Positions 1 through 39,003 are shown, counted from the stretch's first letter. The stretch is DNA of 39,003 nucleotides from a virus (IMGVR_UViG_3300012665_001407:1-39003), one strand, 5' to 3'. Notes: generated from the letters alone by a model not told the origin. Program-made: numbers and translations.

Positions 1-15
1 TTAAATTGTGTCATA

Positions 16-1029
16 TTATTGTTCTTCTTTTGTATCTGTAAATAATCGATTACCATTTATAAATAAGTTATTTCCTTTTATTTGGCTAATAACAGGTGAT
101 AGTTGACCTTCCTTTGATTGTAATCTATTTGCAATTGTGTCTGATGGTTCTAGATATAAACTATTTTTTGATATAATAGCCCACCATTGTACTTTTTTAA
201 TTTTAGCAACAATCAAATTATTAATACCACTTACAAATTCATTTACTAAATCTCCAGCATCTCCATTAGGTAAATATTTTATTATAGTATCGTACATGTT
301 TTGTAATGCTTTAATTTGAGTATCTTTTCCTATACGTAATATTCCATTTAAATCATCCTGAAATGATTGTGAGTTTAATGTTTTTAATAGGGAGTTAAGG
401 CTATTTCTACTCAGACCTGCTGTAAATTCTATACCAGTTAATACTACTAATAAATTAGTTATTTTTTTAAGTTCTTTTAATTCTTCAGCTGGTAATGAAC
501 CAAAATCTAAATTACCAATAGATGAATAGTTTTTAATACTTACTCCATCACTACCAACATCAACATCAGATTCAATTCCTGTTTCTTCAGTAGCAACACC
601 TCCTTTAGCTTTACCACCATACATTATAGCAAACCATAATTCTGATGGGTCACCATTCTGCATCTTAACAAAAGACATTATTAGCTTAAATAATTCACCT
701 TCAACATTTTGAATTGATGTCTTACCAGCTTTTAATTGTCTATTTCCTGAAGATTGGATTAATGAAAATAATTTATTTTTATCTGGTGATTTTTGAATGG
801 CATTATATAATGAATCTAAACCAGAAATAGATTGTTTTTCTGCAAGATATTTTTGTTGAATAAAAGTAGAAAATTCATCAACACTACTATCTATAGCTTC
901 ATTTAAATTAATACCATTTTCATCTAGTATTTCTTTTAATATGCGTAATTTTTTTGGATCGTTTAAATCAACGATACCATCGTGGCATCGAAATGACCAC
1001 TCATTTAATATTTCGTCTGTAACTTTCAT
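16..1029 (-). CDS. Hypothetical protein, probably head-internal, with a possible degenerate PD-(D/E)XK nuclease core. Likely start is ATG at 1029 (MKVTDEILNEW), not 1152.
   Basis: The extension to 1152 overlaps the upstream gene, whose stop ends at 1031, just before ATG 1029. N-terminus has ILNE/ILKE/LNE sites. Central SE...DVDV...VSIK resembles a nuclease D...(E/S)xK motif. Confidence 0.7.
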   Translation of the reverse strand: MKVTDEILNEWSFRCHDGIVDLNDPKKLRILKEILDENGINLNEAIDSSVDEFSTFIQQKYLAEKQSISGLDSLYNAIQKSPDKNKLFSLIQSSGNRQLKAGKTSIQNVEGELFKLIMSFVKMQNGDPSELWFAIMYGGKAKGGVATEETGIESDVDVGSDGVSIKNYSSIGNLDFGSLPAEELKELKKITNLLVVLTGIEFTAGLSRNSLNSLLKTLNSQSFQDDLNGILRIGKDTQIKALQNMYDTIIKYLPNGDAGDLVNEFVSGINNLIVAKIKKVQWWAIISKNSLYLEPSDTIANRLQSKEGQLSPVISQIKGNNLFINGNRLFTDTKEEQ

Positions 1030-1030
1030 A

Positions 1031-1555
1031 TTATGCTTCTGCTGGGATTTCTTCTTCAGGTGTTTCCTCTGCTGGTGCTCCTGCTGCTGGTTCAGCTGGT
1101 ATTTCACCTGCTGGAGCTGCGGTAGCGGCACTAAATGCTTCAGCGCCTGCATCTGGTTTTTCAGCTGCTTCTTTTTCCTCTACACCATAATTTAATTCTA
1201 ACATGTTAGAAATTGATTGTTGTGCTCTTTCTAATTCACCTAGATCTTGAACGTTATATTTTCTACCTGCTATCTTAACAGTAAACTTACCCTTACCATT
1301 ATAAATGATATTAAAGTCCTGTTCGTTAATTAATTTAGCTGAGAATGTTGTTGGTTTAGGAGCAACTAATCTAATATCAGTAACAAAACGACCAAAAGCA
1401 GGAGACATTAATTCTTCCATTACTTTTTTTAAACCAGGAAAGCGATATATTAAATACATCGCCTTCTCAGCTCGTTTTTGTTTCATTTCTTGTTCTTTAA
1501 TAGCCTTTTTAACAGCTACACGAACATATTTTTCTAATAATAATTTATTGCTCAT
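1031..1555 (-). CDS. Hypothetical phage protein with an acidic Ala/Glu/Pro-rich C-terminal tail
   Basis: 174-aa ORF in an operon. N-terminal amphipathic helix ends AIKE. Low-complexity tail. Confidence 0.75.
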
Positions 1556-1991
1556 TGTTGTTTAGTTCGTGAAAACCTTGAGCTGCTTGCTCAATATAGT
1601 TTTCTGCTTTAGCAATGTGGTCTTGAATCCAACCTGGAATATTGCGTTCTGTGTTTCCTAATTTTTCTCTTAAATCAACAATTGCTTCTGCAATTGCTTC
1701 TAGACTAGATACAGCCATTGCTACTTCGTGATCACCACCTTCTTTAATATTAGCAGATACTGCTTTACGACGTTTAGACAAATATTTATCTGTCTTATCT
1801 ACTTTACCATCGTTATTGATGTCATCATCTTCTTTACCTACTGGGTCTAATCCTTCAGCTTTTGAAGCAGCAATAGCATAAAGAGCAGGGTCGTCCTTTT
1901 TGAACTTCCCTGTCTTTTTTAATGCTTTAACTATTTTTTCTTCCTTAGCGGATAAATCGCGTTCGGTTAGTATGTCAAGTAATTTAATCAT
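1545..1991 (-). CDS. Modular putative head-internal protein: [10 protein letters not shown] tag, EF-hand/dockerin-like DxNxDGxxD loop, helical module
   Basis: Sequence shows [24 protein letters not shown] and [16 protein letters not shown]. Confidence 0.7.
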
Positions 1992-2002
1992 TGTTATTTA
2001 TA

Positions 2003-2839
2003 TTAATCGCCTGTGTATCTTCCGAATGCTGTATCGTATCCTCCACCTGGTCCGTATCTATCATTAAACGCAGCTTGTGCTTTTGCTTTTTCTTCTGGTG
2101 TTCTTGTATCAGGTTGTGGTTTAGAAGGTTCCATTGGCTTTAATGTAGCAGGTACTCCATCAATAACAATCTTTTCAGGAGTTCCAACATAATCCATAAT
2201 CTTTAAAGATTGACTACCATCAGCAGGAATTAATCTTCCTAATCCAGGTACTACCTTTCCTATTTTGATACCATCAACAGTTACTTCTTTACCTGCTTCA
2301 ACAGCAGCTCTAGCAGCTTTTAAAATAGCATTAACATCAGTACTTGAGAAAGCTGCCTCTTTTAATTCTTTACTTTTTTTTTTAGAATCGTCAGCTTTAG
2401 GCTCTTCTTTCTTTTCAGCTTTTTTAGGCTCTGCTTTTTTATCGTCTTTTTTAGCAGGAGCTTTCTTAGCGTCTTTTTTAGGAGCTTTAGGAGCTTTTTC
2501 GATTAAACCAACCATTTCTTTGATCTTTTCAGTTTCAGATGAAACTTTACCTTCAACTTCAGAAATTTGTTTGTCTAACATCTCAGACAATTTAGCATGA
2601 GCAGCTTTAATTTTTTCTAATTCAGTAACGAATTTTTGCATATGTGCATATTCAGCTACGAATTGTTGTTCACCGCCTTCAGCGATTTGTAATTGACCTA
2701 AAGATTCTTTCATATTCTTTAAACCAGCTAATTCTTTCTTAAGGTGTACTAATTTTCCACCGCTTTTTGGTAAACCGCCTTTCTCCATTGCTTCAGCAAT
2801 AGCTAATTTAACGATGTTGCGTACTTCTGTAATATTCAT
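2003..2839 (-). CDS. Coiled-coil protein with a histone H1-like Lys/Ala/Pro segment (scaffold or internal protein candidate)
   Basis: Helical heptad-rich N-half, then KAPKAPKKDAKKAPAKKDDKKAEPKKAEKK, then ELKEA before a distinct C-terminal domain. ATATTTATA motif upstream. Confidence 0.7.
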   Translation of the reverse strand: MNITEVRNIVKLAIAEAMEKGGLPKSGGKLVHLKKELAGLKNMKESLGQLQIAEGGEQQFVAEYAHMQKFVTELEKIKAAHAKLSEMLDKQISEVEGKVSSETEKIKEMVGLIEKAPKAPKKDAKKAPAKKDDKKAEPKKAEKKEEPKADDSKKKSKELKEAAFSSTDVNAILKAARAAVEAGKEVTVDGIKIGKVVPGLGRLIPADGSQSLKIMDYVGTPEKIVIDGVPATLKPMEPSKPQPDTRTPEEKAKAQAAFNDRYGPGGGYDTAFGRYTGD

Positions 2840-2857
2840 TTTTATTATGTTTATGTG

Positions 2858-2866
2858 TATAAATAT
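2858..2866 (-). promoter_or_regulatory. ATATTTATA putative late-promoter motif
   Basis: Intergenic, 18 nt before ATG 2839. Confidence 0.6.
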
Positions 2867-2886
2867 GTTAAATTGTTAATTTAATG

Positions 2887-5586
2887 CTATGATTTTTTAG
2901 TGGCTTTAGTTAAACTAGGTGTACCAATTAAATCTGTGGTAATTTTACCAGTAGCAATTGCTTTTTTAGCACTAACTTCGTCTATGTGTTTTGCTAGCAT
3001 ATCTCTTACCTCTTGTGCATGTTTTGGATTATTATTTAAATATTCACGCACAATATACGAACGATGCTCAGCCAAACCACGTTGTGTTAAAACTTGTACT
3101 AAGTCTGATGGTGAATTTAAAGGCATTGCAGCATTACCATTAGCATTACCTGTTAATATAAAGTTATAATTACCTGGTTGTACATTAATAGATGCTATGA
3201 TTTGTCCACTAGCTAATCTAATAAAGTAAATTTTACTGCTACCTATAGCTATTACTCTGCCTACAGTACCTCTATTTCCTAATTGGTTATTACGACGAGC
3301 AGCACCTCTATCGCCATTTGGGGCAACACGTGATGCATTAGTTACGTTTAATCTTCTTATAATAGATCTTGGTAAACGTAAAAATGCTGTATCTAATCCT
3401 GTTTCTTGCATTACTTCACCAACATTAATATCACCTGCGGCTGCTGGAGCTGCTGGTGTCTGTTGACGAGGAGCACCACCACCTGCTGGTCTTCCTCTTC
3501 TACCTGCTGTTGCTGCTGTTGCTGCTGGGGCTGGTAAGCCTAACATAGCAGCTGCTTGAACTGGTGAAATATTAGCTTTAACTAATTTACCTGAAGCGCT
3601 TGATACACCATAACTTTCTCTTGGGTTTTGAGTATTAACTATATATCCAGTACCTTGGTACATTACTGGTTTCATTAAATTACCTTCAACCATTGGGGGA
3701 TTAGCTTCGATCATTGCATTACCTACTCTAGCATTTCCCGTAGCTTGACCTGCTGATCTAACTACTCCAATAACATCATTATCATTAAATTTTTTATTCT
3801 GATTGGCTAAATAGGCATACCATGCTCTGTATACTGCTGGATCTGATGAATAACCTCCATTATTTGGAATTACCCATTGAGCTTCACCTTCATAGTCTCC
3901 GTATACTGCTGTTTGTTGTAAATTTAAAGAACCTCTATTTGTAGTCATTATTAAAATCTTATCGTTTTCAGTAGTAATTACAACTGCAGGATTACCTCTC
4001 CATTCAACTGTTCTTCTATCTAAAGGTATAGCTCTTAGTACTGATATGAATGATTTTCTATCTATGCTGATTGGGATTCTAGTATTATATGATAATAAAG
4101 AAAGAGCATTTTGTTGTAATCCTTCATTATTTTTAGCATCGTCAAAAGCAGATTGTACTTCTTCATTATCAAATGGTACAGGCAATATACCACCATCTTT
4201 ATCAATTTTATAAGAAGCAAATGAATTTGAATCTAATATAATTTCACCATCTTCTATTTGTTTAACTATAATAGCAGAGTTAGGATTAGTTTTAGCATCA
4301 TCAAGTAGTTTTGTAACTACATCTCTATTAATAACATCATCCACAACCAATTTCATTAAATTTTTAAATGGAATTTTGTCTAATTCAGGATAATCAAGTA
4401 AGAATCTAGATGTACGTTTATTTAATTTAACATTAGGGTAATCATCTTCTTCCGTGTATACACTTACTTTAATATTATCCCCTAATAATAATTTAACTAT
4501 AGCAGAACCATCTTTAGTAACATATATTCTATCGTCTGATTTTATATCCCATTTATTTAGAGATGTTAATAATTTTTTAACATCCCATGGAAAATAGTCT
4601 GATTTTAGATATTTTAAATCAATTTTGTCTCTTAAATTAGCTGTAATTGATTTTCTATCTTGATTAGAGAATTTATCTAGATTTTTTAATAATTCTTTTG
4701 AATCTACAAGACCCGGTGTTATTGCTACAAAGTTAGCAATTTGTGGATATTTAGGAAGATATTTCTCTATGAAAGTAGTATTATCAATATCATTAAAAAA
4801 TTGACCTCTTGATCCTCTAACTACTAAATATTGTTTTTTAGTTTCAAATGGAAAATTTGACCATTCTCTAATACCAACTGCATCGTATGCATATTTTTGA
4901 GTAAGTTTTTCTTGACTAGAGATAGGAATATACTTCATAATGCTTTTAACATTAGGAATATTACTCAACCAAGGAATTTCTCTATTAAGTTGTTCCCAAC
5001 TCATTGGTTGTGATTCGTATGGACTATTTTTTCTATTAGTATAAACGTATTTTTGATCCTCTCTTTCAACATCTCTAACCTGAATAGCAACAAAGCTTAA
5101 TTTGTTGTCATCAGACATGCTATTATTTTTAGCTAAATAAAATACCGGATATCCTCTACCACTTGAGTAACGGTAGCTACTAAATGAACCTCTAGTAATA
5201 CACCATTTTTCTCCTTGACCATATTTAATACAGTTACCTTCTTTAGAACCATTCCAAATAATATAAGGTTCTTCATGATATACTACATCAGGTGTATCGT
5301 CTTCTTTTTCAGGAACTGCTTCAGCGCCTGCTGATGATGTAACCAATTTAATTAATTTTGATAAAGTATATTTACGTAAATCTTTATCAGTTATCTTAGG
5401 TGAATTTTTTAATGCATCAAAACGTGTAATATAAGCTTTTAATTGATCATCAGTAATTTCAATACCTAAATCATCAGCTTCTTCTCTAAATTGAGCCATT
5501 AACTTTTTTAATTCGCCTTCAGAATATTCATTCAGAGGGAATAAGTTATGGACTACATGTAATATAAATTTGTCTATTGGTCTCAT
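2887..5586 (-). CDS. Large hypothetical protein (899 aa) with a YGxxxKWCIT motif and an AT-hook-like RRGRP
   Basis: Long ORF containing CIKYGQGEKWCIT, GRRGRPA inside an Ala/Pro linker, and PLNE near the N-terminus. Confidence 0.8.
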   Translation of the reverse strand: MRPIDKFILHVVHNLFPLNEYSEGELKKLMAQFREEADDLGIEITDDQLKAYITRFDALKNSPKITDKDLRKYTLSKLIKLVTSSAGAEAVPEKEDDTPDVVYHEEPYIIWNGSKEGNCIKYGQGEKWCITRGSFSSYRYSSGRGYPVFYLAKNNSMSDDNKLSFVAIQVRDVEREDQKYVYTNRKNSPYESQPMSWEQLNREIPWLSNIPNVKSIMKYIPISSQEKLTQKYAYDAVGIREWSNFPFETKKQYLVVRGSRGQFFNDIDNTTFIEKYLPKYPQIANFVAITPGLVDSKELLKNLDKFSNQDRKSITANLRDKIDLKYLKSDYFPWDVKKLLTSLNKWDIKSDDRIYVTKDGSAIVKLLLGDNIKVSVYTEEDDYPNVKLNKRTSRFLLDYPELDKIPFKNLMKLVVDDVINRDVVTKLLDDAKTNPNSAIIVKQIEDGEIILDSNSFASYKIDKDGGILPVPFDNEEVQSAFDDAKNNEGLQQNALSLLSYNTRIPISIDRKSFISVLRAIPLDRRTVEWRGNPAVVITTENDKILIMTTNRGSLNLQQTAVYGDYEGEAQWVIPNNGGYSSDPAVYRAWYAYLANQNKKFNDNDVIGVVRSAGQATGNARVGNAMIEANPPMVEGNLMKPVMYQGTGYIVNTQNPRESYGVSSASGKLVKANISPVQAAAMLGLPAPAATAATAGRRGRPAGGGAPRQQTPAAPAAAGDINVGEVMQETGLDTAFLRLPRSIIRRLNVTNASRVAPNGDRGAARRNNQLGNRGTVGRVIAIGSSKIYFIRLASGQIIASINVQPGNYNFILTGNANGNAAMPLNSPSDLVQVLTQRGLAEHRSYIVREYLNNNPKHAQEVRDMLAKHIDEVSAKKAIATGKITTDLIGTPSLTKATKKS

Positions 5587-5595
5587 AATGTATTT

Positions 5596-6210
5596 TTACC
5601 ACTTTCTACAAGACCAGTATCTAGCTTTAGTACGTGGTCCTGGGTTAGCACAATTGTGTCTTGCTCTAAAGGCTTTACGTCTTACTGGGTTATTCTTTTT
5701 GATATTCATTCCCTTAGCGCCAAAGTTAACTTTTACAACTTTACCGGTTTTAGGATTCTTAACGTATACTTTAAATTTCTTACTGTCACCGCGCATTGGT
5801 TTACCTAATGGTACTGTACGGCCTTGATATTTTGCTTCTAATAAACAATCACAATCAGCTTCATTTAGTTGTTGTTGATATTCACGCATGAATTGAACGA
5901 ATTCTTTTATATCGTCTTCGTTTTCAACGTCATATTCTTCTATACTATCTTTATAACGGTAGCTATTATCATAATCACATTTATGACAAATATATGGATC
6001 ACGTCCACCATCTTCTAATTCCCATCTCCATCCACACTTTTCACACTCAATAGTATCGTCATCTTCACCAATGAAAAAAGATTCATTTTTAACAGGAACA
6101 CAGTTATTTACACGTTTACCTGTTTTAGAAGATATTTTAGTTTTTGGATTACCTTGTTTGTAACCATCCCAACATTCCATTTCAGATAATATATCTAATA
6201 GTTTTATCAT
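5596..6210 (-). CDS. Modular putative head-internal protein: [10 protein letters not shown] tag, CWxGY...NCVP module, CxxC-CxxC Zn ribbon, basic RARHNC...RYWSC module
   Basis: Motifs are read directly from the translation. The CWxGY and RARHNC modules resemble short modules I recall from T4-like phage proteins. Confidence 0.75.
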   Translation of the reverse strand: MIKLLDILSEMECWDGYKQGNPKTKISSKTGKRVNNCVPVKNESFFIGEDDDTIECEKCGWRWELEDGGRDPYICHKCDYDNSYRYKDSIEEYDVENEDDIKEFVQFMREYQQQLNEADCDCLLEAKYQGRTVPLGKPMRGDSKKFKVYVKNPKTGKVVKVNFGAKGMNIKKNNPVRRKAFRARHNCANPGPRTKARYWSCRKW

Positions 6211-6485
6211 ATACTTCCAATACGTTTATCAGTTAAGTATTTAATTTCAGTACGTAATGAAGCTACTTCGGATACTAGGTCTAATATTTGTTGACGCATC
6301 TCATCTTTTTCCTGAGATGATCTTTCTAGTAGTGCTTCTAGTTTAGCGATACGATCTTTGCAGTCATGGCGAATAAATTCATCATCACGTTCTTTGCGTT
6401 GTGCTCGCTTTTCGTAAAATCTAAATGCTGATGTTCCACTCAAAACTGTGATTGCTGTGATAAGTACCGACCAAACGTTGTCCAT
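6207..6485 (-). CDS. Small membrane-anchored coiled-coil protein (holin- or spanin-like architecture, function unproven)
   Basis: Hydrophobic N-terminus VWSVLITAITVLSG followed by heptad repeats. ATGA overlap with the next gene. Confidence 0.65.
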   Translation of the reverse strand: MDNVWSVLITAITVLSGTSAFRFYEKRAQRKERDDEFIRHDCKDRIAKLEALLERSSQEKDEMRQQILDLVSEVASLRTEIKYLTDKRIGSI

Positions 6486-6512
6486 TCAAAAAAATTTATA
6501 GTGAATTATGAC

Positions 6513-6521
6513 TATAAATAT
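6513..6521 (-). promoter_or_regulatory. ATATTTATA putative late-promoter motif
   Basis: 27 nt before ATG 6485. Confidence 0.6.
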
Positions 6522-7102
6522 TAGGAAGCAATGTGGGCCTTTAATTCTTGTATGTGTTCCTGTATATCTTGAGATATTTTCTTAGTATCTAACCCATTAC
6601 CACCCCATTTTTCAATATCGCCCTGTTCCGTTACGAAACTTTCATTACTTTCTAATGCTATTTCTAATAAAGCATCTTCTAAGTCTTTAATATATGTTTT
6701 AATACCTCGATTAGTTATATTACGAACATACTCTTCATATTTACCTGTGCGCTTTAATTCAGTCTCCATTGTAATTACACAATCAAAACACATACTGTGT
6801 ATAGGCCACATTTTTTTATTTAAAGTATCGTTTTTTAATGCTTTACCACAACTAGGACAAGCTAAAGGTAACATTATAGATTCCTTTAATTTATCAAAAC
6901 GAGTAACAGTTTGCTTAATACCATTTTTTAGAGTCCAATTTTTACCACCTTCTTCCCAAACATCACCTTCTTTATGTTCTACTTGAGCTTTAGTATAACC
7001 AACTTGAGTTGTTGTTTTTGCATTATAATCTTTTGTAATAATGTTACGCATACGTTGAACGTCGCGTCCTTTAAACTCACGTTGTAGTTTTGATTCTTCC
7101 AT
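6521..7102 (-). CDS. Hypothetical Zn-binding protein
   Basis: CPSC...H..CFDC cysteine pattern. TAATG overlap with the upstream gene. Confidence 0.7.
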   Translation of the reverse strand: MEESKLQREFKGRDVQRMRNIITKDYNAKTTTQVGYTKAQVEHKEGDVWEEGGKNWTLKNGIKQTVTRFDKLKESIMLPLACPSCGKALKNDTLNKKMWPIHSMCFDCVITMETELKRTGKYEEYVRNITNRGIKTYIKDLEDALLEIALESNESFVTEQGDIEKWGGNGLDTKKISQDIQEHIQELKAHIAS

Positions 7103-7569
7103 TATAACCCTAATTTTTTAAGTTGACTGATTGTATCAGCAGCTGAAGTATGAAATATACCAACACCACCAGCGGCATTCCATTCATCAATAGTTTGCTT
7201 CATATCATCAATTAATATGCGGTTTGGTCCAGCAAATAATTTTTTATTAGCTCTATTATAGAAATATGCTTTTTTAAAACTGTTTTGTAAGTTTACTTTC
7301 AACCAAGCTTCCTTACCTATTTTAGATGAAGGATCCTGAGATGGGGCTGATAGAATGTTTGGTTTGTATTTTTTAATATAACGCCACAACTCTTGTCCAT
7401 CAGGCATCCATTTTAGGTTAGCCCAAAACGATGCGCCTTCTTCACTTATGGGTTCCCAAAAAGAAGAATCTCCTTTAACAAATTGCTTAGTGTGAACTCC
7501 TGTTAAATCGTAATAACCTTTTTCAAAATCGACAAGGACTCCATCCATGTCACAGTAAATAATATACAT
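7102..7569 (-). CDS. HAD-superfamily 5'(3')-deoxyribonucleotidase (NT5C-like)
   Basis: Motif I DMDGVLVDF, motif II ILSAP, conserved Lys, motif IV LIDD, and W..AGG.GI. Confidence 0.85.
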   Translation of the reverse strand: MYIIYCDMDGVLVDFEKGYYDLTGVHTKQFVKGDSSFWEPISEEGASFWANLKWMPDGQELWRYIKKYKPNILSAPSQDPSSKIGKEAWLKVNLQNSFKKAYFYNRANKKLFAGPNRILIDDMKQTIDEWNAAGGVGIFHTSAADTISQLKKLGL

Positions 7570-7571
7570 AA

Positions 7572-8945
7572 CTATTGATAAATTTCTTCGTGTTGTTTGC
7601 CGAAGTCTCTTAACAAGACTCCTGCTTTAGCGTTTGCTTCATTTTCAATGTCGCTTCCGGTTTTGCCACTTTCGTAGCTTATTCTTCCATCCTCATCTTG
7701 CTTGCGGTGAACTAATTCATGTGCTAATGTTCTTAAAATATCAGCCATATTTCTATTCGCGCAATACACCCATATCTTATTATCATTTGGACTAAAATAA
7801 CCAAAACTCCTCATTTCCTTCGCCTTATTTGTGTCGTATGACAAGGATAAGTTACGGGGAGGATTTTGAATTTCCAAGTTTTTAATTGCAAATTTAATAA
7901 ATTCACCTATAGTCGCTGTTTCACTTTCATTTAATTTACCTTCTTTTAATGGAAATGGTTTAGGACCATCTAGATCCAACACACCCATTAATACCTTAGG
8001 TATTTTACCTAATGCTTTATAGAACATTAAACGTGTATTACCAGCAACTAAGTAGTATTTATCTTGACCATAATTTAATACCATTGGTGGACTAACAACA
8101 GCATCCTCATTTTTAATAGCATCTAATGTTGGTTTCCAATTTTTACCATATTCTTTAGCTAATTTAATAGCATCATCTAATGAATTAATTTCATATGAAT
8201 CGCTATTTTCTAATTTAGACCAAATATCATCGCTTAATACAACCATACTACCTGCTGTAAAAGCATATCTAACATCTGGAATAGGAATATTAAGGTCTTG
8301 AGCTGTACGTTCAATTTCACTTTCTTCACTCATAACATAGTCAGCAAATGTATCATCTTGGTTTTGATATTTTCTTTCTTTTAAATCAACATCTACAGGT
8401 GTAGCATCGGTATTTGCTTTAACTCTTTTACTTAATGCTTGTAAGAAATCTACTATATTAATTCCATCTGGAAGATATTGTTTAATAGCGTCTTCATTAT
8501 TAGTTTGTAAAGCAACACGTAATTCAGATGCGTTTGTACCTTCAATATTACCTGCATTAAACACTTCTGTATTTGGAAGTTTTTGAGCACTATTAAAACG
8601 TGAATCTTCATCTTTACCTGCAGCTAAAATAAATTTAGTATCAGGATTATCTTTTGCTACTCTATATGCTTCTTGAACTGGACTTCCAGCTGCAACTCTA
8701 ACTTCAACAGAACCATCTAATAATGTCTTATATAATTCCCATATAGCAAGACTTTCATCTACAGTTACACCTTCACGTGTTTTAGGAGAAATTAATACAA
8801 CTACTTGATCTGCTTTTTCTAATAATTTTTTAACCACAGCAAAGTGACCTTTATGAGGTGGTTTAAAAGCACCAGGGAATAAAGCGATAGTTGATTGGTC
8901 TTCTGCTTCTAATAGTTGTTGTGCTATATATTGTCCTAAGTTCAT
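7572..8945 (-). CDS. Three-domain fusion: HxGH cytidylyltransferase-like nucleotidyltransferase, ParB/Srx-like domain, HExxH zinc metallopeptidase-like domain
   Basis: LFPGAFKPPHKGH and NASELR (HIGH-family NTase); PPMVL...YYLVAGNTRL (ParB-like GxxR); RTLAHELVH...ENEAN (zincin). Confidence 0.8.
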   Translation of the reverse strand: MNLGQYIAQQLLEAEDQSTIALFPGAFKPPHKGHFAVVKKLLEKADQVVVLISPKTREGVTVDESLAIWELYKTLLDGSVEVRVAAGSPVQEAYRVAKDNPDTKFILAAGKDEDSRFNSAQKLPNTEVFNAGNIEGTNASELRVALQTNNEDAIKQYLPDGINIVDFLQALSKRVKANTDATPVDVDLKERKYQNQDDTFADYVMSEESEIERTAQDLNIPIPDVRYAFTAGSMVVLSDDIWSKLENSDSYEINSLDDAIKLAKEYGKNWKPTLDAIKNEDAVVSPPMVLNYGQDKYYLVAGNTRLMFYKALGKIPKVLMGVLDLDGPKPFPLKEGKLNESETATIGEFIKFAIKNLEIQNPPRNLSLSYDTNKAKEMRSFGYFSPNDNKIWVYCANRNMADILRTLAHELVHRKQDEDGRISYESGKTGSDIENEANAKAGVLLRDFGKQHEEIYQ

Positions 8946-9700
8946 TATTTTAAAAATGTATTTATTTTAGATTTAGCATCATCCATAGATGTAAATTCTG
9001 GTGTTCTTTTAACTAATGTTTGTATTGCCGTGTTTAAGTCTAATATTTCTTTGTCACGTTTAGCTTTTTCATCTGGTGTATAAACTTTACCACTACCTTT
9101 AACTGTTTTAAAGAATCTCTCTCTAGCAACAGCAGGATCATATTCTGCTTTACCTTCAGGATCATTATTAATTAATACAAATTTATCACCAAATGCTTGT
9201 TTGTAATTGTCTATATTAGCATTTACACCAGCCCATGTTTTAACAACAATAGCAGGTGCTAATGCACGATCACGACCAGCATTACGTTCTAATGATGTAT
9301 AAGGTGAAACCCAAATCATGACCATCATTGTATCGTAGCCTAATTCTTCTAATTCAGCTTTTTTCTTCAATAACGGTTTACTAGCAGCGCCAGTACCATC
9401 TATGATAATATCTTTTTTAGCCCCTGATAATTCTGCGTATTTTTCTTTAGTTGCCTTTTGAGCTTGACCCATTAATTTACCTGCTTGAGACAATTGATCT
9501 TGATCGAAATCTGCGATTTTCATACCTAATCCTGCTGCTTTCAACAATTCTTCATAGGTGTCATCGACATTAATTACAGTCAAATTTTTCGGTATTATCT
9601 GCGCAGATACAAATGTTTTACCAGAACCAGCGGGACCAGCCATGAATATGGCTTTTGGTTTGGATTGTGCTTCTTTAAGTAAATCTAATAATTTGATCAT
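8945..9700 (-). CDS. P-loop kinase of the zeta-toxin/AAA_33 (polynucleotide kinase-like) class. Likely start is ATG at 9700 (MIKLLDLLKEA).
   Basis: Walker A GPAGSGKT, INVDD, IIIDGTG and lid RNAGRDR. The extension to 9739 runs through a hairpin and promoter motif. Confidence 0.8.
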   Translation of the reverse strand: MIKLLDLLKEAQSKPKAIFMAGPAGSGKTFVSAQIIPKNLTVINVDDTYEELLKAAGLGMKIADFDQDQLSQAGKLMGQAQKATKEKYAELSGAKKDIIIDGTGAASKPLLKKKAELEELGYDTMMVMIWVSPYTSLERNAGRDRALAPAIVVKTWAGVNANIDNYKQAFGDKFVLINNDPEGKAEYDPAVARERFFKTVKGSGKVYTPDEKAKRDKEILDLNTAIQTLVKRTPEFTSMDDAKSKINTFLK

Positions 9701-9705
9701 ACGTG

Positions 9706-9743
9706 AATATAAATAGGTGACCTGGACGAGCCAAGCCACCTAT
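9706..9743 (-). terminator. Putative intrinsic terminator of the primase-exonuclease unit
   Basis: Minus strand reads ATAGGTGGCTTGG-CTCGT-CCAGGTCACCTAT, a 13-bp stem with two G-U pairs that form only in this orientation, followed by a U-rich tail. Confidence 0.65.
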
Positions 9744-9749
9744 AAATAT
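9708..9749 (-). promoter_or_regulatory. Two TATTTATA motifs (9741-9749 and 9708-9715) flanking a hairpin
   Basis: 40 nt and 7 nt before ATG 9700. Confidence 0.6.
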
Positions 9750-9764
9750 TGTTATTTGTACTGA

Positions 9765-10547
9765 TTATGCTATCTTAACACTAGTAGGTAACGTTTCGGT
9801 TACTGGTTTAAAGTTAGGATTTTCTAATGTGTATATTTCGTATATGTTTTTAAACATTGTAAAGTTCTTTTCAATGTCATTTACTACTTTTAATTCCCAA
9901 CCTTTACCTTGGATTTTATCACCTTTACCCTCACCGCGTGTATTTGCTTTAACCCACAAAATACCTGTATGAGTTACTTTCTCATCGTGAGTTTCATTCC
10001 AAGCTGTAGCATAAGCGGCTAATTGTAAATCATATGACGTATGTAAACTGTTCGATGTCTTAAGATCTAGTAACCATATGTTATCAAACAATCTAACAAC
10101 TAAATCCGCAGTACCTGCATATTTGTGTTCATCTGAGAATAAGTGATATTCGGTTGCAATCAATTCTGGTTTATGTGTATTCCAAAAATCAGCAAAACGT
10201 AAAATCATTCTCCAAACATCTAAATTGTACTTAGCATTTCCGAATTCATCAATCCAAGTAATTTCTTTACCATTTAAAAAATCATCTACAGCTGTGTGTA
10301 CTTGAGTACCTTCACCAGCAGCTTTAGCAGCAATAATATCGCTATTATGTCCTACATCTTTTAACCAAGAGTGGAAGAATTGATTTTTAGGAAAATAGTT
10401 TAAAACAGATGTTACTGAAGGATAATAAGCACCTTCACGTCTGTAAAATCTAGAATCTAATACATTTACTTGTTTGTCCCCTTCAGCATATTCAACGATA
10501 CGCTTAATTTTGGGGTCTTTTATTATGTTGACGTTTTTATCAATCAT
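9765..10547 (-). CDS. PD-(D/E)XK exonuclease (Cas4/lambda-exonuclease-like phage family)
   Basis: YPSVTSVL, GTQVH, TE, AGTADL, DLKTS and QLAAYA motifs. Confidence 0.85.
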   Translation of the reverse strand: MIDKNVNIIKDPKIKRIVEYAEGDKQVNVLDSRFYRREGAYYPSVTSVLNYFPKNQFFHSWLKDVGHNSDIIAAKAAGEGTQVHTAVDDFLNGKEITWIDEFGNAKYNLDVWRMILRFADFWNTHKPELIATEYHLFSDEHKYAGTADLVVRLFDNIWLLDLKTSNSLHTSYDLQLAAYATAWNETHDEKVTHTGILWVKANTRGEGKGDKIQGKGWELKVVNDIEKNFTMFKNIYEIYTLENPNFKPVTETLPTSVKIA

Positions 10548-11491
10548 ATTAGGTTTAATTTTTTCTCAAGCAAACTCTGAAAGTTCAGGGGTAATGTTTG
10601 CTCAATTGTGTTTAAAAATTGTTCAAAACCAATTTCATTAGCGTCTTTACCTTCCATCTCTACCAAATATACTTCTTTACCATATGACATTAGAGTTTCA
10701 GCTTGTTTTAAAGCATCCTTTCTAGCATCATTATCTAAAGCAATATAGATACGATTAACAGAAGATTCGACTAACTTCTTCATTAGTTTTTCATGTAATA
10801 CTTTACCAAATAATGGTATTACATTACGTTTAATTGTTAATGCATCAAACATACCTTCAACAAGTATGATTGGTGCATCCCAATTTATATATAGTTCAAA
10901 ACCAATAGCTTCCTTAGATGCTATTGGAGGATTTTTATATTTGCGATCTGAATCTTTATAGGCTCTAGCTATAAAATAATTTAATTGACCTGATTCATTG
11001 TATGAAGGAATGATAACTCGTTCAGCGTATGGTCCTTCTTTACAGAAACCAATATTATATTTTATAATGTCTTCATTAGTAATACCACGCTTAGATAGAA
11101 ATTTAAAAGCATGTTTTGATTCGATTTGAGCAACTCTATCAGTTATAAACTTCTCGTGATCATTAAATGAAATAAATTCTTTAGGTAATACTAATAATCC
11201 ATGTTCTGTTTGATCTTGTTTCTTATTAGGTACAACTAATATATTTAATTCTGCTATTTTAGATGATGGCGCCTTTATTTTCTTAAATAACGACAATAAT
11301 GTTTTACCTTTAGCTCCACATACCCAACAATGCCAAAAATTTTCTTTCTTTTCCGTTGTGCGTAGACTAATCTCCATTTTATTTTTGTGGTGAGTACAGA
11401 AGGGACATTTAAAGGCGTAGTTGCCTTTACTAGTAGATTGACCCTTGCCTAGTACCGATTCAGTTAAAAATAATAGAGCTGTATTATCCAT
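10544..11491 (-). CDS. DNA primase (Zn-binding domain plus TOPRIM)
   Basis: CPFC...HCWVC zinc domain, RGI, KYKNP, VEGMFDAL and ALDNDA. Confidence 0.9.
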   Translation of the reverse strand: MDNTALLFLTESVLGKGQSTSKGNYAFKCPFCTHHKNKMEISLRTTEKKENFWHCWVCGAKGKTLLSLFKKIKAPSSKIAELNILVVPNKKQDQTEHGLLVLPKEFISFNDHEKFITDRVAQIESKHAFKFLSKRGITNEDIIKYNIGFCKEGPYAERVIIPSYNESGQLNYFIARAYKDSDRKYKNPPIASKEAIGFELYINWDAPIILVEGMFDALTIKRNVIPLFGKVLHEKLMKKLVESSVNRIYIALDNDARKDALKQAETLMSYGKEVYLVEMEGKDANEIGFEQFLNTIEQTLPLNFQSLLEKKLNLI

Positions 11492-11496
11492 AACCT

Positions 11497-11528
11497 CAAA
11501 TATACGATCTTATTATGACAATATCAAA
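11497..11528 (-). promoter_or_regulatory. Bacteroidota-type housekeeping-sigma promoter (-33/-7) for the primase operon
   Basis: Minus strand TTTG-N20-TATATTTG, an exact fit to TTTG-N19-21-TAnnTTTG, ending 5 nt before the ATG. Confidence 0.75.
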
Positions 11529-11965
11529 TCTTTACTATAAAATTTTCCTAGTATATTGTCGTTGATATAATTTCTATCTTCTAATACATTATATTGAAAT
11601 AGATATTTCGCCTCGTAGTATGTTAGTTCTTTTTTAGTTCTACACAAACGTAAAACATGACGCATCATATCCTCGGGCTTACATAACTTAATTTCAGTAG
11701 CTGAACCATAATAGGTCTTCCAGTCACTTTCCTTCACAACAGATTTTTTAGTTGGTCTTCTTCCTTTAGTAACAGGAATTTCGGCTAGTTCCTTCTTGCC
11801 TAATTTCTTAGTTGTAGTATGGAAAAATGCTTTTCTACCAATGTACTTACGCCCAGTAGGGATGTGTGTTGTTATGTAAACATAACCAACAAAATCATCA
11901 ATAACGAAATCGGGATTGTCTATTAAATCTTCTACCTTCATGGCAGGTCCTAAAACTTGAAACAT
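11513..11965 (-). CDS. GIY-YIG-family putative endonuclease
   Basis: GYVYITTHIPTGRKYIGRK, WKTYYGS, conserved E (YYEAK) and N (YINDNI). Confidence 0.7.
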   Translation of the reverse strand: MFQVLGPAMKVEDLIDNPDFVIDDFVGYVYITTHIPTGRKYIGRKAFFHTTTKKLGKKELAEIPVTKGRRPTKKSVVKESDWKTYYGSATEIKLCKPEDMMRHVLRLCRTKKELTYYEAKYLFQYNVLEDRNYINDNILGKFYSKDLILS

Positions 11966-11980
11966 AACTAAAATTTTATT

Positions 11981-12283
11981 TTAAACGTCGTATTTAACGA
12001 CAAATGTCATATCAGTATCTGGTGATATTAATATTGGTTTACTAAATTTAGCAACAGCTAATAATTCATTATTATCATTATATAAGCCTAATTGTGTAAT
12101 GTATGGAGTAAAATCAGAACCAGTAGCAAAGTCTTTTACAATACCTCCAATAAAGCTTCCACTTATAAGAGATGGATTATAAGTTAAATTAAAGTCACTT
12201 TCTTCAACTAAACAACGCACTTCATTTTCTTGAATGATGTGTTCGTTTTTGAATGACAATGTAAAATTTCCTGTATATGACAT
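11981..12283 (-). CDS. Tail/baseplate structural domain, paralogous to the C-terminus of 22126..23115
   Basis: FNLTYNPS...YITQLGLYNDNNELLAVAKFSKP aligns with FNYTTNPS...YVTTVGMYNDNNELLAVAKLSKP. Confidence 0.75.
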   Translation of the reverse strand: MSYTGNFTLSFKNEHIIQENEVRCLVEESDFNLTYNPSLISGSFIGGIVKDFATGSDFTPYITQLGLYNDNNELLAVAKFSKPILISPDTDMTFVVKYDV

Positions 12284-12300
12284 TTATTTAAGTATTTTTA

Positions 12301-13116
12301 TTAAGGACATGATGAAGTATTAATTACATTACCTGAATTATCTATTTGGTAACTAGTTGCCCCTGGTCCTTGATAGTACCATAAACTACCTCCAGCAAAT
12401 GGGAAGTCACATCCTGCTCCACCTGAGTAAATTATTGATGGATTTAAAGCATTATCTGTTGTAAATAGAGTTAAATCACCGGCAACACTACATGCACTGG
12501 CCGTTCCCCCATTATATAAGTAAATGTTTTGACAAGTTACTTCAGGGGTATTTGTTGGAGTATTTGTAGGTGTATTTGTTGGAGTATCAGTAGGGGTTGC
12601 AGTTGGGGTATTAGTTGGTGTTGGATCTAATGGAGTGCTTGTAGGAGTATTAGTTGGGGTATTTGTAGGTGTTGGATCTAATGATGTGTTAGTTGGTGTA
12701 TTAGTAGGCGTATTAGTTGGTGTTTGAGTAGGTGTATTGGTAGATGTATTAGTTGGGGTTTGAGTTGGAGTATTAGTAGCTGTGTTACTATTTGTTGGTG
12801 TATTTGTTGGTGTGTTTGTTGGAGTATTAGTTGGAGTATTTGTTGGTGTTTGTGTTGGTGTGTTTGTAGGTGTTGGTGGTGGTGGAGCATTTAAAATAAT
12901 AGTTTTAGCACTGCAACAACAATCAGCACTTTCATTTACAATTACTACTTGACCAACACTTGTATCAACGCGATATATTTTACCTGTAATTAAACTAGCT
13001 AAAGAAATATTAGATTCAAGCAAATTATCTTCCGATATAGATGTTTTGTAAACACTATACGGACCTGTTGCTGTTGTGCTCGAGGATAAATTTACTGTTA
13101 TTTGCTTATTAGCCAT
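12301..13116 (-). CDS. TPTN-repeat fibre/decoration-like protein
   Basis: N-domain ending CCC, a long TPTN stalk, and a Cys-bounded C-terminal module. Confidence 0.75.
12545..12886 (-). repeat. Degenerate 12-bp tandem repeat encoding TPTN
   Basis: Plus strand (gtattNgtNggN)n with third-position variation. Confidence 0.9.
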
Positions 13117-13120
13117 TTAT

Positions 13121-13129
13121 TATAAATAT
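13121..13129 (-). promoter_or_regulatory. ATATTTATA putative late-promoter motif
   Basis: 4 nt before ATG 13116. Confidence 0.6.
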
Positions 13130-13132
13130 CTT

Positions 13133-13894
13133 TTAATTAATGTATACTGATTGACCTGCTGAATTAGAACCAAAGATTCCTCTTAATGTTACTGTATATG
13201 TACCTGGTGCTACTATTTGATTATCACAAGTAGGAGCTCCTGCTGTACTATCACTAGCAGAGAATGCATAGTTTCCAGGACCACTAACTTCAATTAAGTC
13301 ACAAGTTACTTGAACTAGTGCTGAAGTACCGGCTGGTGCTGCACATACTGATATATTTTGAGATCCACCTGATACTACCAATGTTCCTGTTATAATAGTT
13401 GTGCCACTAGTTCCTGTAGGATAACCATAAACGGTTCCACTAGTACTATTACCCAACCAAGTTGAAGTACCACTACTCAATGCCCAATCACTAAATACTT
13501 TGGTAGTATCTGGTGTGTTAGTTGGTGTTGCAGCTAATGGGGTATTAGTTGGTGTAGCAGCTAACGGAGTATTTGTTGGTGTGTTTGATGGGGTATTTGT
13601 TGGAGTGTTAGTTGGAGTTTGGGTTGGAGTGTTTGTTGGTGTTGCTGTTGGTGTTGCTGTTGGAGTAGGAAAAACATAAGATTGAGCACTATCATTACAA
13701 CAACAATCGGGGTCATCATTTTTAACTATTACAGAAGAATGTCCTGCAGTATCAACAAGATAACCAGTTCCAGTTAAAGTCCCTTGAGACACACCACTAG
13801 CTATTAAATTACCAGAAGCTATAGAATCAAAATAGAGACTATAAGTGCTGTTTATAGCATTAAGGGTTGATATGCGTACGTAAATGTTTGCCAT
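13133..13894 (-). CDS. TPTN-repeat fibre/decoration-like protein, paralog of 12301..13116
   Basis: Similar N-domain (YSLY..SI...NLI.S..S...L..G....VDT.....VIV.N...DCCC), stalk at about 13511-13669, beta-rich C-domain. Confidence 0.75.
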   Translation of the reverse strand: MANIYVRISTLNAINSTYSLYFDSIASGNLIASGVSQGTLTGTGYLVDTAGHSSVIVKNDDPDCCCNDSAQSYVFPTPTATPTATPTNTPTQTPTNTPTNTPSNTPTNTPLAATPTNTPLAATPTNTPDTTKVFSDWALSSGTSTWLGNSTSGTVYGYPTGTSGTTIITGTLVVSGGSQNISVCAAPAGTSALVQVTCDLIEVSGPGNYAFSASDSTAGAPTCDNQIVAPGTYTVTLRGIFGSNSAGQSVYIN

Positions 13895-13895
13895 C

Positions 13896-14126
13896 TTATA
13901 AAGAAGATAATATTTCTGTTTTAATAGTATTAAACTCAGCTTCAGTCATAGATTCCCATTTATCGGTATAGGCACTATCTATTACTACTTTATCGTAAAA
14001 TGATTGCTTATTAAATAAAGCAACACTTTTTGCTGTTAATGAATTGCTTAATTCCATTACTTGATTAGTTTCACTATCTAGCATTCTATAAGCATCATTT
14101 ACAAAGCATCTAAAATATGTTTTCAT
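13896..14126 (-). CDS. Small hypothetical protein within the fibre cassette (chaperone candidate)
   Basis: 76-aa ORF filling the gap, tightly spaced to the next gene. Confidence 0.6.
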   Translation of the reverse strand: MKTYFRCFVNDAYRMLDSETNQVMELSNSLTAKSVALFNKQSFYDKVVIDSAYTDKWESMTEAEFNTIKTEILSSL

Positions 14127-14146
14127 ATATATAATTTATATTGTTT

Positions 14147-17100
14147 TTATGGACAAACCACATTTGAGTTATCAGCAGATCCAAATATACTACCATTTGC
14201 ACCAAATATAATATTAAAGCAATTAGCTGTAGCATCTCCAAATTCACTACATACATATTCGCTACATAAAGTTCCTGTTGCTAAGTCTTCCATGTTTATT
14301 TGTGCTGTTGCAGCATTAAATCCTGAAGATGCTTGTACTTCTACTGATATGGTATCTGAAGCGGTTGTTGTAAATAATCCACTTGCTCCGTTAAGGTAAG
14401 CATAAACAATAGTTTCTCCATTTTTAATAATAGACATATTACCAGATCCACCAAATTGACTAAAGTTCCAATTTACTGTAAATTCACTTGTTGTATTAGT
14501 TGGTGTTGCTGCTATTGGAGTGTTTGTTGGTGTTGCTGGAGGAGTACTAGTTGGTGTTACTGTTGGTGTTGGAGTTGGTGTAGGACAAGCTTGACAAGAA
14601 CCTGCAGCTGTCATATAGGTTGCTCCAGATCCTGGATGGTAGAATGGTTTATAATATCCACCATAGCATAATACAAATGTTGTTTGAGCTAATCCTGAGA
14701 AGCTACCATAAATAGTAGATGATGAACATAAGTCAGAACTACTTAATTGGATTCCATAAGTAGTACCATTTCCACAATCAGTAGGACTGCTTGGAGCACT
14801 TGTTCTTAATATTGCATTAACATAAGGTAATGGAGTTGATGTTGGAGTATTTTCAGGAGTTGAAGTAGGAGTATTTGTAGGTGTTGCTGTTGGTGTTGCA
14901 GCTAACGGAGTAGCTGTAGGAGTAGATGTTGGTGTGGATGTTCTAGTATTAGTAGGTGTTGATGTTGGAGTTGGGCAAAGAGCACTATTATATGTAGTAC
15001 CATCATTTCCCATCTTAAATACATTAGTACCATCTGAATACCATTTATCCTCTCCATCATATACACTAAATGGATAAGCATTACTAGTATAGAAAGTTAT
15101 ACCATCAAAGTATTGATCATTATAAGAATATACAATATTGTTTTTAATAGCTGAACAAGCAGCTGATAATCCACTTCTACCTGGAGATAAAGTAAATTGG
15201 TATGAAGGTGCTAATGGAGTTGATGTAGGTGTAGATGTTGCAGTATTGGTTGGAGTGTTAGTTGGTGTATTAGTAGGTGTTTGTGTTGGAGTATTTGTTG
15301 GAGTAGCTGTTGGTGTTGCTGTTGGAGTAGGAGTAGGTACATTACAATTAGTAAATGTTCCGGCTACATATAATATTTTATTATTTGGATTAGGTGAACT
15401 AATAGAATCTATTGTTACATTAGTAACATTAGTATCTTTAGTAATAGATGAAGTTGGAAAAGCAACATAAGTAATACCTTCAGCTGATGCTGTAGTAGGA
15501 ATAGTTGCTAATAAACTTCCACCATTATATGCTTTTAAAGTTAAATTAACAGGATAATATAATGAAGATGAAGCAGATCCAGTAGCACCACTTATATTAA
15601 CTCCATAAGGTTGACCTACAGAATAAGTTGTATAACAAACTTCTGTTAAATTAATTGATAATGTAGTTGGAGTACTATAAGCAAATATATATCCTTCTTC
15701 AAAACTATTAAAAGCATAATAAAAACCTGGTGTTGCTTCAGAATAACTTGCAGTACTTGAAACACTATCGTAAGTATAAAATGAAGAAGTATTTGGTGTT
15801 AAAAATCCTGATTTTAAAGAAGCAGTAGTATATAAACTATTAGGATTAGTTGTATTTTTTGTTATATAAGGAATATCACTACTTAATTCATTATAATTAT
15901 TTTCAAACCAAAACCAATCACTAGTATATCCTTGATTTGATGTTTGAACAGGATACGTAGCACTATTAACAAGAGAAGTTACTGTTGTAGCTCCTGATGA
16001 AGCCATTGATAAAATATCTGTTACAGCACCATTTACAGTTTTATAAAACGTTCTATAATATGAAGCAGAAGAATAAGTTTCTGAAGTTACAGCATAATAT
16101 CCATTAAATGTTTTTTGACATCCTGATTGATCATAATATAGATATTTTCCTACTGTCAAACCAGCATTATTAGTATTATCAAAGAAATAACTTGCTGTGT
16201 TTGGATTATTTTCTATTTTAATTTCATGGGTAAAATAAGCTCCAAATCCATCAACTCCTTCTTTAAGAGTACTATAATTTGAACCAGTATAAGATGATGT
16301 TAAACTATTTAAATAAGATGTTGCTAAATTATTTGCTGTTGATTGTGAATCTGTAGATGTAAAATATCCTTCTGGTAATGTAATTGTAACTGTTGAAGGA
16401 GTTTCTAATAAATCTCCACAAGGAATTTGTGGTACAAACGATACCGATTGAGCTGCATTTTTATAAGTTCCTGTTACTGTATCTGGTTTACCAGAACAAT
16501 AAGGTAATGCAAGTAATTTAGAAAAGTTAGAAATTACAGACCCAGAGTCTGGTAGATCTATTATAGTAGAATATGCTAATCCTTTTTTTAGAGGATTTTG
16601 ACTTATTAAAGCATTTGTTGAATACGATAATTCTTTATTTGATATTGTAGCAGAAGATGACTGATCGTAAAAATATATACCATCACAATAATATTCTGAT
16701 TTATATGTTGTTAATCCAGTATTAGTATATATTCTAGTTCCATTATTTAAATAAGGAGTATTTGCATATCTATACTTAAAAGTGAGTGAAGGTTCTTGAA
16801 TAACAATTTTAGTAGGTTGTAGTAACAAATATATTATATATAATGCAGCTAAAACCATAAAAATAGTAACTAAACTAGCTGCAAAAGGCCCTAATATACC
16901 TGCTAATCCACCACCACCGGCAGATACAGTTGATGTTGAATTAATCCAAACATCAACACGAGCTAAAAGAGTTAATAACTTATTAGCAAGCATTTTGCTT
17001 GTAATTTCATAAGCCCATATAGAATCTAAAAAGGCTAGCCCAATTGATGCAGCAACAATAGCAGCTTCAGTATAATCAAATTTTAATCTTCTATCATATC

Positions 17101-18127
17101 CAGAAATAAATGATTTTGATAATTTTTGTAAAGCATGTTGGAATCCAGGAATAGTATGAACTGCTCTATTATTAAAGTCAAATTGAGTAAAAAAATCAGC
17201 AGCTGATTGAGCTGTTGGTGCTGCTCCTAGGTAATATAGATATGAAGAAGGTTGAGTTAAAGACGATGCTAATATAGTTTGTCTTAATTTGCCTACATTG
17301 TTTATAGTAGGAAAAACAAAATTTTCTGTGGTAAAACCATTAGTATCTATACCTTTCCAAGATTTTGGTCCTTCTATTCTATTATATACTCTAGTTTTTC
17401 CTAGAGCCCATTTTTTTATTACTTCAATATATTCTTTTTCTCCAAAAGATCTTTCTAAATTATCTCCTACTTTATAAACATATGACCCAGTAGAATAATA
17501 ATAAGGATAAGCGGGTTGAGTAAAGTTAGGATTAGCATATAACTCTGTATTATTAGTCCATGAATTTATAGGATCATAAGAATATAAATAAGTATAAAGT
17601 GATGGACTGTTTGCTGCATCGTATGGAGAATATACATGTAGTCCCATTAAATATGAATATAAAGGACCTACATCTGTACAATTATATTGAATATTAACTG
17701 TTATATTAGAAGGAAGAGTACCTTTTCTACCAACACATAATGTTATTGGTAATAATGAAGATTTTGCAGTTGCATTTACTATAGCGTATACTCTTGTAGT
17801 AACACCTGATGTTAATTTAATATAGTCTCCTGGAAGTTGGGGTTGGAATAATCCACTTAATGTTGTCGCGTATGATATAGGCATATCGGGACCTGCAAAA
17901 GATACACCCACTACATCTGCGCTTCCTGTAATTGTATAACTAATATCAAAAGTTACGTATCCATAATTAGTATTACCTAAATTTAATTGTCTAGTTTTAT
18001 TTGCCCATTTATAGTTAGAAGAATTATTTATATTAAGTGCTGCAAGAGCATCCTGTCCCCCAATAGGTCCGCTAGAGGTAAAATCACCAGATGTGAAAAC
18101 TATATTTGTTGAATTATTAAGTGGCAT
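14147..18127 (-). CDS. Large multidomain fibre/adhesin-like virion protein with two hydrophobic helices, a DUF5977-like repeat and three PT/TPTN linkers
   Basis: 1326 aa, rich in S/T/Y/N. Hydrophobic segments near 16820-17066. YKNAAQS..F....C....[20 protein letters not shown]. Linkers near 15213-15338, 14830-14975 and 14490-14586. Confidence 0.75.
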
Positions 18128-18135
18128 ATACTATT

Positions 18136-18144
18136 TATAAATAT
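18136..18144 (-). promoter_or_regulatory. ATATTTATA putative late-promoter motif
   Basis: 8 nt before ATG 18127. Confidence 0.6.
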
Positions 18145-18145
18145 T

Positions 18146-20785
18146 TTAACATGTTAATATTGTGTCATCACAAAATCCAATTAATGTTTTAGTTTGTGTT
18201 GGTCCTGCTGATACTTGATAAATTGGATTATTAATTCCTTTTGTGTTTGATGTTAATTTATAGTATCCTGCTGGAATTAGTGTTGTTAAAGATGAGTTAC
18301 TGTACCAATTGATGTTTGTATAACTAGTAGAGCCTGTTAATAAATCACCATTCATATATACAGTTGATGTTACGGCACAAGCATCACAAGCTGTTGTTCC
18401 TATTGGATCTGAATTATAGTAACAGAATGAAGATGAAACTGAATTTTTATCAAGTAAAGCATAAATTACACTTCCTGTACCTGTAAATGGAACTTGAATA
18501 ATTGATTCTGTAGAGAATATACCAGCTGTGCTACCTGAACTATAAGACCATCCTTTAAATGTAGATCCATTAGTTCCTGTACAACCCATATTAATTACAC
18601 TACCAAATGAACCTGTGTATGTAAATGGTGAATTAACATTTATTGCTGGGTTTGGTAAAACATAAATATATTGAGTAAGTTGACCAGTAGCACCATTACG
18701 TAATGGACTATTTATAAATGTTATTTCGTTTGTAATACAATTATAAAGTGGTTGCCATGAAACTACAGTACCAGTACTATCAGCAATTGCTGGATAGTAA
18801 ACTTGATCTGGTGTTACGCTTGCTGTATAAAGTGATGTGATTCCTGTATAAGTCCAAATTGGATTTCCATTAGCATCTTGAGTTACTGATGCTGAATATG
18901 GAGCAATACCACCTGTCAAGTTAAAATATACTTTATCTTGAGCACAATCTGCGTATACATTATTTAAGAATAAACTTCCTGTAGGGAATAAACTTCTAAA
19001 TGAATCTCCACCTCCACTTCCTCCACTACATTCAGATAAAGAAACACTTCCTGAATTAGTTGTTACCCAAATATCTCCAATTCCATTTCCTGTTAAACAA
19101 GGATTTGTACATCCACAAGTAGCGTTCCATAATTCAATACTACTATATCCTGTTGGAATAATAGTATCAAAAGGTGTTCCATCGCTTAATGAACCTGATA
19201 CTCTAACATTAGTAGCAGCTGGACTATCTAAGGTGATAGTAAGTATTTGATTAGATTCATATTCATTAGGTTGTGAGAAACATTCAGCTATAGTATATGT
19301 AGATAAAGATATATTATAACAGCTATTTTGTGGTAAAGTAGATCCAGAAACCACATATGTTTTATTAGTACCGTATGTTACAGGATGGCTAAAGTTTTGA
19401 CTACCACTACCACTATAATAATAATTTGAACTACTATATATTAAGCTACCATTTTCATATATTGATAATAAAGCACTTGCTGTTGTATAAGGTCCCCAGA
19501 AATTAGAAGGTGTTGCTTCAGCAGCTTCAAGAGTAACATTATTACTTGTTCCTGCAGGTACACTAGCTGAGAAATCACCTGAGAAATAATATGCTGTTCC
19601 ATTTACTGTTAGATTAGCATCTAAGAATGTTGTTGGAGAAGCATTATATTCTTCTAAGTGGATGTATACTGTAGATGCTATAGCTGTATTTGTTGGAGTA
19701 TTTGTAGGGGTATTTGTTGGAGTAGCTGTAGGGGTATTAGTATTAGTAGCTGTAGCAGTTGGAGTGTTTGTTGGTGTATTTGTAGCTGTATTACTGTTTG
19801 TTGGAGTATTTGTTGGAGTAGATGTTGGAGTTTGAGTTGGAGTTGCTGTTGGTGTTGGACATAAGAAACTTTGTGATACATAAGCTGTACCAGTACCCCA
19901 AACATCATTCTCAGATCCAATTAATAATATATTACTTGAACCAGCATCTTTAATAGCATAAACTGGTGTTCCATAAGATGCGGTTAGAGTATTGTAAGTA
20001 TAAACACTACCTGATGTATTAGAGAATAATACTTCTCCTACAGTTAAAGGTATAGTAGCATCATATACAGCTATAGCGTCACCTCCTCCACCACATAATG
20101 TGTTATAGTTGTTACTAAATCTATAGTTACTTCCACTTAATGGAGGTGTTGCTGTAGGGGTATTTGTTGGAGTGTTTGTTGGTGTTTGAGTAGGGGTATT
20201 AGTAGGCGTATTAGTAGGCGTATTAGTCGCTGTACTTGAATTAGTAGGGGTATTAGTAGGTGTGTTAGTAGCAGTATTTGTAGGTGTGTTGGTAGCAGTA
20301 CTTGTAGGTGTATTTGTAGGTGTATTTGTTGCTGTGTTACTATTTGTTGGAGTATTTGTAGGTGTTTGAGTTGGAGTGTTTGTTGCAGTATTTGTAGGAG
20401 TATTTGTTGGTGTTTGTGTTGGGGTGTTTGTAGCAGTATTTGAATTTGTTGGGGTATTTGTTGGAGTGTTAGTTGGTGTTTGTGTAGGTGTATTTGTTGG
20501 AGTTGCAGTAGGGGTTGCAGTTGGTGTTACTGAAGGTGGATTGTAAACTTTAACTCCACAATTATTAATACAAGTTACTATTATTTGAGATACTTCACGA
20601 GGTGTTGAAATAGCAACAAAACCACCACTTACAAAAGAAGATAAAGGTAAATTAACAGCAGGATCTCCAGAAGGGTATAGACTAGCTGTATGTGGGGATG
20701 TAGGATCTCCATCAATACTATAGCTAATGTCAAAAGGACCTGCTGAAGTTCCGGTTGGGATTGTTATTTTAAAATATCTTGCCAT
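18146..20785 (-). CDS. Multidomain TPTN-repeat fibre/adhesin-like protein
   Basis: 879 aa. N-domain related to those of 12301 and 13133 (AGPFDISY). Two stalks. LTGGIAPYS (SprB-like turn), FKGWS (InlB B-repeat-like) and many Cys pairs. Confidence 0.75.
19685..20530 (-). repeat. Two blocks of TPTN-encoding degenerate tandem repeats (about 19685-19860 and 20142-20530)
   Basis: Visible 12-bp periodicity with occasional TNSNTA interruptions. Confidence 0.9.
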
Positions 20786-20792
20786 TATTACT

Positions 20793-20801
20793 TATAAATA
20801 T
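20793..20801 (-). promoter_or_regulatory. ATATTTATA putative late-promoter motif
   Basis: 7 nt before ATG 20785. Confidence 0.6.
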
Positions 20802-20820
20802 TTTTATACCATTTATTTTA

Positions 20821-22122
20821 TTAAGGATAGAATTCTTCAACTCCTATATCAAAAAATGGTGTTGCTGTTGGTGTGTTGGTAGCTGTATTAGTTGGAGTAT
20901 TAGTAGGTGTTGCTGTTGGAGTTTGTGTTGGAGTATTTGTAGCAGTATTTGAGTTGGTTGGAGTATTTGTAGGTGTATTTGTTCTAGTATTACTGTTTGT
21001 TGGAGTATTAGTTGGTGTTTGAGTTGGAGTATTTGTAGTGGTATTAGTAGGTGTATTAGTAGGCGTATTAGTAGCTGTTCTACTGTTAGTAGGTGTATTA
21101 GTTGGTGTTGCCGTATTTGTATTTGTAGGAGTATTTGTTGGAGTACTTGTTGGAGTAGATGTTAGAGTTGCTGTTGGAGTAGCTCCTGGAGATGAACCTA
21201 TTATAATAGTAAAGTTACAGTCTATACTTTGAGAAGTTGCAGTTGCTGTAAAGTCGCAATCTACATTCTTGTTTAAGGTAATAACGATTTTAGCTTTATT
21301 ACTATAAACATCACCGCAACCACTAGTTATTGTTGAACCTATACTATAATAAGTTGTATAAGTACCAGGTGTTGTAGTTGTTAATATAATTCCATCTGTA
21401 TTTCCATCTTGAGAAATATAAGGACTTCCTGATAGTATTAATTTAGTAAAATCAATAGCCCCATCTCTTCCATCTATATAGCTTGATATACTGTTTGTTG
21501 TATTGACATTAGTATAATTGAAAGAAGCAAATTTAGCTAATGGAGGAAGAGGAAATATTGATTGAGATGCTTGGTTAGTTATAATAGCTAAACCATGAGC
21601 ATAAAATATATTTCCAATATGTGTTGAACTGTAATTATATAAGTTACCATATCCGTCATCTGTAATACTATAAGCAGATGAGGTTAAAACAAAGGTATTA
21701 GGTAATATTTTATTACCATAAAGATCTTGATTGATAGCTAATATTCTAATACCATCTAAAGCCCCAGTAGGAAAATTTTTAATTAACCTAGCATTATCAT
21801 TGTATATAAAATAAGATGCTGTTGGGCGTTGCTGTGAAGCTGATTCGTAGAACAGAGAACTAGCTAGCGAAGACGTATCTAAGCTAGCTGAATATGATTG
21901 GTAGAAAAGATGGTTTATTTGGTTATAAACTAATCTTTCATATTGATTTTCAGTAATAGGATCTGCATCAAGGGAAAAACTCCCCGTTACATTAGTTCCT
22001 TTATAAAGTGTAAAATATGTTGATGATGTCGGATACGAGCATTGGGTTATATTCCACTGCTTGTTAGCGGCATACGGTACAACCGTAACGTCTGATTTGC
22101 TTAGTTTTTTGAACGCCGACAT
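20821..22122 (-). CDS. Tail/baseplate structural protein N-domain fused to a C-terminal TPTN stalk
   Basis: [10 protein letters not shown]...ITDDGYGNL...[13 protein letters not shown] resembles the middle of 22126..23115. Repeats at about 20857-21183. Confidence 0.75.
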
Positions 22123-22125
22123 GCA

Positions 22126-23115
22126 TTAATAGTCTAGTTTAATTCTAATTAAGGCTTCCTTGGTAAAATCTTTTGTTAATGGTTTACTTAATTTAGCAAC
22201 TGCCAATAACTCGTTATTATCATTGTACATACCTACTGTTGTAACGTATGTTTGAGGATTGTTAATTAAAGTTGTATATAATAAGTTACCATTTTCATCT
22301 ATAATAGATGGGTTAGTTGTATAATTAAATTCACCGTTCTTTACTCTTGTAAAGAAATATCTTGAAGATACTGTTTCAGAAGATTTTAACTGAAATGAAG
22401 ATCCTGAAACTATTGAAGCATGTAGTTTTGTATGGTTATTTTGTATGGATCCTGTTGATGTAGTTAAGGGAGCAAAGTAAGGTAGTAAATTTACAGTTGC
22501 TGAAGAAGATGCATTTAAAATAATAATGTCTAAATCCGGGAACATCATACCGTAATAAGAAGATGATGCTGCTGCATTCCAACCATTACCATTACTTCCA
22601 CTAATAATATAATATACTTTATTTTCGCCAATAAAACGAGTTAAGCCTGTAGTTGCACTATCATCAGTTAATCTAATTGTACTACTACCACTAGTTAAAG
22701 TCAAATTTAAAGAACCAGGTAATAAAGATTCTTTATAACGACTACGAGCAACATTAATAACAAAGATATCTTTTGATGTTGTTAAACCATTATCGAAACT
22801 AAAGTTTTGAGTTTCAGTTCCAAAAACTAAGTTTCTATATTCACCATATATAACACGAGATGGTGTTACACCAGGAACAGAAGAATTAATTACTGCAGCT
22901 CCAGATCCACTTATATTACCATATTGAATACTATATTGAACTGATGATCCAGAACAAGTAGAGCAATCATTATATACATTTAAATAATAATCTCCATAAC
23001 TAGAAGTATTAGGAAATAAAGGTGCGAAGTTATAAGCATCTCCACTCCATAAACCACGTACTACGGTTTCTGCGCTAATTACTGAATCTTCTGGATTATA
23101 TCTTACGAATGACAT
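22126..23115 (-). CDS. Tail/baseplate structural protein
   Basis: Lies in the baseplate operon. C-terminal VGMYNDNNELLAVAK resembles tail-collar/fibre-attachment motifs (GLY...G.L.A). Confidence 0.7.
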   Translation of the reverse strand: MSFVRYNPEDSVISAETVVRGLWSGDAYNFAPLFPNTSSYGDYYLNVYNDCSTCSGSSVQYSIQYGNISGSGAAVINSSVPGVTPSRVIYGEYRNLVFGTETQNFSFDNGLTTSKDIFVINVARSRYKESLLPGSLNLTLTSGSSTIRLTDDSATTGLTRFIGENKVYYIISGSNGNGWNAAASSSYYGMMFPDLDIIILNASSSATVNLLPYFAPLTTSTGSIQNNHTKLHASIVSGSSFQLKSSETVSSRYFFTRVKNGEFNYTTNPSIIDENGNLLYTTLINNPQTYVTTVGMYNDNNELLAVAKLSKPLTKDFTKEALIRIKLDY

Positions 23116-23128
23116 GTTTTAAATTATT

Positions 23129-23791
23129 TTAGTAGGTTGATACTTTTTGAATGTTTAAAGGAATAGTAATTCTAGCACCACTGTCTCTACCAATTACTGT
23201 AATTGTAGTTGCTAATGATGTTAAAGTAGAACCAAACAATGTATTAATTGTTGTACCTGTTAATGTGAATGAAGTACCAAGCTGAGTTACTGATAGTACA
23301 GTTCCTGTAGTTGTATTTAAATCTTGAGTTGGATTTGTTGTTGTAATACCTGTTCCTGTAAATGAAGATACTAAACGAGAATCAGCGATTGTAGCTGTAT
23401 ATCCATTTGCTTCAAACGTACTTGTAGAACCTAAGTAATTAAGTGTTTGTGGAGTAATTGTTAATGAAGCGCCTTGACGTAATGTAATACTGTTATAACC
23501 TAAGTTAATAACTGGTAGTTTAGATGTACCACGAGGTAAAGTTACTAATTTGTAACGCATGATTTGTGACTCGTTAGGGAAAGCTTCTAATACAGGTGTA
23601 TTTTCAATTGCTTCACCATAGAACGCAGATCCAGATGGGTGGTTAGGATTATACAGAGTATAATCAACCTCATCGTCTGCTAATGCAAACTGTGTAATTT
23701 GAAATGAACCATCGTTACGAGCCAATAATTCGCGGCCCTTCGTAGTTAATATTGCATCTACTGTTACTGTCGTAGGATTTAAAATTGCCAT
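23129..23791 (-). CDS. Virion structural protein with a tail-collar-fibre-like N-terminus
   Basis: DAILTTKGRELLA...ITQFALAD resembles the LT..G...LA...IT..A.GD start of myovirus fibre/collar proteins. Confidence 0.65.
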   Translation of the reverse strand: MAILNPTTVTVDAILTTKGRELLARNDGSFQITQFALADDEVDYTLYNPNHPSGSAFYGEAIENTPVLEAFPNESQIMRYKLVTLPRGTSKLPVINLGYNSITLRQGASLTITPQTLNYLGSTSTFEANGYTATIADSRLVSSFTGTGITTTNPTQDLNTTTGTVLSVTQLGTSFTLTGTTINTLFGSTLTSLATTITVIGRDSGARITIPLNIQKVSTY

Positions 23792-23813
23792 AATTCTTTA
23801 TGTTGTATATACT

Positions 23814-23822
23814 AATAAATAT
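23814..23822 (-). promoter_or_regulatory. ATATTTATT putative late-promoter motif
   Basis: 22 nt before ATG 23791. Confidence 0.55.
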
Positions 23823-23838
23823 AATAAAATTCTAGATG

Positions 23839-26800
23839 TTATCCAAAGGTACCACCATTAATATCATTAATTACTGATTGTTCGTTAATTAATTTTTGTT
23901 TTACTTCACGAGTGATAGTATCAATGTTTGTCAATATATCAGGTGCTATATCATTTGGAATTATAAAACCATATGAAGTTTTACCACCACGTTTTTTAAA
24001 TGTTAAATATGCACTTGTTTCATCTGGTATTTTAGATAGGATCAAAAATGATTGATAAGCGCCACTTCCTACTGTTAAATCACTTCTTAAAAGAGTAGAT
24101 AATGGAGTATCTAATTTTACATTTAATGGTGAATTACCACCTCCTGTTACACCTAATATTCTAGATTCTACATAAGTGCCATCAGATAAATATACAATTA
24201 ATACATCATATGGTTTTATTAAGAATGGATAATCAACATCTCCGTATTCGCCGTATAAAGGACTTACAGAACCTGTAAGTGGATTAGGTACAAAATTATA
24301 ATTACTTCCATAAAAACTAGAAACACCACCAGTAAATACAATTGTATCATCTGATCCTGTAATTGAAGCTGAAAAAGCCATTGAAGCTGAGTTGAAGTAA
24401 GGGCAGTTGGTGGAAGAATATCCTGTAGATAAAGCAAGTGAACCTATAAATAAATTGCCTGAATCTGTAAAAGATGCTGTAAAATTATCAGATGAAGATA
24501 TTGTATTTTTAAATCTGATACTTAATATATCATTTTTATCAGCGTTAACTGTACTAGAATTTATAGCAAATGTTGCTGATTGATTTCCTGCAGGAGTATC
24601 AAAATCATCTATTCGATACATGTCCCAATCAAATTCAAATCTAGTATTAATACCAGCAAGACAACCTATAGATGTCGTATTAACGCCACCGCTATAATCA
24701 TATAAACTATACCACTCCCCACTACCACCACCAAAATTACAAGTAGGATATGGTGGGTATGTACTACTAGTTAAAAAATAAGCATTCCATTTAGTAAATG
24801 TAGTTCCCGCTGGTTTAGTTAAGAATGCATTTATTTGAATAGGTTTATTACTAACTACTGTTGTTGGATATAAAGTAGAACTATAGCTATATAAAGCTGT
24901 TTCAGTATTAGAAGCAGTAGCTGCATTTAATACAGTAAATGTTTGAGTATCAGTAACCCCAGTAGAAACTCCATTTTTATATACATCTAAAGTCCATGTT
25001 GAAGTTCCACCCTCAGGCATACTAAAAGTCATTGATAATGATCCACTAACTTTATGGTTACCACCTTCTTGTACTGAGTATGTTGGGTATTGAGATAAAG
25101 TACCTGCTTTAAGATATTCACTTCCTAGAGTAACAACATCAAATATATTATTTACTGTACCTGAAGATAATGGGTAGTTGTTTGTTGGGTAACCATTAAT
25201 AGTTTTAGATCCAGTACCGGATGTGTTTGCTAATGATTGGTAACTATTAGAAGATCCATTATATTGGAAGTATAATGTTGGGTTATTACTACAAGTAGTA
25301 AAATATAAAATTGGAGAATATGAATAACCACTATCAAAAATATCTTTAGTACCGTCTGTTGTTTTTTGATTTCCAAACTTTTGATTATCAAATTGAGATA
25401 CATCTAAAGTTTCATTTTGTACAAAAGTATTTTGAATTTCTTGCCAATGTTTATTACGTAAGTTTAATTCAGTTAATCCACCAAATTCATCTACAAGATA
25501 TAATAATCTAACGTTATTACGTCCTGGTAGGTAAGATGAAGAAACTATATCTGTGAATAAACCTAATTTACGAGAGTAACGATCAATAACAGCTGTTTTA
25601 CCAAATGAGGTATCACCTCCATAAGTTGATGAAGCACTAGTATAAGTATTATATACTAAACTAGATAATTTAGATCCTTCATATCTTGATAATTGGTGTG
25701 TTCTTAGAGTTTCATACGAATCTTGTAGTTCTGCTGGAGATAATATACTTTGAGTTGTGCCAAAAATATATTGTATGTCTTGTCTATTTGTAGAAACTAC
25801 ACTGCTAGAAATATTATTAAATAATACATTAAAATCAGAATGTAAAAATTTATTTAAATTAGCACTTTCACTTACTGTATGTTGAGCATTCCAAGAAGCA
25901 GTATCAAATAAATAAGGATTTGGATTACTATTTTCAAAATAATTATAAACATTAACTTGACTACCTGTTATACTACCATTATAGTAAGCTGCTTTATTTC
26001 CAGATAATTTTTTATATAAATTATTATATTCAGTTGAAATATTAACCATATCAATATTACCTTCATTAACATCTATTTCAGATGTATCTGAAGTATTAGC
26101 ATAAGACCATTTATTTCTTTCTAATACTGGTGAAGATATTGTTATACCTGTTGATAAATTAGCTCTTGCAGGAACATAATCTTTCAACATTTTGAATAAT
26201 GAATTATCAAAAAACTGAATTAAACGAATAAAGCTATTATAGTCTGTAGCTGCTATTGATCCACTTCCTACAGAACCAGTATATGGTACTACAGAAGCAG
26301 TTAATGCTGAATAGTAAGTATTACGTTCAGTATCTAATGTAGGATATGAATTATCATATTGATATCTTGGATCACCTATAAAATCATCTAAACTCCAAGT
26401 AGAGTTTGCAGTAGCAGCTATAGATGCTGATGTGAATATGTCAATTTTTTCTTGAGGAGAAAAGGATACATCTACGTAATGAAGATCATTTGTTCTAAAT
26501 GATGTTGATGATGTTGGATTTTCTTGTAAACTAATATATGGAGATAATACACTACCAGTAACTGTATTAGATGCAATTCTAATTTTATCATTGTTGAATT
26601 CATCCAATAAACCTGCTTTAGTGTCACCACCATATTCTTTAATAGCTAAAGTACTACCTGTAATACCAAAAGTAGATACTAATGTTTGTAAACCATAAGC
26701 TGTACCTTTTGTTTTTAATAATAAAGGTAAGTTATGATAAATTCTTTTATATGATTCAGCAAGTAAATCCTTACGTGGAATTGTATTTAGGTAAGAACCG

Positions 26801-28383
26801 GTTGATGTAAAGTTATTATCCCAATTAGCACTACCACTAGCACCAACTAAAAAATCAATATTATTTGAGTCTCCGTATTGGTTATATAATTTAATTCCTA
26901 ATGATTCTAACACATTATATACTAAATCTTTAGAAACGCCTTGTTCTAGGTTGTTATTTGCTAAATTAACATCCGTTACTGCTTGTAAGAAAACCCAAAT
27001 GTTATCAAAATAATGACCAACCATGTTAATAAACGTGATATAAGGATCATTATCTTCATCATCTTTAATAAATGATGGTAATGTATTTACTATATAATTT
27101 TGATTATTATCATCATAACTAATAGCACTAGCTGTAGAAGCAGATAACCACTCAGAAGCAGATGTAGATGATGTTGGATATAACTTATAAGGTAATGTTG
27201 TTGTAGATTTTGGATATGGAGTAATACCATATTCATCTGGTGATGTTATAGAGCCACTGCTGAAATATAGATAATATTCAAATCCGTCAAATTTAGATAT
27301 TATATTATTGATACTAGCAGTCGCTATATTATAGTCATTAATTAAATCAGCTCTACTTGCTGTCAATGGAATATAAATAGATATATTTGTGTTATAATCT
27401 TCAATACTTTTTACTTTATCGTAAAACTTTATTACTCTTTCTTTAGCAGAACTAAAAAATGTAAAGTTTGAAAAGTTAGTATAATCGGTATTAATATCTA
27501 TACTTTGTGAAGTAATTAAACTTAAAAGTTGTTGATATGAAGATGTAGATATACTTTGTATACTATTAACTAAAGTAGTATACGTTTGATATGATGTAGC
27601 TACATTATTTTGGTTATTTATTTTAATACCAAAGTTAGGACCTCTTAATAGTGGTATTGGTGGAGGAAGAATTAATTTATCTAAGTTAATATCAAAAGAA
27701 TAAGGATTAATCTTTTCTCTAACAACCCATAAACTTGTTTTCTCTTGAATATTATCTGATAATGGTTGATATAATTTAAATAATATCTCATATCCAGATT
27801 CAACTTTATTTAGAGCAACGTTTACAGCTACAGCTTGAGTATTGTCTCCAAAGTTAATAAGATAATCAACAAAATAAGCAGAACTTGAATATTCATTAAT
27901 AAGAGCTAATGATCCACTTTCAATTTGTTCGTTAGTTAAAACTGTAGATCCTACTCTAATTTCGGTTCTATCTGCTGATATTTCTTTTAAGAATAAATCT
28001 TCAATTCTGTTATTAAAGAAATTATATTGTACTTTAAATTCACCTGATGAATATCCTAAATTTTGTAAATCTAGGACAGGGTCAATTTCAATTATTGGTA
28101 ATGTTGAAATAGATTGACTATAATTAGAAATCACCCCAACTTCATCTTTATAAGGAGCTGGGTTTAGTCCATATGTAGATGGTAATTTGAAACTTTTATA
28201 GCTATAGTCTATATTTAAAAGATTACCTCCAGCATCATATATAAAGTATTCTATATAGTCGTTTTGTTGGCCAAAACTTTCTTGTATTATGTTAGAGGAT
28301 AATAGATTAGTATCTTCACTATCATAGCGAGATACTTGTTCTGTATTTAAAATTGAGCCTACTATTTTAATATTGTTTGCCAT
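23839..28383 (-). CDS. Large baseplate wedge-like structural protein (1514 aa)
   Basis: LLKTKGTAYGLQTLVSTFGI...IKEYG resembles the KGT motif of P2 gpI/T4 gp7-type wedge proteins. Located downstream of the gp6-like gene. Confidence 0.65.
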   Translation of the reverse strand: MANNIKIVGSILNTEQVSRYDSEDTNLLSSNIIQESFGQQNDYIEYFIYDAGGNLLNIDYSYKSFKLPSTYGLNPAPYKDEVGVISNYSQSISTLPIIEIDPVLDLQNLGYSSGEFKVQYNFFNNRIEDLFLKEISADRTEIRVGSTVLTNEQIESGSLALINEYSSSAYFVDYLINFGDNTQAVAVNVALNKVESGYEILFKLYQPLSDNIQEKTSLWVVREKINPYSFDINLDKLILPPPIPLLRGPNFGIKINNQNNVATSYQTYTTLVNSIQSISTSSYQQLLSLITSQSIDINTDYTNFSNFTFFSSAKERVIKFYDKVKSIEDYNTNISIYIPLTASRADLINDYNIATASINNIISKFDGFEYYLYFSSGSITSPDEYGITPYPKSTTTLPYKLYPTSSTSASEWLSASTASAISYDDNNQNYIVNTLPSFIKDDEDNDPYITFINMVGHYFDNIWVFLQAVTDVNLANNNLEQGVSKDLVYNVLESLGIKLYNQYGDSNNIDFLVGASGSANWDNNFTSTGSYLNTIPRKDLLAESYKRIYHNLPLLLKTKGTAYGLQTLVSTFGITGSTLAIKEYGGDTKAGLLDEFNNDKIRIASNTVTGSVLSPYISLQENPTSSTSFRTNDLHYVDVSFSPQEKIDIFTSASIAATANSTWSLDDFIGDPRYQYDNSYPTLDTERNTYYSALTASVVPYTGSVGSGSIAATDYNSFIRLIQFFDNSLFKMLKDYVPARANLSTGITISSPVLERNKWSYANTSDTSEIDVNEGNIDMVNISTEYNNLYKKLSGNKAAYYNGSITGSQVNVYNYFENSNPNPYLFDTASWNAQHTVSESANLNKFLHSDFNVLFNNISSSVVSTNRQDIQYIFGTTQSILSPAELQDSYETLRTHQLSRYEGSKLSSLVYNTYTSASSTYGGDTSFGKTAVIDRYSRKLGLFTDIVSSSYLPGRNNVRLLYLVDEFGGLTELNLRNKHWQEIQNTFVQNETLDVSQFDNQKFGNQKTTDGTKDIFDSGYSYSPILYFTTCSNNPTLYFQYNGSSNSYQSLANTSGTGSKTINGYPTNNYPLSSGTVNNIFDVVTLGSEYLKAGTLSQYPTYSVQEGGNHKVSGSLSMTFSMPEGGTSTWTLDVYKNGVSTGVTDTQTFTVLNAATASNTETALYSYSSTLYPTTVVSNKPIQINAFLTKPAGTTFTKWNAYFLTSSTYPPYPTCNFGGGSGEWYSLYDYSGGVNTTSIGCLAGINTRFEFDWDMYRIDDFDTPAGNQSATFAINSSTVNADKNDILSIRFKNTISSSDNFTASFTDSGNLFIGSLALSTGYSSTNCPYFNSASMAFSASITGSDDTIVFTGGVSSFYGSNYNFVPNPLTGSVSPLYGEYGDVDYPFLIKPYDVLIVYLSDGTYVESRILGVTGGGNSPLNVKLDTPLSTLLRSDLTVGSGAYQSFLILSKIPDETSAYLTFKKRGGKTSYGFIIPNDIAPDILTNIDTITREVKQKLINEQSVINDINGGTFG

Positions 28384-28718
28384 TATTTCTTAGTCAAGTC
28401 GTTTATTGTTTGTTGCGCTTCAAGTACTTGTTGTCTTAATGATGTAATTTCGTTTAATAACGCTTGTATATCATCTTGACTGATACTAATACCTAAATAA
28501 TCAGCTTCACGTTGTAAAATATATTGATGAGAATTAACATCTCCTTCTTTTGGAATTTGATAAAACAATTCATCATATAGTTGAAAAAAATTATCAACAG
28601 TAAAAGATAAAGTATCCTCAGTAGCCCCTTGATTTATCAATTGGCTAAATTGAGTATCAATTACTCTACTATAAGTATCCTTATTAAATACAGTTTTTTG
28701 TACTGGTATTTGAGACAT
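28383..28718 (-). CDS. Hypothetical structural protein with a C-terminal coiled coil
   Basis: TAATG overlaps on both sides; IQALLNEITSLRQQV. Confidence 0.7.
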   Translation of the reverse strand: MSQIPVQKTVFNKDTYSRVIDTQFSQLINQGATEDTLSFTVDNFFQLYDELFYQIPKEGDVNSHQYILQREADYLGISISQDDIQALLNEITSLRQQVLEAQQTINDLTKK

Positions 28719-29821
28719 TATCTTATAACTTTAAAAATGTAATCTTTATCAGATACTATTGTTTCACCGCTTGGAAGTATGGATTTGATAAGAATTTTAT
28801 AATAACGTTCAGGTTCTAATCCATTCATATATACTGTAAAGTAATTACTTATATTATCACATCCTATTGCAGTGCCTACTGTGTCGTAATCTACGACAAT
28901 TTCTTCAGTATCCAAATCTTTTATTGACCAATATGAAGAAGAAGGTAAAGAATGTTGATTACCAAAACTAAGTGAAGTTCTAAATGTTGTTGGTTGATAT
29001 AAATCTCTAACAGTAACTCTAAATTTAGTAACAGAATCTTGTTGATACTCAGCTTTATTATTATTTAAAGTAGCAACAAAATAACTAGATGTAACTACAG
29101 ATAATGAACCTGTACTATATGTTGTATCATTCCATTTTATTTCTAAACATGGAGGATATATAGTATGTGTGTTATCTGAAAAATATTTTAATTCATATTT
29201 AGAAGCAGAAGCATTAAATTCATGTTCAGCTGCATTTTTTATTAAAAATCCATAGTTAGATATAGATCCAAGATGCCATGAATTAACTGTATTAGTCACA
29301 TTAACATCAATATCATTAGAAGTTAAAAGAGGACTATAATTTTCAGTAGTATTATATGCTGGGTTAGTATACCAAACTCCTCCTCCAGGTGTTGATCCGC
29401 TGTAAGACCCTGTAGTTCCAGAAGCATAAGTACCTTGAAGAGACCATGCATTGACATTAAGTTCACTTCTATAAGTCCAGCTAACTCCATCTGTTGTGAT
29501 AGGGACATTACCTAATCTTCCTGTACCTCTATTCCAATCTTGAGCTATAGCTTTAATATCTAAACTATAATTACTAGGAATTGAGGAAGCATTAGCTAGA
29601 AATAGTTTAAGATTTGCTGATATTGTACTACCAGAAGCTAAAGTAAAAGCTGTATTAATTTGAGACGAAGGGAATTTTATTAATGCTCGTGATACTTCAC
29701 TAGTATCATTAATAGATTCAAATGTGCTTACTTCTAATATTTCATCAATACCCGTATTTAATGTAGGGTAGAATGAATAAATAGTTGCACTCTTTTCAGG
29801 GAATATTTTATAAACTGCCAT
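28718..29821 (-). CDS. DNRLRE/CBM96-like domain virion protein with a C-terminal Ig-like domain
   Basis: SRALIKF, ANLKLF, W..GTG, VSW, DVNVTNTVNSW, NYGFLIK and P.LEIKW pattern. Confidence 0.65.
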   Translation of the reverse strand: MAVYKIFPEKSATIYSFYPTLNTGIDEILEVSTFESINDTSEVSRALIKFPSSQINTAFTLASGSTISANLKLFLANASSIPSNYSLDIKAIAQDWNRGTGRLGNVPITTDGVSWTYRSELNVNAWSLQGTYASGTTGSYSGSTPGGGVWYTNPAYNTTENYSPLLTSNDIDVNVTNTVNSWHLGSISNYGFLIKNAAEHEFNASASKYELKYFSDNTHTIYPPCLEIKWNDTTYSTGSLSVVTSSYFVATLNNNKAEYQQDSVTKFRVTVRDLYQPTTFRTSLSFGNQHSLPSSSYWSIKDLDTEEIVVDYDTVGTAIGCDNISNYFTVYMNGLEPERYYKILIKSILPSGETIVSDKDYIFKVIR

Positions 29822-29838
29822 AGTTAGTAATTACTACA

Positions 29839-29847
29839 TATAAATAT
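29839..29847 (-). promoter_or_regulatory. ATATTTATA putative late-promoter motif
   Basis: 17 nt before ATG 29821. Confidence 0.6.
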
Positions 29848-29865
29848 GGTAAATACTAAACTATT

Positions 29866-30465
29866 TTATGCTAATAGATGGTAATATTCTTTAAAGTGCT
29901 TAATACGATCAGCTAAACCAATTGTACCGCCATTAACACGTTTAGTAATAGACGTAACAACTGCATCAGTTGCACCACCATCAGCCATAACGTGTAATTT
30001 ATTTTTATTAAAGAACCAAGCAGCTGATAATAATGCATATTTTTCTGCTACCCATGTTGGGTTAGCAGCAATATCTTCATTAATTGATTTACCAAACGCA
30101 GTGTAGTTATCTTTACCAGTTAGTTGGATGTAACCACGACCACAATATTTTGCTCCATCACCAGATGCTTCAGGACCATTACCCATTCTGTTACCATATA
30201 CTTTATTAGCGATCTTTTCAGGCTTACGTTCGTATAGTTTAGCTGATTCTAATGTTGGGAAGTATTTTTTGAATATACCATTTAAACCCTTAGCACTATA
30301 ATTTAAGTTTTCTTTAGTTAATCTAAATCCACCAGATTCGTGACCACATTGAGCTAAAAAATGAGCTAAACGTAGTGGAGTATTAATTTGAAATTTTTCC
30401 ATTACTCCTGGAATTTGAGCGATTACGTTGTCTGGGATGTGTCCTTTTAATTTTTCTAAATTCAT
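29866..30465 (-). CDS. Glycoside hydrolase family 19 endolysin (chitinase/lysozyme-like)
   Basis: AHFLAQCGHESGGF, ENLNYS, GRGYIQLTGKDNY, SAAWFF and ITKRVNGGTIGLADR. Confidence 0.93.
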   Translation of the reverse strand: MNLEKLKGHIPDNVIAQIPGVMEKFQINTPLRLAHFLAQCGHESGGFRLTKENLNYSAKGLNGIFKKYFPTLESAKLYERKPEKIANKVYGNRMGNGPEASGDGAKYCGRGYIQLTGKDNYTAFGKSINEDIAANPTWVAEKYALLSAAWFFNKNKLHVMADGGATDAVVTSITKRVNGGTIGLADRIKHFKEYYHLLA

Positions 30466-30481
30466 ATTTTTAATTTTTAAA

Positions 30482-32314
30482 TTATACTACTACCCTACCT
30501 TGAATATCGGTATTAGGGAATCTAACTTCAAATATTGCTGGGTCTAATGATGGATATACATTATTATTTCTAGTTGCACCTATAATATCATATCCATATT
30601 GTGAATAATCTCCTCCTTGTTTATTTGTAACTTCTAATTTAACTACTGACTGTACGCCTTTAATTTGTAATAATTTAGACTGGATATCAGATAAAGTAAT
30701 TGGTTGGTTGATTTGCCATTTATCTATGTTGAAATAGTCTTGTAAAGTTGATATACAAGAAGTTAAAACATCTTTATTTGCGTATCCATTAGTTACAGTA
30801 ATATCAAAATTAAGTCCAATATTAATATAATAAGCATCTTTAATATTAATGGCATCAGTAATCATTCTATATTGATTAAGATATGTTACTAAATTTTCTT
30901 TTAATGTAATAGATCCGGTAGTTAATTGCTTATTATTATTATAAGATAAAACATATAAATCTAAAGATAAAGGATTGTATTGTTGAGTATAAGCTACAGT
31001 TTCTTGAGGATTATTATTAAAATCTTGTGAAATATAAGCTTTAGCTACCGTACCATAATCAGCAGGCATTGATAATGCTCTTACAATATAGTCATCTTTA
31101 GTTACAGCTCTTAATTGGGTTGAAAAAGAATATAAAGCATTTTGTCTAATTTCTTCAACACTATCACCATCTCTACCACCAGCAGAAGGAAAAGGATTAG
31201 CTGATATTACACTATTAGAAGCACTAATAGCTAAAGCATTGCCTGGATCTCCGTTTTTAAAGTAAATATTTGTTTTATCAATATTAGTTAGATCATTTAC
31301 AGGTACATTTGATGTAATACCACCACCTGTTAAGTATTTAACAATTAATGACCCGGAAGGTGCTAAACCATATTCTTGAGTAAAGAAAGTACCAGCTTCA
31401 TTATAATTATTAGTTAATAATGAAATACCAGGTACAGAACCTGCTTGAATACTTCCAGCAGTTGGGATAATTTGACTATCTGTTTTATCATTAGATAAAC
31501 CAGCACCAAACTCTAATTGTAATGTATTATCAGATAATATTCTAGAAACAAAACGTCTAGGAACTCTTTGCAATTGCATTAAGTAAGGTACTTGATCGGA
31601 ATCACTACCACCATTTGCAACTTTTTGAAACATAGATGTTTGGGCTAAATAAGGTACTTCATACCATGAATTTCCATCACTACCAGTAACATTTAATATC
31701 TGTAATATATTACTATCAGAAATATTAGCAGTAGCAAATTTCTGATTTGCTGGTATATTAAGTGTGGTTGTTTTAATTTCAGCTGATATAGCAGGAACAG
31801 ACTTTTTAATTAGATAAAAATTACTATTCATGTATGTAAGTTCAGCACTACCCGTATTAGTAAAATCTATCTGTTGAGTGGTTAAAAATTTAGTACCTGT
31901 TGAAGTTGAAGTAATAACTGTATTTGCTGGGATAATCAAACCATAAGTTGAAAGATCTGGATGGTAAGTGATTCCTCCATCTGTAGAAACAGAAGGTATC
32001 ATTTGATATATATCAACATTAGTATTAGAAGCATATGATGCTTTAGGGCGATATCCCATTACATATGCTTGTGCGTATAAATTTTCTTTTTCCTTAGCGT
32101 ATAATAAGAAATTTTCTTGTACTTGAGTATCTAAATAAAATGAAGTTACGTCACCAACGTAAGATGCCATTTCAATAAACATATTTCCTGGTGTGGCTTC
32201 TGTAAAGTCATTATACGTTGTTGGGAAATAAGTTTTTGCATATTCCTGTAATATCGATTTAAAATCGGTAAAACTTTTATTTAAATAGGATATATTTTTA
32301 TCTTCGTTAGCCAT
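30482..32314 (-). CDS. Baseplate wedge subunit (T4 gp6 / P2 gpJ-like)
   Basis: NDFTEATPGNMFIEMASYVGD, MGYRP, LEFG.G, GG.DGDSVEEIR and QLRAVTKDDY. Follows a gp25-like gene. Confidence 0.85.
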   Translation of the reverse strand: MANEDKNISYLNKSFTDFKSILQEYAKTYFPTTYNDFTEATPGNMFIEMASYVGDVTSFYLDTQVQENFLLYAKEKENLYAQAYVMGYRPKASYASNTNVDIYQMIPSVSTDGGITYHPDLSTYGLIIPANTVITSTSTGTKFLTTQQIDFTNTGSAELTYMNSNFYLIKKSVPAISAEIKTTTLNIPANQKFATANISDSNILQILNVTGSDGNSWYEVPYLAQTSMFQKVANGGSDSDQVPYLMQLQRVPRRFVSRILSDNTLQLEFGAGLSNDKTDSQIIPTAGSIQAGSVPGISLLTNNYNEAGTFFTQEYGLAPSGSLIVKYLTGGGITSNVPVNDLTNIDKTNIYFKNGDPGNALAISASNSVISANPFPSAGGRDGDSVEEIRQNALYSFSTQLRAVTKDDYIVRALSMPADYGTVAKAYISQDFNNNPQETVAYTQQYNPLSLDLYVLSYNNNKQLTTGSITLKENLVTYLNQYRMITDAINIKDAYYINIGLNFDITVTNGYANKDVLTSCISTLQDYFNIDKWQINQPITLSDIQSKLLQIKGVQSVVKLEVTNKQGGDYSQYGYDIIGATRNNNVYPSLDPAIFEVRFPNTDIQGRVVV

Positions 32315-32316
32315 TT

Positions 32317-32730
32317 TTATTTAATTGATTCAAATTGTATTGTTAATGTACCTGGGGTATTAGATATAATAATTTTATAGTCTATTGTTACATCTATTGA
32401 GTTAAGATCAGTATTAGGAATAATTATAATATTTAAAAGTTGTACCTCAGGAATAAATGTATTAACGGCTTCTACAATACTATCTATAATTTTTTGTTCA
32501 TTTTCAGTAGTAATACTTTCAAATAATTGTTTTTTAATATTACATCCAAAATTAGGATTCATTACTCTTTCTCCTTTATTAGTGAGTAAAAGATTAACTA
32601 AATTAGATTTAATTTGATCCTTAGTAGTAAAAGTACTATTAAAAGGTCCTTTAAAAGGTAAACTTACCCCAATAGCAATATTTTTACGTAAATCTAGCGG
32701 ATTTACACGTACTGTTTGAGGTATTGGCAT
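32317..32730 (-). CDS. Baseplate wedge / sheath initiator (T4 gp25 / gpW-like)
   Basis: IKSNLVNLLLTNKGERVMNPNFGC...LFE...FIPEV. Confidence 0.9.
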   Translation of the reverse strand: MPIPQTVRVNPLDLRKNIAIGVSLPFKGPFNSTFTTKDQIKSNLVNLLLTNKGERVMNPNFGCNIKKQLFESITTENEQKIIDSIVEAVNTFIPEVQLLNIIIIPNTDLNSIDVTIDYKIIISNTPGTLTIQFESIK

Positions 32731-32731
32731 G

Positions 32732-33097
32732 TTATCCTAAATTTTTAAGACTCGCTCTTTCTTGAGGTGTCATATTATTAGCAGCATCAGCAATGAATGC
32801 AGCAAATGGATTTACTTTTTCACCCGTATTTTCGTCAATAGCGTTAATAACTTCCAATTTAGGTGATTGTGGTTGAAAACCAAAAGCTTCACCCATTTGG
32901 GCTGCTAATTGACCACGAACACCATTAGGTAGTGGATTAGTTGATACATCGTTACTAGTAAAACTCATTGTTCTACCTTCACGTAATGCTTTTTTCTCTT
33001 GTTTAGCCATGTGCTCTTCAAGAATGTATGGTAACTCTTCATGAATAGCATCGATTACTGCTTCTTTAATTAGTCTTTTGAATGCTTTTGTGTTCAT
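32732..33097 (-). CDS. Hypothetical protein with an N-terminal FKRLIKEAV helix
   Basis: 121-aa ORF with its own upstream ATATTTATA motif. Confidence 0.7.
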   Translation of the reverse strand: MNTKAFKRLIKEAVIDAIHEELPYILEEHMAKQEKKALREGRTMSFTSNDVSTNPLPNGVRGQLAAQMGEAFGFQPQSPKLEVINAIDENTGEKVNPFAAFIADAANNMTPQERASLKNLG

Positions 33098-33100
33098 AAT

Positions 33101-33109
33101 TATAAATAT
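33101..33109 (-). promoter_or_regulatory. ATATTTATA putative late-promoter motif
   Basis: 3 nt before ATG 33097. Confidence 0.6.
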
Positions 33110-33110
33110 T

Positions 33111-34373
33111 TTATCCTTGTAAATTTCGTTGATCGATAATCAGTTTTAGTTGGTCTACTAAGTCTTGTGGGTCCAAAGTAAATGAATAGTCGCTTTTTAA
33201 TACTTCTGTACCGTCGCGATTAATTGCTACGGCATATCGGCGTTTATTTCCCTTAACAACAAATGATTTGTTTTGTTCTTCTTTAATGTCAAATTTAAAG
33301 TTTTTATATGGTGGGAATTGATTTTTACTAAATATTGCTGATGATAGATTATTAAATTCGTCTTCGTTTAAATTTAATGCTGTTTTATCATCTAATAACT
33401 GATTAACTGCTTTTAGTCTTTCAATTAGATCATTTAGTTTTGAAATTTCACTTTCTAATATAGTTACAGCTATAGCTGCTACTACGCTTAATGAAACAAT
33501 TAACTTAGATGCTTTTTCTAACGATTTAACAATTCTAGTAATTACATTAACTGGGATACCTATACCAGGAGGCACAGCTGTTGGGATAGGTATAGCAGAT
33601 AAAATAGCAACCACAGCAGTAAAAATAGTAATATATAGACTAATTTGTGCTATTGTTTTTTGTAAATTATTTAATTTACTAATACTGTTATTAATTAAAG
33701 TAACAGCATTGTTTCTTAAATTAGTGGCAATAGCAATAGTTTCTGGAGTATTTGCTTGTTCTATGTAAGCATTTACTTGATCTACTAATTTTTCTAATTG
33801 TGCTCTTTGAGATAAAACAGAAGCAAATTTATTAGCTAATTGTAGTGCAAGAATAGGAGCTAAAGTTTTAGCAGCATTTTTAGCTAATTTTTTAACTAGA
33901 TCTCTTCTTGCTTTTGCTCGTTCAGCTTTATTTCTTGTTTTCCTTTTTTCTTTTTTTACTTTTCTTTTATTTTTAAGAAGTTTTATTTTAGCTAAAGGAT
34001 CAGCAATTATTTTTGCTAAATCTTCTTTAAGTTTTAAATCTAATTCTTCTAAGTCTTTTAACTTGTTTTGATATGCTTCATCTTCTTTTGCAACCGCTTT
34101 ATTATATTGTTCTTGAGTAATTTGTTTTTCCTTAAGCAATATTTCTAGTCTTTTCATTTCAGTACCATGATCAGACCATATTTTGATTTTTAATTCTACT
34201 ATTTCTTGTATTTGATCTTTTAGCTCTTGGACTTTACCTAAAGCAGCAGATATTACTTTTTCTTTTGCTTTATTAACTAATTGATCACCAAAAGTTTTAA
34301 TAGCAGCAGCCGATGATATTGTTTTAAGAACATCAGGAGAAATTACAGATCCTACATTTACATTATTAGCCAT
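33111..34373 (-). CDS. Coiled-coil protein with a hydrophobic helical hairpin and a basic patch
   Basis: LYITIFTAVVAILSAIPIPTAVPPGIGIPV...LIVSLSVVAAIAVTIL and KNKRKVKKEKRKTRNK. Confidence 0.7.
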   Translation of the reverse strand: MANNVNVGSVISPDVLKTISSAAAIKTFGDQLVNKAKEKVISAALGKVQELKDQIQEIVELKIKIWSDHGTEMKRLEILLKEKQITQEQYNKAVAKEDEAYQNKLKDLEELDLKLKEDLAKIIADPLAKIKLLKNKRKVKKEKRKTRNKAERAKARRDLVKKLAKNAAKTLAPILALQLANKFASVLSQRAQLEKLVDQVNAYIEQANTPETIAIATNLRNNAVTLINNSISKLNNLQKTIAQISLYITIFTAVVAILSAIPIPTAVPPGIGIPVNVITRIVKSLEKASKLIVSLSVVAAIAVTILESEISKLNDLIERLKAVNQLLDDKTALNLNEDEFNNLSSAIFSKNQFPPYKNFKFDIKEEQNKSFVVKGNKRRYAVAINRDGTEVLKSDYSFTLDPQDLVDQLKLIIDQRNLQG

Positions 34374-35551
34374 TAAGCTGTAAAATTTTGTTGTGATAAA
34401 ATTCCTTCTAAACTGTCATTCATTCTATCTATATCATTTAATAATCCCTCAGCAGCCATATTAATATCCATAGCAGGAGCACCTTCAGGTGAACCAACAA
34501 CAGACGATAAAGCAGCACCAAAACTATATAAACTATCTAATAAATTTTCTAATAGAGTATTTAATTTATCGCCTAATACTAATGGTTCTGTTGGTAAGTT
34601 ATTATTTACAGTACCTAAAAAAACCGTATTACTATTAAGATGAACACGCTCACTAGCATTTAGATTAATAATATTTTTAGTATTTAACTCGATGTTTGTT
34701 TTAGCAAATATCATTACTTCATCTCTTTTAGAGTTTAAAATAACTCTATCACTATTTAAAATTAGTTGAGAATTAAAGTATTTAGAAACATCTATTGGTT
34801 TAGTTAGTGGGTTTAAAGTACCTGTTCTATCTGTTTGAAGTGGGATTTGTTGTGTCGTTGTTAAATAAATAGAAGAAGCATCTTGATTTATTTTTTCAAC
34901 ATGAAATTTTTCTTTAGGATTATAAGCAAATCCATTTGATAATATAGTAATAGGACTATCATCATTTCCTACATTACTCCATTCATTTAAATCATTATAT
35001 AACTTAGTAGTTGAACTAAAACGAAGAGCATTACCTTGTCTTCCTTGAACTATATGATCACCCTCAAACGATAATAAAGATTTTATATTAACATTTTCTA
35101 CAAAAGTAATTCCTAAATTATCTGAAGAATCTGCTGGTTGTGAGTTTTGTTGATTGTTATTCCATAGATTTACAACGCTGGTATAATATTTTTGATTTGA
35201 AGAATTATTAAGGGAAAGTTGAGTGTCTGGAGATGGGGCGTCTACTAATGTTACTAGTTCCCCTAAGATAGGGTAGTATTGAGTTTGTGGAGACATTGGT
35301 TTAGCTATACTACATACCTCTAAAAAATCATCTCCAGTTCCTGTAACATTTTTTGCAGAATTATAATCAAGATAAAATATAGATCCTATACCATTAAAAC
35401 CACCTGCTTTTTTAAACATTTTTTCACTAGGGGTATTTTCAGTAGTTACAACACCGTATACTCTTCCTATTTGTAAAGAAGGAGTAATGGAAAAATTATT
35501 TCTTCCTTGTGAAGATAAAATATTTGAAAACCCACCTATTTGATACTTCAT
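34373..35551 (-). CDS. Baseplate hub / central spike protein (gp5/gpV-like)
   Basis: OB-fold-like YPILGELVTL, EGDHIVQGRQGNALRF, beta-helix-like repeats (LNSDRVILNSK...INLNA...VHLNS) and EPLVLGD. Upstream of gp25/gp6-like genes. Confidence 0.7.
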   Translation of the reverse strand: MKYQIGGFSNILSSQGRNNFSITPSLQIGRVYGVVTTENTPSEKMFKKAGGFNGIGSIFYLDYNSAKNVTGTGDDFLEVCSIAKPMSPQTQYYPILGELVTLVDAPSPDTQLSLNNSSNQKYYTSVVNLWNNNQQNSQPADSSDNLGITFVENVNIKSLLSFEGDHIVQGRQGNALRFSSTTKLYNDLNEWSNVGNDDSPITILSNGFAYNPKEKFHVEKINQDASSIYLTTTQQIPLQTDRTGTLNPLTKPIDVSKYFNSQLILNSDRVILNSKRDEVMIFAKTNIELNTKNIINLNASERVHLNSNTVFLGTVNNNLPTEPLVLGDKLNTLLENLLDSLYSFGAALSSVVGSPEGAPAMDINMAAEGLLNDIDRMNDSLEGILSQQNFTA

Positions 35552-35553
35552 AT

Positions 35554-35937
35554 TTAATTATTTAAAGCAATAACTGGTTTTTGTTCAAGTAATTTTTGAC
35601 TTTGTTCTTGTACATCTTTCTGTTCAGCTAATAAAGCTTCAATCTCACTCATATCAATTAATGATTCTGGTGATGATGAGTTACTAGTAGCGGCGCGTTG
35701 AGCGATAGCTGCCATTTTTACTAGTTGTTCGTTATTCTTTACATTAACATCTATTAAATCTTTAACAACAGGCATTAAATTTGTAGCATTACCCACGTTA
35801 GCTGTCGCCATTGGTTTCATAGTATCGATGAAATCCTCAATCTTCTTATCAATATCTTTATTATTCTTATGTATTTTCTTAAACAAGTCCGACAAGGACA
35901 TACCATCAAATACTTCTACATCGTTAAAATTAGCCAT
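35554..35937 (-). CDS. Hypothetical helical protein. Likely start is ATG at 35937 (MANFNDVEV).
   Basis: The alternative start at 35952 overlaps the ATATTTATT motif. Confidence 0.7.
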   Translation of the reverse strand: MANFNDVEVFDGMSLSDLFKKIHKNNKDIDKKIEDFIDTMKPMATANVGNATNLMPVVKDLIDVNVKNNEQLVKMAAIAQRAATSNSSSPESLIDMSEIEALLAEQKDVQEQSQKLLEQKPVIALNN

Positions 35938-35950
35938 AATTGCGTTTATC

Positions 35951-35959
35951 AATAAATAT
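35951..35959 (-). promoter_or_regulatory. ATATTTATT putative late-promoter motif heading the baseplate operon
   Basis: 13 nt before ATG 35937. Confidence 0.55.
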
Positions 35960-35965
35960 GAATAA

Positions 35966-36736
35966 TTAAATCTTTATATACCCATGCTCATAATATTCAT
36001 TATATAAATGAACATATATAACTTTAAGTTTTTTAATGATTTTAGTAATCTGAGGAGTGGATACGTCTGTAATTTCGCGTATGTAGATGTATAGAGCCTT
36101 TTTATTGAATATTTCTAGTGTTTCACGCTTACGGAATAATTCAACGATAGCGTCTGCTGTTTGAGCATCTTGTTTTTTAGGAAATAATTTGTATATATGT
36201 TTGTCTATATACTTAATATATTGATCCATAAACCCATTACCATCCAGCATACTCTCAATGTTCTTATCATTTTCATATAAGTGCATTTGTTCCTCATCGC
36301 TTTCATCTACATCAACTTTTTCTTGAAGTTTCTTATAGTTGTTTTCGTTATAAACAATAAGGTAACGTTTAGCAATAGTACCAAAGTAACTAAATGCTTT
36401 ACCCTTCTCAGGTTTATATAAATGAAGTTTCTCAAGCAGAAATGTAATTACTTCATGCTTGAGTTCTTCAATTGTATCAGTATCAGTGTAGTAGAATTTA
36501 AACGTATGAATAATATTCTCGGCTAATTTATAGAAGCCATATTCAATACGCTCATTGTAAATGCGATTACGCTCAGCGGTATCAACCGTAATAAGGTACT
36601 CGACAATAGCATCCTCAGTATCTTGAGTAAAATAGATACGGGGTTCTTTTGGTTTACGTTTACGTGGTTTACCGCGTTTAGTAAGTGCTAATGTATCATC
36701 ATCAGCAAATATATCGTAATTATCGTTATATGACAT
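35966..36736 (-). CDS. Phage RNA polymerase sigma factor, T4 gp55-like (late transcription)
   Basis: KLAENII..FKFY...ELKHEVITFLLEKLHLYKPEKGKAFSYFGTIAKRYL resembles sigma region 2 (F/Y-xPEK...F-xYF-x-I) of gp55-type factors. C-terminal HTH-like segment. Confidence 0.7.
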   Translation of the reverse strand: MSYNDNYDIFADDDTLALTKRGKPRKRKPKEPRIYFTQDTEDAIVEYLITVDTAERNRIYNERIEYGFYKLAENIIHTFKFYYTDTDTIEELKHEVITFLLEKLHLYKPEKGKAFSYFGTIAKRYLIVYNENNYKKLQEKVDVDESDEEQMHLYENDKNIESMLDGNGFMDQYIKYIDKHIYKLFPKKQDAQTADAIVELFRKRETLEIFNKKALYIYIREITDVSTPQITKIIKKLKVIYVHLYNEYYEHGYIKI

Positions 36737-36757
36737 AGTGATTTCCTAATTTTACTC

Positions 36758-36789
36758 CCAATGTATGGAAGGAAAACCACATAACCAAA
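36758..36789 (-). promoter_or_regulatory. Bacteroidota-type promoter upstream of the sigma factor gene
   Basis: Minus strand TTTG-N20-TACATTGG, one mismatch to TAnnTTTG. Confidence 0.55.
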
Positions 36790-37062
36790 TTATTTTTGGG
36801 AAGCGTTGAAGTCACTTATGATGTTTTGGATCTCTCTTAAGTTATTAAAGAAAGTACCTACTTCATCATCGGCTTCAAATGCACCTTGAATATCAAGTTC
36901 TTTTAATTTAGCATCGGAATTGGCAACTATAATACTAATAGCGTCAATATATTCTTGTCTTTGAGCAACTGCTTTTTCAAGAACACTATTACGTCTAATT
37001 AATAAAAATCCACCAATAACAACTAATTCAACAACATGTATAATTAATAATGTTAACCACAT
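36790..37062 (-). CDS. Small membrane protein (N-terminal transmembrane helix plus coiled coil)
   Basis: MWLTLLIIHVVELVVIGGFLLIRR. Confidence 0.7.
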   Translation of the reverse strand: MWLTLLIIHVVELVVIGGFLLIRRNSVLEKAVAQRQEYIDAISIIVANSDAKLKELDIQGAFEADDEVGTFFNNLREIQNIISDFNASQK

Positions 37063-37064
37063 AA

Positions 37065-37262
37065 TTATCTTGTAAATTGATTTGCGAAATCATCTTGTTC
37101 TAAAGAAATCATTTCACGTGTTTTTTCAATTTGTTCTTTAACTTCATCAATAGATTCTAAGATTTGATCTTGCTCCATCCCTCTATTTACTTGAAATTGA
37201 ACTTTATTTACTGTTGCTTCTAGTTGTACTAATTTATCTAGTACGTTATTTTTGTATTTCAT
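37065..37262 (-). CDS. Small coiled-coil hypothetical protein
   Basis: 65-aa ORF downstream of an ATATTTATA motif. Confidence 0.7.
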   Translation of the reverse strand: MKYKNNVLDKLVQLEATVNKVQFQVNRGMEQDQILESIDEVKEQIEKTREMISLEQDDFANQFTR

Positions 37263-37276
37263 AATATATGTTTATA

Positions 37277-37285
37277 TATAAATAT
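37277..37285 (-). promoter_or_regulatory. ATATTTATA putative late-promoter motif
   Basis: 14 nt before ATG 37262. Confidence 0.55.
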
Positions 37286-37294
37286 ATGATTCTT

Positions 37295-37352
37295 CCCGTT
37301 CCCCAACCCCTCGGCATTTTTCCCATTCTCCCCGTTCCCCTTTTCCCAACCC
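37295..37352 (-). other. Eight-tract G-rich element (G-quadruplex-forming candidate)
   Basis: Minus strand GGG-TT-GGG-AAAA-GGGG-AAC-GGGG-AGAAT-GGG-N11-GGGG-TT-GGGG-AAC-GGG. Confidence 0.7.
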
Positions 37353-37360
37353 GCGTAGGT

Positions 37361-37392
37361 GGAAGTTACGAGAGATATTTTGTACTTCCAAA
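37361..37392 (-). promoter_or_regulatory. Possible Bacteroidota-type promoter directly upstream of the G-rich element
   Basis: TTTG-N20-TAACTTCC, with the same spacing as the other two and the same CG before TA as at the primase promoter. Two mismatches in the -7 box. Confidence 0.4.
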
Positions 37393-37420
37393 GAAAAAGG
37401 GCATCTTTTTCAAGATACCC
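37390..37420 (-). terminator. Rho-independent terminator
   Basis: Minus strand GGGTATCTT-GAAA-AAGATGCCC-TTTTTCTTT: 9-bp stem with one U-G pair, GNRA loop and U tract. Confidence 0.85.
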
Positions 37421-37457
37421 AAAATCTTCCAACATACCAAAAATGTCGTATGTAATA

Positions 37458-38147
37458 TTATTTTGCTAATTTAGCTAAAACGTCTTGAGGTAGATCGTTA
37501 AGTGCAGCTTCTAATTCTGGATCAACACCTTCACCTTCTGCTACTTTACCACTGAATAATGACTTAGCAGCATTTTTAATTTTCTTAGCAGCATCAACGA
37601 TTTGATCTTTAACAACAGCTAAACCAACACTAACTGTGATAGTTCCTGCTGTACATAATAAAACAAACATATTACCAAAATCAACGTATTGTTGACCATC
37701 ACCGTTTGTTACAGTACTCATGCTCTTAAATGCATCCCAAATAGCAGGGAAATTTTCAGCTGCCCATTTTCCTAAGTCATAAGCGCTTGGATCACCAACA
37801 TATTCATTTAATGAAATTGTTATTTCCTTTTCATTACTAGCTTCTTCGTTTTCAGCTAATTTTTTTCTTTCAGCGATTACGCCTTGTAATTCTTGACGAA
37901 CCATTTCTTTTAATTCGTCTTTTGTTAATTTTTTCTTGTTGTCCATCTTGTTTATGGTGTTAATTTTTGGAGATTGTTTCAAAATTATTTTAGCAGCTGC
38001 TAACTGCTTTGGTTCGTCAATAGTTACTTCAAAATAACCCTCTAACTTATTATCTACTGCTTGATCGGTATTTAATTCAGCACCAGCCTTTTCCATACGG
38101 TTAAGGAAAGCAGCTTTGTCTTCGAGTTTAATTTTAAATATAGCCAT
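37458..38147 (-). CDS. Hypothetical protein with an internal LTKDELKEMVRQEL helix and one hydrophobic segment
   Basis: 229-aa ORF with MFVLLCTAGTITVSVGLAVV and several (L/I)xE sites. ATATTTATT upstream. Confidence 0.7.
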   Translation of the reverse strand: MAIFKIKLEDKAAFLNRMEKAGAELNTDQAVDNKLEGYFEVTIDEPKQLAAAKIILKQSPKINTINKMDNKKKLTKDELKEMVRQELQGVIAERKKLAENEEASNEKEITISLNEYVGDPSAYDLGKWAAENFPAIWDAFKSMSTVTNGDGQQYVDFGNMFVLLCTAGTITVSVGLAVVKDQIVDAAKKIKNAAKSLFSGKVAEGEGVDPELEAALNDLPQDVLAKLAK

Positions 38148-38154
38148 TGTCTAT

Positions 38155-38163
38155 AATAAATAT
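38155..38163 (-). promoter_or_regulatory. ATATTTATT putative late-promoter motif
   Basis: 7 nt before ATG 38147. Confidence 0.55.
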
Positions 38164-38240
38164 ATGGGAATAAATAAAGCAATAAACAGTCCTGTTACTG
38201 TTTTTGTGTCTACACCGCCCAATCCCAATATACGTATATA

Positions 38241-38426
38241 TTAGAAATTACGTTTCCTATATGTTCTAGCCATTTCTAACCAACAGAAATGTGTGAATGT
38301 GGATAGCCAAAACAATTTCCAAAACAAATACGGCGTTTGAAGCAACAAATGAACAAATAAAAAAGCAACGATTAAATGTCCAAGTACCCAAATTGCACTA
38401 AATGCTAAAATATTAGTTGATTTCAT
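38241..38426 (-). CDS. Small two-helix membrane protein
   Basis: 61 aa, strongly hydrophobic, with a basic C-terminus. Confidence 0.55.
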   Translation of the reverse strand: MKSTNILAFSAIWVLGHLIVAFLFVHLLLQTPYLFWKLFWLSTFTHFCWLEMARTYRKRNF

Positions 38427-38901
38427 TTGATTTGTATTTTTTACCTATATTTTCAATAATAACGCGCGCATCATCAGATGATATTGTAAATCCCTCGCGC
38501 TTAGGATTGATACGTACACCGATATCTTCAAGATGTGTGTGTATGTCTTGTTCAAGTGAACGACCATCTGGACACTTATATGTGAATACCGCGTACCAAG
38601 GTGTAATTACGCCCGTAGCTGAGTTAATTTGCTTAACTCTATCGTATACTGTCGTGGTAGTAAAGCCAATCTTACATATACCTGGAATAGATGGGTTAAC
38701 AAGAATGTAAATATAATGGGGATGTTGTGGGGTATTAGTTGGATCAATCCAGGAGGTACCGTAATATGTGATTTCCTCCCAACCTGGATCATTAGGGATG
38801 GGGGTAAGGGTGTAAGCGATAGCACGGCGCATATTATAGCGCATGTCGCTGCTACTTAACGGGAGGTATTGCTTAGCCTCATCGTGTGTAATACGTTTCA
38901 T
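38413..38901 (-). CDS. T5orf172/MUG113-type GIY-YIG domain protein
   Basis: YIYILVNPSIPGICKIGFT...R.KQINSATGV..PW...LEQDIH..L...REGF. Confidence 0.85.
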   Translation of the reverse strand: MKRITHDEAKQYLPLSSSDMRYNMRRAIAYTLTPIPNDPGWEEITYYGTSWIDPTNTPQHPHYIYILVNPSIPGICKIGFTTTTVYDRVKQINSATGVITPWYAVFTYKCPDGRSLEQDIHTHLEDIGVRINPKREGFTISSDDARVIIENIGKKYKSNEIN

Positions 38902-38919
38902 AACCTATTTTTGTTTGCG

Positions 38920-39003
38920 CTAAAGGTCGGGTAAAGACTTGGCCTGAACAACTGATCCACTCATTATAGCGTGTTGGTATTCTTCTACCGTTAAACCATA
39001 TTG
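38920..39003 (-). CDS. 3' end of a gene truncated by the window edge
   Basis: Open frame QYGLTVEEYQHAIMSGSVVQAKSLPDL followed by a stop. Confidence 0.45.
   Translation of the reverse strand, partial: QYGLTVEEYQHAIMSGSVVQAKSLPDL

Follow-up and report, generated by a model that had tools for sequence, protein, structure and literature searches.

Head-protease motifs between shuffled enzyme modules in a putative capsid-cargo polyprotein of an uncultured T4-like phage

The gene at 7572-8945 and its three domains

The window analyzed here is a 39,003-base stretch of viral DNA (IMGVR_UViG_3300012665_001407) whose genes include those for baseplate, endolysin, primase and exonuclease. Among cultured phages the Flavobacterium immuto phages, which have a T4-like gp20, a gp21-type protease and gp23, are the closest to it, and we therefore infer a Bacteroidota host. 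Fourteen of the 38 window genes match a 41-kb immuto stretch, the block from the primase onward being in the same order, and immuto gave the best match both for a structural gene of the window (67%) and for the capsid protein of G001 (62%), the closest protease-bearing relative. Public sequencing runs sharing 24-35% of the sampled words were mostly lake or freshwater metagenomes. In three DNA runs relatives covered the window across all 30 bins, the joints listed there being of low support and mapping no module boundaries, and an RNA run gave scattered short pieces only, which have no bearing on expression.

The feature at 7572-8945 is real and non-random. Of 7995 candidates scored, 1421 were homologues of comparable length at E<=0.001, and PADLOC gave no match for the 457-aa protein. 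From the N to the C terminus the reading frame contains a 13-residue leader, a HIGH nucleotidyltransferase (NTase or NT module), a ParB/sulfiredoxin (Srx)-fold domain (PB module) and an HExxH zincin (ZN module):

7572-8945, minus strand: whole gene (P0001), 457 aa, 51.2-kDa precursor
8907-8945, minus strand: leader of 13 residues ending in LLE13 (8907-8915), motif in 72 of 73 aligned homologues
8376-8906, minus strand: predicted product 1, HIGH-superfamily nucleotidyltransferase, residues 14-190, 19.3 kDa, HKGH31-34 at 8844-8855
8355-8426, minus strand: linker 1, residues 174-197, predicted unstructured, candidate cut after LKE190 (8376-8384)
7941-8375, minus strand: predicted product 2, ParB/sulfiredoxin-fold domain, residues 191-335, 16.5 kDa, GNTR302-305 at 8031-8042
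7926-7976, minus strand: linker 2, residues 324-340, candidate cuts LKE335 (7941-7949) and LNE340 (7926-7934)
7575-7925, minus strand: predicted product 3, zincin-like metallopeptidase, residues 341-457, 13.4 kDa, HELVH409-413 at 7707-7721
7632-7646, minus strand: E434-N-E436-A-N of product 3

The reading frame and motif positions reported in a first-pass annotation were borne out, with LLE13, HKGH, LKE190, GNTR, LKE335, LNE340 and HELVH all in place, and structure matches upheld the three folds that it had assigned (NTase at residues 17-175, a ParB/Srx-fold middle domain and a zincin at residues 336-450). An AlphaFold2 model based on an alignment of 73 sequences (mean pLDDT 79.9, pTM 0.40) showed three confident domains, and pLDDT was below 50 at residues 174-197 and 327-333 only, i.e. 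in the two linkers. The domains did not form a compact model, in keeping with the earlier proposal that they are released as separate enzymes.

The NTase domain matched Pfam PF01467 (E 4.8e-5) and PHROG 395 (E 7.4e-10), and TIGR00125 scored over its cut-off. Residues 17-175 aligned with the HIGH nucleotidyltransferase 3h05 (VIA Z 12.9, rmsd 2.9, 147 aligned), NMN/NaMN and phosphopantetheine adenylyltransferases being tied as structural matches (Z 12.9-12.3), and the features of the HIGH superfamily, a Rossmann-like fold with HxGH, are present. The zincin matched PHROG 87 (E 9.8e-5) and IrrE/M78-like viral clusters; residues 336-450 aligned with YbeY 1oz9 (VIA Z 9.0, rmsd 3.0, 104 aligned), followed by SPRTN (8.3) and Wss1 (8.1). 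The elements of the MPTase core, namely three strands, an N-terminal helix, the HExxH helix and a Glu in the next helix, were all found in the model (helix 340-357; strands 365-369, 382-385 and 390-394; helix 400-418 with HELVH; helix 432-449 with E434/E436). HxGH is kept in 252/252 NT copies of the family and HExxH in 321/321 ZN copies, suggesting that the NTase and the zincin are likely active. We read the NTase as presumably an adenylyltransferase that uses ATP and acts on a small nucleotide-like substrate, with NMN-type specificity a tentative choice, a little short of even odds. For the zincin, cleavage of a host or co-injected protein is slightly favored, the substrate being presumed.

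The NTase scored below the curated cut-offs for NMNAT proper (NadM, NadR or NadD) and PPAT (CoaD), the best scores being at most 30 bits against cut-offs of 103-449. A NAPRTase/NadV gene was detected in none of the five related genomes, four of which are complete (control positive in 8/14), the window's own genome being a fragment. Since no NMNAT or PPAT model reached its cut-off and NAPRTase was found in none of the five relatives, NAD salvage is possible and not favored as a full pathway; the earlier suggestion that the protein alters NAD pools is weakened by the NAPRTase result.

The middle domain folded alone with pLDDT 88.7. The nine best VIA matches were all ParB/Srx-fold chains with modest Z scores, led by Osa (Z 6.8, rmsd 2.9, 85 aligned) and Srx (Z 6.7), and all Foldseek matches shown were likewise ParB/Srx chains (best E 4.5e-3). 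The Gly-x-x-Arg motif of the ParB/Srx active site is intact as GNTR302-305. In a comparison bearing on the DdrB-like ParB family, a Pfam search listed no ParB-type family for 26 middle-domain members at E<=1; a PDB sequence search with the domain returned designed-repeat artefacts only, and cultured phages gave no match at E<=1. No family was assigned from its sequence; the ParB/Srx assignment is structural, based on the consistency of the hits to the model and on GNTR in the expected place. The module has 630 relatives at E<=0.001, and among the best 150 many are stand-alone proteins of 130-160 aa. G[NH]xR is present in 100/107 distant relatives against 103/235 copies of the lineage itself, some of which have internal deletions, and its loss in 132/235 copies indicates that PB is an accessory module. 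The domain probably acts on a nucleoside triphosphate, by hydrolysis or phosphate transfer, the substrate again being presumed, and is dispensable. All three activity assignments are weaker than the claim of processing made below. With its 630 representatives the module makes up a wide unnamed phage family (P0396-P0502) of mostly stand-alone proteins, in which G-N-T-R is near-invariant.

The joint motif, the leader and the head protease

The T4 protease gp21 cuts after L/I-x-E (PMC9026906), and the three unrelated enzyme folds are joined by predicted flexible linkers that bear this motif. E190 is present in 73/73 aligned homologues and did not change once on the tree of 73 sequences, where the 24 linker columns averaged 9.5 changes, linker 1 varying in length from 11 to 47 aa across 24 loci. 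Its codon, GAA in 23 of these loci and GAG in one, is uninformative alone. In linker 2 LKE335 is kept in 71/73 and LNE340 in 63/73 homologues; E13, E335 and E340 showed 1, 2 and 5 changes, respectively, on the same tree.

Junctions were compared across the family using the 25 residues before each domain's first structured residue, windows more than 60% alike being removed. [LIVM]-x-E was found in 145 of 153 non-redundant internal windows against 74.4 by composition shuffling (NT 14/14, PB 45/47 and ZN 86/92; shuffled 9.8, 20.8 and 43.8), the windows being related by descent and p-values, none of them exact, overstating their independence. The strict form [LI]-x-E gave 14, 37 and 83, respectively, against 8.8, 15.3 and 34.5. 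Windows in domain interiors held the motif in 29% (NT), 6% (PB) and 13% (ZN) of cases, and the primase linker of the same phages, used as a control, showed no excess (16/25 against 14.8 shuffled). In a domain-blind test on 145 non-redundant proteins 383 of 537 BLAST breakpoints had a motif no more than 10 aa away, compared with 165.7 +/- 10.7 for random positions, a result that is supportive only, since an alignment can run on into a motif that both sequences share.

At 215 junction sites P3 was L (61%), I (20%) or V (13%), P2 was mostly polar (N, K, Q) and P1' was mostly S, N or G. A motif this short is present in about half of shuffled linkers, and the 457-aa protein has ten [LIVMF]-x-E motifs, those ending at E43, E70, E92 and E348 lying in predicted helices. 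These helix motifs are conserved too (55/73, 54/73, 73/73 and 68/73), indicating that the motif alone marks no cut site, and that its position in an unstructured linker does.

The 13-residue leader, by analogy with T4 head proteins, is likely a capsid-targeting propeptide. It is portable, heading PB-first (P0377, P0379, P0168), ZN-first (P0299, P0300) and other (P0179) proteins. N-terminal windows carried the motif in 12/12 (NT) and 13/13 (PB) cases, counts that left out leaderless proteins (window <10 residues) and matches starting more than 15 profile positions in, and [LI]-x-E fell within residues 2-22 in 36 of 62 stand-alone short PB proteins against 21.0 shuffled. Many relatives have no N-terminal leader, including NTase-first proteins in L031, L032 and L045-L066 and long forms of the P0196-P0241 type, and some leaderless relatives hold a leader-like stretch internally. 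Another portable leader, which contains Trp-Trp and ends in LNE or LHE (L017:3351-5600, L031:9998-11170, P0364, P0385-P0392), was seen at N-termini and inside chains, including those of proteins without an N-terminal leader; it may be an internal targeting signal.

No protease gene lies on the 39-kb contig, and the protease is deduced from relatives: PF03420, the gp21-type family, scored over its cut-off in 5/5 related genomes and 0/14 controls, which agrees with the annotation's view of the linker motif as a putative head-protease site. The five proteases have GELDHP, SSRG and WD motifs (His, Ser, Asp) and hydrophobic-x-Glu near both ends. G001 shares 31 of the 38 window genes at 78% median identity; its major capsid protein has a leader ending in LLE8 and its scaffold is motif-rich. 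A search from the last ORF of the window for closer relatives reaching the protease gene gave one short locus only.

Our preferred reading, with a probability of about 0.68, is that the 457-aa protein is loaded into the capsid and split there into three enzymes by the prohead protease, its packaging, cutting and substrates being presumed. Points against this reading are the shortness of the motif and its conservation within helices, the many relatives that have no N-terminal leader, the loss of the ParB motif in over half of the family copies, and the propeptide-only cuts mapped in SPN3US (below). The protein would be synthesized late and its leader would then bind the prohead core, like T4 internal proteins; a gp21-type protease would cut after E13, E190, E335 and E340 to give products of about 19, 16.5 and 13 kDa, and these would enter the host together with the ejected DNA and act early. 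A single leader and a single short joint would allow cargo modules to be freely added or dropped.

Alternatively, the zincin and not the head protease could free the modules, whether ahead of packaging, inside the head or once injected. Its structure conforms to the MPTase core, it serves as the family hub, with 326/352 proteins carrying it, and such a role was proposed by Iyer et al. (PMC5512222). However, the joint motif is that of T4 gp21 and is found also on the capsid-protein leader, the scaffold and the protease ends, and zincin-free proteins (PB polyproteins in L045-L066 and kinase-HAD fusions) retain it. These observations make self-processing decidedly unlikely.

Module shuffling among relatives and neighbouring genes

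The survey covered 78 IMG/VR loci together with longer and shorter homologues, giving 352 distinct proteins, some of them contig fragments. The architectures were NT-PB-ZN (190), NT-ZN (57), ZN (47), PB-ZN (30) and PB (20), with NT only (5), ZN-PB (2) and NT-PB (1) being rarer. The three modules were thus found deleted, moved, fused or joined with others, while the junctions kept the motif, as expected if the gene encodes a polyprotein of the kind first proposed. Chains with at least two biochemically unrelated domains in variable architecture correspond to the definition of polyvalent proteins. Among 31 proteins scanned, added modules included Pol-beta NTases, a HAD nucleotidase, a PNK phosphatase, DUF5661 and DUF6934.

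The joint presence of the NTase and the zincin in 247/352 members (NT-PB-ZN or NT-ZN) would be compatible with a single three-domain enzyme whose domains cooperate, the motifs being due to chance or structure. This is extremely unlikely, given a model with pTM 0.40 and predicted unstructured linkers, the occurrence of each domain alone or with other partners, and a motif excess over both the shuffles and the primase control.

Tandem Pol-beta-like genes occur in L011, L013, L014, L020, L068 and L079:18254-21887, the second being fused ahead of the NTase. The Pol-beta-NTase fusions have no N-terminal leader and keep the NTase leader internally between two motifs; lack of an N-terminal leader is common to Pol-beta-first fusions, immuto gp088 included. 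Five loci (L043, L060, L072, L075, L076) have an inserted module that matches phrog_23027 and has a conserved His-Phe-Phe-Asp-Arg, and which may resemble an RNase fold. Two long members (P0202, P0219) have precomputed intein matches (PF14890, PF07591) inside the polyprotein.

The joint motifs could also be scars of fusion between modules that were once separate leader-bearing cargo genes, in which case the chain would be packaged after loss of its leader and stay mostly whole or be partly cut. Leaders of this kind are found on stand-alone PB and ZN genes (as in the short PB forms counted above), the NTase leader is visibly retained inside Pol-beta fusions, and both T4 Alt and N4 vRNAP reach the host as large chains (PMC5694885, PMC5512222). 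On the other hand, E190 is invariant while the linker around it varies in length and drifts in sequence, a second site immediately precedes the internal leader of the Pol-beta fusions, and gp21 cuts exposed loops (PMC12991175). Gln replaces the Glu at the C-terminal end of the zincin in terminal copies only (11/29, scattered over the tree, against 0/54 fused copies); under stricter deduplication the contrast of Glu with any other residue was gone (11/20 fused, 6/11 terminal, p=1.0), and the Gln pattern alone was left. On balance fusion scars are an unlikely explanation, and cutting at the joints is retained as the preferred one.

The gene lies among others that bear related leaders or modules:

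8945-9739, minus strand: upstream coupled ORF (likely start ATG 9700), P-loop kinase (Zeta_toxin/AAA_33/PNK-like) with its own leader ending in LKE
7102-7569, minus strand: downstream leaderless HAD 5'(3')-deoxyribonucleotidase (PHROG 2643, E 5e-29)
5596-6210, minus strand: leader-bearing gene, domain found in 27 family proteins
2887-5586, minus strand: leader-bearing gene, 899 aa, no family match, domain found in 42 family proteins

The kinase is likely co-packaged cargo. The HAD domain occurs inside 17 family proteins, and the motif precedes the fused HAD in 8/8 non-redundant forms against 4.0 shuffled. Kinase and HAD are fused through an LNE or LAE joint in L049 and L055, a layout like that of polynucleotide kinase-phosphatase, and the flanking kinase and HAD phosphatase resemble the end-healing pairs of jumbo phages (PMC7824862). 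The NTase, ParB/Srx and zincin domains, together with the kinase, the HAD phosphatase and the Pol-beta NTases of relatives, would form an injected kit for handling nucleotides and nucleic-acid ends.

The N-terminal 280 residues of the 2887-5586 protein form a module seen in 42 polyproteins directly after an LKE or LNE joint. Nearly all members of a six-gene block at 16-6210 (minus strand) have a leader containing [LI]-x-E, and the block likely encodes head cargo or core proteins. The tail genes at 12301-32314 are without an [LI]-x-E leader; several at 12301-22122 (minus strand) are tail-fibre-like, with long Thr-Pro-Thr-Asn repeats.

It is very unlikely that the protein is not virion cargo and acts in the infected cell, whole or cut late by free prohead protease. 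Leaderless relatives exist, the adjoining HAD gene is leaderless here, and gp21 can cut non-head proteins in cells (PMC12991175), but the leader of the window's copy is conserved and portable, the gene lies in a block of mostly leader-bearing genes, and distant relatives of the NTase are found in virion proteomes (PMC10665884, PMC9602691).

Comparison with known systems

In its working the gene product resembles, by analogy, both T4 head cargo and a polyvalent protein. With T4 head cargo (IPI-III, Alt, CTS, gp21; PMC9026906, PMC5694885) it shares a short N-terminal leader ending in L/I-x-E, the motif on capsid protein, scaffold and protease (here of relatives) and, as predicted, enzyme cargo, a PF03420 protease being encoded in the related genomes. 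The cuts described in T4 remove terminal propeptides or shred scaffolds (PMC9026906, PMC5694885), Alt being cut at both ends (PMC5694885), whereas here they would fall at sites that separate folded enzyme domains, with several mature enzymes arising from one precursor, and relatives shuffle the modules. A cut within an internal disordered loop of a non-head protein has been reported for gp21 (PMC12991175). In SPN3US most head proteins (42) are described as uncut, and all mapped cuts remove propeptides (PMC10052503).

The first-pass annotation had found the architecture unfamiliar from characterized phages. Its type is not unknown: polyvalent proteins with a zincin MPTase hub and ParB domains were described by Iyer et al. 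in 2017, who proposed the MPTase as the releasing unit (PMC5512222), and the cultured Flavobacterium phage immuto has a relative with NTase and zincin modules. Like the present protein, polyvalent proteins combine unrelated domains in one chain around a zincin hub with ParB/Srx and Pol-beta NTase partners, and their injection and processing into units were proposed (PMC5512222), as was a comparison with RNA-virus polyproteins (PMC5512222). They differ in that release was attributed to the embedded MPTase (PMC5512222), whereas here the joints carry the head-protease motif, and in that no HIGH NTase, cyanophage or Flavobacterium phage example was found in the text passages on them, although the supplementary architectures may include the family (PMC5512222). 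The combination of head-protease sites with shuffled enzyme modules appears new, its parts (T4 targeting, gp21 cutting and the polyvalent proteins of Iyer et al.) being known. In the full-text literature searched, which covered few subscription papers, no report was found in which a head protease divides a single phage protein into a set of enzymes.

Cytidyltransferase/NMNAT-like proteins were found in cyanophage virion proteomes, co-purification being possible according to the authors (PMC10665884, PMC9602691). S-CREM2 ORF154 and S-SCSM1 ORF91 are, like the present domain, HIGH NTases of T4-like phages in virion preparations, and differ in that the accounts of these virions report no processing (PMC10665884, PMC9602691). 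In cyanophage S-SRM01 gp258 is a cytidyltransferase with a leader ending in ITE, and a stand-alone zincin homologue lies just upstream (L080:3914-5867). The cyanophage NTase is remotely related (23% identity over 182 aa, E 3e-4), its zincin is a separate gene and there is no ParB module. Phage NAD salvage by NadV with NadM or NadR (PMC9503650, PMC7824862) involves the same HIGH adenylyltransferase fold, and the adjacent P-loop kinase recalls the NadR layout, but the present gene has no Nudix fusion, and the NMNAT/PPAT equivalog scores and the NAPRTase search given above also set it apart.

It is somewhat more likely than not that a large lineage of uncultured T4-like aquatic phages has true polyproteins, in which a leader, sometimes internal, loads swappable cassettes of up to ~2,200 residues and the head-maturation protease, like that of an RNA virus, frees each for injection. 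If so, the textbook capsid-maturation protease would double as a polyprotein processor, and the question of how polyvalent proteins separate would be answered for this lineage by the head protease instead of an embedded zincin. The three-residue joint would be both the cut site and the point of module gain or loss, and the motif would read out hundreds of unrecognized injected enzyme families, providing a rule for splitting thousands of 'cytidyltransferase-like' or 'hypothetical' phage proteins into real units and allowing a list of what abundant lake phages inject. For T4-style protein delivery it would also suggest that several cargoes could be loaded by means of a single tag.

The cultured relative makes this reading directly testable. 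A literature search found no characterization or proteomics report on gp088 of vB_FspM_immuto_2-6A (NC_055915.1), a 907-aa protein annotated as an NMN adenylyltransferase. It has N-terminal Pol-beta-like and other modules and, unlike the window's protein, is without a ParB module and an N-terminal leader. The gene order (primase, exonuclease, gp088, HAD nucleotidase) is alike, the NTase is 37% and the zincin 27% identical, and motifs are present at its joints (LAE286, VKE496 and MAE702).
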